The notes under the pieces were generated by a model, which had not been told where the DNA came from, did not search any database, and worked only from the letters and a program-made list of their open reading frames with translations. From Paramoeba atlantica (taxonomy: Eukaryota; Protista; Discosea): DNA of 64,000 nucleotides. Shown here piece after piece: positions 1 to 64,000 of the stretch. Numbering within the stretch: position 1 is the first letter of the stretch; every line of letters begins with the position of its first letter. A program made the position numbers and the translations under genes. The stretch covers positions 1-64,000 of the forward strand of contig CDRNVI010000026.1 of assembly GCA_977017575.1 (NCBI GenBank), written 5' to 3'.

Positions 1-52
1 CACTTTTTTTTCAATAATCGAGTGTAGAGCGGTAGTTTTACAACCACCGCAA
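1..52 (+). repeat. 3' end of hairpin-bounded dispersed repeat (family A), cut by window edge
   Basis: TTTTCAATAATCGAGTGTAGAGCGGTAGTTTTACAACCACCGCAA is identical to 936-980 and near-identical to the ends at ~15236 and ~40674. Confidence 0.85.
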
Positions 53-55
53 TAA

Positions 56-980
56 TTTCTTTTTTAGGCTCTTCGTTAAACGCGGTGGTTGCTTTCAACG
101 TAGAAGTCACTCATGCTGCGCGCTTCGCGTTGAAAACTACCGCCGCGCTTAACGAAGAGCCTAAAAAAGAAAATTTTAGCCTGGAAAACGGAAAGATAAT
201 AGCCAAAAATAGCCGAATTTCGGGTACAAATGGGGTCATTTTCGCGTATTTTTGCTCTCAGAGCACTAAATCCGACATTCGCGCGTGGGGAAATCACTCG
301 CAGGCATGAATGAAAGCCTACCGAACGTATTGGGTAGAGAATACGACTCCAACCATACCATTCTTTCGACACAAAAAATGCCCCTTTAGGTCCGAAAAAT
401 ACTTTTTCACCTTTTTAGTCAAAATTGGGTCATTTTGAGGGCGCACCACGGTTCGAAGAAGTGATACCTTGCGAAAACAACTGCGTAGAAAGCTAGTGTA
501 GGTCCCAAACTATCAAATACAATAGGGGAAACGATTTGGAAAAATATTTTTTTTTGTCATTTTTTTCGCCAAGTTGAAATGTTTTTCAAAAAAAATTTTC
601 CGAAAAAATCCGAACTTGGCGGACCCGTCTGCGGATACGCGGGGGGTCACCCCGGGTAGGGGGGTGGAAAATGCGCGCCAAGACCCCGGCTACCCTTTCT
701 GCGGTTTTTTTTCGAAAACTAATTTTTTCGAAAAAATTTGCTCGACCAGCCCCCCCCCCCCTGGACCCCCCCCCTGGACCCCCCCCTGGACCCCCCCCAT
801 GACCCCCCCCCATGGACCCCCCATTTTTTTCAAAATTTTTTTCAGTTTTGGACCACCGGAGCCCCCTTTTATATTTTTTTCTTCTATTATATTACTGTGT
901 TCCTCTTTATATTTTCACTGTTTTTGTTCACTTTTTTTTCAATAATCGAGTGTAGAGCGGTAGTTTTACAACCACCGCAA
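56..980 (+). mobile_element. Family A repeat copy, candidate non-autonomous Helentron/HINE-like element
   Basis: Perfect 24-bp inverted arms at 56-79 and 149-172; internal CCCCCCCTGGA tandem tract ~750-825; terminal GCGGTAGTT..AACCACCGC hairpin; segments recur at 14562-15236, 39270-40674 and 42016-42203; sits head-to-tail after the 1-52 copy. Confidence 0.6.
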
Positions 981-1052
981 CGTTATTGTTAACTTCGGCT
1001 ATGGTTGCCATTCTATCTGATCATTACTATGACTTCATAAGATCTATCGTGG

Positions 1053-4000
1053 ATGCTGCATTTGATTTCCGATGTGACTGCAGAACATGTGGAGTATCTT
1101 TCCGAGATAGGCCAACGGTACCAAAGAAAATTACCTACTTGTGGGAAGCATCCGCCACACTGTATAGATGAGCCTGTAGGTGAACAACAGACATACTCAG
1201 CACTGAGTTCTACCGTGCTCGGGCGCGTCGTGCTGCAGGACTCGAGCCGTGTGCGATGTGCCAAACTTAAGGATATTCGACACGCAAACGACACGATGTC
1301 TCCTTATATAGAAGGAATGCCTAAGATAGATGGCTTACGGATAGGAGTGATAATATACTCTGGGCTCCACTTTGGTATTATATGTGAATCCCAAACCGAT
1401 GAACTGTTCAGCTTCCTTCTTGAAGCAGGTAAAAAAACGTGTTTTTTGTACATATTTGAAGGACTTACTTCAAAAGTTGAAGCTACCCAGGAAAGGCCGT
1501 GTATGGCGAAAGATCTGCTGCTTCCGAACGGCTCAGTAGTATGCTTCTCAACATATGAAGGCACCCATCTGTGCCAGAAACTCCAATTGGCAGGTTTAAG
1601 GTCCGTAGTTACACCGAGTGACACAGCTGGAAAAAAGCTAAATGACTCTTCCAAAGAAAAAGCCTTTCTTACTACTCTGATGGCTCGTGTGTGTGCTTCT
1701 TGGATTCAAGAGTGTGTACATTCTTCGTCGATGATTTCGGATTCCTCGGCGACGAGTCCTGAGAGTGCGTCAAATGAGGGAGTGCACCCAAAGAATTGCG
1801 TAGGGGTCCATCCCTCACCTCATGTAAAAATCTGGTTCGGAAGTCCCCACCCCGATATTGTAGCTCGCTCTCTCAAAGAGGTCGGCAACAAGGATATGAC
1901 GTACACAACATTTTGTGAAGTTTGCCCCTCCGCGTTTGGCACACGCTTACCTCCATGGTGTAGCGGTAATCAATGCGATAAGTATCATCCGCCCGATCGA
2001 CTCATTCATATATGGGGTCTAGAAAACGTAGTTCTCGTGGACAAAATCGTTACGGAAACAGAGCAACTGGGTTCATTCTTTCCAAATGTCTTACTATTGC
2101 AAAAAAATGGGGGAATAGGCACCGGACCTTACCATATGGACCCACAGACTGAAAATGACGCGCAAATGGAAGAGAGGCCACGGTACAACAATTTGTCGAA
2201 TAATAGTAATCCCAACAATGTTATTGTCCCATGTTCAACCTTGGATCGCATTCCACTGATACGAATGATGCCAATAGACGCAGAAAAACGAAGCAGGTCT
2301 GTCTCGCTGATCAAATTTCATAACATTGAGGAAAATGTTTGCCTTACTGATCCAAAAGATCAAAAAAATGAAATTCCCTTGCCTACAACAAATGCTAAGT
2401 TAGACTCTACGTACTGTGAGGCTTCACAATTCCGTTTTTCAGCAAATCCTGTGACTTCTGAAACTTTCGGAAACCGTTTGGTGCGCAGCTCTGCAGATCG
2501 CAGATTGTCAAAAGTTGTCTTTCCGAGCTTGCCCAACACGAATGGCAAGAATTCTTCAAAGGATGAAACAATAAGCAATACCACGTTCGAGGATTCCCCA
2601 TGCCTGAGTGAGTCTACTTCGAGGAAAGCAAATCGTACTCATCTCGATTTGGTTGCAAAATCGAGCGATCGCGTAACTACAGTCAGCGATGCCTTAGAGA
2701 ATGATGTCATCGCCGTTGTATCGACGCCTCATAGTGGTGTACGTAGAGACTCAATGTTTTCCGAAGAAAGTAGTCCGAAACGAGACACTGTAAAGCTAAA
2801 TCCCATTGATAAGGATGTAGCGCCTTTATGCAATGATGAAAAGGACGTTGTGGATGAGACAATAAACAATACCACGTACGAGGATTCCCCATGCCTGAGT
2901 GAGTCTACTTTGAAAAAAACAAATCGTACTCATCTGGATTTGGTTGTAAAATCGAGCGATCGCGTAACTACAGTCAGCGATGCCTTAGAGAAAGATGTCA
3001 TTGCCGTTGTATCGACGCTTCATAGTGATGTACGCAGTGACTCAATGCTTTCCGAAGAAAGTAGTCCGAAACGAGACACTGTAAAGCTAAATCCCATTGA
3101 TAAGGATGTAGCGCCTTTATACCATATAGAAAAGGACGAGCGAAGTGCTGTACAACAAGGGGAATTCTCAACGAATGATTTAGTGACGAGTAGCCCAATC
3201 GAAAATTTTACCACTCATTTGGAAGAAAAAGCAACATTGAGAGGTCGGAAAAGGAAGGAAACGCCTCCAGTTTCACAGTCTTGTGCCACGATTGAAGGAA
3301 GTATGACGGTCGGCGAAAGTCCAAAAGAAGTTCCAAAGGAAAGATCACATTTCATGCTCTTAAGAAACACCTCACGTACTGAGGTAGAAGATTCAACTAC
3401 TGAGTTGCTTCAAATTTCCCAGCGGAAGACCTCGGAAAGGAAGGTTGAACGACGTCAGATAATGCTTTCTGAAACCACGGAAGACGAAGAAGTACTACAG
3501 ACTCCGAAAAAGCAGAAGATATTAAATTTTTCGTCACCAAATGATGAGAAGAAAGTAATGAACGCACAATCGGTCAGACGTACTATGATACGCAAGCATC
3601 TGTCCGAACACAACCAAGAGCATTTTATCCCTTTTGACGACGATCTCTGCCGACTTCCGCAATTATCCAGCACTGTTTTCCTCTGGAGGAATCACTATCT
3701 ATCGCCGAATCAGTCTTTACACTTGGAACCATTCTTCGACCCTGGAAGAGCCAACCCGCTTTTGACTTGTCCACAAGATTACGAGAATATTGCCGCACGT
3801 GGGAATATTTCCGAATCGAGACCCCGGACGCAGCACTCAACAAAGAAATCCCAATGCCGAAAGGAATGCGGAAAAATGCCAGTAACAAGGGTTCACAAAG
3901 GAAAACTACAACAGACCAACGTACATCTTTGTAGTGCTCGCGAAGTGATTTTGATTAACTATGGATCTTCTGCCTTTTCTGTCTCAAAGGGGGAGGACTC

Positions 4001-5843
4001 GGCTATACCCTCCTTGGTGCTCCCGAAGGATAAAGAGCTTCGAGATTTTATCTCCCACGTTTCCTACTGCTGTGCGATTCCGACTCTAGAGGCCCGAGCT
4101 CGTGCACTCGCCGCGGAGGTTTGTCTGCGGCTCGGGGGCAGATCTGACCACAACCCGGAACAATTTGACGAGGAAGCAGAGCGACACGTTCTTTCCAAAC
4201 GGATCAATGCTTCTACTGGTGCTCCACGTGCTTGTGTGTCCCTCGGGACGCTTCGCCTGGGACTCTGTCGTCACCGCACTCTCCTGTTCAAACTCCTCTG
4301 TGACCTGTTTGAGGTTCCGTGCTACATGATTCGCGGCGCGGTGCATGAAGGGAACGATGCCCCCAACACCACCGCCCCAGACCCCGGCGCCATTCACCAC
4401 CGACACTCCTGGAACGTGGTCCGCATAAGTGCCGAGGTCGGTCCCCTCCCGCACCGTGCCCCCTCCCATGACCCTCTCACCGACTGGCGTCTCGTCGACC
4501 TCATGCTCCACGGTCCCCAACTCCACCCCCTCTCCACCCTCCCGGAACACTACCTCTTCCCCCACACCCCTTTCCTGGAGTGGTCCCGTGCCGTGATCGC
4601 GGGTCAACCCCTGTCCTCCACCCAACATGCCCTCCCCGCTCGTCTGCCCCAACATATACCCCTCCCCCACCCCTCCCCTTTCCGCTCCCTCGCCCCCCTC
4701 GCCCTCCTCCCCCACCCCCTCCCCCACAACCGCCCCTCCCCCTCCCCCCTCACCCTCGAGCGCCCCTGTGGCTACGGCGTCACCGGGGTAGTCTACAAGG
4801 CCTCCCTCTCGGGGTACACCGTCGCGGTGAAGACCATGCGGGCCTCAAGGCGTTCTACCACAACCCCCCCCTCGCTCCCCCCCGCGCTCCACAACGAGTA
4901 CCGCTGGCTCCACGCCCTGCGCCACTCCCCCCACGTGATCTCCGTGCTCGGGGTCCACACCGACGCCACCGCCTCCAGCCTCTACCTCGAGTTCCGCACG
5001 CACAGCCTGCTGTGGCTGCTGAACATGCGGCGGGAGGGGCTGGACCCCGGGGCGGTGCTCGCGGTGGGGCTCGGGGTGGGGGCGGGGCTGGTGGGGCTGC
5101 ACGGGCTCGGGGGGGTGCACCGGGACGTGAAGGCGGAGAACGTGCTGCTGGAGGCGTACCCGAGGGAGGTACGGGCGCTGGACCTGCCCCCGGAGGAGGG
5201 GGGGTGTGAGATTCGGTGTGTGCAGCTGTGTGATTTTATGGAGGCGTGTGAGGCGGGGCGGACGCCGGAGATGGATGAGGAGGGGTGGGGGAGGGAGGGG
5301 AGGGGGGAGGGGGAGGGGGAGCAGGGGGTGCCAGAGAGTTCTCGGGTGACGGGGAAACGAATGGTGTGTGCGGTGACGGGGACGGAGCCGTATATGGCCC
5401 CGGAGATTTTGCATAACGCGGGGGTCCAGATGCCGCATTTGGGGAGGAAGGGGAAGTGTGCGAACCCGGTGGTGTGGCAGCCCTCCGCGGATATCTGGGC
5501 CCTTGGCGTGTTGCTCTGTGAGGTGTGTAATCTGGAGCTCACCACCAGTGCCTCGTTGACGAAGGAAAATGCGCGGGAGGGGGGAAAACGGAGGTCCAAG
5601 AATGAACGGTTTGTCGCGCGTACAGTGTCATTCACGCTGGCGAATGGAAAGGCAAAGTCGATTGTGATTCCACAACTCCGAGATCCAGATCACTGGCCCC
5701 CGATTCTGGTGGAGGTTATAGAAAGATGTCTGGAGCTCAATCCCTCGAAGCGTATAACGGCGAAAAGGGTGGTATCCCAATTGAAAGTTTTAAAAAGGAA
5801 GAATACGCTAAATGATGCTACCTCGACGGATGTGTCGAGGTAG
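1053..5843 (+). CDS. Protein kinase with EDR1/CTR1-type domain upstream of the catalytic domain
   Basis: 1596 aa ORF; GLCRHRTLLFKLLCD...HSWNVV (EDR1-like); GYGVTGVVYK, AVK, HRDVKAENVLL, GTEPYMAPE, DIWALG kinase motifs. Confidence 0.85.
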   Translation: MLHLISDVTAEHVEYLSEIGQRYQRKLPTCGKHPPHCIDEPVGEQQTYSALSSTVLGRVVLQDSSRVRCAKLKDIRHANDTMSPYIEGMPKIDGLRIGVIIYSGLHFGIICESQTDELFSFLLEAGKKTCFLYIFEGLTSKVEATQERPCMAKDLLLPNGSVVCFSTYEGTHLCQKLQLAGLRSVVTPSDTAGKKLNDSSKEKAFLTTLMARVCASWIQECVHSSSMISDSSATSPESASNEGVHPKNCVGVHPSPHVKIWFGSPHPDIVARSLKEVGNKDMTYTTFCEVCPSAFGTRLPPWCSGNQCDKYHPPDRLIHIWGLENVVLVDKIVTETEQLGSFFPNVLLLQKNGGIGTGPYHMDPQTENDAQMEERPRYNNLSNNSNPNNVIVPCSTLDRIPLIRMMPIDAEKRSRSVSLIKFHNIEENVCLTDPKDQKNEIPLPTTNAKLDSTYCEASQFRFSANPVTSETFGNRLVRSSADRRLSKVVFPSLPNTNGKNSSKDETISNTTFEDSPCLSESTSRKANRTHLDLVAKSSDRVTTVSDALENDVIAVVSTPHSGVRRDSMFSEESSPKRDTVKLNPIDKDVAPLCNDEKDVVDETINNTTYEDSPCLSESTLKKTNRTHLDLVVKSSDRVTTVSDALEKDVIAVVSTLHSDVRSDSMLSEESSPKRDTVKLNPIDKDVAPLYHIEKDERSAVQQGEFSTNDLVTSSPIENFTTHLEEKATLRGRKRKETPPVSQSCATIEGSMTVGESPKEVPKERSHFMLLRNTSRTEVEDSTTELLQISQRKTSERKVERRQIMLSETTEDEEVLQTPKKQKILNFSSPNDEKKVMNAQSVRRTMIRKHLSEHNQEHFIPFDDDLCRLPQLSSTVFLWRNHYLSPNQSLHLEPFFDPGRANPLLTCPQDYENIAARGNISESRPRTQHSTKKSQCRKECGKMPVTRVHKGKLQQTNVHLCSAREVILINYGSSAFSVSKGEDSAIPSLVLPKDKELRDFISHVSYCCAIPTLEARARALAAEVCLRLGGRSDHNPEQFDEEAERHVLSKRINASTGAPRACVSLGTLRLGLCRHRTLLFKLLCDLFEVPCYMIRGAVHEGNDAPNTTAPDPGAIHHRHSWNVVRISAEVGPLPHRAPSHDPLTDWRLVDLMLHGPQLHPLSTLPEHYLFPHTPFLEWSRAVIAGQPLSSTQHALPARLPQHIPLPHPSPFRSLAPLALLPHPLPHNRPSPSPLTLERPCGYGVTGVVYKASLSGYTVAVKTMRASRRSTTTPPSLPPALHNEYRWLHALRHSPHVISVLGVHTDATASSLYLEFRTHSLLWLLNMRREGLDPGAVLAVGLGVGAGLVGLHGLGGVHRDVKAENVLLEAYPREVRALDLPPEEGGCEIRCVQLCDFMEACEAGRTPEMDEEGWGREGRGEGEGEQGVPESSRVTGKRMVCAVTGTEPYMAPEILHNAGVQMPHLGRKGKCANPVVWQPSADIWALGVLLCEVCNLELTTSASLTKENAREGGKRRSKNERFVARTVSFTLANGKAKSIVIPQLRDPDHWPPILVEVIERCLELNPSKRITAKRVVSQLKVLKRKNTLNDATSTDVSR
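2561..3122 (+). repeat. In-frame tandem duplication, 291-bp (97 aa) period, inside the kinase gene
   Basis: DETI(S/N)NTT(F/Y)EDSPCLSEST...PKRDTVKLNPIDKDVAPL occurs twice, starting at 2561 and 2852. Confidence 0.9.
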
Positions 5844-6110
5844 TGGGGCTCGTAGGGGGCTGTGTAGTAGACTGGGGGTTGTGAGTAAACATACGAGACT
5901 AGGAGCAGGCTTGTGTAAGCTCCGGTTTCCTGTACTGATCGTAAGAGGCTAAGGTCGTATGTCCGTCTAAGGTGCTTAATGTTTGTCTAATGTACCGTAA
6001 TCTATAGCTATCAGATTTTTTCGTGTTTTTTGTTCTACGCGTTACAATATTTTAGCGCGATTGGTATTCTTAAAAAATCTATGTTTTAATGTTTTGTACA
6101 TACTTTACGA

Positions 6111-6863
6111 ATGGAATCTACGACTGCCATCAAAAACGCCCACAATGGACTCTACGAACAACTGGACTCCCTGTCATATGGATTAACGCAACTCGTTTCC
6201 GTCGATAAAGGTCGAAAAGGAAAGCGTTTTCGAGAAGAGAACTCGGTGAGTTCCTCACATGTAGAGGTGATGTCGATGTGCTTCCGTGCACTAGCGACGC
6301 AGGGAATGGTTCCATTTGCGCCATCCATTCGCGCGGAGCTCCGTGACTTGTTTAAAGGCCGAGACATTGATCCGAGTTCGCTTGCGGGTTTTCTTCTTAA
6401 CGGCACTGGGCTGCACTCTCGTACGCGTCATGAAACAGACTCCACAAAGAAGCTAAGAAAAGAAAAGCGAGCACTCCTATGTGTGTCTATCACACGTGTA
6501 CTGTTGTATTACATAAGTGAGTTGCATAGTTGTTACGAAGTTTTTTGTGACCCCATGAGTGCAGTTCTGGGAACACAAGGCACTGCTAGAGTTAAGACCA
6601 ATGGTGGTCAAAAAAGACTTGCGATTTGGCACTCCATCCGAACGTTTGCCTCCGTTGTGCGAAAAACAGAACAAAAATATCTGCAAAGGCAAGCTGTGAA
6701 GCATCAAACGGAAGTACTTTCAAGCACTACATCTCAATTAAGTATATCCACACCCCAAGGTTGGCAACAAATAGAAACTCTGCAAGTCGGTCTAAGATAT
6801 ATTTTGCCGTTCTTAAAACACTTGCCGGACTTTAGCACGCATTTTCCCCAATCATTCGTTTGA
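6111..6863 (+). CDS. Hypothetical protein, 250 aa
   Basis: ATG-initiated ORF on the cluster strand with normal composition; no motif recognised. Confidence 0.65.
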   Translation: MESTTAIKNAHNGLYEQLDSLSYGLTQLVSVDKGRKGKRFREENSVSSSHVEVMSMCFRALATQGMVPFAPSIRAELRDLFKGRDIDPSSLAGFLLNGTGLHSRTRHETDSTKKLRKEKRALLCVSITRVLLYYISELHSCYEVFCDPMSAVLGTQGTARVKTNGGQKRLAIWHSIRTFASVVRKTEQKYLQRQAVKHQTEVLSSTTSQLSISTPQGWQQIETLQVGLRYILPFLKHLPDFSTHFPQSFV

Positions 6864-7202
6864 AATTAGAAAAGGGTTCAGAAGCACATTAAGATGCCAC
6901 GAACACATCATACAAGAATTTTGCGAGCTGTATGAAAAGCGAATCCTTTCGTACGTTTCACTAATACACTGTACTCTTTTACTAAAATTATTTTAACTGC
7001 GTTATTTCTTGCTGTTTATCTTGCCATTGGACATAGTTTTACGTTAATCTTACGTTACTTTTACGTAGTTGGTCATCAGTTTCAAGGAAAATAAGGCTTT
7101 GACTCCCATAAATACCTTTTACCATTCAATCGTTTAGTAAAGTATCTGAGGTGTTTTGGATAAAGAGTATTATTCTTTGATCTCATATCCTATTTCCTCA
7201 TC

Positions 7203-7499
7203 ATGTCCGCAGTCTTAGCGACGTCTGTTTTTGAAATGAACGGAGGCAAACGATTAGTACCGGACACCGAAGAAGAGGAGTCCTATCACTATGAAACCGT
7301 TGAGCTAGGAGAGATGCAATTCGTAGCTCAACGTGATTTGTTCCGCTATGAGTGCCCTTGTGGCGATTGGTTTGAAATTAGTGCGGAGGAAATTCTGAAT
7401 GGAAGCCGTGTGGCTCAGTGCCCGACATGCTCGCTTACGATATGGGTGACACCGAGCCGGGATGTCTCGGGATATCTTACATCGTTGGGACGAAGGTGA
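7203..7499 (+). CDS. DPH3: Diphthamide biosynthesis protein 3 (CSL zinc finger, KTI11)
   Basis: YECPCGDWFEIS...AQCPTCSLTI CSL zinc-finger signature. Confidence 0.92.
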   Translation: MSAVLATSVFEMNGGKRLVPDTEEEESYHYETVELGEMQFVAQRDLFRYECPCGDWFEISAEEILNGSRVAQCPTCSLTIWVTPSRDVSGYLTSLGRR

Positions 7500-7607
7500 A
7501 TGACCTTCAAAAATTAACTTTTGATGAAAAATGTATTCAAAAATGTGTTCCGTATTGGATGATTGAACGTCTGATTCTTTGAATACGTATTCTTGTTAGC
7601 GAAGAAT

Positions 7608-7700
7608 GCTCGAAGAATTATTAACAATAAACGAGCCCTTTATACAGCCCTTTATACAGCCCTCTATACGAGCCCTGTACTAAAATTGTACCAATAGTAA
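7608..7700 (+). repeat. Short dispersed repeat shared with ~24777-24860
   Basis: AGAATGCTCGAAGAAT..AACAATAAACG..CCCTTTATACAGCCC..GAGCCCTGTACTAAAATTGTACCAATAG is present at both loci. Confidence 0.8.
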
Positions 7701-7859
7701 TACAGTATTACTAATACTACTATTTCTAGTAAGGATAGTACCGTGCACGCAGTATTTTTTGCACGTAGTATACACATATCTAAACAGCAAAGTCTACATT
7801 TGTAGTTTCACACAAATATTAGATTTGTAGAATTTTCTATTTTTCCTGAAGGTTTTCTA

Positions 7860-7936
7860 ATGCAACGTGTGTCTACGTTGGACGACACTTCCGATCTGCG
7901 TCGAGGTTCAGTTACCTCGTTGCTAATGCCCAAGAG
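7860..7936 (+). pseudogene. 5' fragment of LRR-family gene
   Basis: MQRVSTLDDTSDLRRGSVTSLL and its upstream flank match the start of the intact LRR gene at 31626; homology stops after ~25 codons. Confidence 0.8.
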
Positions 7937-8007
7937 GTGTACAACATAACAAGTACACCTACACACACACATCGGTTGGACTTGAAATTCTCAAGTCTCA
8001 TCATCAT

Positions 8008-8112
8008 AGCCATCTCATCATGGCTTTAGGAGTAGCCATGCAGAGGGGGAACGCTCAGATAGCGAATGCCGCCGTACAAAATTAGTCCTGAAGGGGCGTG
8101 CGCTAACTGGGC
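8008..8112 (+). mobile_element. 3'-terminal remnant of the CRE-like retrotransposon
   Basis: Translates HLIMALGVAMQRGNAQIANAAVQN*S*RGVR*, aligning to the end of ORF2 at ~30188-30293. Confidence 0.85.
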
Positions 8113-8401
8113 TTTGGGGATAAAATAAATATAATTACACATAACCATATGAGGGGCTGCGGGTCGCGGGTTCGGTGCGAGTTCGGCGCGGGTTGAAAAA
8201 AAATCTTCTGAAAGCATGCGAAATTAGTCGGAGCTGCAGACATTGAAGGAGAAAAATAGTTAGATCGAAGGAGAAATCATAATGTGCGACATACATAGTG
8301 TACATAATATACGATAATAACAAAAATTTATAAGCCATGTATACGATATGACTACGTAGTTTACATTTCGCAATTCATGGAAAACGACTAGATACTTAAT
8401 T

Positions 8402-9498
8402 TTATTTAGTTTTTGATCCGTACTGTGGTTTCTTGGGAACATATCCCACATCGTATATGTGTTCTTTGAGCCAATCCCTCCGTTCATCAATCGGTTTGAC
8501 TAAACCACACCCTTTGCTACACCAACAAAAAGATGAGTCATCGATATTTTGTAAGTGTACATTTATTTCACTATCAAAGTCGTATTGGGGTTCTGATGCA
8601 AGCAAACCATACACTGCAACAGATACAATCTGAACGACATCCTTTACCCACGTAATATCGTGGTCCGTTCCATGAAAAAAACGAAATTTATCGAAATGAG
8701 CGAAACAACGCTCGATTCTTGAACGAATCCAAGAATGCATACGTTTGAACCGATCCTGGTGTTCATCAAGGCAACCTTTGCGTGGTGCTTTGAATGGAAC
8801 AAAACAGTGGTTGCAACCCACGTATCCTAGATCCGCCAAAAACATTTCATCTTCATGATGGTCAAAAAGAAATGTTCCGTGCGTGGTTCTTTCTTTATAA
8901 ATTTTCGCATCATGTACACTGCCCGGAACGGGTCCGCGAAAAAAATAGGGACTCCGGCAAGCGTAAGCCAGAACTCCACTTTAAAACAGTGTTCCCTGTG
9001 CTTGCCGGAGTAGGTCGCATCTTTTTTTCTCATTTCCTGAGAGGCTTCGTCCCATACGTCCCGCGGTTTCCTTGCACGACATGGGATTGTCGTAACGTCC
9101 ATCATACATGTCACGTCAGACATCCAAGATACCCCATGCTTGAAACGAAGTTTCGGATTCATTAAAGCAGGAGAGCGACAAAGATCAGCGATGCGGCTAA
9201 AGTCATCGCGGAGAGTCCTGATGGGTAGAGGAGGAGTTTCGGGAGCAATCCAGATGGGCTGTAAATCATACAGTTGCTCCCATGTGCAGTTCAAAACGCA
9301 CATAGCTAAGGAAGAGCTAAGGCGTCTGAGATCAGTGTCCGTGGCGACAAGAGGACTTGCTCTCTGTAGCTCAAGAAAAAAATCTGTGAGTTGCTCTCTG
9401 GTAATGCCGTACATGATAGAATTGCAGGATAAAATATCGCCTAGAGAGAAAACAAAAAGTAAGATGACATTCATGGGTAAGATACCTAACTTATTCAT
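8402..9498 (-). pseudogene. DDE_Tnp_4 (Harbinger/ISL2EU/IS5-like) transposase with one frameshift
   Basis: MDVT...YSGKHREHCFK...(frameshift ~8926)...PGSVHDAKI...FLADLGY...HSWIRSRIERCFAHF; joins the 8827-9498 and 8402-8845 ORFs. Confidence 0.85.
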
Positions 9499-9538
9499 GA
9501 TACAAGATGCATGATATATCTAAAAAAAGAATGATATA

Positions 9539-10290
9539 CATGGGTGGGCACCTTCAGAGTGGGGGGGTCTAAAATTCGTAAAACTTGTTCAATTTTGGAA
9601 AGTAATAGCGCATTCGAGAGCTCTCAAATAGTCTGGTGTAATCGTAAAAAGCACTCTGCGAAAGTTTACGGGAATCAAAGAAAGCTAGAATGGTCCCAAA
9701 CACGAATTGCAACTTTATTTTTTAAGCGAAAAAGTCCTTTTTTTCCAAAAAAAATCTCAGTACCCACAATTTCCCCCTTTTTTCTCAATAACGATTTGAA
9801 AGCGCTTGGAGACACTCTTTATGGTCTTCACGCAAGTACTTTTGAGATCGGTTTGAAGTGCCTCGTATGCACTCTCGATAGAAGAGAGGAGATCTTCTAT
9901 CTCTCGATAGAAGAGAGAATGCTGTAGCATTGTAGGACCCAGAACGAAAGTAATGGTCTACGAGAAGCATGCGATGCGACGGCCTTACCTTCCCAGGTGG
10001 TGAATAAGCATCTCTCTGGAAAGGAAACCGTGATGTTCGCGATCGTACACGTTTCTGAGGCATTAACGGCGCAAAAAAACTAAAAAAAGCCAAAAAAACT
10101 GAAAAATTGCATCTTCGGGGAAAAATAAATTCCTTGTTTTTCTGTCATTTATCTCGAATGTCTAAAAACGGGAAACGGATGTTGCCATTACACCAGACTA
10201 CTTGAGAGCTCTCGAATGCGCTATTACTTTCCAAAATTGGTCAAGTTTTACGAATTTTAGACCCCCCCACTCTGAAGGCGCCCACCCCTG
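9539..10290. mobile_element. MITE with ~104-bp TIRs and TA duplication (Tc1/mariner-like ends)
   Basis: 9539-9642 is the near-perfect reverse complement of 10187-10290; TA at 9537-9538 and 10291-10292; no credible coding region. Confidence 0.88.
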
Positions 10291-10405
10291 TATAAAGGTT
10301 AGCACTTCAAACTTCAAAAAAAACGAGCTTATCACTTCTCTTGAATTACAACTCTTTCTCTTATGTACGCTTTGCGGGGGAAACGTTCGCTTCTGCGAGG
10401 GAAAA

Positions 10406-11071
10406 CTAAAGGGAAGGAAAGCGCATCACACGAGAGGAACGTGGCTTCAAAGAGACTTCCCCAAGCGAAGGTTGAGGGAGCGAGGAAGGTTGAGTGCGCA
10501 AGTTGGGTGAAGAGATCACCGTAGAAGAAAAGGATTCCTCTGCTACGTTTTCTTTACCCTGGCCACTCTTCCGTTTGCGCCACAGAGTGCATGATCTGGA
10601 ACGCTTTCCTGAAACAGAACGCCACACGTTCTCCACGAACTCCCCCACAGCTCCTTCATGAGGAGGGGCGTAGAGAGGGTTCTGTTCCAAGAAAGCTTCC
10701 AGATCACGCGTCGCCTCTGCAAGGAAGTAGACCCCTCGTGGCAGACAATCCAAGAGAAGGTGTCCTCGGCGCTCCACAAGGTGGAAGATGACACGCTGCA
10801 GCACTTGGGAGCTAACCTCCACGCCACACACAGAGCGTGTGGCATGTAAGTAGCTGTCCATCGTGCGCGATACGCGCCTCATGCATTCTTCCACCTTGGC
10901 TCCCAACTCCTCTTCAGTGATAACGAGCGCTGGGGGGGCGAAAGGAGTTTTGCGCTTCGTGAAGGTGCGCATAAGCGATGCGACAATGACGTCGTATACG
11001 TCATCATCCCTCGCAGATGTTACCTTCATACGTGAAGTGAAATCTTCGTTGCTCTCAACAGGGCTCATCAT
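10406..11071 (-). CDS. Second ORF of the Harbinger/ISL2EU-like element, unknown function, 221 aa
   Basis: Intact ATG-to-stop ORF inside the TIRs, on the transposase strand and opposite to all host genes. Confidence 0.6.
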   Translation of the reverse strand: MMSPVESNEDFTSRMKVTSARDDDVYDVIVASLMRTFTKRKTPFAPPALVITEEELGAKVEECMRRVSRTMDSYLHATRSVCGVEVSSQVLQRVIFHLVERRGHLLLDCLPRGVYFLAEATRDLEAFLEQNPLYAPPHEGAVGEFVENVWRSVSGKRSRSCTLWRKRKSGQGKENVAEESFSSTVISSPNLRTQPSSLPQPSLGEVSLKPRSSRVMRFPSL

Positions 11072-11555
11072 ATAAAAAGGAGGATAATGTAAAAGAATTA
11101 TGCATGTATTGTGGAGGGTATATTAATTGTACATTTGATTTGTGTAATGCATACACCGTTCGTATACAGCACCGTATACAGCGTACACCGTATTTTCACA
11201 GTGAGGCGGCTATGTACGGCAACAAACTAAAAAAACTACGCTTTAAGCTACTTTGTACGTGTACAATCCATTTTTTTGGGCTAAAATAGACCTCGTTCGA
11301 CCTCAAATGCAAAGCGCGGGTTCGGTGCGGGTTCGGTGATGCACACCCGCAGCCCCTCATATGTATCAGTGTCTTTGTTGTTGTTTTTGTGATTCCATCA
11401 AAAAGCCATATTAAAGTGGGGGTACATTGAAAATTATGTGAGAAAAAAATCGGCGGCATTTTTTGTTTATCTGTAAACACTTATATAATGTTGAACCGGA
11501 GCTGTATATATTCAAATATAGCTTTTATAGCTTTTTTCCGCTTAAAAACTTCGAA

Positions 11556-12740
11556 ATGACTGCAGCTGTAGAAATCTCTTACGAAGATTCTTCTATCGAC
11601 ATGAACGTATTAAAAAAACTCAATCCGGAGAACTCTGAGATTGCAAAAGGACTTCTTCTAGAAATTGAAACGGAATGTACGAAAGCAAACATATTGGACG
11701 ATACAATTTCTCAAGCACATGATCACTTAAACGCCGCGGCTACGATTCGGAAACAAATCGCACAGGAGTCTGACAAAATCACTGAACTTGAAAGCTCTAT
11801 TTCCCAAACCACGCACAACGTTGCCCACATGAGGACACGCATTCAATCCTTTCCCACCCCTGAGCGCATCCATTCTCTCGAAACCCAAGTTGCGGCCAAA
11901 TCCGACGCGTTAGACACCTCAACCTCCACACTCGGTACCTTACAAAACGACAAGAAAACGCAACAGCGGCAACTCGACGACACCCACAGCAACCTCTCCA
12001 GTTTAATGCACGAAGTCTGCACGATTCTATGCGAGACCTCCTCCCTCCTCCAGCAACGTCACCGTGAGATGGTCGAGCTCCCGATGCCCTCCGTTTCGTT
12101 ACCCGATCTCACGGCACAGTGCACCGAAAGAGAGGCACGGCTCCGTGCGACCCTACTCGACACGGACCTCAAAAAACAAAAAGAGAAAAGTATTCGAGAA
12201 GCCATGGAATGTGCTCGAACGGAGCTAGCCACCCAATGTGGAGATGTGGAGCGCAGTCACCTTGAAAGCACGCAGCAAATTACAGAAGAATGGAGCCGGG
12301 AACAGAAAGAGCTCTGGGTTTCGTTGGCCCAACTTCGCGTGATCCACAAGGAGCAGGTTTATCATTTGCAGCGGGGGACGCATATTAAGCAGAGCACGAG
12401 TGGGGGCGTCTCGTCGGAGTCTAGACTGGCGAGAGAAGAGACGGCATTGACCCGCGAGCTGATACAAATCCAGCAGCGCATTAAGGATGCCACCGACCAG
12501 CTACACTCCAGGCGTGTGGTGTTGCGGAATTATAAAACGGAGCTACGTAAGATGAAGGATGAGTTTGAGGAGACCCGAAAGAAGGTACAGGAACAGCTAC
12601 AGGAATCCGCGAAAGAGCACAGAGAGCTGTTCCAAGAAAAGTGTCAGTTGCAGAAAATGAAGGCAGATATGGAGGACCAAATTGCTGTCCTACACAGTGC
12701 TCGATCGCCTGCTTTAATGACACCCAAAAAAGAAATTTAG
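11556..12740 (+). CDS. Coiled-coil protein of unknown function
   Basis: Long E/K/Q/L heptad-rich ORF; first ATG at 11556. Confidence 0.7.
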   Translation: MTAAVEISYEDSSIDMNVLKKLNPENSEIAKGLLLEIETECTKANILDDTISQAHDHLNAAATIRKQIAQESDKITELESSISQTTHNVAHMRTRIQSFPTPERIHSLETQVAAKSDALDTSTSTLGTLQNDKKTQQRQLDDTHSNLSSLMHEVCTILCETSSLLQQRHREMVELPMPSVSLPDLTAQCTEREARLRATLLDTDLKKQKEKSIREAMECARTELATQCGDVERSHLESTQQITEEWSREQKELWVSLAQLRVIHKEQVYHLQRGTHIKQSTSGGVSSESRLAREETALTRELIQIQQRIKDATDQLHSRRVVLRNYKTELRKMKDEFEETRKKVQEQLQESAKEHRELFQEKCQLQKMKADMEDQIAVLHSARSPALMTPKKEI

Positions 12741-13654
12741 CTTCTAGGAAATTGGATGTTCAAGTAGATTTTTGTAGATATTCTTCGTAACGGAACCGTT
12801 TCGTAGGGTGTATGACTCAAGTGTAATTCTTTGTTGGTTCGATGGAATTATGATTACGGAGTTCAATTTATCCGTTGACTCCACTTTACCCGTAGACTTA
12901 AAATGTACACATGCTTATAATTCTGTACTTGTTTGTTTATATTGTAGAACACCTTTTAGTCATAATCTACCTTTGATTCCCTTTTAACAGCCTATAAATA
13001 CATGTATGATATTATGCCTGGTGCTCTGTTCCGTACCGTGTTTGTGTGTTCCATACCTTTTGATCACGGGTTCCGATAATTTTACAAAATAATAATAATA
13101 ACTTACAAATCTTTTTTTTTCGTTTCTTTCTACTGCAATTTTTGTTCGTTTCCTTCTACTGCATGGATGACAGTTCCGATTTGCGTCGCGGCAAGGTTAC
13201 CGCCTTGTTGCTACCCCCAGAGGAACTCCTTGAGCGTTTCATATCAGATGTGGAACCAAGATCAAGGCACCCCACTTGGCGCCTTGCTAAGAAGGGAGTC
13301 TTTGGGCATGTGAAAAGCGTATCGGTATGCACGTGGTATGGGGTGACTTGCGATGCGCAGCATCGTCTAAGAAGGATTCGATGGGATGACATGGGGCTCG
13401 AACGACAGGTACAATGGGAATTCCTACCCCAAACACTAACGGCTTGTAGTTTCCTTAGAAACAGACTTACGGGATCATTGTTACTTGATGCATTACCACC
13501 GCAGCTGACATACCTGCATGTATCGAGCAACCGATTTGGCGATGAGTTATCCTTGACTAATTTGCCGCCTACCACAGAGTCTCTTTGGTTCAATGACAAT
13601 CGCTTTGAAGGAAGCGTAGATCTTACCCATTTACCCCTTCGTCTCTGTGACTTG

Positions 13655-13692
13655 ATAAAGATACAGTTTCTGTACCTTGTTGGTACATTTTC
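13655..13692 (+). ncRNA. Spliced-leader exon (3' 28 nt) plus GT donor
   Basis: Matches the kinetoplastid SL core CAGTTTCTGTACTTTATTG|GTA; donor GT at 13683-13684. Confidence 0.8.
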
Positions 13693-14230
13693 CCTTTAGT
13701 TCATCTTTTCTTTCCCCGGCAACGGGCATAATCTTACTGTTTTATATGCCCGTTGCCGGCCGGCACTAAGGCCGAAACTGTCCCTCTTTCTCGGCGAAGT
13801 AGGGGACGCGCTTCCACGCCATCACCCCTCCCCGGCTCACTCCTTGAGTGGGTTTTCTTCCCTCCCCGGCTTTCTTCCCTTCGCGCCCTTTTATTCCCGG
13901 GGAGCCATGCGCCATGGTGGCCTCCCTTGAGGACCACTGGGCGTGGCTCTGCCTCGTCTTATCGCGAGGCAGCGGTCGGTTGCAGTGCGCCCCTCCGGCT
14001 GCGTAAAGAGGTGGTGAGTTGCCTGGACCACCTCTACCGACTGGGACCGAGTCGGTTGCAGTGCGCCCCTCCGGCTGCGTAAACAGAGGGCGAGTTGCCT
14101 GGACCCCCTCTACCGACCGAGTCCGTGTCGAACCCCCTTGGTGCGACATCCGTCAATACGGATTGTGCCGATGATATCGGCTGTCGCATCAAGGGCTGTA
14201 TCTCTGCGCCAACGAGCGCATGAACATCAA
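13655..14230 (+). mobile_element. Dispersed SL-RNA-gene-derived unit, copy 1
   Basis: Begins ATAAAGATACAGTTTCTGTACCTTGTTG|GTAC; collinear over its full length with the reverse complement of 27230-27809. Confidence 0.8.
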
Positions 14231-14561
14231 AAACTTGATTACAATGAGCTCTCCGGTGGAGTCGATCTCTCTTGTTTGCCCTACGAAATGAAAACTCTGA
14301 ATTTGGCCTTTAACAGGTTTACAGGACCACTAAATTTGCAGAAGACGCCTCCTTTGCTGGAATTCATTTACTGTCAAAGCAATTGTTTTTCGGACTTGAT
14401 AATGTTTGCTTCGATTCCCAAGGAATTAAAAGCGTTAACCATATACGACAACAAAAATCTTAAGGGCGAAATTAATTTTTCTATTCTCCCGAAAAATTTA
14501 TTTGCAGAGATCACTACTTCAGGAACGGATGTCAAGGTACTGTGATCATAAAAGTATGAGT

Positions 14562-15236
14562 AGTCACTCATACTGCGCGCTTCGCGTTGAAAACTAACTC
14601 CGCGTTTAACGAAGAGACTAAAAAAGAAAAATCGCCAAAACGTCATGAATAATCTACTTTTTTGGGGGAAAAAGCTCGATTTTTCGGCAAAAATTGCGAA
14701 ATTTTACCCCGAATTTTTGATGCCTTACCAGTACAGTGGGGGCAGGAGTCGAATCTGTCGACAAAAACGTCGTAGAATGGTGACTCTCCGAATATGGTTT
14801 AGGAGTCGATTTGGAAAAATATTCTTTTTACTTTTTCTTAGGTCAAAAAAAACTATTTTTTGGCTATCCCAAAAATTTCGGAATTTTTGACCTTGTCGGA
14901 CCTCGCCCGCGCGTACCAGGGGGGGGACCCCCAGGTGGGGGTATGGAAAGTCATCGCCGCGGCCTACTCTACCACTTCCCTGCGCTCGATTTCGAATATC
15001 AAGATTTTGAACTTTTCAAAAAACGACGTATGCCCCCCTTTGGACTCCCCCCCCATGGACCCCGCCATGGACCCCCCATTTTTTTCAATTCTTTTTTTTT
15101 CAGTTTTGGACCACCGGAGCCCCCTTTTATATTTTTTTCTTCTATTATATTACTGTGTTTCTCTTTATATTTTCACTGTTTTTGTTCACTTTTTTTTCAA
15201 TAATCGAGGGTAGAGCGGTAGTTATACAACCACCGC
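14562..15236 (+). repeat. Family A repeat copy (right arm of 5' hairpin through 3' hairpin)
   Basis: 14562-14630 matches ~105-173; the 3' ~200 bp match 780-978; the middle matches ~40010-40400. Confidence 0.85.
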
Positions 15237-15340
15237 GATAAGTGTCCCTAGGGTCCTTATTATACCCCGCCTCCTACCGCATCAGAGGCAGGTGCAGAAT
15301 TTACAGGACCGTAAATTTGGATATGGGAGGGGTCTAATAT

Positions 15341-15390
15341 GCGCAGCATGAGTGACTTCTAAGTTGAAAACAATCACCGCGCTTAACGAA
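15341..15390 (-). repeat. Inverted fragment of the family A 5' hairpin left arm
   Basis: GCGCAGCATGAGTGACTTCTAAGTTGAAAACAATCACCGCGCTTAACGAA is approximately the reverse complement of 72-122. Confidence 0.8.
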
Positions 15391-15711
15391 AAGCCGAAAT
15401 TATACCTAGGAGGTACAATAGGTGTCTCTAGGTATAATGACCCGGACGGTCGTTTAGTTTATTCTAATTTTAGTTTAACAAGTTTACGTGGGGCTTTTCC
15501 CTGAATTCTTAGAAAGTAACAGGGTCTTCCTATTTTTCCCCGTCTTGAACGTACATCTTTCTATTTATAGTTCATTTGTGTAAATTTTTCAGGAGCAAGA
15601 AAATAAAACCTTTTGGGCTCGTTTAATGTAGACACGAATTCACTTGTTGTGGAAAGTTACGCATTTTGTGTTTTCTCAAACAAATGCCCTTAGCTTTTTA
15701 TTCTTTCTTCC

Positions 15712-15966
15712 ATGATAATACCTGTACGCTGCTTTACGTGTGGGAAGGTTGTTGGTAACCTTTGGGAGACTTACGAAGCTATGATACGGGAAGAAGATTT
15801 AACTCCTTGCGAGGCTTTGGATGAACTTCACCTAAAGCGATACTGTTGTCGGCGTATGATATTATCTCACATTGACAACGTCGACCATTACGCCGAGTAC
15901 AGCGCCCCCATCCATGCCACTATGCCTGTACCTCACAAGGTGGAGACAAACCTTACAGGAGTTTAG
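15712..15966 (+). CDS. RPB10: DNA-directed RNA polymerases I/II/III shared subunit RPB10
   Basis: MIIPVRCFTCGKVVG...RYCCRRMILSH. Confidence 0.97.
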   Translation: MIIPVRCFTCGKVVGNLWETYEAMIREEDLTPCEALDELHLKRYCCRRMILSHIDNVDHYAEYSAPIHATMPVPHKVETNLTGV

Positions 15967-16235
15967 TACATGTAGTTCTGCTTAATGCATAAATTTGTGT
16001 TTCGGAGATGATCTCGTGGCTGTCCTCCACCCTTCATACCAAACTTCGTGGCACCAGCTCATACCAAACTTTGGCACGTACACAACCTTGCGACTTTTAC
16101 ATAAACATGATTTGTAGGATGCTCATACTTTTTATGTGGCTACACAAGCGCACATAGAATGCTGATCTTACGTTTACCTATATTGAACGAAATTATTCAC
16201 TGTAGTCCTTTTACCTTTGTATTCTATTCTGCCAT

Positions 16236-17318
16236 ATGCCAGCGCTCATGAGCCACGCATGGGGGCTGCGTGTTCCCTTACCGATGTCTTCACTGCGCCA
16301 TAGCCATCGCGCCCTGGGCCGTGTCTCCCCACGCCTTCAGTTGGGTTCACCCTGTTTCACCATTTGTCTCCGATCTTTTTCACAACACCCGCTTCGATCC
16401 CCATTTGGCAGTGACACAAACAAACTTTCACCTCAACTCGGTGGCCTGCGTCGTGCAAACCTCAACACGCGTTCCTCGCTGTTTGATGTTCGGTTCCGTT
16501 TTTGCGCCTCATCTCCCCAAAGCGACCCCAAGCAACCGAATACCCGACCAGGAGGGGAAAGTACCCCAAACGCTGTCGGTGGGTTCCGCGGTCTCTCCAC
16601 CCACTCCGGGGAGGAGCAAAAGCAGGAGGGCACGGAGGACGGCTACGAGGCCGGGGGTGCGGCTTACAACGCCTGGATCCACCTCCCCTTCATGCCGCCC
16701 TTCCACACGGTCAACATTGTGATGATTCTCATCCTCGCGAACCTGTTAACGTACCTCGCGATGGCCTATTTGAACGATGACTGGCGGGATTGGATTGTTG
16801 AGCACTTCACGCTAAGTCACGCCAACGCCCACCGGCTGTACCCGTTCCTTACGTGCAGCTTGTACCAGGAACACTTCCTACAGCTCGCGATTGACGTGTG
16901 GCTGCTGGTGCAGTTCGGGAAGACCATGCTGGGGTTCCTGGGTGGGGTGCGGATGGCCGCGTTCTGGGCGATGTGCTGTGTAGGCGGTGGCACACTCCAT
17001 CTCGCCCGGCAGTATGTCGAGCTCGCGTATGGGATGGACCCTACGGAGGTCCGAGGACGGTGTTTTGGCCCCAACCCGTTTATTCTTGGGCTTGTAGCCG
17101 TGGAGGGGTTGATTTTCCGTCATCTGAACTTTATGCAGAACCCCCCGATTCCGTTTCTTGTGCTTACGGCGTTTGTGATGATTATTGATGTCTGGCGGAT
17201 CTTCACGACGAAGCCGCAGGAGCACGGAGCCGCGACGGGAGGGGCACTGGTCGCGTATGTGTTCTGGCGACTCCCGACCCGTGCAATGGGGCTGGACCGC
17301 CTCACGGCGACTGTGTGA
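16236..17318 (+). CDS. Mitochondrial rhomboid-like protein, probably protease-dead (TimRhom-like)
   Basis: R/S/L-rich presequence, rhomboid TM pattern, HGAATGG; GPNP in place of the catalytic GxSG. Confidence 0.7.
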   Translation: MPALMSHAWGLRVPLPMSSLRHSHRALGRVSPRLQLGSPCFTICLRSFSQHPLRSPFGSDTNKLSPQLGGLRRANLNTRSSLFDVRFRFCASSPQSDPKQPNTRPGGESTPNAVGGFRGLSTHSGEEQKQEGTEDGYEAGGAAYNAWIHLPFMPPFHTVNIVMILILANLLTYLAMAYLNDDWRDWIVEHFTLSHANAHRLYPFLTCSLYQEHFLQLAIDVWLLVQFGKTMLGFLGGVRMAAFWAMCCVGGGTLHLARQYVELAYGMDPTEVRGRCFGPNPFILGLVAVEGLIFRHLNFMQNPPIPFLVLTAFVMIIDVWRIFTTKPQEHGAATGGALVAYVFWRLPTRAMGLDRLTATV

Positions 17319-17629
17319 TGGCAACAGGGGGAAGAGTAAAGTGCTGACTCAACATGTGTGCTTAGATAGCGTCTAGGAAATAGAAACAACAACGACAACA
17401 TAAGCCATCGAAATAGAGGTATCCGAAGTATATTTTCAAAACCATGACAAACTCTGTACGAACTGATTTTGATAACTGTGCAGTCTATTTTGTAGTAGGT
17501 TTCTCGCGCAGCTTCCCTATATCCTACCCCTAGCTTTACTCCTTTCAAACCTTCATCCAACTTCTCCCTTACCCTTTCCACAACACCCTCCCCAACCTCT
17601 ATTTCTTGACCCCTCCCTCCTTTCCCCCT

Positions 17630-19036
17630 ATGCAACCCGAATCTCCCCCTCCCCCTCCCCACCACCACCACAGTCTGCTCCGTTCCTTCCTCCCCCACCT
17701 CGACCCCCACGTCGCCATCGCCCTCCTCGACACCCTCCCCAAACCCCACACCCCCTACACCGACACCAGCATCCTACGCACCCAGTACGCCCTCTTCCAA
17801 CACACCCAGCTCTACAACGACCTCCAAGCCCTCGCCTCCGACCTCCTCACCGGAGACGAGCTCACCCATACCCTCACCGACTACCAAACCAAACAAGCCG
17901 CCCTCTCCCAGGCCCACGAGCAGCTCCTCGCCTCCGAGCCCGTACTCAAGTACACCCACACCGCCGCCACCCCCGAGGGCAAGGAAACGCTCCAGCGCAT
18001 GTGGCGCGAGCGCACCCTCGCGTCCGCCGGTGCCGAGGCGTTTGCGATGTCCCCCCGCGACCTCTCGCACCTCCACGCCTTCGCGCGCACCGTCTACGCC
18101 TACGGGCAGTACGCGGAGGCCCGGGACGTGCTGCGGTTCCTCCGCGGGGTCAGCCCCGGGGCCTACAAGTACAGCGAGGACACGACGTGGGGGCTGCTGG
18201 GGTGCGACCTGCTGTGCGCGCGGGCCCGCCGGGCGGGGGTGAAGTGGCAGGACGCGGTGAACACGTTCAACGTGCTCCAGGAGGGGGTGGTCCCCGCCGC
18301 GGGGAGGGGGGAGGGGCTGCCCTCGGTGGTGCGGCTGCTGCACTACGCGGTGCTGCTGTGTCTGTGGTCGGAGATGGGTTCCGGGCGGGAACAGCTGTCG
18401 GAGTTGCTGCTCTCGGAGAAGTACCTCGGGGTGGTGTGTGCGCATGTGCCGTACCTGTTGCGGTATGTGGTGGTGGCGGTGCTGTCGAGTGCGCAAGGGT
18501 CCCGGGCCCGGGCCTCGAGTTTGCGGAGTCACCCCTCGTTTCGTGAACTGCTGGCGGTGATGGAGAGCGGGTCACGGCTTGGGGATTACACCGACCCTCT
18601 GCTGGACTGTTTCCATACGTTGTTCGTGGAGTGTGATCTTGAACGCGCGGTGAGCGGGATAGGGGAGATTGAGAAGATGCTTCTGGCGGATCCCTGCACG
18701 TGTGCGTATGCCACGGAGGTCACGGAAAGTCTGCGGCGACAGATCATGGAGGACATGTGCCGGGTTCGCGAGGAGGTGCCGCTGAGCTTTGTGTCCGACA
18801 CGCTGGGCATAGCTCCCGGGGAGGTGGAGAAGTGGACGATGGGGGTGTTGCGCGTGGCGAAGATAAAGGGTAAGGTGTTGCCCGAGGAGAAGTGTGTGCG
18901 TCTGGGGCACGAGAACACCGCCCCCACGGCCTCATCCCTTCTCGTGCAGAAGTCCAAGCAGCTTACGATGCGACTGCAGACGCTGTACAACACGTGTAGG
19001 GAGGAGACTCGAAAGCCGATTGAGCAGGAGGGGTGA
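17630..19036 (+). CDS. EIF3E: Translation initiation factor eIF3 subunit E (PCI domain)
   Basis: FLPHLDPHVAIALL N-terminus, YGQYAEA..LRF, WGLLGCDLL, C-terminal PCI/winged helix; first ATG at 17630. Confidence 0.8.
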   Translation: MQPESPPPPPHHHHSLLRSFLPHLDPHVAIALLDTLPKPHTPYTDTSILRTQYALFQHTQLYNDLQALASDLLTGDELTHTLTDYQTKQAALSQAHEQLLASEPVLKYTHTAATPEGKETLQRMWRERTLASAGAEAFAMSPRDLSHLHAFARTVYAYGQYAEARDVLRFLRGVSPGAYKYSEDTTWGLLGCDLLCARARRAGVKWQDAVNTFNVLQEGVVPAAGRGEGLPSVVRLLHYAVLLCLWSEMGSGREQLSELLLSEKYLGVVCAHVPYLLRYVVVAVLSSAQGSRARASSLRSHPSFRELLAVMESGSRLGDYTDPLLDCFHTLFVECDLERAVSGIGEIEKMLLADPCTCAYATEVTESLRRQIMEDMCRVREEVPLSFVSDTLGIAPGEVEKWTMGVLRVAKIKGKVLPEEKCVRLGHENTAPTASSLLVQKSKQLTMRLQTLYNTCREETRKPIEQEG

Positions 19037-19303
19037 AGGAATCAGTATAGGGAATTTTTATTCTGGAACGAAGAGAATCTTTTGAGACAATAATATGTAA
19101 TTTTTATTTTTTTGACATTTTTCGTAATGATGATTATTCAAGTCGTACATTGTGCAATCGAGGATCAAGCATGATAGAAAAGCAAACATGACTTTAAAAT
19201 ATAAAACGCATTATTTTTTTTTGGATCAAAACTATTCCCTTATTCCTTTCTTCAACCCAAGACAACCCCCATTCCTTAATTTTCAGCACCCCCACCCCCA
19301 TTC

Positions 19304-21016
19304 ATGTACCGTCGCTGTCTCCGTCTCCTCAACCTCCCACCCGCCCCCAAGAACGTCTCCCAAGGTCTCTCCCTCCTCAACCCACGTCCCCCCACCCCCT
19401 CCTCCCCTCTCCCCTCCCCCACCTCTTCCCTTATCCTCCCCCCCTCCACCCACCATTCCCACCACCACGACACCCCCCACCCCCCCCACCCCCCCCGCCG
19501 CTGGGTCCGCCGCCCCGACGAGTCCTGCATCCTCCACACCCGCCGCCTCAGCGACACCCTCCCCCACTACCTGGTCACCTACAAGTTCGCCGACCCCCAC
19601 TGGTCCCCCCTCCTCGCGCTCCCCGCCCACGACCCCGCGGGGCTCGAGACCCGCGCCCGCCACATCGCCTGGGCCCTCCGCCACCTCTCCGAGTTCGGCC
19701 ACGCGCTGTGGGTCACGACGGGGACCCACCACACGGTGCTGCGGCCGTATGGGGTGGTCGAGCGCAGCTACGTCGCGTGTACCCACGAGAGGGGGAACTG
19801 CCAGCGGCTGCAGTGTTACATACGGCATGAGGGGGTGGTGGGGGGGAGAGAGGGGGAAGCCCCGGAACGTGGCCTGGTGGCGGTGTCGGAGATCCGTACG
19901 TTGAGTCGGGCGTTTGACCGGATGGAGATGAGTGTTCGACGCTCGCGACGGGCGGGGGGGATGTCCGCGGCGCTGGGGGCGTTGACGTTGCGGTTGCTGC
20001 GGCCGGAGGTGGTGGGGAAGAGAACCCAGGAGGAGGTGACGTTGCTGGCCCCGCACACGCAGGTGGTGGCGGGGGGGATCAATGCGCGGTGTTTGGCGAG
20101 TGGGTGGAATTTTTGTCACCACCCGACGTTGTATCTTCACCCGATGGAGGTTCCCCCGGTGGTGGGGCTGGATAGTTTTGTCCAGGCGGCGTATCATACC
20201 GCGGTGACCACGAATGGGTTGGTGGCCCCCGGGGAGAAGCTGCTGTGTCTAGCCTTTGGCGTCGAGAGCTCGTTTCCGTATTGTCCGTTGGAGGCAGAGC
20301 TCCCGTATACGGTGGTACAGTCCCGCCCGCTGGTCTACCCCCCAGGACAGGAGATCCCGGAAGGGACCGGGATGGGTACCCCAGTGCTGGGTGGGGCTCC
20401 GATACAGTTCTACCGCGGGAGTCTACTCGTGGGATTTTCTCAATACGTTGAGCACCAGGAGGAGGTCCCGGCGGAGCGAGCGATGCACTGGTGGAGTCAG
20501 AAACGTGAGACACCGTTTTATATCCACATGTTTTTTACCCGTGAGGCCCACGCGGACGCGTTGCATCTGACGAACGACACCCACGTGAACCCGTTTGATG
20601 AGCAAAGCCCCGAGAGCTCTCCGAATGCGTTGCAGCGCTCCAAGCAGCGGCTGCGGCAGGCGGTGTGGAGAAGAGTAGAGGAGTTTGGGGAGGACCCATG
20701 GGGGGACTCGGATAAGGAGTACGTGCAGCTGCCCGGGGAGCCCGTGCAGGACACCGAGCCCTTCCTCGCGATGGGATCCTCCGTGCGTAAGCCCCCGGAG
20801 GGGGAGGGGAGCGGGGTGCCGGGGATTGGCACAATGGATACTGAGCAAGGAGCTGTGGGGCTCACCACCGAGGAGAGCGCAAGAGGGGTGGAGGCTGCCG
20901 TGGTGACCTTAGAGACAGCTTTGTTGGAAGGGGGTGAGGGTTCAGCCGTGAAGAGGCTAGAGGGAGGGACCGGACTGGAAAATAAGGAGGATAGGAAGGG
21001 TGAGGATTTGTCGTGA
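19304..21016 (+). CDS. Hypothetical protein, probably mitochondrial, 570 aa
   Basis: MYRRCLRLL presequence-like start; long ORF on the cluster strand; no domain recognised. Confidence 0.7.
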   Translation: MYRRCLRLLNLPPAPKNVSQGLSLLNPRPPTPSSPLPSPTSSLILPPSTHHSHHHDTPHPPHPPRRWVRRPDESCILHTRRLSDTLPHYLVTYKFADPHWSPLLALPAHDPAGLETRARHIAWALRHLSEFGHALWVTTGTHHTVLRPYGVVERSYVACTHERGNCQRLQCYIRHEGVVGGREGEAPERGLVAVSEIRTLSRAFDRMEMSVRRSRRAGGMSAALGALTLRLLRPEVVGKRTQEEVTLLAPHTQVVAGGINARCLASGWNFCHHPTLYLHPMEVPPVVGLDSFVQAAYHTAVTTNGLVAPGEKLLCLAFGVESSFPYCPLEAELPYTVVQSRPLVYPPGQEIPEGTGMGTPVLGGAPIQFYRGSLLVGFSQYVEHQEEVPAERAMHWWSQKRETPFYIHMFFTREAHADALHLTNDTHVNPFDEQSPESSPNALQRSKQRLRQAVWRRVEEFGEDPWGDSDKEYVQLPGEPVQDTEPFLAMGSSVRKPPEGEGSGVPGIGTMDTEQGAVGLTTEESARGVEAAVVTLETALLEGGEGSAVKRLEGGTGLENKEDRKGEDLS

Positions 21017-21164
21017 CGGTCGGAAGAATAGAGTTTGTTCGTGTATTTTGTGTTTGTCTTGTAGATCATTAGTTTATCATCGCACAGTGTCGCATACGAA
21101 TACATGCATTTTACGACTTGTAACTTTTTTAGAGTTCTCACTAGACTCTTGTTTTTAGTGTTTT

Positions 21165-21860
21165 ATGCCAAAACTATTTTGGGCTGATTCCATCACGCTA
21201 GAAGAGAACGTAACTAAAAAATCGAATGATCGCAAGGCCAGCGGTTCATTGGAGGTAGTTGTTCCCTCTATGATGCGTGTCGTAGTCTGTCATGCGGCGC
21301 TGTCGCACAGCAAAATTTCGCCTTTGCCGGACGGCAGGATCGCTTTATACGTTGCGGGATACGCCATTGGCCATTTGATCCCCTCTCGAGCGCTACACAC
21401 CGATTTATCACTATCCATTGGACCGAGCGAACAGCTCACCCTTACGGCAAAAACCCACGGTGGGCTATCGCCAACAAACTTTCGTACCATTGATTTAATT
21501 GGGTATATGATAACTGTGCGTTCTTCAATTCCGCGAGTACGTTCTTTGCACATGCGAAAAACGCGAAAAGGGACACTAAGCGAGAACACGGCAGATTCGC
21601 ACACTCTGGAAGAGAATTCAGATGATTTGGATACGATCAGTGTAGACTCTGTGTCTATTCATGGCGTGCAATACTATCAAGAACGGTGTACCAACCGCTT
21701 ATTCTCGCACAGTAAAACTTCCGCAGATTATGTAGGCGAGTACAATGCAAGGCATCACGCCATCTTGTACACAAATGCGTCAGAACCTCACCAGAATATC
21801 CAAAGAGCAGAGAAAAGGAGAAGGGAAACCTCAGAAGAGGATGATGATACAGTCATCTAA
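21165..21860 (+). CDS. Hypothetical protein, 231 aa
   Basis: ATG ORF on the cluster strand with a beta-rich N half and an acidic/basic tail. Confidence 0.65.
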   Translation: MPKLFWADSITLEENVTKKSNDRKASGSLEVVVPSMMRVVVCHAALSHSKISPLPDGRIALYVAGYAIGHLIPSRALHTDLSLSIGPSEQLTLTAKTHGGLSPTNFRTIDLIGYMITVRSSIPRVRSLHMRKTRKGTLSENTADSHTLEENSDDLDTISVDSVSIHGVQYYQERCTNRLFSHSKTSADYVGEYNARHHAILYTNASEPHQNIQRAEKRRRETSEEDDDTVI

Positions 21861-22207
21861 AATAATACTAAATAGTACTAAATAATAAAATCGTATATCT
21901 AGCAGATCCTTCAACCGTTTCGAACGTGATTTTTTACGGCGATTATACCCATTCATTCTATTAACTGATAGTAATGTTCGTCGTTTTATGCGTGACTATA
22001 TAGACGCATAATGTTTTGTCCTTATTTTAATTGGAGGCACGGTGTAATAGTATGGCGTTTCATTCTTTGCGCACCCTCCCCTAGTACACTTTCCTTCTAC
22101 CCTTTGCTAAAGTCATACGCGGTGACCTATTCCTACGTTTTTTCCATGAGATGAATGGGCGGGACATTTGAATATTCAGTTTTTATATAAATTTTCTTTT
22201 TACGAAA

Positions 22208-22462
22208 ATGAGTCGTTGGGTATCACTTCGCGATCGCATTAGTGAGTATGGACAACGCGTATTCTCAGAGTATTATAGCGTGGTTTCTCCCTTACTGATG
22301 CTATTGGCGTGTGCTGCGGCCGTGTCCATGCACACGCACGATATGGAGAAGGAAGGTATGTTATGGTTGCACTACACCTCTTTGAGTGAAGAAGAGCGAT
22401 CAACACAGTTTCCCAACTCTGAGAAAGACGGCATTCAAAAAAGAAGTGATGTAAACGCATAG
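22208..22462 (+). CDS. Small putative membrane protein, 84 aa
   Basis: ATG after a T-rich tract; one hydrophobic segment (VVSPLLMLLACAAAV). Confidence 0.45.
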   Translation: MSRWVSLRDRISEYGQRVFSEYYSVVSPLLMLLACAAAVSMHTHDMEKEGMLWLHYTSLSEEERSTQFPNSEKDGIQKRSDVNA

Positions 22463-22839
22463 TCAGATTTCTAAGTAATTTTCTCTTAACACCCCAGAAA
22501 AGGGATAACGAATAGAACACGTGTATGGTCCGCTATCCATTCAAAAAAGAAACATCTGTGTGTTATTTTTTACGATATTGTAACGGCAACTTAACCTCCG
22601 CACTCTGATTCCTCGCTTATTTATATTCATTAGGATTCAATCCTTCAAGGGGAAACTGCTGCAACTTATTTTCAAGTAGTTTCTCTTCTTAACAACTACA
22701 ATACCCATGAACACCACAGCCTTATTGTCGTTCTACGCATGATTTGCTTTTGTTTTATATTCATTGTATTATGTCAAGATTTGTATCAACACTATTAGGC
22801 GCAACCATTATTTTTACCCCGAAGTTACTTTTCAAGCGT

Positions 22840-23415
22840 ATGCCTCTTCGTCGTGCCACCTTTGCGGATCTTGTTGACATACAACAAACCAACCTGAAGT
22901 GTCTCCCAGAGAACTACCCCCTGCGGTACTACTTCTACCACTACCTTAGTTGGCCTCACCTTCTTTGGGTTGAGACGGACTACAATGGTAAAATCGTAGG
23001 CTACGTGTTGGCGAAGATGGAAGAAGACACCGACGACGGGAGTCCTCGACGAACTTCACTCTCCGAGCCCAGTGAAGAGGTATCGAGTACGCACGGGCAC
23101 GTCACCAGTCTAGCCGTTTTACACAGCCAGCGAAGGTTGGGTATTGCCACAGAACTGATGCGCGCCGTACAGGAGAGCATGTCGAGTCTTTATGATGCTG
23201 ATTATGTGGCGCTTCATGTGAGGGTGAGCAACCGAGCAGCACTGCGGCTGTACCAGGACACGCTCGGGTTCCGCGTGAAGGACGTTGAAAAACACTATTA
23301 TGCGGATCAAGAAGATGCATACGAGATGCGAAAATGGTTCCAGTCGTACGCCAGGCACCGTGCGGGACAAATGCGATATGCCACGGACGATGGGAGGCTT
23401 ATTCCTGTCACGTAA
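22840..23415 (+). CDS. NAA10: N-alpha-acetyltransferase catalytic subunit ARD1/NAA10
   Basis: NLKCLPENYPLRYYFYHYLSWP, VGYVLAKMEE, HGHVTSLAV..QRRLGIA, YYADQEDAYEM. Confidence 0.95.
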   Translation: MPLRRATFADLVDIQQTNLKCLPENYPLRYYFYHYLSWPHLLWVETDYNGKIVGYVLAKMEEDTDDGSPRRTSLSEPSEEVSSTHGHVTSLAVLHSQRRLGIATELMRAVQESMSSLYDADYVALHVRVSNRAALRLYQDTLGFRVKDVEKHYYADQEDAYEMRKWFQSYARHRAGQMRYATDDGRLIPVT

Positions 23416-23945
23416 TATCACAGATATGAATGAATAAGTACACGGGCGATGGGGGGCTTCGTCTATCATTAACGATGTTTTGTTATTGTTCACAATAGAC
23501 AGGCTTTCATACAGTACGCCCTATTTTCCATTTTCAGTACTATGCTTCTCCCCCTATTTAGTGTTTAATTTTGAGCTTCGTAGACATTGGCGCGGCGAAG
23601 CGGCGCCGAATTAATTTTAATAAGATTGAATTTTCAAAATTCTATTCAAATATGATTCAATTTTGCCTAAACAAATTGATCCATCCGAAATAGAAGTGGA
23701 AAAGTTTGCCTTTCTTTGATTTCTTTTTCCTAACGTCGATTGAATCTCCTTCTGTCCCATACAGGTCACGACAACAGCCCCCTCAAATTGGGTAATTGAC
23801 GAACCAGATCCCTTCAATTGTTGATGTGCGTCCGCCCTCCAGGAAGCTTTGCCCCACACAAAGGTCAGTCTTTCAATGGAGAGTAGGCAGTCTTTCAATG
23901 TAGGCAGCAACGCACTGTAACATGTTTCGAAAGTGAGTTGCCAAG

Positions 23946-24540
23946 CTAGCTCTGGATCACTGCGTACGCTTCCGATTTTAACACATTGAGTGCAATATTG
24001 CGCTTGAGATCTTGAGCTGACGCACCGAAATTATAGTGCTCGCGCTCGGTCCAGTCTTTTATATTTCGGTACACACGCTCAGCATGGTTGGTATGATATC
24101 CATGCAGTTCAACGAACTCCTTCGAATGGTTCACCGCAAAGTACCGACATAACTCCTCCTTACCGAAGTACCTACGCCACGAATCAGTCACGCTCAAGGA
24201 CCGCGCACCCGCCAAGTGCGGAAGCTTCCAATGCGTCCGCCCCATTCGTCTTCCCTTAACCTCCCTTAACCTCGACTATGGTCACAAACCAATGTCCGCC
24301 GTTTTAGGGGCGCCTTCCTCGGTGGTATTTACGTTTCCCAACAAAGGTTTCATCGACCTGAAGACGAGAAAATGTGTAAACCGTTTCTTCTTTGTGTAGT
24401 GCTGCGTTACCTAAAGTGCATAGCATTTTTGTGACTCCCTTGTGCCGACTCAAAACGGGTTCTTGCAATTTGACCAGCTGTCAAATTGTCGGCAATATCT
24501 GCCCAAACTTGAAGCAAGCTTCCCACGTCAATGCCCATTC
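23946..24540 (-). pseudogene. Merlin (IS1595-like) DDE transposase remnant
   Basis: QVDETFVGKRKYHRGR at 24360-24313 followed by a stop; then TDSW...VNHSKEFV...HTNHAE (23946-24245). Confidence 0.85.
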
Positions 24541-24870
24541 GAATAGACACGTAAGGTTATCGCATCCTGATAAAATGAGGGAACCGGGAATCGAACCTGC
24601 AAATCGACCATAGGGGGGAGCTGGACCCCATTTTCTTACCCTCCTGGATCCACCCTACCCCGGACACAATAAAGGAGGGAGAGGCGGAGGTTGTAAACAA
24701 CCCCCGCAATAAGCGACCCTCTATACAATTTGTACAGCCCTTTATGGGAGCCCTGTATACTCAAAGTTTTAGTAGTAGAATGCTCGAAGAATTTTTAACA
24801 ATAAACGAACCCTTTATACAGCCCTTTATACGAGCCCTGTACTAAAATTGTACCAATAGCAATACTACTA

Positions 24871-24960
24871 CTGTGCTCCCCCCACTTATATTGCCGCGGG
24901 GTACCCCTCACTTATAGTGCAGTTTTGAAAAAAAAATGTCCGAAAAAAATTTGACCTGTC
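24871..24960 (+). mobile_element. Left end of a pogo-like MITE; related end at 31368-31390
   Basis: TA|CTGTGCTCCCCCCACTTATATTGCCG versus TA|CTATGCCCCCCACTTATAGTGCCG; no matching right end found. Confidence 0.45.
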
Positions 24961-24969
24961 CGAAAAAAA

Positions 24970-24985
24970 TTTCTGTACCTTGTTG
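24970..24985 (+). other. Last 16 nt of the SL exon fused to the retrotransposon 5' end
   Basis: TTTCTGTACCTTGTTG is identical to 13667-13682 but is followed by AATCC instead of the GT donor. Confidence 0.75.
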
Positions 24986-25031
24986 AATCCTTTTTCTTTT
25001 CTCTACCTCTACTCTTCTCTCCCCCCGATAC

Positions 25032-26564
25032 ATGCCCACGACACGACGTCGACGAGGCTACCGGGGGCGCAAGGATTCACCCGGTGGGCCCGATTCCCCA
25101 CCTACCTCGACCTCAGGGGGACGCTCTACCACCCCTCTCAGGCGAGGTTCTAGCCCCCACTTCTCCACCGAGACTGTGGGGCTACACCAGCTCTCTATCG
25201 AGGAGCTGAAGAAGGCGAGGCCGGACCTTGAAGTCCGTGCAAAGACCCCTGTCAAGTCCCGCGCGTGCGACTTCTGTGGCCTCCCCTTTGTGCCCGCCAG
25301 GCGGGATATGTGCTTTTGTGATGCGTGCATTTCCCTTCGAGCGCAGCACAGAAAAGACCTTCGCGCGCGTGCGAAGACGCAAACCCCCGGGATCCCTCCT
25401 CCCCTCTCTGCTTCTTCTCCTAGGTCCTCTCGACACCGGTCGGTAACCCGAAGACCCCCGCGCTCCATCTCTCCTCGGAGCCGCTCCCGGAACAGAGCTC
25501 GCACCCCTCAGGCGAATGCTCCTGCTCCGATCCTGAAGAAAGCGTCAAACGTCTCCTTTGCACCTTTCCCCCAGGCAGACCTCTCCTCTAAGCCCTTCTC
25601 CACCGTCACCCGCATGGGCGGTGGTGACACTGTGGCCCGAGACGAAATGGACAGCGACGGCCCGCCACCCGGTGAGCGGTCGTTACCCCTACCCACAATG
25701 GCACAGCAGTTCAAATCCATGGACGCTGTCCGCCTCAAGCTCCTTCCTGCCCGAACCGGCTCAAATCGCTTTTCCGCGGAGACAGGAAGATGCGCAGTCA
25801 CCTTATGGCTGGCTGTGACCCTCAGCGCCGAACACGACGTAACATCAATGATGGAGAAAGAGGCCCGTGAACGTCGGGCCCTTACACTCGAAGCCGTTTG
25901 GACGCTGCACGACACCCACAAGTCCATCGAGGAGCGAATCTACCTCATTAATGAAGGGTGTTTGGTTTGCTCCGAATGCGGCATTACGCAGCCGCATATT
26001 GTCGCCCTCCAGGCGCATCGCATCAAGGTGCACGGGCCGAAACGCCTAAGGGCTGCGTCACGGGCCCTGCTTCGGGAACACGCCCCGGAAGCGCTCAGGA
26101 TCAAGGCCGATCGCTTCTCCTCCTTCATGGCTCTATATGAGGAGTTCTGCACGATGGAGGCCCACCTCCAAAGGGCACAGGCGAGTGCGATGGCTGGCGG
26201 CCCACCCTGGCCCCAGCCCACTTTTCGTTCTCCCCCTCATCCCACACCTTTCCCCGGGATAGCGACGAAGCTAATCCCCTCGCAGGCTACACCTGCACCG
26301 CCAACCAATCCCCTGGTCGACTCTGTTTCAGAGCCCTTCAAGATCCTACTCGATCTCGGGCCGGAGCGGGCCGGATATGCCACTATCCCCTGCCCCCCGG
26401 ACTCCTCTTTCCAGCACAGTGGGGAACACTTTAGGGGTCCCTGGGGAAAATCTCCTCCTCAAAGACAGCGCTGGCGAAACCACCCCTATCACAGATCGGG
26501 AGGGCCTAGATCGCGCTCAACGAGTAGCGGTCAGCCTGTCCCTACCTCCGTACAACCCCCGTAA
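25032..26564 (+). CDS. Retrotransposon ORF1, basic, with zinc-finger motifs
   Basis: 510 aa; CDFC...CFCDAC and CSEC...H....H motifs; R/S-rich. Confidence 0.75.
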   Translation: MPTTRRRRGYRGRKDSPGGPDSPPTSTSGGRSTTPLRRGSSPHFSTETVGLHQLSIEELKKARPDLEVRAKTPVKSRACDFCGLPFVPARRDMCFCDACISLRAQHRKDLRARAKTQTPGIPPPLSASSPRSSRHRSVTRRPPRSISPRSRSRNRARTPQANAPAPILKKASNVSFAPFPQADLSSKPFSTVTRMGGGDTVARDEMDSDGPPPGERSLPLPTMAQQFKSMDAVRLKLLPARTGSNRFSAETGRCAVTLWLAVTLSAEHDVTSMMEKEARERRALTLEAVWTLHDTHKSIEERIYLINEGCLVCSECGITQPHIVALQAHRIKVHGPKRLRAASRALLREHAPEALRIKADRFSSFMALYEEFCTMEAHLQRAQASAMAGGPPWPQPTFRSPPHPTPFPGIATKLIPSQATPAPPTNPLVDSVSEPFKILLDLGPERAGYATIPCPPDSSFQHSGEHFRGPWGKSPPQRQRWRNHPYHRSGGPRSRSTSSGQPVPTSVQPP

Positions 26565-27352
26565 CAACGAGGCGGCCGTTATTTGGGTGTACGATGGATC
26601 CATGCACGGGTTCATTAACGCCCCCGGACTACAGGCGGCCCACAACATCCCGGCCGGTCTGAGTGAGATTCTCGGTATTCCCCCAGTGCTGACTGGAGCT
26701 TGGAAACCTCGTGAATACGAGGAGGGTGTGCTATGGTGTTTCCTCCCTACAGAAACCCTAGTCAGCGAAACGGGATGGACCACTCGGGTTGTCAAATGCA
26801 ATCTACGCAGGGGATGCATCGAGGCAAACCCTGGCCCCAGACACCAGAACCGAGGGTCGCTGGCCTCATCCGCCCCCCAGCCCCGGCAGGCACCGAGCGA
26901 GACTCCGAGTGCCCTCCTCCAGGAGCCCGACACCCCTTCCCCCAGCAGGGAAGGAACTATCATGGAAGGAATCGCGGCTGTGACCTCACCGCAACACCCT
27001 CCTCTCCATGCATCTTCCTCCCATGCTCCGCCTCCGTACTCCCACCGCGCAGGGCCGGACCCCCCCGACATGGCCCCCAGCGCCACGCCCCCTCATACCC
27101 AAGGCGCGGTCACTGAGCAGGGTAAAGTCACGCCTTCCCCGGACAGCCTAGCCCAGCTCCTCGATAGGGGCTCACTACGTAAACTGTACGCAGTCCAATG
27201 CCCCGCGTGGAAAGACTACATTAAGTCTATCTTTTGTTTGTTTATCATGCGCTCTTTGGCGCAGAGATAATCCTCTTAATGCGACGGCCGATATCATCGG
27301 CACATAATCCGCCCACAACGGATGTCGCCAAAGGGGGTTCGACACGGACTCG

Positions 27353-27495
27353 GTCGGTAGAGGGGGTCCAGGCAACTCGCCCTCTCTTTACGCAGCCGGA
27401 GGGGCGTACTGCAACCGACTCGGTCCCAGTCGGTAGAGGTGGTCCAGGCAACTCACCATCTCTTTACGCAGCCGGAGGGGCGCACTGCAACCGAC
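27353..27495. repeat. 76-bp tandem duplication inside the SL unit (also at ~13975-14120)
   Basis: GTCGGTAGAG..TCCAGGCAACTC..TCTTTACGCAGCCGGAGGGGCG..CTGCAACCGA starts at 27353 and 27429. Confidence 0.9.
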
Positions 27496-27771
27496 CGCTG
27501 CCTTGCGATAATGCGAGGCAGAGTCACGCCCAGTGGTCCTCAAGGGAGGCCACCATGGCGCATAGCTCCCGGGAAGAGACAGGCGCGAGAAGAAAAAAGC
27601 CGGGGAGGGAAGAAAACTCACTCAAGGAGTGAGCCGGGGAGGGGTGAAAAGTCGGAAGTACGTCCCCTACTTCCACGACAAAGAGGGACAGTCCCTGCTA
27701 GCCGTCAGCCGGAAACGGGCATTTAAAAGGAAAATGTATGCCCGTTTACGGGAAAAGAAAGGAAGGGCTAG

Positions 27772-27809
27772 CAAAATGTACCAACAAGGTACAGAAACTG
27801 TATCTTTAT
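27772..27809 (-). ncRNA. Spliced-leader exon (3' 28 nt) plus GT donor
   Basis: Same 28-nt exon block as 13655-13682; GT at 27781-27780. Confidence 0.8.
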
Positions 27810-30477
27810 AGCGACTTCTTTGTAGCGACTTCTTGGGGAAGTCGCAGGAAGGGAAGACCAAAATCGCCTGGGATCTTCTTCTCGGGGTTAAACGGTTCCT
27901 GTTTTTCCCTGAGGACAAGCTGTCCCAGAGGCAGTTGGCGAGGGAGCTACGGAAACGGGCTCACCTAGAGGGGTCCGAATCCATCGCTCCAAATCCCCTC
28001 CTCACCAACAGCTTCCCCCGTTCTGTTATCAAACGGGTTACCGAGCTGATCCGGGCGGGGGCTTTCTCGAGGGCGGCTAAAATTCTGGAAGCCCCCCTCG
28101 ACCCGCCGGCAAACCCGGCTACAGCGGGGGAACAGGTGAAACGCCTCCACCCTACGGGAGGTCCTTATAACACCCCCAAGTTCGTTTATGAAAAGGAATG
28201 TCATGGACCCCTCCCGTCGGCGGCAGACGTTGTCCGTAAGGCAACTAGCCTTGCGCCGCTTAGAGCGCCAGGCCCGTCCGGATGGACCAAAGAACTCCTG
28301 GTCCCCATCCTCCAGGAGGATGACCCGAGGGACGTGGTCACTTGGATCATCCAAGGGATCCTCACGAACTCCCTCCCTCCCACGATGAGGGATTTCCTCA
28401 CGGGAGCCAACCTCAAGCTCTTTAACAAGCCTGGGGCCCCTGTGGGACATCACTCCTCATACAGGCCCATTGCCATGGGGGAGGTCATCCTGAAGCTCGC
28501 GGGTCTTCTAGCCCTTGAACAGGTCAGAGACCACCTCCCTGCTGTGTTTCAGGGCCTCCAATTCGGAGCCCAATACACGCAAGGATGCGAGCACGTCGTG
28601 TATGAAGTGAGAGATCACTTCCGCGACAGACCCGATGAGGTGATCGTGGCGGTCGACCTGGAAAATGCTTTTAACAGCATTTCCCGCGCGGCCATTTTCC
28701 GAGCCTTGAAAAGGTACCCGAACCTTTCCCCTATGCTCGGGATCTCCCTTTTCGGGTACGGGACCCCTAGCAAGCTCCACCTGGGGGAGGGGATTGCCAT
28801 CCCTAGCTCCCGGGGGGTGAAACAAGGGGACCCGATGGCGCCCATCCTGTTTGCCTTAGGGATTCAGGGGGCCATCTCGGCCGTGGCGCCAAAATACTCT
28901 GGCTGCCTAAAGCTATGGGCATATCTGGATGATATAACCTTAGCCGCGGAGCCCGGGGTGTGCGTAAAGGCCCTTGGCTCCATGGAAGCGGAGATCAAGT
29001 TTTTGGGCTTAAAACTCAACTTAAAGCCTCAAGTGCATGGTGGCTACTCGGCACCCGGACTTGTACTCGGTCTTCTCGGGGAGCAGGATGCAACATGCTC
29101 CGGGGGGGTTCAAGCTTCTGGGGGCGTATATTGGCGCCACGGAAGCGTTTGAAGAGGAATGGGTCCTATCGAAGGTTCCCAAGGTCACAAACTTCTTGGG
29201 TAAGCTGAAGGACTTACCCAGGCAGTGCGCCCTTCCCCTTCTTCGCCTATGCGGGAGCCCCCGGTGGAACTACATAGTTCGTACGCATGAACCGGGGGTG
29301 ACCAAAAAGGCAAACCTTCAGGTAGACGCGGCCATCACCGCATGCTCCGAAACCTTAATCGGGGGGATGGGTGCAATAGGAACGACGCCGTTCGCAAACA
29401 AACTTTTTACGGCGGACTTCCTGGGCACCATCCCCTTCGAAGACAAGGCGGAGGACATGCAGGCCAAAGCCGTCAAGGCCTTACAAGGCCGACCCCCTGG
29501 CACCCCAGCCAGGGAGCAGCGACGCGCTTATGGGGCGGCGGCTATGGACAAGGCCCCGTCGGCCACGCATCTGGTCTGCATGCGACAGATCCAGAACACC
29601 CACTCCACCAAGTGGATGAACGCGTGGCCGAACAGGCCGGAGTACTACATGCGGGATCCCGAATGGGAGACCGCCGCTAGGCTCCGGTACATGGTGGCCC
29701 CCACCTCCGAACCTGAGATCCAATGTGTGTGTGGCGCAGCCCTCAAAAACGAGGATTTCTGTCTCCATGCCATGGATTGCAAAAAGGTTCGGGGGAAGAC
29801 ACAGGCCTCTCGTCACAAGGGGGTCAAGGAAACCTTCAGGAACCTACTGACCCAGTACGGATTCTGCCCGGACCTAGTCGAACCTAGGTTCGACAACGGC
29901 CGGGGACCGGACATCTGTTTCCTTTTGGGGCGGAAGCTCGTCCTCGTAAACGTGACGGTGGTGAACCCACTGGCACCGTCTTATGTGGACAAGGAGGCAG
30001 CAGACCCCTCCTTCACCGTGAGACAGGCCGAACGCCTCAAAAGGCGTACTCACGAAGAAATGGCGGGGGCCAGGGAGATGGATTTCTTCCCGCTGGCCTT
30101 CACCACTTACGGTGTCCCCGGCCCCGAGACCCTCCAGTTTCTTAACCTGGTCGCTCGGAAGGCCACCGGCGAGAAGAATGGTTGCCTCAGCCACCTCATC
30201 ATGGCAATCGGGGTAGCCATCCAAAAGGGGAACGCCCAGATAGCGCACGCCGCGGTACAAAATTGGTACCGACGGGGCGTGCGCTAAATGGGCCACGATG
30301 GAAAAAGGAAAAAAAAAATTTGATTGCTTGTTTTAAAATCATACACCCCCCCCAATGGACCTTCATGGTTCATGTATTGGGTACTATAGAGGCAATGCCG
30401 CGTTTCATACTTCTCCCCCCTTATTAATCGCAAAAAAAAAAGAAAAAAATTGACCAATTTTTTTGACCAAAAGGGTA

Positions 30478-31020
30478 CCGGGCGTTACTTAACTATGGAA
30501 TTTCTTAATTACGGTTAACGGTTAAAATTTCGTCGATTTTAACCTTATCGGTTAACCGTAATTAAGGAGTAACCGTAATTACGAATTTCCGTAAATAGGG
30601 GAAATGAGCTATGCATTGACCGCAACGAATTTCAACATCAATGAAACGATAACAATCAATCATCAATATCGTGCACCTTATACCCACTAGATTCGAAAGT
30701 GCGTTGTCGCTTTCTCCTAGTGGTATCCACATCATTGTTGCGTTCCCCGTAGCCAAATCCAAGCTATAATGTTTCCAAGCCCCTCGTAATGCAATTATCT
30801 GATACTATGTCGCAACATGGTAGCGCATTCCACATTGCACGAGGAATGCCAGTCGCTCTATTCCCCGCCAAGGAGGCTTTCTGCTTCCTGATATTTCAGT
30901 CACTGGGCGCATAAAAATATTTTGCTCGAAAAATAAAAATGTCACCTTTAATCTTAAATAGATTAACCGTAATTAGGTAAAAACCGTAATTAAGGGCAAC
31001 CGTAATTAAGTAACGCCCGG
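30478..31020. mobile_element. 543-bp MITE with 21-bp TIRs and TA duplication
   Basis: TA|CCGGGCGTTACTTAA(C/T)TA(T/C)GG ... CCGTAATTAAGTAACGCCCGG|TA; repeated CCGTAATTA subterminal motifs. Confidence 0.85.
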
Positions 31021-31625
31021 TACAGTAAATATGGTGTAAATTTCTAATATTTTTATTTACAGAAATCATTGAAACTTTATCACTAGCTCTCTTCATCCTT
31101 TCAATGACTGTCGATTCTCACGAGAACAAGACGCCAGACAAAGCGCACACTCGTGGATCAGCGATTTCAGGTCTTTTGGAACGCTGGTTCACGGTTGTTC
31201 CGCTAGCGCCGAGAATGGGTCCCCCGGTGGCCAGCCGTCCTCCCCCCAACACACTTGATTCTCTTCCCACCAGCACGCCTAGGACCTCTAGAGTGTGTAT
31301 GACTACGCAAGAGAAGTTGAAGGTGTTTTTTAGGGTGGAAAAAAATTTACGCTCGACCTGAAATATACTATGCCCCCCACTTATAGTGCCGTTTGGTCGA
31401 AAACTGCGGCTCTATGTGTGATCTCATAAATAAAAATAATGATAATAATAATTTTTCTGAGATTATCATTATTATTTTCATTATCATTATTTATGAACGC
31501 AATAAGGGGAGATGAGAAAAAAAATACATCTGTTTAGTAAGATAAACTTTGTCTAAAACGGAAAAAAACAAGATAAGATTTAAGAGATCACGGGCGATTT
31601 TCCTTATCTTTCTGAAGGTTTTCTA

Positions 31626-32387
31626 ATGCAACGTGTGTCTACTTTGGATGACACTTCCGATCTACGTCGAGGTAAGGTTACCTCGTTGCTAATACCCCAA
31701 GAAGATTTACTCGAACGTTTAATTTCTGATTTAAACGGAAAGGACAAGACGTGGCGTACTACAAAAAAAGGAATGTTCGGTCGGGTAAAGAGTATATCCC
31801 CATGTACTTGGAAAAACGTCATATGTAATGAAGGCGGTGAGGTCACTTCTCTTAATTGGTCCGCGATGGCTCTTTCTGGACTGCTTCAGTGGGACAATTT
31901 GCCTCGCACCCTGCTTACCTGTGATGTATCGCGGAATAGAATATCTGGGAACGTACAACTCGATCGGCTTAATCCGCCAATTACTGTCCTGGATACAGGA
32001 ATGAACTTTCTAGGTGGGGGAGTAGAGTTGACAAATTTGCCGGATAGCATCACAAGGTTATCACTAAACACTAATGTATTTGGAGGGAGTATAAATTTAT
32101 ATCATTTACCACAAGGTCTGGAGCGGCTAATGCTCCACAGGAATAGTTTCGATAATTGCCCAGATCTGTCTTGCCTGCCGAGCACGTTGCAAGTACTTAA
32201 TTTGTCCGACAATACTTTCAGTGGTGTGGTAAAATTTGATACTCTCCCTGCCGGACTAATTCTCCTGTGGTTACAGGGGAACTCGGAATTATCCGGTGAA
32301 ATCGATGAGAGCCTTCTTCCTATTCATTTGCGAGGACAAAGTATAAAGATTGAGAATACCTCCATTTACTTTAAACAGTCGTCATAG
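31626..32387 (+). CDS. Leucine-rich repeat protein (intact paralogue)
   Basis: CTWKNVIC cap followed by LPxxLxxLxLxxNxFxG repeats. Confidence 0.9.
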   Translation: MQRVSTLDDTSDLRRGKVTSLLIPQEDLLERLISDLNGKDKTWRTTKKGMFGRVKSISPCTWKNVICNEGGEVTSLNWSAMALSGLLQWDNLPRTLLTCDVSRNRISGNVQLDRLNPPITVLDTGMNFLGGGVELTNLPDSITRLSLNTNVFGGSINLYHLPQGLERLMLHRNSFDNCPDLSCLPSTLQVLNLSDNTFSGVVKFDTLPAGLILLWLQGNSELSGEIDESLLPIHLRGQSIKIENTSIYFKQSS

Positions 32388-32555
32388 CTGAGATGGTGAG
32401 GAAATGCTTTTAGTGTTCTTCGCACTTTTATTTCCGTAAGTTTTAGAGTTCTCCGTGAGTGCATTTATAATGTTTAGCCGGTTTTCAAATGTAGCTTTTC
32501 AAATATACAGCTTATGACAGTTCTGAAGGATTCCAGCGTAGATGATGTAGAGAAC

Positions 32556-32814
32556 CGTGATCCCCCCCTATCCTATCGTTGCCTCGGTACCCCGCCCACA
32601 TTAGCGTTGCTTGCTATACTGTCTCTTGCCTCGAAACGGCAATTTTCTTTTTGGACTGGTAAAAATGTGCCCTAAAAAAGCGATTTTTTTAGATCTTCCT
32701 CAATAATCCCACAACATCTTCGGCTTGCCAATTCTTGGGCCCCTGTTTTTGACCCCCCCTCCTAGCGTTGCTTTTTATCAAAACTAGACTACACTAGGAT
32801 AGGGGGGTAGTACG
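32556..32814. mobile_element. Candidate ~260-bp MITE
   Basis: Imperfect ~20-bp inverted ends CGTGATCCCCCCCTATCCTA / TAGGATAGGGGGGTAGTACG; internal TAGCGTTGCTT direct repeat. Confidence 0.5.
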
Positions 32815-32889
32815 TGTTTGATGAATTCGCATGAATTTTGCCTACTGAAATTTTAGTATACAAGACATTTATTTTAAACCACGTTACCA

Positions 32890-35424
32890 ATGACATCTTG
32901 CTCTTTGCCTGCTACTATGGATACTTTTGCTCTAGAGTGTGTCTCTTTCTGGCGTGCAGCTCTGGACCCATCTCGGGCTTCTTGTACTTGCAAGGAGGAA
33001 AAGTATCCAGATCTAAGGTTAGACCATGTTCCCCATGAAGAGGGTCATTCCATTTCTACACAGGGAAGGAGAGCCCTAAATGTTCTACTTCAATCTTTCG
33101 TGGAACACAATTTCACAGGAATTACAGAGTCAATGCGTACCTTACACTTATGTGAACGATGTTACTTCCCCGTGCATCAAGACTTTACAGAGAAAGATTT
33201 ATCGAAATTGCGCTCATGGCTTTCGCTGGATGGGGAAACTGTGTGCCCTGTGCTGTCAAAACAACATTACCTCTTTTTATTGTGGATAGGAGTCAAAAAC
33301 TTTTCCTCCGAATTAGGCCCCCATTTACGGCTGCGCATTAGCATGCTCTACCAGCGTTGCCTTAGTCATCGAAGTCACACATTGTATACAGCCATAAAGA
33401 ATGCCACCAAAGAAATTATTGAAGCCGGTAACGTTTCCATTTCCTTTTCCGAAGCAAGGGCCGAGACACTTGTGGAAGTAGCCAATGCACTGCATTACTA
33501 CGGCGACCATACTGAAATGCAAAACATTCTTTTCAAGGCAGCGAAATACAGCAATTTAGTTTTTGAGGAAGCTGTGCTGGTTGGAGTGCGAACTCGATGG
33601 CAAGAATTTCAGACGGCACAACTCGTCGTAGAGGCGACATCAAGCACAAACGTTTCACGTCCCGAAAACGGGACGTGGGATTGTGCGACCAATGTGAAGG
33701 ACCTAAATAAAGAACTGCCGTTAGAAATAGAGGGTGAGGGTGCCGGACATGATCTGTATACAAGACCCAGAAATGACACAACTTCATGTGATGGAAGTGT
33801 AGAGAACTTGTTACCGGTTCACAATGCGATACTACTCGCCTTCTGCGCTGATATTGAAAAGGAGAACCCCGTGCATGAGTTGACGACGGAAAAAATGGAT
33901 TCTTACGTACAACGGGTCCTGGCCAATCCAACACATACTTGGATTTTAAAGGCTATGTCATTACTTCTCCGCTCCCGGGGGGAAGAAAAGCGAACACGTG
34001 TTGCGCAACGGAGTTTATTGCAACTTCAGCAGCTTGCGGATGAATTTACCAGTGATCCACAAGCGGAACGTGCGAATGGATTTTTCCTTACTCAGTATCC
34101 TTCCTACCATGCTCTCCGATACGAGCTTGCAGGTCGATATTTTAGTGAAAACCTGTATAAGACTGCATTGGAGTATTTTGAACAGTTACACGCTTGGGAC
34201 AAGATAGTATTATGCTCCTTACGTCTTGAGCGACGGAACAGTGTGGAGTTGTTGGCCAGAAGGGCACTCGAAAAAGGCTGCGAATCCGTCGACATACTTG
34301 TTGCTCTAGGCATTGCCACTCACGATGAAACTTCTCTCAGCAAGGCATGGAAACAATCCAATTTTAGTCATGCTGGGGCGGCACGTGCGTTGGCGCGCCA
34401 CCATTTATCTCATAAAGATTTTGAACAAGCGATTGAATACTTCGATGAATGCATAAGATTAAACCCCAGTTTTGGTGGAGACTGGTTTGTTTTAGGATAC
34501 GCCGCCTTGCGGCTGTCCGATTGGTCTCGTGCTGCCGAAGCATTCACCCGTGTATGCCAAATGGAACCTGAAAATGGATGGGGCTGGAATAATCTTTCTA
34601 TGACGCTGATGACGATGAAGAAATTTCGTCCTGCGTATCATGCTTTGTCACAAGCTGTTAAATTTAATGAGCAGAGCTGGCAAGTATGGGAAAACTTTTT
34701 CACTGTTTCAGTGAAATTAAAGGAAACCGATTCCGCACTACGCGGCCTGCGTAAGCTTGTTGATCTTGGTGGACGTCAAGCAGAGCTTGACGATACGACG
34801 TTAAGCGATTTTGGAAACCACGTCTATGAACTGTTGTCGCGTGAGGGAGACGGTGAATTGACAATGTCAGAAGATGATTCAAATACTCATCACTGTGATG
34901 ATGTTCGGCCCGTAATTCAAGCAGACGACAAAATTCAGATGGAATGTACGAATCTAGATTCACTTCTGTGTGAATTTTCGGATGTATCTCAGGAGAAGCA
35001 CACGAATTTACACAGATATTACAACCTTCCACGGATCAATCTTTGGAAAACCAAATATGAAGATCTTTTAGAAGAAATCGTTTCCTTTCACCCGTTTAGC
35101 GAAAAGATTTGCAAAGTAGCGTCTGACTTTCACTACAAAGTAGGAAACTGGAAGAATGCTGCAGATTATAATCTGGCGCACGTTCGCGCTTGTCAGAAAG
35201 AAAATTGGCAACACGACACTAAGAAAGCATTATGTGTCCTTGACGCAGTAGATGAACTTCTGATTCTTGTCAATAAACTTAAATACCGGAAATGGGAAAA
35301 CGTTGCAGCGTTTGAAAATGTAGCAAAAAGGAGAGCTAGTGCCGTGCTCGAAACAACGAGGGTGGTACATGGAAAGTTGAGTCTCTGGGAGCAGGTAAAT
35401 ACCAGACTGAACGCCGTTACATAA
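32890..35424 (+). CDS. TTC27: Tetratricopeptide repeat protein, TTC27/EMW1-like
   Basis: LLLRSRGEEKRTRVAQRSLLQLQQL; TPRs with WFVLGYAAL, WNNL, WQVWENF. Confidence 0.78.
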   Translation: MTSCSLPATMDTFALECVSFWRAALDPSRASCTCKEEKYPDLRLDHVPHEEGHSISTQGRRALNVLLQSFVEHNFTGITESMRTLHLCERCYFPVHQDFTEKDLSKLRSWLSLDGETVCPVLSKQHYLFLLWIGVKNFSSELGPHLRLRISMLYQRCLSHRSHTLYTAIKNATKEIIEAGNVSISFSEARAETLVEVANALHYYGDHTEMQNILFKAAKYSNLVFEEAVLVGVRTRWQEFQTAQLVVEATSSTNVSRPENGTWDCATNVKDLNKELPLEIEGEGAGHDLYTRPRNDTTSCDGSVENLLPVHNAILLAFCADIEKENPVHELTTEKMDSYVQRVLANPTHTWILKAMSLLLRSRGEEKRTRVAQRSLLQLQQLADEFTSDPQAERANGFFLTQYPSYHALRYELAGRYFSENLYKTALEYFEQLHAWDKIVLCSLRLERRNSVELLARRALEKGCESVDILVALGIATHDETSLSKAWKQSNFSHAGAARALARHHLSHKDFEQAIEYFDECIRLNPSFGGDWFVLGYAALRLSDWSRAAEAFTRVCQMEPENGWGWNNLSMTLMTMKKFRPAYHALSQAVKFNEQSWQVWENFFTVSVKLKETDSALRGLRKLVDLGGRQAELDDTTLSDFGNHVYELLSREGDGELTMSEDDSNTHHCDDVRPVIQADDKIQMECTNLDSLLCEFSDVSQEKHTNLHRYYNLPRINLWKTKYEDLLEEIVSFHPFSEKICKVASDFHYKVGNWKNAADYNLAHVRACQKENWQHDTKKALCVLDAVDELLILVNKLKYRKWENVAAFENVAKRRASAVLETTRVVHGKLSLWEQVNTRLNAVT

Positions 35425-35627
35425 AGTTCGTTCGCAGTTGCAATTTAATTATAACATTAATTAATTTAATATTGAAATAACAACAATCGCGTACAAAATC
35501 TTACCCCGAAAAATAGTGCTAGAGTAGAAAAAATAACAACCCACAATAACAATGTAGCGCATAATAATATTATGTACAGAAGTCTAGAAGAAACGACTAG
35601 AAAAACTTGACTTAAACAGAATATAAT

Positions 35628-38396
35628 ATGAAAACGTTTTGGGTACATCCTGTCCAAACACTCTCAGTTGAAAGCGTCGCTTTGAAGTGGATGGAGGAGC
35701 GCCAAAGAGATGCAAGATTAAAATGGGTTTCAAAAATGCGTCCCTCTACTTGTCTTGTCTCGAACATCTTTCCACTACACGTAGTGAACAATTCTTCCTT
35801 ATTCCAGTACGATATTAATTTTCACTTGAGACCCAACATTCACACAACTGTCACGCCCGGTATCTCGCGCGCAAGGTCTAGTGTCTTGCATTATCTTCGC
35901 TCGAAAACCGGAGAAACTCCATCGTCAGGCGCTTTTATATGCGTTGCGAATAGAATTTACAGCACAGTGTCATTACCTCAAAATTGTATAAATCTTCCCG
36001 AGAAATGCTTTGATCTAAATATCTCAAAGTGCACTTTAACTATGAAGAAAAGTAAAATTTTGCTCCACGAACTTCCGATGGACGAACTGCAACAACTGTG
36101 CAATCGACTGCTCAATTGGAGTATTCAATATCACGGCAGTCGGCACGGTAACTTCAGGCTCTGTCGATCAAATGGTAAAGTAGTAGACTTATCCGATGGA
36201 TGTCTTGTTTCGGGAATTAGAATTCATCGTGGAACTCAACTGCGCACCATTTTTGTGAAGCGTTCTGGTGAAAATGAAGCCCTTTCGACCTTCTCTCCCC
36301 TTTCGCCTCCCCCTTCAACCCGAAGCCTGGCCACTTTAAACGTAAATACCAGCCGTGGCCATCCGCCAATTGTATTTCAGTGCGCCGAAGAATTGCTCAG
36401 CAAAACTTTGAGAAACAAATCTATGCGCCAATACCTTATTCGTGATGCTAGTGGTTCCATGACCCTCACAGATTGGGATTCATCTTCTAGCGGAATCTCA
36501 TTGAAGACTGGCAACGTCTACAGGGCACTGCAACTAAGAATAAAATTGGTGAACCAGAAGTATGACAGGGGAAATTTCGGATTCGAAGCGCATATTGGGA
36601 AATCAACCCGCATTTCAACTTTGTCAGATATGCAAGATGACTCAAAAATTTCGAAGGGGCACGTGTTGATTCCTGATGGAAATAAAAGCCTTTATGAGAT
36701 GGGAGTCCGCGTGGATACGCTTTGTACCGTGGCGAAAAACGAGAGCATTCTTGAAGAGATTGTTCCGATGTATGGCCTCGACATGGACAAAGGTTTGCGG
36801 GACAATTTACGCAGAGAGCTGATTGGCACACCTGTAGTGAATAGCTTAACACTTACGCATGGACAAATTATGGATGTGACGTTTGATGATGAAAATTCTA
36901 AGGAAATCCGCTTGGAGCGGGACAACATTAATCAGTTTTCTTCGCACCATGAGTATCTTCCGAACCAACCTAGAGCGGTGCTTCAAGACCTAAAAGGAGT
37001 ACCATTGCAAGTTCTTCACCGTTCCTATAATCCCAATGAGTCATGGATGGATGCTATATTACCTACATGCTCTCTTCTTCCTCCCCGTCGTCTCCCACTG
37101 TTACAACAAACGGTGCGAGCACTGCAAGAAGGATTGCAGCATTGGGGATTGCAAATAAACGAACAGCCGATAATTACGAAGGATGTGGCAGCGTTTACGG
37201 CACCTTTGGTGACAAAGAAGGCTGTTGGAGCAAAAGACCCCCGACTTAAGGGACCTCACCTTTTCATCTTAATATTGATTGGAAATATCGATGGCAAGAC
37301 ACCTGAGATTTTGTTAAACGGGCTGCCAGGGGAAGAGAGGGCCTGTTGGAAATATTCAACCTTCGACGAAGCAATAAATGCATTACAAAACTGTTCGATC
37401 TATGGTGCGTGTACTGTAGCTGGAATTCTGGCGAATAAAAATCTGCCTGAGGCGGACAAACTAAAACTCAGTGCTTTATGCTTACGACGGGGTATGATAC
37501 CAGTTCACTTTTACGGCAGGAGTCCCAGGAATAAAAATCAATGGCTTGCTGCGAAAAGGCTTGTTGTATGCACGCGTTCTAATGGCAACCCATTGTCCGG
37601 CTTCAATTTGTCTGCAGAAGTGCCCCGTATAGGCACACGGATGATTTTATTCGTTGGTATAGACGTTTGTCACACAAGAACAGGTTCCACAGGAGCCCTA
37701 GTTGGGACACTCTACAATGGTCCGCCTCTCTTGCCCATTATGTATCCATTCTTTTGGCACAGTGAACACGCACGAAACAGTGAGAGTGATGGTGTACTTA
37801 GCGCTTTTTACGAACTGGTAGAAAATGTTCAAACGATACTTTCACAATATTCACCCACACTTCCGCCTTTGTCCGAAATTATGGTAATGCAGGACGGAAG
37901 TGTGCGAAGTGAGATTGATAAACTTGAATTATACATTCCCCAGGGGGTCGAGTTTTCTTTTATTAATCTTCATAAAAGAACTGGAATCCGTTTTACCAGA
38001 GCTGTGTGCGACACCCAAGTAAACTGTATGAGTGGCCAGCTTGTGAGAAATTTGATACCCTCAAATTTGCATCACGGGAAGAGGGATCTTCCAGGCTTCT
38101 TCTTGCAAAGCCATAATTGTGCATTGTCGACAGCTAGAACGCTTTACTGTGTAGTACAACGACGTGCGCATCACTGGGACATTGAAGAACTGAATCGCTT
38201 ATGCTTCGTGCTAAGCTTCCCATTTTCGACAATGCCTTCTAAGTTGCCGTTCCCCACTAGATGTGCGCATCACTTGGCCGCGATAGCACACGAACTACAT
38301 GCCGTGGATCCGGAATTTCAATACCAGTCACTACCTTTGTGCGTTCGCCATCGAATGTGGTTTTCGGGATATAAAAAAAGTGCTTTGCCCGCTTAA
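35628..38396 (+). CDS. PIWI-tryp (PWI1)-like Argonaute with an OB-fold-like N-terminal region
   Basis: PIWI motifs FVGIDVCH, VMQDG, LHKRTGIRF, FFLQSH, LPFPTRCAHHLA; LIRDASGSMTLTDW..GNVY OB-fold-like segment; no clear PAZ. Confidence 0.85.
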   Translation: MKTFWVHPVQTLSVESVALKWMEERQRDARLKWVSKMRPSTCLVSNIFPLHVVNNSSLFQYDINFHLRPNIHTTVTPGISRARSSVLHYLRSKTGETPSSGAFICVANRIYSTVSLPQNCINLPEKCFDLNISKCTLTMKKSKILLHELPMDELQQLCNRLLNWSIQYHGSRHGNFRLCRSNGKVVDLSDGCLVSGIRIHRGTQLRTIFVKRSGENEALSTFSPLSPPPSTRSLATLNVNTSRGHPPIVFQCAEELLSKTLRNKSMRQYLIRDASGSMTLTDWDSSSSGISLKTGNVYRALQLRIKLVNQKYDRGNFGFEAHIGKSTRISTLSDMQDDSKISKGHVLIPDGNKSLYEMGVRVDTLCTVAKNESILEEIVPMYGLDMDKGLRDNLRRELIGTPVVNSLTLTHGQIMDVTFDDENSKEIRLERDNINQFSSHHEYLPNQPRAVLQDLKGVPLQVLHRSYNPNESWMDAILPTCSLLPPRRLPLLQQTVRALQEGLQHWGLQINEQPIITKDVAAFTAPLVTKKAVGAKDPRLKGPHLFILILIGNIDGKTPEILLNGLPGEERACWKYSTFDEAINALQNCSIYGACTVAGILANKNLPEADKLKLSALCLRRGMIPVHFYGRSPRNKNQWLAAKRLVVCTRSNGNPLSGFNLSAEVPRIGTRMILFVGIDVCHTRTGSTGALVGTLYNGPPLLPIMYPFFWHSEHARNSESDGVLSAFYELVENVQTILSQYSPTLPPLSEIMVMQDGSVRSEIDKLELYIPQGVEFSFINLHKRTGIRFTRAVCDTQVNCMSGQLVRNLIPSNLHHGKRDLPGFFLQSHNCALSTARTLYCVVQRRAHHWDIEELNRLCFVLSFPFSTMPSKLPFPTRCAHHLAAIAHELHAVDPEFQYQSLPLCVRHRMWFSGYKKSALPA

Positions 38397-38430
38397 TCTT
38401 AGAACAAACAATTCGTTTTTCTTTTCTGAT

Positions 38431-38501
38431 GCGTATCTTGCCTATACGTATCTTGCCTACACGCATCTTGCCTATGCGCATCCTGCCTATGCGTATCTTG
38501 C

Positions 38502-38550
<49 letters not shown>
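38431..38550. repeat. 15-bp tandem repeat x5 followed by a (TTTC)n microsatellite
   Basis: GCGTATCTTGCCTAT-like units at 38431, 38446, 38461, 38476 and 38491, then a TTTC run. Confidence 0.9.
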
Positions 38551-38552
<2 letters not shown>

Positions 38553-38738
38553 TTTTGTTTGAATTTATCTAATTCCAGCCGAAAACATATTTTAATTGCA
38601 CCGTTCATGTTCTACAAGAAAGCACACCCCATGGATTCAATTTGAGACACTACAAATTGATACACATTACTACTCTCATCTTTATTATCTCGGTACATTT
38701 ACATTTTTCCTTTTAAGAAAATTTCGTTTTTGCTTGTA

Positions 38739-38850
38739 CCGGGTATTGCTTAATTACGGAATTTCTTAATTACAGGTAACGGTTAAAATTTCGTCGATTT
38801 TAACATTAAATCGGTGTAACCGTAATTAAGAAATTCCGTAAATGGGAAAA
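38739..38850 (+). mobile_element. Left end of a diverged copy of the 30478 MITE family
   Basis: TA|CCGGGTATTGCTTAATTACGGAATTTCTTAATTAC..AACGGTTAAAATTTCGTCGATTTTAAC aligns to 30478-30600. Confidence 0.8.
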
Positions 38851-38909
38851 CGGTTATTGATTGATGGCACGCGCACCCTTATAAGTTATAACGGACCCAG
38901 AAAGGTATG

Positions 38910-39095
38910 TATAACGCATAAAGCTTGCACTCTTATAGTGCATATTGTACCCTTGATAACGCAGATTGTACCCTTGATAATGCATATAGGGCCACTGATA
39001 ATGCATATTGTATCCTTGATAACCCATAAAACTCGCACCCTTATAATGCATAATGTAACCTGATAATGCATAATGTAACCTGATAATGCATCATG
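38910..39095. repeat. Imperfect ~18-21-bp minisatellite
   Basis: TGCATATTGTACCCTTGATAA-like units repeated about 8-9 times. Confidence 0.8.
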
Positions 39096-39269
39096 TAATC
39101 GAATAAAAAAAATCTGTCTTTCTTTCACCATGTGCCAAACGGTAGAAATGTTGGGAAAATAATATACTATAAAACTGTATGGGCCTTGTTTGTATTGGAT
39201 ATTTGCATTGCGTGTGCCTTGTATTGAGAGGGTTGAAACCTGTTAAGTTTTGTCTGGTTTTTGCCAGGA

Positions 39270-40674
39270 CACCTATTTTTTGGGCGTCATTTTGGGAGAC
39301 GTGTCACGGCTTCAAGAAGGGGTATCTTGTGAAAACAACGGCGTAGAAAGCTAGTATTGTTCCCAAACTCTCAAACTACTATAGGTGAAACGATTCGAAA
39401 AATTATTTTTACCCATGTTTTTCGCCAAGTTAACATTTTTTTCAAATTTCTTTTCAGAAAAAAACGAACTTGGCAGCCCCATCCTGTTGATACCAGGGGG
39501 AGTCGTCCCCGAGTACGGTGGAAAATGTGCGCCAAGACCTCGGCTACCCCTTCTGGTGGTTTATTTCGAAAAGTTTTTTTTCAAACGACGGAGACCAAGT
39601 TTTTTTCGTGAGTTGAATTCCAACACGTTACAGCGTGTGCTGTGCTAATTTTCCAATATAAAACTTGAAATTCACTCATTTCTTCGTTAGCCTGAGAGTT
39701 GTAACACATTTTGCTTTCGCTGCTCACTTCGAATTCTTCCATATACCACCATATCACCACAGACGCATTACCCCCCTCTAAGGTGTTGGTAACCTGTTCT
39801 GGGCCGTGAAGATGCCCTATGAGCTTCTCGATATGGCGCTTCACGGGCCCATAGATCATCCGAGGGCGCAAAGGTGTATTTTCCAAGCGTCGCGTGGATG
39901 CTCTCTGAGCATAATATTTTTGAATCGCTTCGTTAAACGCGGTGGTTGTTTTCAACTTAGAAGTCGCTTCATGCTGCATTGAACGAAGTACGATGGAAGT
40001 ACGATGATGAAATTTTAACCCAAATTTGGGCCGTTTTTGATCCCTGACCAGTAGGGGTAGGAGGCGAATCTGTCGAAAGAAACGTCGCAGAATGGTAGCT
40101 GAAATCCAAAACTCTTAAAATACGTTTTAGGAGTCCATTTTGGAAAAGTAATATTTTTACTTTTTTTTAAGTAATCCCAAAACTTTTTTTTTGGGAGTTT
40201 TTTTTCGTCATCCCAAAAATTTCAGATATTTTGACCTTGTCGGACCCCTCCTGCGCGTACCAGGGGGGGTCACCCCCAGGGGCGGGGGTGGAAAATTATC
40301 GCCGCGGCCTACTCTTCCACTTCCCTGCGCTCGATTTTGAAAAGTAAAAAATTCGAAAACGAATTCGCGACGTATGCGCTCCCCCCTGGACCCCCCCCAC
40401 CTGAACCCCCCCTGGACCCCCCCCTGGACCCCCCCTGGACCCCCCCTGGACCCCCCCTGGACCCCCTCCTAGACCCCCGCCCTAGACCCCCCCTAGACCC
40501 CCCCTAGACCCCCCATTTTTTTGAATCTTTTTTTTCAGTTTTGGACCACCGGAGCCTCCTTCTATATTTTTTTCTTCTATTATATTACTGTGTTTCTCTT
40601 TATATTTTCACTGTTTTTGTTCATTTTTGTTTTCGATAATCGAGGGTAGAGCGGTAGTTATACAACCACCGCAA
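39270..40674 (+). repeat. Rearranged composite copy of family A
   Basis: 39270-39600 resembles 420-725; 39928-39980 resembles 72-120; 40010-40674 resembles 14690-15236, with an expanded CCCCCCTGGA/CCCCCCTAGA tract. Confidence 0.8.
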
Positions 40675-40919
40675 TGTAGATGTACTATGTAAAAGTAATT
40701 CTATTTACTATGTAAATTAGAAAGAAATTGAATTTCAATTACCTCTCTTCGAGTTGAGGAAAGGAAAAATTGTAAATACCTACGGAGGGTTTACGAAACA
40801 CCAAGTAAAAGCACAGAAAAACTTAGAAATCACTCTGACTTCAAAAATTCAAAATTAACCTTCACTTTAAAACGTCTTCTTACACACTTTAATGACAACT
40901 TCTAGTATCTGTTTCTTTT

Positions 40920-41132
40920 TCATCCCTTAAAATGAACGCTGGAGGCGCGCTGTGCTTCTTCCGCTTTGGTGAAACACACATGTGTCAGCCTTTTCTTCGA
41001 TACGACTGTGACAAAATCAACAGTCCCGTACAGAGAGTAATACTTTGTTATGTCTTCTTTGGTCATTAATAAGGGAAGATTTGCAATTATGATTGATCGC
41101 TCATCACGCTCCCCACGCGCAGAGTACAACAC
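40920..41132 (-). pseudogene. RRM-domain fragment
   Basis: SIIIANLP..MTKEDI..YYSLYGTV..VTV......VCF...EEA resembles RNP2/RNP1; no ATG; antisense to the cluster. Confidence 0.45.
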
Positions 41133-41252
41133 GTCAAGTGAACCAATGTACTAGTCCCACTTGCGCTTTGCATCCCTTTCCTTTGTCCGAAATACTGTCC
41201 TTGATTTAATTCACTCTCCGAAGACATACTCCTCCTCTCATTAATTTTTATA

Positions 41253-41431
41253 CTGTCCCCCCCCTTTAAGCGCACCCGGTCAGACCCCCCCGTTTAAGCG
41301 CACATAGAGTTGAAGGAAAGAGCCCGGCGCCGCGAAGCGGCGCCAATTTTTTTTTTATGTAGTGATTCAGACCCCCCCGTTTAAGCGCGCTTTTCGCGGA
41401 AAGCGAGGTGCGCTTAAACGGGGGGGGACAG
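41253..41431. mobile_element. 179-bp MITE with ~25-bp TIRs and TA duplication
   Basis: TA|CTGTCCCCCCCCTTTAAGCGCACC ... GGTGCGCTTAAACGGGGGGGGACAG|TA; two internal CAGACCCCCC(C)GTTTAAGCGC copies. Confidence 0.85.
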
Positions 41432-42015
41432 TAAATATAGATTATAACAAAAATGAAAATTTATATTTATATTTATAATAATTAATGAGAGAGGGTAGGT
41501 GGAAGGAGGGTGATATACAACAGTTTAGATGATAGGATGAACCAATTTGTTTCGCTGTAAGGATAGATTGCGGGTAAGCGAGGATGATAATTATGAGATG
41601 TTAACTATAAATATTTGATTAAGCGCCCATAGAGTAATGAAGGGAGGGCTAATGTACAAAAGGCAGATCTGTACTTTCTGGAGAAAATTCTTCCTGTCCC
41701 TTCGTCTCCATAAGCGTGATTATGCGCTGATTTCTACGAATTTCTCCGTGATCAGCGATGCGCTGCGGGGAAAAATAAAAGCCAAGCCCGTTGTCCGAAG
41801 TGCGGTCCAAACGTTTCGGGGATATAGAAATAATGTACTTGAGAAAAACTTAAAAGGATATGACTCTGAACAAAATTATAAATTTTTGCAGAAATATAAA
41901 TGCTTGCAAAAAAAACCAAAGGTCATTTATAAAAATTAATGAGAGGGGGAGTAGTAAAGTATGCGAAGAATTTTGGAAATTTTTTTCGCAAAAAGTTTTG
42001 CAAAAGTTTCGCGTT

Positions 42016-42203
42016 GTATGCCCCCCCCATGGACCCCCCCATGGACCCCCCAATTTTTTTTTTTTCAGATTTGGACCACCGGGGTCCGTTTTATATTTTT
42101 TTCTTCTATTATATTACTGTGTTCCTCTTTATAAATTTTCACTGGTTTGGTTCACTTTTTTTTTCAGTAATTGAGGGTAGAGCGGTAGTTATACAACCAC
42201 CAC
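42016..42203 (+). repeat. 3' portion of family A repeat
   Basis: CCCCCCCATGGA tract, TTGGACCACCG, TTCTATTATATTACTGTG and GAGGGTAGAGCGGTAGTTATACAACCACC. Confidence 0.85.
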
Positions 42204-42448
42204 CAGGCACACTGCGAAGGTGACAGTCTGTTCTACTAGGCAGCCGTATTCTCTCGATTTTAAAAAATTGAAATAAACTTTTTTAAAGTTTTATCGAAAA
42301 ATTATGTAAATAAATTACCATGTGTATAGTAACTTTGCTGTATAGTAACTTTATTCGCAAAAGAAATAAAGTACTTTATTAAAGTTTCCGCGAACCCTGG
42401 ATAAGATTACTGATACTTGTTTTTTGATGCTTTCTATACTTTGTATGT

Positions 42449-44497
42449 ATGATAACGTTGAAAAATAGAATTAAAGAATATGGAGTTTTATTGAGTGGGT
42501 TTTCCGAAACCTCCTATTACACGGCCGGGTGCATCCTTCATTATCGATCCCGAGGATTTCGTGTGAAGAGATGGAGTGAAATAGTCTTCACTGATATTCA
42601 GATTCGGAATCGACTCATGTTGCTCTTTCTTTTATCGGACCTTCCTCAACGGAAGTTGGATCTTGCCGATTTCGTCAAGCATCCTGAACAGGAGCACCAT
42701 CAGAATCTTCTACACAGTATTTCCCGAGGCTACGAGACTACGTTCCTTCCAATACAATTGACGAATAGGAACCTAAGTAAAATTGATAATTGGAACGAGT
42801 ATTGCTTAGGTCGCTCTTATCTAAATTTCGCTACACCGAATGAAATACAACAGCAAAATGCTTTGCAACGTAAAAAAAGTACACATTCTCAACTGCCTTT
42901 AAGTGTGAGAGTGGTTGCCCTCTTGGTTTTAACTCCCGACGCATGCCCTATCCTATCACATGTATTTCTAGGGGATGCTGATTCGCAAGTTGGTATAGAA
43001 AGTTGTTTGCCTCTAAAAGCAATTCAATACAGAACACTTATTTCTGCATTGAAGCATTTAGAAATGCAGTGGAAAGCTAATGAAATCGTCATACGAAAAA
43101 TTGCCTTGAGAAACATAGAAAATTCTGTAATTCGAATAACACATTCGAATTCTCTACAATCTGAGATACTGCAAATAGTGCATAATGTCGCGAGCACGTG
43201 TACACGTACTTTCCAAGGCCAGACCAGGTTACCCACAATGGACGAGAGGACAGACATATATTTTATGGTTCGCGCGATGTCAATGTTATCCCTTCATCGA
43301 TTACTGTATCCGAATGAAACATCGCCATCATTAACATCAGACACTCTTGAGGAAGTACTATGTGCGTGCGCTACGCATTTGTATGAGTGCGAATCGCTGG
43401 GCTTGTATGACAAATCAATGTTCAGCCTGACAATTCACATTTTTGAGGCACTTATGATTCTTCGTCGTGCAATCATTGCCTTAAGCAAAACTGATTCGCT
43501 CACAGAGCGGGAAAGTTTTTTGATAAAACGAATTAGCGAAGTAATAACAAAGAAAATAACAGATTTACAAAAAGAGTTTAATTCAGGAGATCCCACTCTG
43601 GAAGAGTGCGTTGAATACTCACAATATGTCAACATTTGCTTTTCGGAAGGTTCGCCAAAATTATCAAAAATAGCACTCATAATTTTCGATAGACTGCGCT
43701 TGACATACAAATCTGCGCAGCTTCGAGTCACAGAGAGAGAACTAAACACGGAGAAGAAAGACCCCAATAAGGACAATTTTATCGAATTCGTGAAGTTGCA
43801 TGGGCTCATACTCCACGTCTATTACCAACGAATCTTGCTGGATGCTTTCGAGGAGACCGGGTGCACCAAGTATCTGGATGAAGCCTTGACTCTAGGCAAT
43901 GTAATCGACGATGTCTTTTTCTTCACAGCAGCCTCTGTGAAAAAATTTCTTCCCAACATCCGTGCTAAGGGATACTATTGCGATCTCGCAGTCCGTGAAA
44001 GAATGTTTTTTCCCGTAGTACAGCACTGCGACGATATAAATCAGCCGTGTGCAGTTGCCGTATTACTTCAGAATTTGCACCGTTTGAATCACATGCGCCA
44101 TCCACTAAAATCTGAATACCGTGCGAAATTAAACACCTCCTTATCACATATAGTACCCATAATAAAAAAGAATCCAGAAAAATATTTGCAGCTCATTCAC
44201 TGTGCGTTGCTTTGTTCGAAGAGTCCTTTCCTTGTAATTGTTGCAAATAAAGGCAATACCCACGAAGGACTTCGGAATATTATTGATGCTATTCCCACAA
44301 ACAGATTGTCCATCATAATGCGTAATACGAATCCGTCACACCCTGATTTTCTTCACCCATTCGCAATGCATCCCGTTTTTCGAAATATCACCATGTCTTC
44401 TTCAAACTTTGTTGTGTGTATTGGCGATACCGCTGTAGCCCACTGCGATTCAATCTCTGAACTGGAGGATGCGTTGCGAAAAGAGCGCAACATGTAA
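42449..44497 (+). CDS. Divergent SPATA20/YyaL-like helical-repeat protein
   Basis: 682 aa; EETGCTKYLDEALTL..IDDVFF and DDINQPCAVAVLLQNLHRL loosely recall the SPATA20 C-terminal motifs. Confidence 0.45.
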   Translation: MITLKNRIKEYGVLLSGFSETSYYTAGCILHYRSRGFRVKRWSEIVFTDIQIRNRLMLLFLLSDLPQRKLDLADFVKHPEQEHHQNLLHSISRGYETTFLPIQLTNRNLSKIDNWNEYCLGRSYLNFATPNEIQQQNALQRKKSTHSQLPLSVRVVALLVLTPDACPILSHVFLGDADSQVGIESCLPLKAIQYRTLISALKHLEMQWKANEIVIRKIALRNIENSVIRITHSNSLQSEILQIVHNVASTCTRTFQGQTRLPTMDERTDIYFMVRAMSMLSLHRLLYPNETSPSLTSDTLEEVLCACATHLYECESLGLYDKSMFSLTIHIFEALMILRRAIIALSKTDSLTERESFLIKRISEVITKKITDLQKEFNSGDPTLEECVEYSQYVNICFSEGSPKLSKIALIIFDRLRLTYKSAQLRVTERELNTEKKDPNKDNFIEFVKLHGLILHVYYQRILLDAFEETGCTKYLDEALTLGNVIDDVFFFTAASVKKFLPNIRAKGYYCDLAVRERMFFPVVQHCDDINQPCAVAVLLQNLHRLNHMRHPLKSEYRAKLNTSLSHIVPIIKKNPEKYLQLIHCALLCSKSPFLVIVANKGNTHEGLRNIIDAIPTNRLSIIMRNTNPSHPDFLHPFAMHPVFRNITMSSSNFVVCIGDTAVAHCDSISELEDALRKERNM

Positions 44498-44879
44498 TTT
44501 CCAATTTGACCTAACGTTTACATACCAGAAGGAGTAGCGTTATTTTTACACATGATTCTTCTCTACTAGAAAAATATCGTGAAACGGAGCTTTCCTGTGC
44601 CAACCAAAACATTCTAAACGTACTCCATTAAACGTACTCCATTCGGACGCCACATTAACTCCCTAATCCCCTCGACATTATCGTATGAGATCCACGTATT
44701 GCGGACCGGACAAGAAATTCGAGAGTTCACTTGCCATCCTCTTTCCATACGACAACTGTTTAATATGAATCTCCTTTCTACTTCTCTGTAGAAGTGGTAT
44801 GGCTAGAATTCCATTATCAAACATTTGTAATCTCAAACCTTAACTTTAGAAAGGTATACTATATCTTTAGCGGGTCTTA

Positions 44880-46385
44880 ATGGAGCCTGATGAGGCGCGT
44901 GCCATAGAGCATCTTCGTCGTCTGTTATGCAGTACCGAGCAACAGGATAATTTGATATTTTTAGACAACAGCGCTTTAGAAAATCAGAGGTTGATTGCCC
45001 AACAGTTAATTAGATACCCGTCCCTGTTAGAGTGGGAAAAAATATGTTCGCTGTACCAACTTACTCAGAATAAAGATTCATGTTCTCCAGCGCTGGAGAA
45101 AGTCGCTCCATTTGATTCAATGATACGTGAGCGGACTGCAGGAGTAGAAAAAGATTGTAACTGGAAAGTGGGAATACATCTTGTTCAAGAAGGTCGTTCG
45201 GCTGTATGCATACTCGCTGGAGGTATGGGAACACGATTAGGATCCAACATGCCTAAGGGCATGTTACCATTATCCGGACTTTTGTCACATGACTCAGTAT
45301 TCGCTTTCATAATGAAGAAAATACGCCGTGTAAAACATCTTGCCGATGCTTCGACCACTCCACTTCCCGTTCTTATAATGACAAGCGACGCGACTCACGA
45401 CCTGACAAAACATTTTTTTGAAGTTCACAACTTTTTTGACCTCAATCCGGACCATATTCATTTTGTAGAGCAGTCTATGCTACCGTGCTTCACCATTAAA
45501 AATGGCACACCTCAGTACGTATTCGATACCTCATCGATAGCCATGTCACCCTGTGGTAATGGTGATCTCTACGCCACACTGGCTCGCTCTGGAATGCTGT
45601 GCAAGCTTAAGGAGGAGTACAACACGGAGTATCTCCATATTTTAAATGTAGACAACCCACTCGCTCGGGTAGCCGATCCCTATCTCTCCGGCTACATGAA
45701 GGCAAATAACTTAGACTTCGCGGCCAAGTATGTGGGCCGTGAAGACCCCAGTGAGTCCGTGGGTGTGTTTGTAGTAAGTCGAAGGCGAGATTGTGAAAAA
45801 GGGGTTTCTGCGGCTCCCGATGAATACTCAACATGGAAATGCCATGTTGCTGAATATACGGAGCTTGATGAGGCCAGTCAACAGAAACGGAAACCCAACG
45901 GAGAGCTTTATTATTTGTGCGCGAATATTGGCATGTATTGTGTAAGCATGAAACTGGTTCTTTCCCTTTGCGGTGATTCCTTAGGACGTCCTTCTGTAAA
46001 TTTGCCCATGCATTTAGCTACGAAGAGACACCCTACTCAGCGGAGTGAAACAGGTTTTGTGAACATCGTTAAATTAGAGTCGTATGTATTTGATATCATT
46101 TCTTATGCGAAGCACGTTGGACTTCTAAACGTCGAACGCTGTGAAGAATTTAGTCCAGTGAAGTGCGCGGATTCGACTAACACGATTGAATGTAACACAC
46201 CCAGAAGGGCTGCAGAGGACATCATGTCCCTTCACGAAAGCTGGTTGAGAGCGGTCGGAGCCATTATTATACCCAATAATGATGGTATTTATCGAGTTGA
46301 AATCTCACCTTTGATAAGCTACGACGGCGAGGGGCTAGAAAAATACAAAGGCAGACAAATTAGTTCTCCTTGTTATTTGAATTAA
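44880..46385 (+). CDS. UAP1: UDP-N-acetylglucosamine pyrophosphorylase
   Basis: LAGGMGTRLG..PKG, PCGNGDLY, NVDNPL, KLESYVFD, EFSPVK. Confidence 0.93.
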   Translation: MEPDEARAIEHLRRLLCSTEQQDNLIFLDNSALENQRLIAQQLIRYPSLLEWEKICSLYQLTQNKDSCSPALEKVAPFDSMIRERTAGVEKDCNWKVGIHLVQEGRSAVCILAGGMGTRLGSNMPKGMLPLSGLLSHDSVFAFIMKKIRRVKHLADASTTPLPVLIMTSDATHDLTKHFFEVHNFFDLNPDHIHFVEQSMLPCFTIKNGTPQYVFDTSSIAMSPCGNGDLYATLARSGMLCKLKEEYNTEYLHILNVDNPLARVADPYLSGYMKANNLDFAAKYVGREDPSESVGVFVVSRRRDCEKGVSAAPDEYSTWKCHVAEYTELDEASQQKRKPNGELYYLCANIGMYCVSMKLVLSLCGDSLGRPSVNLPMHLATKRHPTQRSETGFVNIVKLESYVFDIISYAKHVGLLNVERCEEFSPVKCADSTNTIECNTPRRAAEDIMSLHESWLRAVGAIIIPNNDGIYRVEISPLISYDGEGLEKYKGRQISSPCYLN

Positions 46386-46857
46386 GAATTCCTTTATTCG
46401 CTGCTAGATGTTCGGGTACGTATCTACTTCGTTGACGGGTCAAGCAAATGGCATCCACTTCGTTGACAGTCGGATTTACTTTCAGTAATGCTCTTTTTTG
46501 GGGAAAAAGTCCCTTTTCACCCTTTTTATTCTACTGTAGCATTGAAATCACATCAACGAATCTTGAATTGTATTCCAATCTTCACTCTCCTTCAAAGTCA
46601 TGTTATATGTCTTAGTAGTCTTCATCCCTCTCTACTTCATCTTTTTCCACTTCATCTCTTACAGACATTAGCACCAACATTTAGCGCCAAGTGGCAGGAC
46701 TCGTGGTAGCCAAGTGGCATTCGTACTCCCTCCTTTGTAACAAACCTATATAAACCTATACCTTACTTATACCTTTCGTGCTATGATTCACGACTCGATG
46801 TTTTCATAGTTCGATTTGTTTTTATAGATTTGAGAAATTTTATCGTTGGAAAAGAGC

Positions 46858-49800
46858 ATGCCTTCGAAAAGGAAAGTGTCAACGCCGAAGGCGAAAAGCA
46901 TAGGTGCGAAGAAAGAAATGAGCCCCGAAAAACGATCAACGAAGGCACGAGCAAAGAAAACGACACAGCCTAACAATGATGTGGAAGCAAAAAAGGAAAC
47001 CCGAAAGCGGACAAGTCCGCAACCAGAGTCTAGTAACGTGGAACCAAGAGAAAAACCGACAAAAAAGAAAGAGCCCCATAAGAGCGGATCAAAATCACAC
47101 ACAGAGAAAGATGGGTGTTCCAACACAGACGAAGACGTACGATCTATTGTCGTGAGTGCGTTTCAAAAAGCTCAACGCACTTCGGGATCTCATAACGCTC
47201 AGCGGAAAGTGTGTATGAAACTTCGCGCCTCCCTCTCTCACTCCGGCCTACTTACGCACACCATGTCTTCCTTCCTACTTCGGCTCTACACGGAGGTCTC
47301 CTCCTTACCCACAGACGCTATGAACCGACTGATGAGTTTCCTACGTGACTACGTGCTGGAATGTCACCGTGAAGACAAAAACGACAACGAGGGGGTGGCT
47401 CTAATTGAGTTCTTCCTGCCCTATGAGAACGCGATGGAGAAACACACACGGCTACGTGTGCTTCACACGCTCCACACCCTTCTGGAGACCCTGGACTATC
47501 GCCAATCCCGTCACGCGCTCTATGACACTCTCGTTGATATCCTGAGGCGTAGGATCCATGATAAGGCCCCCGCAGTGGCTGAGCGGGCGGTAAAAACTTG
47601 TGCATGTTTTATTTCCCAGGAGGATGTGGTACAGCATCTATTGGGAGTGCTGTGCTCCCATGAGAGCTCGGCGGTACGCGCTGCAGCCGTCGCGGCGCTC
47701 ACCCAACACCCTCCGAATGACACAGCGGTGGTACCGCACGTGCTGCGCTGTGTGCGGGACGTAAGCGCTGTGGTGCGTCGTGAGGCATGGGAGGGGCTGG
47801 GGCGGCTGAAGTGGAACCGATTTGTGGCGTACTCCGGGGACCAGGTACTGTTTTATCTCCACCATGGACTGCAAGAGACCTCCACGGCGCTGCGTACTGC
47901 GGTAGCGACCACCGTGCTCTCCTCCTGGACTACTCGGGATAACCACAATGATATTGATGCTATGCTCGCCCCGATGGATCTGTCGAATTACACTCACGTG
48001 GACACGGTGGTGGGTCGGCTGCTGGCGCATGTCGCACGGATTGAGCCCAGCCGCGGACGTGTGCCTTTGCGGTTGACAAAACTCACCACACAAAACACGC
48101 TGTTGTGGCGATTGTCGGTGGATAGCTGGAATGAGGCCCCCAGGGTTAAGGAGACCGCGTCCGAGAGCACGACAAAGAGTACCGGCGAGGTGTACGACAT
48201 GAAGATTGGTGAATACATTTCTCTTTTGCATGGGATTGCGATTCAAATCCATGATCCGAGCAAGGAGTGTGTGGCGGGGGACGTTCCCATCCATATACTG
48301 GACTTTGAAAACCAAAGCCTCTCCATTGTTCGAGAGTTACTTTTAACACTTCCATTATTTGAAAGCCGTGGGCTTTTACAAACTGCTACGGATAAGGATC
48401 GCTCGAAGTTACGCACAACGTTTGCTTTACTGTTCACAGCTGCCGTGGAAGACGACGCTCGAATTCTAGTAAAGGAGTGCATGCATTCCGCTCCACTGGT
48501 GATGCAGCAGGATGACTTAGTGGCGCTGCTAACACATAGTTTAGAGCGATTGTACAGTCACCTGGGCGTCGTGTCCCGAAACCGAATCTGTCTGGACGAC
48601 GTAGAAGCCTACATTCAAGCCGAATCGAAGAGAGGTTCGGTGAAGGCGTCTCGAATTTCTCCCGAAGTTGAACGTGAAATTGAGGTCGATACCGTATACC
48701 TGCTACGAATGGCATACATTGTACATTGCTGGCTCGGTATTCATCGAAAGAAGGGGGTCTCCATTCCGAGCACATTTTTACAGATTTTGAAGCTTTGTCG
48801 AGAGAGCTCACTCTCGTCTGACGTTAAGGCACAGGCCATACGTGCGACGGCAATGGTGTGTTTTCTTCATGCCGACACCGTAAGTACCTTCTTTAATGTG
48901 ATTCATAAGAACCTTCACGATTCTCACAGCACCATATCGAGCGCTTCAGCGGAGGCTATTATCGATCTCATGTGCGAGTACGGAGTAAAAATATTTATGC
49001 CCACAACAACGAAAAGTGATAGCGCGGCTCTTGTAGCTGAAAGAGAAGCCACCTCCCAGGAACTCTACGCCAAACTCCTCAATGAGCTCTTGCAGGGCGA
49101 CAAAAACCAACTCCCCATCCACGTCGGGATCTGCAAACTCCTCTCCTGTGGCCGAATTAAAGTCGAGGACAGCACGGCAGTAATGACCCCCCTGCTCGAG
49201 CACCTTTTCCGCCAACAATTTCTCCAAGACAAAACCCACAAACACCACCCCGAGGACCTACGCTCGATCCAATGCCTGGACACGTTCTTCACCCTCTACG
49301 CCCACTCCCACCCCCGCCGCATGTACGCCGTCGCCCAATCCGCCATCGCGGTCCTCCAATCCCTCCTCCCCCACCCCGCACTCACCCGTCAAGACTTCCG
49401 CAAAATCTGGCAACGCATCCTCTACCTCACCGATGCCTGGCACCTCTCCTGTGTCCGCCAACTCGACCCCGAGGCCTCCGTGAAATACTCCCTCTCCCGC
49501 GAGGGCGAACCCCCCCACAGTGAGGACGAACTCGACAACAACAACAACAACAACAACAACAACACGCTTCCCCCCCACAGCAAAAGTAACAACACGAACC
49601 GTACCCGCGCCCACTCCCCCTACCCCTCCCCCTCCCCCTACGGCCGCTCCCTCTCCCGCGAGCTCTCCCGGTGCAGCTGCCACGAGCGCCTCACGCTCGC
49701 GATGCTCATCGAGGCCCTGTGCCTTCCCCGGCCCGTGGCCGCGGCCCGGGTCCTCCCCGGGCTCACCGCGATCCGGGTCTATAAGCGGGACCCGGTGCTG

Positions 49801-50691
49801 CTGGCGCAGCTGCGGGTGGCCGCGCTGCGGTGCGTGGGGGGGGTGGCCGCGGGGAGTGCGGAGCTGCAGCGGCCGCTGCGGGCACTGCTGCGCGCGCTGG
49901 GGAGGGTGGAGGGGGGGGAGGGGGGGGTGGAGCCGGGGAGGCCACAGGGACAGGGGGGAGGGGGGGAGGGGGTAGAGGGGACACGGGAGGGCTCGGGGGT
50001 AAGGGGGAACGGGGGTAAGGGGGTGGAGGGGTACCCTGGGGGGACACGGGAGGGGTCGGGGGTAAGGGGGGACGGGGGTAAGGGGGTAGAGGGGTACCCT
50101 GGGGGGACACGGGAGGGGTCGGGGGTAAGTCGGGGGAACGGGTGGGGGGTGGATTATGGTGTGGCTACGTATTTGTCCTCCCGTGCGGTGTCGGTGGCGA
50201 CGACACGGAATATGGAGGATACGGTAACCGCGATGGTGGAGATGAGGATGGGGAGGGGGAGGGGGGTGTTGGGGGTTTCGCGAAAGGGGGTGAAGGAGGT
50301 GGGGGGAGAGAAGGAGGACAGGGTAAAAGATGAGGATGCGGAAGAGGAAACGGTGTTGAGTGGGAAGAGACGAGGGGTGGCGGCGGGGAAGGAGGATGGA
50401 GATTCTGTGGGGACGAAGAAAGTATCGGGCAAGAAAGCGGCAAGTGTGGCGAAGTCTCCGCGTTCGTCTCGCAGTTCTATACGGGAGAGTGCAAAGTCAG
50501 CCTCTCAGCGGAGTTCCTTGCGGAAGGGATCACAGGAGATAGGTCCACGAAGAAAAGGAGAGCAAAGTTTTTCATCAGCTGCGTCTCCAATGTCTACGCA
50601 TTCCATGAGTATGAGGAGTAGTAGAAAAGGTGCGACGGCGTGCGAAGAAGTTTTCGTATCATCGCAGAGAAGTACAAGGAAAGGTAGATGA
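46858..50691 (+). CDS. NCAPG: Condensin complex subunit 3 (CAP-G/Ycg1), HEAT repeats
   Basis: RIHDKAPAVAERAV, HESSAVRAAAV, RCVRDVSAVVRREA, later AIIDLMCEYG and GICKLLSCGRI; low-complexity tail. Confidence 0.8.
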   Translation: MPSKRKVSTPKAKSIGAKKEMSPEKRSTKARAKKTTQPNNDVEAKKETRKRTSPQPESSNVEPREKPTKKKEPHKSGSKSHTEKDGCSNTDEDVRSIVVSAFQKAQRTSGSHNAQRKVCMKLRASLSHSGLLTHTMSSFLLRLYTEVSSLPTDAMNRLMSFLRDYVLECHREDKNDNEGVALIEFFLPYENAMEKHTRLRVLHTLHTLLETLDYRQSRHALYDTLVDILRRRIHDKAPAVAERAVKTCACFISQEDVVQHLLGVLCSHESSAVRAAAVAALTQHPPNDTAVVPHVLRCVRDVSAVVRREAWEGLGRLKWNRFVAYSGDQVLFYLHHGLQETSTALRTAVATTVLSSWTTRDNHNDIDAMLAPMDLSNYTHVDTVVGRLLAHVARIEPSRGRVPLRLTKLTTQNTLLWRLSVDSWNEAPRVKETASESTTKSTGEVYDMKIGEYISLLHGIAIQIHDPSKECVAGDVPIHILDFENQSLSIVRELLLTLPLFESRGLLQTATDKDRSKLRTTFALLFTAAVEDDARILVKECMHSAPLVMQQDDLVALLTHSLERLYSHLGVVSRNRICLDDVEAYIQAESKRGSVKASRISPEVEREIEVDTVYLLRMAYIVHCWLGIHRKKGVSIPSTFLQILKLCRESSLSSDVKAQAIRATAMVCFLHADTVSTFFNVIHKNLHDSHSTISSASAEAIIDLMCEYGVKIFMPTTTKSDSAALVAEREATSQELYAKLLNELLQGDKNQLPIHVGICKLLSCGRIKVEDSTAVMTPLLEHLFRQQFLQDKTHKHHPEDLRSIQCLDTFFTLYAHSHPRRMYAVAQSAIAVLQSLLPHPALTRQDFRKIWQRILYLTDAWHLSCVRQLDPEASVKYSLSREGEPPHSEDELDNNNNNNNNNTLPPHSKSNNTNRTRAHSPYPSPSPYGRSLSRELSRCSCHERLTLAMLIEALCLPRPVAAARVLPGLTAIRVYKRDPVLLAQLRVAALRCVGGVAAGSAELQRPLRALLRALGRVEGGEGGVEPGRPQGQGGGGEGVEGTREGSGVRGNGGKGVEGYPGGTREGSGVRGDGGKGVEGYPGGTREGSGVSRGNGWGVDYGVATYLSSRAVSVATTRNMEDTVTAMVEMRMGRGRGVLGVSRKGVKEVGGEKEDRVKDEDAEEETVLSGKRRGVAAGKEDGDSVGTKKVSGKKAASVAKSPRSSRSSIRESAKSASQRSSLRKGSQEIGPRRKGEQSFSSAASPMSTHSMSMRSSRKGATACEEVFVSSQRSTRKGR
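49978..50130 (+). repeat. 63-bp (21 aa) G-rich tandem repeat, ~2.4 copies, in the condensin tail
   Basis: GTREGSGVRG(N/D)GGKGVEGYPG units; ACACGGG anchor at 49981, 50044 and 50107. Confidence 0.9.
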
Positions 50692-51044
50692 ATTAATGTT
50701 TTTTGTTCATGTAGCATTAGCCACGTGTAGATCAATCACGTCACGGAGTGCGTATAGTGTGTTCGCCATCTTGTACATATCACTAGTTGTATAAACAAAA
50801 TTCCTGTACGTTTGTTTGTTTTTTACCATCGTACAGGAGTTCAGTACTCCTAGGGATTTATAGCTTCATAGATCAGAAGAGAAGGTAACATTTGATTGAG
50901 TCCGAATTTCGATCTCCTTATGCACCCATTTCTATGCCTTATGCACCCAATTTCTATTGAATTCTGCAGAATATGATTTGACTTTGATAGATCAAGCTTG
51001 CCGATTCATATTCTTGTCTGTTGCTTCAGAAACCAATAGTTCTG

Positions 51045-52658
51045 ATGACAGTCTGCTACTTCTGCGAAGTATCTCGTTCTCCGGAGTGGAGAAAACTTGA
51101 GTACCTTAGTGTGATCCGGGATCGCCAGATTCCAAGCCAACGATTTCACAAACGCATGCAACACGAGGAGAGTTTCCGGATTGCGCTCCCGTCTTTTGAG
51201 AAGGAAGCGAATTTAATAAAAGTTCAATGCAGTACTACTATTGACGAGGAAATATTGAATGCTCTATTTGACTTGGCGCGTGCCAGGGGGATCTCTCACG
51301 AGCTTGACAGACTTTCAGCGGGCGAAAATATGAACACAACCGAAGATCGCGCAGTGTCTCATGTTGCACTTCGACGCATAATTCGAACTCGAAAAGAAAA
51401 CTTAGGGAAAGCTCCACAAATTGCATGGTTTCCAGAGCTCCGCGATTTCTGCGAATCCATTCGCAATGGTTCTCGTCTCACCTACACCCGTGAGACGTTC
51501 TCCCATGTCGTTCATATCGGTATTGGCGGCAGCGAGTGGGGCCCACGACTGCTATGCGATGCGCTCCAACATGACATACATGGCCTCACTCCGTATTTTG
51601 TTTCCAATACGGGAGGACAGTCTCTTGTGGATGTGTTAAATCAAGTCACTCTCTCCCGTACACTTTTTGTAGTATGCACCAAGACGTTTACGACCGTCGA
51701 AGTCCTAGCCAATGCTTTAGATGCGCTAAGTGCCCTACAAAATACGAATCTTGGTTCCTCTTTTCCTGTTCCTTTGCGATCTCAATTGCTAGCGTCTCAC
51801 TTTGTGGCGGTTACCTCAAATATGGAGAAAGCGTCTGCGTTTGGTATTCCCCAAAATTCAGTATTTCTGCTTGACGAAGGTATCGGGGGTCGGTACAGTG
51901 TGTGGAGCGCCATCAGCCTTACCGCTGCGTTATGTCTTGGATTCCACCGATTCGATCAATTTCTTCATGGAGGCTTCGCGATGGATGAACATATTCGGCA
52001 AGCCCCTTTACGGGGGAACGTTCCGGTTCTTTTATCTCTTTTGGATGTGTGGTATCAAAACTTTCTCGGGGCTTCTACCCATGCTGTGCTTCCCTACCAC
52101 ACCCGACTACGATTTCTTGTGCCCTACTTGCAGCAGTTGGAAATGGAGTCCAACGGGAAGAGAGTATGTAAGTGTTCGCATGGCTCTGTTGTCCATACTG
52201 GACCTGTGCTTTGGGGTGGCGTGGGAACGAATGCCCAGCATACGTTTCTACAACACGTTCACCAAGGCACACGGCTGATTCCGTGCGATTTTATAGCAGT
52301 GGTGAACCCCATCGAAAATTCGAGCGAAACTGTCAGAAAAAGGCACCAAAGTTTACTCAATCATTGTGCTGCGCAGGTGAAGGCGCTGCGAATCGGTACG
52401 ACGGATGACCATCTCCCAATGTACAAACAAGTAGTTGGAGCCAAACCATCAAACGTGATCATACTTGGCTCGCTCACTCCGGCAGCACTAGGAGCACTTC
52501 TGGCGCTTTATGAGTACAAAACTTTTGTGTCGGGCGTTTTATGGGGCATTAACTCTTTTGACCAATGGGGTGTGAATGTCGGCAAGTCGCTTGCCACAGA
52601 AATTGAAGATGAAACGAACGCTAGAACGAAAAATCGGTGGGGGAAATCACATTTATAG
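51045..52658 (+). CDS. PGI: Glucose-6-phosphate isomerase with PTS1 (SHL)
   Basis: IGIGGSEWGP, CTKTFTT, IGGRYSVWS, QQLEMESNGK, SFDQWGV..GK; ends -SHL. Confidence 0.96.
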   Translation: MTVCYFCEVSRSPEWRKLEYLSVIRDRQIPSQRFHKRMQHEESFRIALPSFEKEANLIKVQCSTTIDEEILNALFDLARARGISHELDRLSAGENMNTTEDRAVSHVALRRIIRTRKENLGKAPQIAWFPELRDFCESIRNGSRLTYTRETFSHVVHIGIGGSEWGPRLLCDALQHDIHGLTPYFVSNTGGQSLVDVLNQVTLSRTLFVVCTKTFTTVEVLANALDALSALQNTNLGSSFPVPLRSQLLASHFVAVTSNMEKASAFGIPQNSVFLLDEGIGGRYSVWSAISLTAALCLGFHRFDQFLHGGFAMDEHIRQAPLRGNVPVLLSLLDVWYQNFLGASTHAVLPYHTRLRFLVPYLQQLEMESNGKRVCKCSHGSVVHTGPVLWGGVGTNAQHTFLQHVHQGTRLIPCDFIAVVNPIENSSETVRKRHQSLLNHCAAQVKALRIGTTDDHLPMYKQVVGAKPSNVIILGSLTPAALGALLALYEYKTFVSGVLWGINSFDQWGVNVGKSLATEIEDETNARTKNRWGKSHL

Positions 52659-52841
52659 AAAATACAATAAATTGGAAAGACTATGGAAGACATGTACGTG
52701 TAGATTGTAGATGACGGCCTATTATTGGGAGAGACTCGAGATATCTGTATATTTTTGACTACACTACTTTCCCTTTTTCGGTTCTTTAGGTACTGTCATA
52801 ATGTATGACGAATTGGTCAGAAGATAGCAGCCAACATTCTA

Positions 52842-55800
52842 ATGACCACTTCGTATTTATTCAACAGCCAGAAGTTGGATTATCGGACGATTGCTACAGA
52901 AGGAAGATCTTACCGAATATGGAGAACCTTGCAGGACGTCACTAAAAAACTGGAGAGAACTTTTAAAGCCCATTTTGAGAATGATTTTTCACTCGACATC
53001 GAGCTGCTAAATAAATTATGGGACGCTTGGAACAGTTTTACCAACGAATGTGAATCATGCGTAAGAGATGGTGACATTCATGGATTTCGATGCCTCAGTG
53101 GTATTGCGAAAGGCTCCCTTCTGAAGATTAGCAATTCTAGCTTGGCAGTACTCCGCAGGGTGAATCAGAAGATGGACGAGACATTGGTCATGCGTGTTTT
53201 GTCTGCTATCATTCAATGCGCCTCTCTATTCAGTAATTTGGACCTGGTTGATCGAACCACCCAAGCTTTTCAACTTAATGCCACAGAAAACAATGAAGAG
53301 ACATCTTCTGCCGCTGATTTTAATTTTGAGCGTGGAAGCCTACCCACCGGTCAACTGGGACCTCCAGCTGAATTAGCAGTGTTTCTTTTACAGTGTGGAG
53401 AGATTATGTTGAAATTACGTGATCAAATTGATGATTCCGTAAAACCGGCATTGACACGTATTTTTACTGCGCAGCTTGCGGGTGAACTTAGCCATGGGGG
53501 ACAGTGGAGACGATGGTGTGAGGCAGTCTCCTCCCACCCGGATCTTCGCGAGGAGCACTGTAGTCCCTGTTTGTCACTTCTTGCGATGTATGACTACCTT
53601 AGATCGGAAGACAAAAAAGAAAAGGAATGGGACGAAACAATCCAGCGTATTATAAGCAACACTCTAACCTGTGATCTAGAGCTTTTTAACTCTGTGCTTC
53701 CGGAGCTTGATTTAATTCTGGGCGGGAAAGAAAGTGAAAATAAGGAGCGCAAGAAAAAGATTGACGAAAAGTCTGCGACTTCGTGCACTTTCCTGACTGA
53801 ACTTTTTAGAAATGCAGAACAAAAAGAGAATCGTGGAATTTTTAAGAAGATTTCTTACCAACGAATCTACATGGCTATTTCGGCGTGCTTAATACTCCAC
53901 TACAAGGAGGAGTCCGAATCAACTTCCTTTAATAATTCGGAATCCCGCCCGAAAAGACCTAGAGTGGATGTGGCGAAAACCGAAGAAAAGGGAGATAGAG
54001 TGCTTTCCTCAGTGAATGCTATCTGTCTTTGGCTCGAGGTTTCTTATCATTTTTCGATGGATCTTCTGGCCCATTCCTTAATGCTTTGTGTATCTGAAGA
54101 CTCATTGTTGATCTTTCCTACCGCTTCCATTGAAGATTTATTCCATCGAAAAATTAATCATATCTTGGACCAGTGCGTGATTCAAGAAATGAAGAAAACA
54201 GAATTAAGGGTGCTGGAAACTCTTGAACACACAGACCCTGTCGTCTTAAAGGCAGGGCTTTGTATAGGCCAGTTGCATGCTACCGCGTTTTTTAAAGATC
54301 GCACTGGAAGTCGTGAAAAATTAGGAAAAGATGCCCCCTTTACAATGCTCATGCAACATTCAATACTCTGCCCGATTAATCAATTTGACGATTTTCGTGC
54401 CTTATGGGAGACATTTATTTCCCGCGTTTGTTATCTCCATTACGAGAAGCGGTTCTTTCGTTCGTTTTACAAGGCGTGTTGTGCGCAGCCCCATGAGAAA
54501 CTTCTAAACGCTTTTCATATTCTTGAGCAGTTGCTGCTGATATTCTTTCGAAATGCTAACTCGTCTAGTCAGAGTCTGACTACCTTTCTTGAGGACGTAT
54601 GGCCTCCTGATTCTAATTTAATTTATGATGCAGAAGCTTTGACACCTGTACTATCGGCAAGCGCCTCCACCGATTTGAAGTGCGATTCTAATTCCTCAGC
54701 TGCAGTGTTTTCATGCCTGGTTTGCAATGCTGTCAGCGACTTGGCGCTCGGCTTAGAATCCTATCAATGGTCGGACCCTCCTCTATGGCTGGCGTTAGTG
54801 AAGGACAAATTTGAAGACACTCTGATTTCTTGTTTGCAGCATACGACGGTGAATCTCGAATTCGAAAGTATCTTTTGCGATATCTGCAAGACCAATACTG
54901 AAAATGTCAATCATATTCAGAGCAGATTGAATTTTTGCTTTCGAACGCTATATGGAATGAATCGATTGCGCTGCCTAACTCTTCGATTTTCCCAAGAGCA
55001 CTCGAATGTGGATACATCTGCTCCCTTTAATATCAGGGTTCACGAACGTTTCCTTCAATTGTTTGTTCCGGATATACGCGTAGCAGAACAAGTGGGAGGT
55101 TTATCAGATTTTTCAAAATTATTGTTAAAGAAATGCGGCACTGCTATCTTTAAAAAATGGGGCACGTGTGCAGCCCCGTGGTGGTGGCTCTGTAGCTTGA
55201 CGTTAGACTACAGGCTCTTGCGCGCCTACAATGTGGACCACACAGACGCACCTGTAGTGTGTCAATTCTTACAACAGCTCGTTCAGTTTCTTCGTGAAAA
55301 GGTGACAGTATGCAAAGAAGGACCCTGCAGAGCAATTCAAGAATTATGTGATCTACTTAAAAGTCTAGATGAAATAATTTTTGGTGCCGATCCCAACACC
55401 GTAGTAGAATCTATTTTTTGCAGCAGCGAACTCGTGGAAGATGAAGAGCAGCACATGGAAAATCAAGTTATTTCAAGTCTTTCGCGCCTTCCCCACATGT
55501 CAGTAGAACATTATGTAAGATGCGTAAAATGGATTCTGAATGGTGGCACTGATACATATATTTCAAAACACGCTAACAATGTGACAAACGAATGCACAAA
55601 AGGTGGACTAACCTCGCTTCGTGATACTACGTTAGGTTTGATCGGTGCACTTTGCTCCTGTTCACAAGACACTTGCAAATCCTTGCATGCTGCATCGACA
55701 TCCACTCGAGATGCAGAATTCAATCATTTCGGCGCAACAGATTATCAAAAATTGCTTAAAAAAATTCTAAACGATTCACCGAATACCAAAGCATCCAAAT

Positions 55801-57542
55801 ATCGCATAAATGATCACACTCATCTGCGTACAGACTACATAGATATATTCTTGAAACTTATACAACTCTCAGATTTACAATCTATTTGTGTTGCTGGGCG
55901 TGCCTTGATAGATTATATCAAGGATACTCCTTTGAGCTTGTCATCCCTTCAAGAAGACAAGAGTCTTGCTCTTCAGTTAACATGCGCTTTCTTCGAAGAG
56001 GCGACCCAAAAGGCAATCCAATCACGCTTTTCGAACTTGGAAACGTCGCCGTCTGCATTCCAAGACGAGGCCTTCGATACGCTCAAAAATCTGTGCTTTG
56101 TATATTTGAACTCCACAAAGACGCTGATGCGAGCGGCTGTCAACAGTGCAATAGGGAAAGATGAAGCAATGCATTTTCTTACGAACGGCACGCATGTGCT
56201 GCGATTGCTCAATCTGTTGATTAGAAGTGAAGACATTGACAAATTCGGGGATACACTCCCACGAATGCTGCTTCGATTTTGGAAAATTCATCGTCGATTC
56301 GTTGACAAAACACGGGGTGAACGAGCGTGTGAACCTGAAAATCTTACGTCCTTCGCTATGGAATTGATAGCTCTGACGGATTATTTCACAGCCAGCATGA
56401 ACTCGGATGAATGGTGTACGCTATTTCAAAGTCGTATCACGGGTAAAGAGGAGTTTGCCCCATCAAGTAAGTACCACGGTCTGAACTCTAACGTGGTGCA
56501 ATTCGTCTTGGATGAAACTACTTCAGATATGAACCCGAACGCATTGCCTACAATTTTAAGGGAAACCAGAGTTCTTCGCACCGTTGGCTCTGTGCGTCAT
56601 TACTTTTTACAAAAATTACAGGACAGAATTCGTCGAATCGAGGTCGAAACTTGTCTTGAGACAGATGAGAAACGCTTGCTACACTTTCAGTACATCTTAG
56701 ATATTTTTCGATCATTTTTAGTAACTCTGTCAAAACCATCGGTTCAGCTATCACAAATCTTCACCTCACTTTTATCAAAGGTGAGCATACTTCTAACAGT
56801 GGAAACACGTAGTCAATCTGAAATTCTCAATAAAACTCTGCCAATCGTTTGTGAGGCTTTGGTCCGATCGAAACTTATATCTCTTTCATGTGTAACCACT
56901 AGTCTATTGCTACGTGTTGTGGCGCAAGCAACGAGATCTACGTGCAAAATTTCGCTTCCCACGAAAGTCTTGCATAATATCCTTGTAGCACATGGACAAA
57001 GCATATCCACCGCTGCATTTCCATTTCTTTTGCTCACCTATCGTAATGTTCTGAGAATGAGCTTTTCGTGCTTCATGGCGAAAAATGAAAATGTGAATGC
57101 AACGAAGTGCTCTGTAGAGAAGTTTGACGAGACAAGAAAAGTCGACACATCTAATACCACCAACACAACAACATTTCTTAGATCTCTGCGCTTGGTGCGT
57201 GAGTTCATTAAAGTTGATCTTTCTTTGTCCCAATCTCGTTCTTTGCTGAACACTATTTTTGATACACTTGGCTCCTGTACAGTGCCTATTAATTCACTGT
57301 GCCTGAAGGAAGCCTACTTGGTTCTTCGTCCTCTTTTAGAAAAGCACCACAAGTCAGATAGCGAGATTCGAAGAGCACAAATCACAAAATCAGATGCACA
57401 ATCTAGCAAGGATGCCCAGAGAACTTTCTGCAATGAGAATTATTTCATAGTTCCAAAGTACGATATCACACTTTGCTCATATCAATCCGATATCGTGAAA
57501 TCTATCATGCAGTTCCATATGCAGAGCCTGGGGATTCGTTAA
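52842..57542 (+). CDS. Large helical hypothetical protein, 1566 aa (weakly Urb2/Npa2-like C-terminus)
   Basis: Uninterrupted ORF; family assignment is tentative. Confidence 0.75.
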   Translation: MTTSYLFNSQKLDYRTIATEGRSYRIWRTLQDVTKKLERTFKAHFENDFSLDIELLNKLWDAWNSFTNECESCVRDGDIHGFRCLSGIAKGSLLKISNSSLAVLRRVNQKMDETLVMRVLSAIIQCASLFSNLDLVDRTTQAFQLNATENNEETSSAADFNFERGSLPTGQLGPPAELAVFLLQCGEIMLKLRDQIDDSVKPALTRIFTAQLAGELSHGGQWRRWCEAVSSHPDLREEHCSPCLSLLAMYDYLRSEDKKEKEWDETIQRIISNTLTCDLELFNSVLPELDLILGGKESENKERKKKIDEKSATSCTFLTELFRNAEQKENRGIFKKISYQRIYMAISACLILHYKEESESTSFNNSESRPKRPRVDVAKTEEKGDRVLSSVNAICLWLEVSYHFSMDLLAHSLMLCVSEDSLLIFPTASIEDLFHRKINHILDQCVIQEMKKTELRVLETLEHTDPVVLKAGLCIGQLHATAFFKDRTGSREKLGKDAPFTMLMQHSILCPINQFDDFRALWETFISRVCYLHYEKRFFRSFYKACCAQPHEKLLNAFHILEQLLLIFFRNANSSSQSLTTFLEDVWPPDSNLIYDAEALTPVLSASASTDLKCDSNSSAAVFSCLVCNAVSDLALGLESYQWSDPPLWLALVKDKFEDTLISCLQHTTVNLEFESIFCDICKTNTENVNHIQSRLNFCFRTLYGMNRLRCLTLRFSQEHSNVDTSAPFNIRVHERFLQLFVPDIRVAEQVGGLSDFSKLLLKKCGTAIFKKWGTCAAPWWWLCSLTLDYRLLRAYNVDHTDAPVVCQFLQQLVQFLREKVTVCKEGPCRAIQELCDLLKSLDEIIFGADPNTVVESIFCSSELVEDEEQHMENQVISSLSRLPHMSVEHYVRCVKWILNGGTDTYISKHANNVTNECTKGGLTSLRDTTLGLIGALCSCSQDTCKSLHAASTSTRDAEFNHFGATDYQKLLKKILNDSPNTKASKYRINDHTHLRTDYIDIFLKLIQLSDLQSICVAGRALIDYIKDTPLSLSSLQEDKSLALQLTCAFFEEATQKAIQSRFSNLETSPSAFQDEAFDTLKNLCFVYLNSTKTLMRAAVNSAIGKDEAMHFLTNGTHVLRLLNLLIRSEDIDKFGDTLPRMLLRFWKIHRRFVDKTRGERACEPENLTSFAMELIALTDYFTASMNSDEWCTLFQSRITGKEEFAPSSKYHGLNSNVVQFVLDETTSDMNPNALPTILRETRVLRTVGSVRHYFLQKLQDRIRRIEVETCLETDEKRLLHFQYILDIFRSFLVTLSKPSVQLSQIFTSLLSKVSILLTVETRSQSEILNKTLPIVCEALVRSKLISLSCVTTSLLLRVVAQATRSTCKISLPTKVLHNILVAHGQSISTAAFPFLLLTYRNVLRMSFSCFMAKNENVNATKCSVEKFDETRKVDTSNTTNTTTFLRSLRLVREFIKVDLSLSQSRSLLNTIFDTLGSCTVPINSLCLKEAYLVLRPLLEKHHKSDSEIRRAQITKSDAQSSKDAQRTFCNENYFIVPKYDITLCSYQSDIVKSIMQFHMQSLGIR

Positions 57543-57867
57543 TCGCATGTTTTATGTTTTCAGCCATCCAATAGTTTCAGTCATCTTCAAACGTTTAAGC
57601 TTCGCAAACACGAGATGCCATTCCAGATCATCCTATGTATCACATCTGAATTTTATTTGACGACTTTTATATGACTTTCATTTGACGAAGTTTTATTGGT
57701 TTTATTCATACGTGTATATGTATGTACATTTATATTCATGAAAGGTTTGAGTGTGTATGAAAACATGAAACTCTCCCAAAAGGAGATAATCCAAAGTTTT
57801 CCACTTTATCTTTATCCTACCTTTGACCCCATGCTCCTCTTCGACCTCTCCCCTAACTAATCCCTCC

Positions 57868-58704
57868 ATGCGGCGTTGTCTTTCCCACTTGATCTCTCAA
57901 GCCGCTCCAAACGGGAAACCCAACTTCTGTATTCACTCCTCCTTCCCGACGCCTAATATAGAAATCCTGACCCTTCAATCCACTCACGCTATTCACATAC
58001 TGAACGAGCAGATCTCGAGTGAAATGATTTCCGTATTGCGTCGTGCCCAGGAGAGCACAACTACTGATGTTGTGATCCTTACCTCCGAGGGGAAGTCTTT
58101 TATGGTGGGAGCAGATGTAAAAATGATGGCCAGCTGGAGATCTTCTTCTTCTTCCTCATTTCAGGAAAGCACTCTGGAGCCCTTTCGAGATCTACAAGAG
58201 ACCTTTTTAAATTTTCCAAAACCGCTGATCGCCGCTGTAAATGGATTTGCTCTAGGATGTGGCTGTGCGTTGGCTACGTTGTGTGATATTGTGATGGCTT
58301 CTGAAAAAGCAGTGTTTGGGTTTCCGGAGGTTCGTCTGGGGCTGATTCCGTTCCTCGGCACCACGCAGAGACTCCCCCAGTTAATTGGGAAGACCCGAGC
58401 CATGGAGTGGATTCTCTCTGGGAAGTATTACTCGGCGACCGAAGCGGAACATGCAGGGCTTGTGTCGAGTGTACACCCTGTGGGGGATTTAACGACCAAA
58501 GCCGTGGAGCTCGCGACAACGATAGCCTCTCGTCCGGCATCGGCCGTGCGTCTGGCTAAAGAGGCGATGAGTTATGGCCATCAAGAGAGAGCGCTTCACG
58601 GTTTGAAATTTGAGCAAAGATGTTTCACTACTGCATTGCAGTCTGCTGAATCAAAAAAGGAGATGGAACGTTTAATCCAAGGCCTAGATTCGCGCAATTC
58701 GTAG
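57868..58704 (+). CDS. Enoyl-CoA hydratase/isomerase (crotonase) family protein
   Basis: FMVGADV, KPLIAAVNGFALGCGC, FGFPEVRLGLIP, A.EAEHAGLV; first ATG at 57868. Confidence 0.92.
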   Translation: MRRCLSHLISQAAPNGKPNFCIHSSFPTPNIEILTLQSTHAIHILNEQISSEMISVLRRAQESTTTDVVILTSEGKSFMVGADVKMMASWRSSSSSSFQESTLEPFRDLQETFLNFPKPLIAAVNGFALGCGCALATLCDIVMASEKAVFGFPEVRLGLIPFLGTTQRLPQLIGKTRAMEWILSGKYYSATEAEHAGLVSSVHPVGDLTTKAVELATTIASRPASAVRLAKEAMSYGHQERALHGLKFEQRCFTTALQSAESKKEMERLIQGLDSRNS

Positions 58705-58932
58705 CCGAGTTCTACAGCTACGCAGTATTTCAAGTTTGGCGAACGCTACTTTGTAAGGAATTGCGCTCCGGATACCTTTTAAAGGGCATACATATTGCGA
58801 ATACGCCCCAAAAGAATTTAACAAGCCATTGAGTAAAGCATAAATACTTTGACCAAAATACTTTTTGCGATTGTGACAAAAAAATAGGTCTTCAGTTTGT
58901 TTCTCGAACAGCTTTTCTTTCCCCTTTTTCCC

Positions 58933-59991
58933 ATGTCTCAAGGCTTCACATTCACCCGGGCTTGGATTAACGGGCGCAAACTACGCTACCCGGTCTACGG
59001 TATGGAGTACTCCAGCTTCCTCCCCCACTACAACATTTGGGCATGGAAACAAAGTGAACTGTACCGCCAGCTCTATGAGGCCCAGATGGAGCACCTGCGT
59101 CGGGTCTACCGCAGACAGTGGTATGAGTCCTACCGCACGAACGCAGATGAGTACATCAGTGTGTATTCCGTAACCAAAGCCGCACAATATAAAAAGTGGA
59201 AGGCGGAGGTCATCCTAGAAGACGAAAAACGACGGAACGCTATGTGGAAACGAGCCGCCGCAGATTCCTTAAAACAGAAGCAAAACGAAATGTGGCGCGA
59301 GTTCAGCGAGAAGCAGTTCTTTTACTGGTACGAGAGAGCCTCGGAACGACTGCAGCACATGAGTCAAATCAAGTGGATTGCTCGACCGCAACTCTCTACG
59401 CACATCCAGCAGGAGCTGCAGCGTTACGTCGCGCGGGATAACATGGGGAAGGACTCCTCGGAACATCGCTACCCGTTAAACTTTGTGGGACAAATGCCGT
59501 TGCTGGAGGATTCAGAGGGGAATATTGTCGGCGTCCCTCACCATCTCGCGCCGTGGCATCATCTCCGAGAAAGAGACCTGCAACGAAAGAGCGATGCTGC
59601 AGACGAAACAACCTCGGGGGCGAAAAAATCAGAAATGGCACCCTCCTCTAAAGTGTTTTTCTATGGTCCTGAGGGAGACCGTTCGGAGAGCATGGCAGCG
59701 AAAACGGACAAGGACGCTATGTTTTCCGTAGATCCTCACTCGATTAGCAGTGAGCCAATGCGCTTCACGACGCAAAAGAGTGCTCCAGGGGAGGAAACGC
59801 GCTTTAAAGCTGAAGTTGAGGCCCAGGAGTCCATTGACGCTACTTTTGAAAATACTTCCGAAAGCAAAGCCGTAGAAAGATCTGCTGCTCAAATGCAAGA
59901 GGACAAGGAACGGCTTCGATTGCGCGAACGTGAAGGACTCTCACACAAAACCGCCTCGAAAATGACAAAGAAGAAAACAAATCCTAATTGA
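58933..59991 (+). CDS. Helical, probably mitochondrial protein (possible mitoribosomal subunit)
   Basis: Aromatic/charged helical N-terminal half and low-complexity tail; assignment unverified. Confidence 0.65.
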   Translation: MSQGFTFTRAWINGRKLRYPVYGMEYSSFLPHYNIWAWKQSELYRQLYEAQMEHLRRVYRRQWYESYRTNADEYISVYSVTKAAQYKKWKAEVILEDEKRRNAMWKRAAADSLKQKQNEMWREFSEKQFFYWYERASERLQHMSQIKWIARPQLSTHIQQELQRYVARDNMGKDSSEHRYPLNFVGQMPLLEDSEGNIVGVPHHLAPWHHLRERDLQRKSDAADETTSGAKKSEMAPSSKVFFYGPEGDRSESMAAKTDKDAMFSVDPHSISSEPMRFTTQKSAPGEETRFKAEVEAQESIDATFENTSESKAVERSAAQMQEDKERLRLREREGLSHKTASKMTKKKTNPN

Positions 59992-60598
59992 TGTAGTCAG
60001 AAGCTCTGACACTGCTTTGCTAACATTCTACTAAGTTTTCTTGGAGCTTCCAAGAGAGTACCAAGAGAATGGTAGTCCTTCCTTAATGTTCGAATTACCG
60101 TATTCGCAGGATCGCCTTATCTAGTCCTCGCAATAGAGTACAGAGGATACAGAATTGTGAACATGTTACGGCTTCTAAATATCATTCTCATGGTACACCA
60201 CGATATTAAGAGGTTTCACGTATCAGTATTAGATGTGACCACTTTTCGCACCCCGAGACATTCCCTTAGATAGCATTTCCTCTCCATTACCCACGTTTCG
60301 GCAGAATGCTGGACAACGCGAGAATGAAAGGCGCAACCTTTAGTACCCACCTTTAGTACCTTTCCGGGAAAGTCTAGAGCTACACAAAAGAGTTCGTCGG
60401 TCTTGTGACGTAGACTTTCTAAGTCAAAAGTGTAAGTCACGGCCATTTCAACGCGAAGCAAGTAGCTTTGTCTTTGCGGTTGACGACGATCATGTTTAAC
60501 AAAGCCTATAGTTTATTACGATATTATGATTCGTGAACAGCTGCGCAATACAGCGCGTTCAATTTTTATAGGTTCAGTTCTTGCTTATTGTATTAAAA

Positions 60599-61462
60599 AT
60601 GTCCGAGAACGTGGATGAAGAAACGGCATCAAGCAGGTCATCGCTGCGAGATGGTGAAACGAAGCTTAACCCCAAGAAACTACTTTCCCGGGAAGAATTT
60701 TACACACTCTATCAGCAGCAGAAGAAACATTTACTAGCGACTTCTTCGGGGAATGAGAATGTACTTTCATGTTCTGATTCTCTCAAATCTGAATCCTCCA
60801 ACACTTTGTCGAGACCCCATCGCAATCTCTCAGCTGTGGCCGCAGCGGCGATGGCACGTGCAGAACGTCAACGAAATCAGTCCGGTGCACAACAAAATGC
60901 GGATCAAGCCACAGAATGCGACGAAGAATCATCCCGGGATCATTCCGAAACCGTTCCGAACTCATCTGAAGTGATTCGGGACCTAAAGAACGATTCTCCA
61001 GCCATGCCACAGGAAATTTCAGAACTTATCGAAGAAAACAGCGAGGGACGAATGCACATGGAGGACAGCGCGGCGCCAGGGTTTCAATTTATTGCTGTTA
61101 TCCGTCTTTCGCATGAATTTCGATTATTGCTTCTTAACGTTATTAAATGTGCTTTCCTTAGTGCGTTAGTCACTCGAGGACTTTCATCTCGTACGCTTCT
61201 CGTTTTTTTCTTATTGATTGCGTCCAGTGTATTGCGGTATTTTTCGAGTTTTATCGTTACGCGACAACCAGACAGGAACGCGCGAACAACAAGCGCTGTC
61301 CGTTCTGGTGAGAATGCTCCACCTGTTCCCATATCCCGGGTAGCTTATGTATCACTCATCTGTTGTCGCACCCTTACTTTCTTATGGCAAATATTATTCA
61401 CGTTTCTGTGTTCTCTTTACCCTGGTTGGAGAATAGAGACGTTAGAAAGCGTGGAATCATAA
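60599..61462 (+). CDS. Hypothetical membrane protein
   Basis: Polar N half, hydrophobic segments, C-terminal FTFLCSLYPGW. Confidence 0.7.
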   Translation: MSENVDEETASSRSSLRDGETKLNPKKLLSREEFYTLYQQQKKHLLATSSGNENVLSCSDSLKSESSNTLSRPHRNLSAVAAAAMARAERQRNQSGAQQNADQATECDEESSRDHSETVPNSSEVIRDLKNDSPAMPQEISELIEENSEGRMHMEDSAAPGFQFIAVIRLSHEFRLLLLNVIKCAFLSALVTRGLSSRTLLVFFLLIASSVLRYFSSFIVTRQPDRNARTTSAVRSGENAPPVPISRVAYVSLICCRTLTFLWQILFTFLCSLYPGWRIETLESVES

Positions 61463-61819
61463 ATAGTAGGGTTACATTCATAAATTCAAAATTTAATTGC
61501 CGCTTAAATGAAAAACGCGAATTTTTGAATATCTTGCACATTTTTGCTATGTTTTTCTCCTACCCAAACTATTTTTTGGACGAGGAATTAGGGATCACGC
61601 GAACTGCATGATGAATGTCTGCATAAAGTAGGAGACCATATTCTTTACCCGCTTAATTTTATAATGCGGTTACTTAGAGGCGGCGTATCACAATTTTCAA
61701 AGTTGAATCCTTTTTAAATGCCATGATAAACAGGTATTTCATTTTTTACGCCAATCCTTTTGCAAACTGCTTAAAAATTTCCTAATCATAACCTAATCAT
61801 AACCTACCCATAACATTCA

Positions 61820-62218
61820 ATGCCTCCTAAGCAAAAAGCAGACCCTGTTGTGTTGCATAAGTACGAAGGAATGATCAGCGAACATCGCGCTCTCATGGCC
61901 AAAGTAGCCGAAGTCGATGCTGAGAAAAATCAAACCGAAATGACACTAGAAGCGCTACGTAACATGGAGGCAGAGCGACGCTGTCACCGACTGGTTGACG
62001 GAATTTTGATCGAAGGAACGGCTCGGGATACGATACCAGAGTTGGAGGACGCGACTACCCAAATGGAGCGTCTTTTAAAAATTTTACAAGAACAGCTGGA
62101 AAGAAAATCACAAGCTTTGCGAGAATATGCTGCGGAGCACAACTTAGAAGAGCGTCTGGGATCAAATAATGTGCAGAAAGATGAGACCAGTACTTCAACT
62201 CCTGGAGTGCTTGCGTAG
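61820..62218 (+). CDS. PFDN2: Prefoldin subunit 2
   Basis: LEALRNMEAERRCHRLVDGILIEGTARDTIPEL within a coiled coil. Confidence 0.85.
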   Translation: MPPKQKADPVVLHKYEGMISEHRALMAKVAEVDAEKNQTEMTLEALRNMEAERRCHRLVDGILIEGTARDTIPELEDATTQMERLLKILQEQLERKSQALREYAAEHNLEERLGSNNVQKDETSTSTPGVLA

Positions 62219-62638
62219 TGTTTTAGCGGCGTAAAGGGATGAAGGCGTGCCCATGCCCTAAGCAGACGCACTCATATTCCATGTTTTCCGTGTCATGCCT
62301 TCTGCCACGTGTTTGAGTCGACTACCTTGCACCATGTATTCATTGCAGAAACCCGCACTTCGAAAGTTCTTCTATTTAGAGAAAAAATAATCTTAAGGAG
62401 TATACAAGAGAACCCACGAGCATACACGATATACTGGACTAACTAAAAACTCTAAAGGACGCGACAAATACATTAAGGAGAAAAGATTACATTGGATGTA
62501 GTACTAGTCCACATCCATGTATCGTCAAAGAGTGTATTTTTCTGCATCGCATTGTCACTTCTCTTTCCCTTTTAATCCCTATTCCTCAATGCTCACGCAA
62601 ATCTTCGATATTAAGTGAATGGAGAGAACATCTTAACC

Positions 62639-64000
62639 ATGCCCACCGAATCATCTCTACCCTCCGAACCCTCGCTCTCTGACATCCTCCATCCCTACTC
62701 CCACCTCGGGGACCCCACCACCTGTTACCTCTGCGAGAGAAAACTTCTACTCTCCGAAGACCCAACGAATCAAACCATTCATCCAACCCCAGCAGACGAC
62801 TCGCCTCAGCAATGTAACCGCTGCGGGGGCACCGTGTGTTCCTCTCCGAGTTGTTTCCTGAATAGCGCTTCGAATTGTGCAGCCTGTGAGGGGCTGTGGC
62901 GTGTGGGGTCTCAGACGGCCGTGTCACACAGCCCGACACACATGGACCCCAACCTCGGGGAGACGTTGCAAAAGATTTCGAGTACGAAAAAAAGGACGAA
63001 AGGAGGTGTAGGAAAACACCAGCCTCGAACTCAAAACGAGTTCTCTTCTCAAAAAGAAGGACAAAGAAAAAGGGCGCATGGTGTGAGTAGAGCTATGGAT
63101 CACGACTCGTTTCGCCCGTTTTATGGTATGGACGCGCTGCGAGGATCCACTCTCGACGACGAGAGCGACCAGGAAGAAGATTTTGTATTGTGCGGGAAGT
63201 CCCGGTGGAGCAGCGGTCGACGTGATAGATTTGATGAAACCAATCCGTATTTTGAAATGTTGCGAAATACTGCATATGGGGACCGTTTACCGGAGTTATG
63301 TCCTTTCGTGACTCCAGACCCGCATAGTGTTCACAGCACGTTCTGTCCCTCAAGGAGTCTTTTGCTGCGTATTGGAGCATATGCTGCTGGTCTGTCCAAC
63401 ACAAACATGATGCCTGTACCTTCGTCCGGTGAACATGAAACCTTTGAGGGTGCGAAAGCTAAAGACCCCAACAATGAAGAGGATGTTCTCACTGGATTTT
63501 GCAAAACTGTCCAAACCCAAGGTGTTGCGATGACTGAGGAGCGACCATCACCTCATCAAGATGGGAGGATTCTCTTGGCCAGTGATAGTGTAGGAGTAGG
63601 ATCCAGTGCCAAGTTATTTACACTAATTGCCCGAGAATCCGTTTCTTCCTTCATACTAGCGGCGCATCCTTCTCGAAGACATTTTTATATTTGTCCTGAT
63701 CCGTACCTTCCTTGTGATATAGCACTTGACATTGATAAGGCTGTGCACATTCCCCGCACACTTGAGAAAATAAAAAAGAACGGAGTTTTACTGCTGGATC
63801 GTATTATTAGAGCGATTGAAACACATTTGGATGAACAATGGAACGCACGGGTAAGCTCCATAGTAATTTTAACAGGTTGTCGTTCTGAAAAAATTAGTTT
63901 CCATCTTCACATTCGCTTGCAAGATCAAAAAGCGTTTCGTAATCTCGAGGCTGCGCAACACTTTATCTCTCATCTAAAGCTTCATCCGAGATCTATCGCC
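62639..64000 (+). CDS. PrimPol-like primase-polymerase (AEP superfamily), 3' end beyond the window
   Basis: Frame translated by hand, open from ATG 62639 to the window end; PCDIALDID (motif I) and KISFHLHI (motif II); Cys-rich N-terminus; absent from the ORF track because it has no stop. Confidence 0.75.
   Translation, partial: MPTESSLPSEPSLSDILHPYSHLGDPTTCYLCERKLLLSEDPTNQTIHPTPADDSPQQCNRCGGTVCSSPSCFLNSASNCAACEGLWRVGSQTAVSHSPTHMDPNLGETLQKISSTKKRTKGGVGKHQPRTQNEFSSQKEGQRKRAHGVSRAMDHDSFRPFYGMDALRGSTLDDESDQEEDFVLCGKSRWSSGRRDRFDETNPYFEMLRNTAYGDRLPELCPFVTPDPHSVHSTFCPSRSLLLRIGAYAAGLSNTNMMPVPSSGEHETFEGAKAKDPNNEEDVLTGFCKTVQTQGVAMTEERPSPHQDGRILLASDSVGVGSSAKLFTLIARESVSSFILAAHPSRRHFYICPDPYLPCDIALDIDKAVHIPRTLEKIKKNGVLLLDRIIRAIETHLDEQWNARVSSIVILTGCRSEKISFHLHIRLQDQKAFRNLEAAQHFISHLKLHPRSIA

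Follow-up and report, generated by a model that had tools for sequence, protein, structure and literature searches.

A family of non-coding, strongly folded elements with a spliced-leader-derived head at a recurrent position in LRR genes

The 64,000-nt stretch of DNA analysed here (positions 1 to 64,000 of Paramoeba atlantica contig CDRNVI010000026.1, assembly GCA_977017575.1; hereafter the window) carries two members of a young, multi-copy, non-coding and strongly folded family of elements, one of which splits an LRR gene. The elements begin with a piece of spliced-leader (SL) exon, and the family shows one target sequence, one orientation and no or minimal change of the target. We consider them probably to be non-autonomous, SIDE-like retroposons that are copied from RNA by TPRT, with site-specific RLE (R2/CRE-type) enzymes acting in trans. 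An R2/CRE-type enzyme is favored because the insertions lack a target-site duplication (TSD), have a single orientation and lie at a fixed distance from a motif; because the 3′ ends are intact and carry a short A-rich tail and a covarying terminal hairpin; and because 5′ truncations occur along with ragged, stuttered 5′ junctions. The features of the locus are as follows.

13142..14545, plus strand: host LRR gene split by copy A, with an LRRNT-like N-terminus and plant-type LRRs (open frame restored on removal of the insert).
13655..14230, plus strand: copy A, a non-coding, full-length, 576-bp member of subfamily A (at least 40 genomic copies at 94–100% identity over nt 1–576; no long ORF; fold z-score −7.2).
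27230..27809, minus strand: copy B, a member of subfamily B with the 5′ junction stutter AGAAGTCGCT-ACAA-AGAAGTCGCT (97% identical B copies in L072 and L073).
24970..30447, plus strand: degenerate R2/CRE-like retrotransposon with a 16-nt SL tail, a 5′ UTR, ORFs with an RT domain and poly(A); copy B lies antisense inside it.

In the alignment, copies A and B are collinear from end to end, with ~88% identity over the element and unrelated flanks; the aligned span runs from ATAAAGATACAG... through GCGCATGA..AA.CAAA. Both copies start with ATAAAGATACAGTTTCTGTACCTTGTTG|GTAC and finish with GCGCATGA(A/T)(C/A)A(T/A)(C/A)AAA. Their 28-nt head corresponds to nt 11–38 of the true SL exon, AACTTTAACGATAAAGATACAGTTTCTGTACCTTGTTG, as read from the SL genes of loci L068 and L069, and is followed by GTA as in the SL gene. 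An earlier note on this DNA had already described collinear copies that open with 28 nt of SL exon and a splice donor, and both descriptions are confirmed. It had also stated that clean removal of the insert restores the LRR register. Joining 13142–13654 to 14231–14545 indeed yields a single open frame (...SVDLTHLPLRLCDLKLDYNELSGGVDL...) that stops at ~14545, reading through the junction also as ...FEGSVDLTHLPLRLCDLKLDYNELSGGVDLSCLP... and continuing to the stop; removal of copy A restores the open LRR frame, and therefore the insertion produced no target duplication. The sequence ACTTGA(T), present on both sides of copy A, was rejected as a TSD: it would break the LRR frame, and the occurrence of ACTTGA on both flanks is LRR self-similarity. 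The insertion was present in the DNA contigs of the sequencing runs of two samples, and no empty-site joint was seen in the DNA contigs of the same runs.

The mobility of the unit, likewise proposed in the earlier note, is borne out by the genome search. The organism's genome (45.7 Mb) contains at least 40 full-length copies at 94–100% identity, 71 exact heads of the form TAAAG..GGTACA (93 with a looser pattern) and 99 exact 3′-module motifs. A covariance model of the 3′ module (R1) gave at least 150 matches, some of them inside SL arrays. The 582 and 2872 "candidates" returned by the searches are seeds, not copies; judged from the sequence matches, the family may number roughly 100–150 members. 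There is no ORF across the 576 bp, and the element encodes neither RT nor an RLE endonuclease. Its parts are listed here for copy A.

13655..13682, plus strand: SL-derived head, SL exon nt 11–38 (exact match to the SL-gene exon of L068 and L069).
13657..13670, plus strand: head nt 3–16, AAAGATACAGTTTC, the predicted 5′ strand of the helix closing the 5′ domain (RNAalifold consensus of subfamilies A, B and C).
13683..13699, plus strand: 17-nt spacer GTACATTTTCCCTTTAG (GT, pyrimidines, AG), with only GTA common to the SL intron; missing in subfamily A-d17.
13774..13789, plus strand: antisense-SL box GAAACTGTCCCTCTTT, predicted by the consensus fold to pair with the head; also found in the copy inside the SL-array spacer.
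13655..13974, plus strand: conserved 5′ module, common to A, B, C and D (alignments; compensatory pairs at alignment columns 47/111, 60/109 and 66/101).
13975..14128, plus strand: variable centre, here two tandem hairpin units of ~77 nt (alignments; elsewhere in the family, a single unit, four units or unrelated sequence).
14134..14230, plus strand: conserved 3′ module of three hairpins and a short A-rich tail (compensatory changes; model R1, at least 150 copies).

The family divides into at least the subfamilies A (576 bp), A-d17, B (580 bp), C (the second unit in L008) and D (L071), which all combine a common 5′ module of ~310 nt and a 3′ module of ~100 nt around the variable centre. The centre consists of one (L035, L037), two or four (L072) copies of the 77-nt hairpin unit, or of unrelated sequence; the form with four central repeats is a 726-bp version of subfamily B. 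The predicted RNA is highly structured (fold z-score −7.2), and consensus folding found compensatory pairs in both modules. Head nt 3–16 (AAAGATACAGTTTC) pair in the consensus fold with the antisense-SL box GAAACTGTCCCTCTTT at nt 120–135 and so close the first domain; the pairs of this helix are kept in subfamilies B and C through U-A to U-G changes. In the terminal hairpin of the 3′ module, GCGC/GCGC is replaced by GCAC/GTGC in subfamily D, a compensatory change. The 3′ module is the likely recognition site of the reverse transcriptase. In at least nine A-d17 copies the exon end is joined directly to TTCATC (...TTG|TTCATC), with precisely the 17-nt GTACATTTTCCCTTTAG missing, and their head-start mode is unchanged. 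The hairpin formed there is therefore not needed for mobility or for formation of the 5′ end. This GT...pyrimidine...AG deletion may reflect a splicing event or slippage at the GTACC/GGTAC palindrome.

Among the 93 heads, the start falls on A11 in 35 copies, on G10 and on T12 in 14 each, on A13 in 8, further in in 11, and at nt 8–9 or still closer to the exon start in 11. The head extends to nt 7 or beyond in five or more copies, and to nt 3 in L029. Heads extending to exon nt 3–8 are found in ~10% of copies, which shows that the SL part of some templates was longer. The 5′ ends cluster sharply around exon nt 11 but are not strictly fixed, so that the fixed ends described in the earlier note stand as defined ends only. 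In 7 of 30 junctions, the final bases of the target and the opening bases of the head are mixed in short reiterations, and each reiterated head piece begins at ATAAAG (L005, L023, L015, L008, L009, L016 and copy B). Such restarts resemble template jumps at an RNA end, which would place the usual 5′ end of the RNA at nt 11. The form of the R2 5′ junction depends on where the RNA ends (PMC3774820). The modal 5′ end lies 2 nt ahead of the first pair of the head helix, and trimming back to a stable structure would fit this predicted geometry. For the element RNA as a whole, its 5′ end, cap and strand are what we infer.

Insertion sites show a strong preference. Fourteen to sixteen of the 29 independent insertions are in LRR genes, always in sense and at one and the same codon position, ...(V)DL..LP..L..L |.L..N.LSG.... 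The motif GAY-N(6-12)-YTNCCN, corresponding to the "DL..LP" codons, is found upstream in 12 of the 29 sites; its distance to the junction is 18–23 nt in seven sites, and that distance plus the length of a junction filler in five. Half of the sites have no clear motif. For copy A, the target reads as follows.

13619..13654, plus strand: target motif GAT-N9-TTACCC with 18 nt to the junction, codons D-L-T-H-L-P-L-R-L-C-D-L (same motif and spacing in 12 of 29 sites).

The motif and its spacing are enriched: in a control that drew random positions from these flanks, themselves rich in LRRs, both motifs came up on average in 0.94 of 29 sites and never in more than six over 2000 trials, against the seven observed (p < 0.0005). 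The same motif and spacing were hit outside LRR sequence, in a conserved ..ARLP.K.GGL stretch of an R2-like ORF (L021), and the motif was also hit as an out-of-frame CTTCCC in another RLE element (L073). The targeting signal is therefore DNA, not protein. Occupied sites are used again (L006, L008, L071): a new full-length copy adjoins the LRR flank, and the older ones, often 5′-truncated, are pushed downstream, which fits recognition of the upstream side only. At L071 (G000:C69:41800-43250, minus strand), four members stand head to tail at one LRR target site, in the order D (full-length), C, A and another, the last three 5′-truncated.

The earlier note had taken the insert for an SL gene unit; beyond the head this does not hold. 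A pattern search located tandem SL gene arrays on contigs C97, C107, C11 and C74, in which the gene reads ...ttgtt|AACTTTAACGATAAAGATACAGTTTCTGTACCTTGTTG|GTATGAGAAGCTTCGAACTC... (L068, L069). The array unit is ~2.56 kb long with one 5S rRNA gene per unit on the other strand, and the SL-5S arrays are bodonid-type; they were seen at L068:2300-8200 (G000:C97) and L069 (G000:C11:1-7500). On C11, SL gene variants with GTC for GTA lie 297 bp from a normal copy. The SL gene and the element share exactly 31 nt, exon nt 11–38 plus GTA, and then diverge. The SL intron (GTATGAGAAGC... / GTATGAGAAGCTTCG...) is unrelated to the element and differs from nt 4 on. In the natural tandem in L008, where the 3′ end of one element meets the 5′ end of the next (ACATCAAAAGATACAG), the joint is ...ACATCAAAA+ATAAAG, and the exon is not rebuilt. 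Every SL-array spacer holds a diverged, internally deleted relative of the element (L068:2527-2835), on the strand opposite to the SL gene and without a head, with (CT)n just before it; from its sequence we read this relative as a putative old insertion that was homogenised with the array. A pattern search of the assembly for SL genes interrupted in the first 20 nt after AACG found none, and only two point variants.

SL heads are not peculiar to this family. The SL-like 32-mer AACGATAAAG...TTG has 554 dispersed occurrences in the genome, and the 30 sampled loci show it at the head of many different units, built as (A)n-CTTTAACG...TTG-AATTATTTTC...-ATG-ORF. The degenerate RT element at 24970–30447 is among the SL-headed units, and SL heads are a general mark of retroelements in this genome. 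The head of that element is only the last 16 nt of the SL, and its 3′ end is ...CATACTTCTCCCCCCTTATTAATCGC(A)n. At many loci the same 3′ terminus is immediately followed by the SL head of another element, either because the two are arranged head to tail or because elements landed in A-runs. An isolated SL copy of ~39 nt (TGACTTTAACG...TTG) is found in a 5.1-kb tandem unit with a period of 5093 bp (L038-L041, L066; G000:C1:9752..25061), with the same 34 nt, ACTTTTCTTATTTGTATTTCGCACGAATAAAAGT, on both sides.

These observations can be combined into a model of retroposition. The enzyme would bind the upstream motif and nick at a fixed distance from it, and the 3′ terminal hairpins would serve as its RNA handle. 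The working RNA would end at SL exon nt 11 (±1), 2 nt before the helix of head and antisense-SL box. The head would originally derive from an SL-carrying RNA, like the heads of many SL-headed retrotransposons of the genome, and would now be a structural part of the element and no longer a piece of an SL gene. One feature counts against an origin of the head from mature mRNA: the GTA after the exon, matching the SL intron, would then be only a 1-in-64 coincidence.

The genome contains very many RT elements, SL-headed LINE-type elements abound, and at least some RT elements have a CCHC/RHN/PD..D endonuclease signature after the RT domain (read by eye in the ORF at 2066–3031 of L021). The 1179-aa ORF of an RLE-type element in L073 (G000:C19) shows a 2A-like GGIESNPGP motif upstream of the RT domain, at L073:1180-1260. 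A 3′ module shared with a retrotransposon was not found in the window element, L011, L021 or L073. During the hunt for a partner LINE, family copies, at least 150 of them, saturated the covariance-model search, and three findings were rejected as partners: the tandem 3′-module hits on C65 are a 5.2-kb junk repeat with a 5′-truncated copy (L070), the hit on C19 belongs to a subfamily-B copy lodged in the ORF of an RLE element, the 3′ end of which is unrelated (L073), and the hit in L064 is an antisense fragment in a repeat mosaic. The earlier note's alternative proposal, a non-autonomous element mobilised by CRE machinery, is thus sustained in outline, with an R2/CRE-type enzyme as the best candidate; the target is an LRR-codon motif, and the four RT elements that were read include no partner.

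A rather unlikely extension of the model is that the SL head is itself a working part of the RNA. The boundary between nt 10 and 11 would then mark a processing step that frees the RNA from LRR co-transcripts, by either self-cleavage or trimming back to the helix, or would reflect descent from a retargeted SL-gene-homing lineage. If true, the family would be a SINE-like class without precedent, headed by a spliced leader and homing to a codon motif. Rfam searches of the whole window at the gathering threshold and of the element at E ≤ 10 gave noise only; SL RNA, ribozyme, tRNA and 5S families were all without a match. A nested fold of the HDV-like type (P1 3-8/49-54, P2 9-16/120-127, P3 17-22/28-33, P4 62-105) was rejected: it has a 15-nt P3–P1′ linker and no P1.1, and its P3 strand is missing in the mobile A-d17 subfamily.

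The head boundary could also be a fossil, left when an SL-gene-specific, CRE/SLACS-like lineage was retargeted to LRR codons and kept the captured downstream flank (nt 11–38 plus GTA). In an alignment with the T. brucei SL sequence that is anchored on the conserved CAGTTTCTGTAC core, the boundary falls at the same position as the trypanosomatid insertion site (PMC5814959); the three intron bases after the exon and the related sequence in the SL-array spacer point the same way. However, none of the SL genes in the assembly is occupied, the ~10% of heads extending upstream to nt 3–8 could not stem from a captured downstream flank, and SL heads are general among unrelated elements of the genome, all of which leaves such a descent unlikely. 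The link that the earlier note drew to the SLACS/CZAR/CRE cut site is accordingly positional only: 28 nt remain in both cases, but no SL gene is interrupted there.

Movement at the DNA level, as a Helitron-like or single-strand transposon without TSD, would account for the missing duplication, the hairpins near the 3′ end and the orientation-specific insertion. It is nonetheless very improbable, given termini of the form (A)TAAAG...ATCAAAA, not TC...CTRR, ragged 5′ ends, 5′-truncated copies with an intact 3′ end (L006, L070, L071), stutters that mix target and head pieces, and an A-rich tail that varies from 2 to 8 A. An introner-like insert, spliced from LRR mRNAs and found in sense orientation only through selection and not targeting, is harder still to credit. 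Such an origin would fit the sense orientation of all LRR copies, the SL donor TTG|GTA in the head and the lack of the GT...AG 17-mer in one subfamily; yet the 3′ end has no acceptor, splicing from the head donor would leave 28 nt in the mRNA, the motif spacing recurs at out-of-frame and non-LRR sites (L073, L021), and pile-ups and truncated copies indicate targeting over selection. Least tenable is the earlier note's first proposal, a circularly permuted, unit-length SL gene repeat freed by retrotransposon endonuclease cuts in neighbouring repeats and captured elsewhere: the 28 nt of exon left by the head start, as at the SLACS/CZAR site (PMC5814959), the GTA after the exon and the diverged element piece in the array spacer speak for it, but joining the 3′ end to the 5′ end recreates neither the exon nor the array period, which is 2.56 kb with 5S rRNA and not 0.58 kb, and the model is therefore refuted, the more so as the intron differs from nt 4 on, the spacer copy is headless and in opposite orientation, and no SL gene is interrupted within 20 nt after AACG. 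With it fall the striking claims of the note: there is no excised, permuted SL gene, and no circles are implied.

Returning to retroposition by an R2/CRE-type enzyme, the closest described case is that of the R2 SIDEs, non-autonomous R2 derivatives that are short and internally deleted (Eickbush and Eickbush 2012, PMC3414825). These too are non-coding, with conserved 5′ and 3′ RNA modules and a middle that is lost or replaced, and they insert at the same site and in the same orientation in a repeated host gene, without TSD and with variable 5′ junctions. They differ in their rDNA target, which is replaced here by a stretch of LRR-family codons, and in lacking the SL-derived head; conversely, an HDV-like ribozyme was not detected in the present element (Rfam, E ≤ 10). 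SLACS and CZAR insert between SL exon nt 11 and 12, leaving 28 nt (PMC5814959). Along with CRE1-2 (PMC5814959, PMC12278014) and NeSL-1, they share with our element the world of RLE-type, site-specific retrotransposons of SL-trans-splicing organisms, and SLACS/CZAR/CRE also share the same SL exon position with 28 nt remaining. In contrast to the present family, which is non-coding and found in LRR genes, SLACS/CZAR/CRE are autonomous and reside inside SL genes, which are unoccupied here. In Bodo saltans, the CRE, INGI, TATE and VIPER clades have been reported (PMC12278014).

Dinoflagellate retrogenes carry DinoSL relics at their 5′ end (PMC5585692, PMC6050394). There, too, a DNA copy of the SL marks passage through an SL-bearing RNA, whereas the SL piece studied here forms the head of a mobile element, has mostly been shortened to nt 11 and belongs to a conserved RNA helix. 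The kinetoplastid RIME/NARTc/SIDER elements (PMC4035085) are non-autonomous partners of LINEs with a functional 5′ RNA module, as our element would be; theirs is Pr77 with an HDV-like ribozyme, and they have a poly(A) tail, a 12-bp TSD and dispersed insertion. The present element is set apart from Pr77-type retroposons by the absence of a TSD, a tail of 2–8 A and the SL-derived 5′ end. Our element contains no Pol III-type head or A/B boxes of the kind expected of a classical SINE, and has no Rfam match. Some SINEs have heads derived from small RNAs, namely tRNA, 7SL, 5S or snRNA ("SINEU"). Such SINEs resemble the element in being short, non-coding and LINE-dependent and in taking the head from an abundant small RNA, and differ from it in that its head is 28 nt of SL exon and its insertion is site-specific.

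A literature search found no paper on this SL sequence or on SL-headed, LRR-homing elements, and a scan of metagenomes gave no match to the head sequence. The family thus presents a type of retroposon head for which we found no description, with 28 nt of SL built into the element's own predicted RNA fold. To our knowledge, almost all known targets of site-specific R2-type retroelements are rRNA, SL, snRNA or simple-repeat sequences; the DNA motif to which this family homes codes for a conserved segment in a large family of protein-coding LRR genes. LRR genes are broken repeatedly at the same codon and copies stack there, which amounts to a directed mutational pressure. The proteins exposed to it belong to a free-living, kinetoplastid-type protist and probably act at the cell surface or as receptors. 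R2-like enzymes are now being explored for gene insertion, and the family offers a natural pair of target site and RNA handle for enzymes of this kind.

Other repeats adjoin the elements at several places. Just past the LRR stop, positions 14546–15400 of the window contain a different, high-copy repeat at which contig depth spikes to thousands; from its apparently inverted ends (…agtcactcatactgcgcgcttcgcgttgaaaac… / …gcgcagcatgagtgacttctaagttgaaaac…), it is probably a DNA transposon or MITE. The 5.2-kb tandem repeat of L070 (G000:C65:1150-6500) is composed of MITE-like inverted repeats and a (AGGAAGAAAG)n tract, and includes a 5′-truncated, 112-nt element tail; the different unit that comes next opens with a 16-nt SL tail. 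In L064, an antisense element fragment lies in a mosaic of repeats, beside a tRNA-like stretch at L064:930-1010 (…agtccagttggtaaagg…ggttcggttcccgac…) that may be a tRNA-derived SINE.
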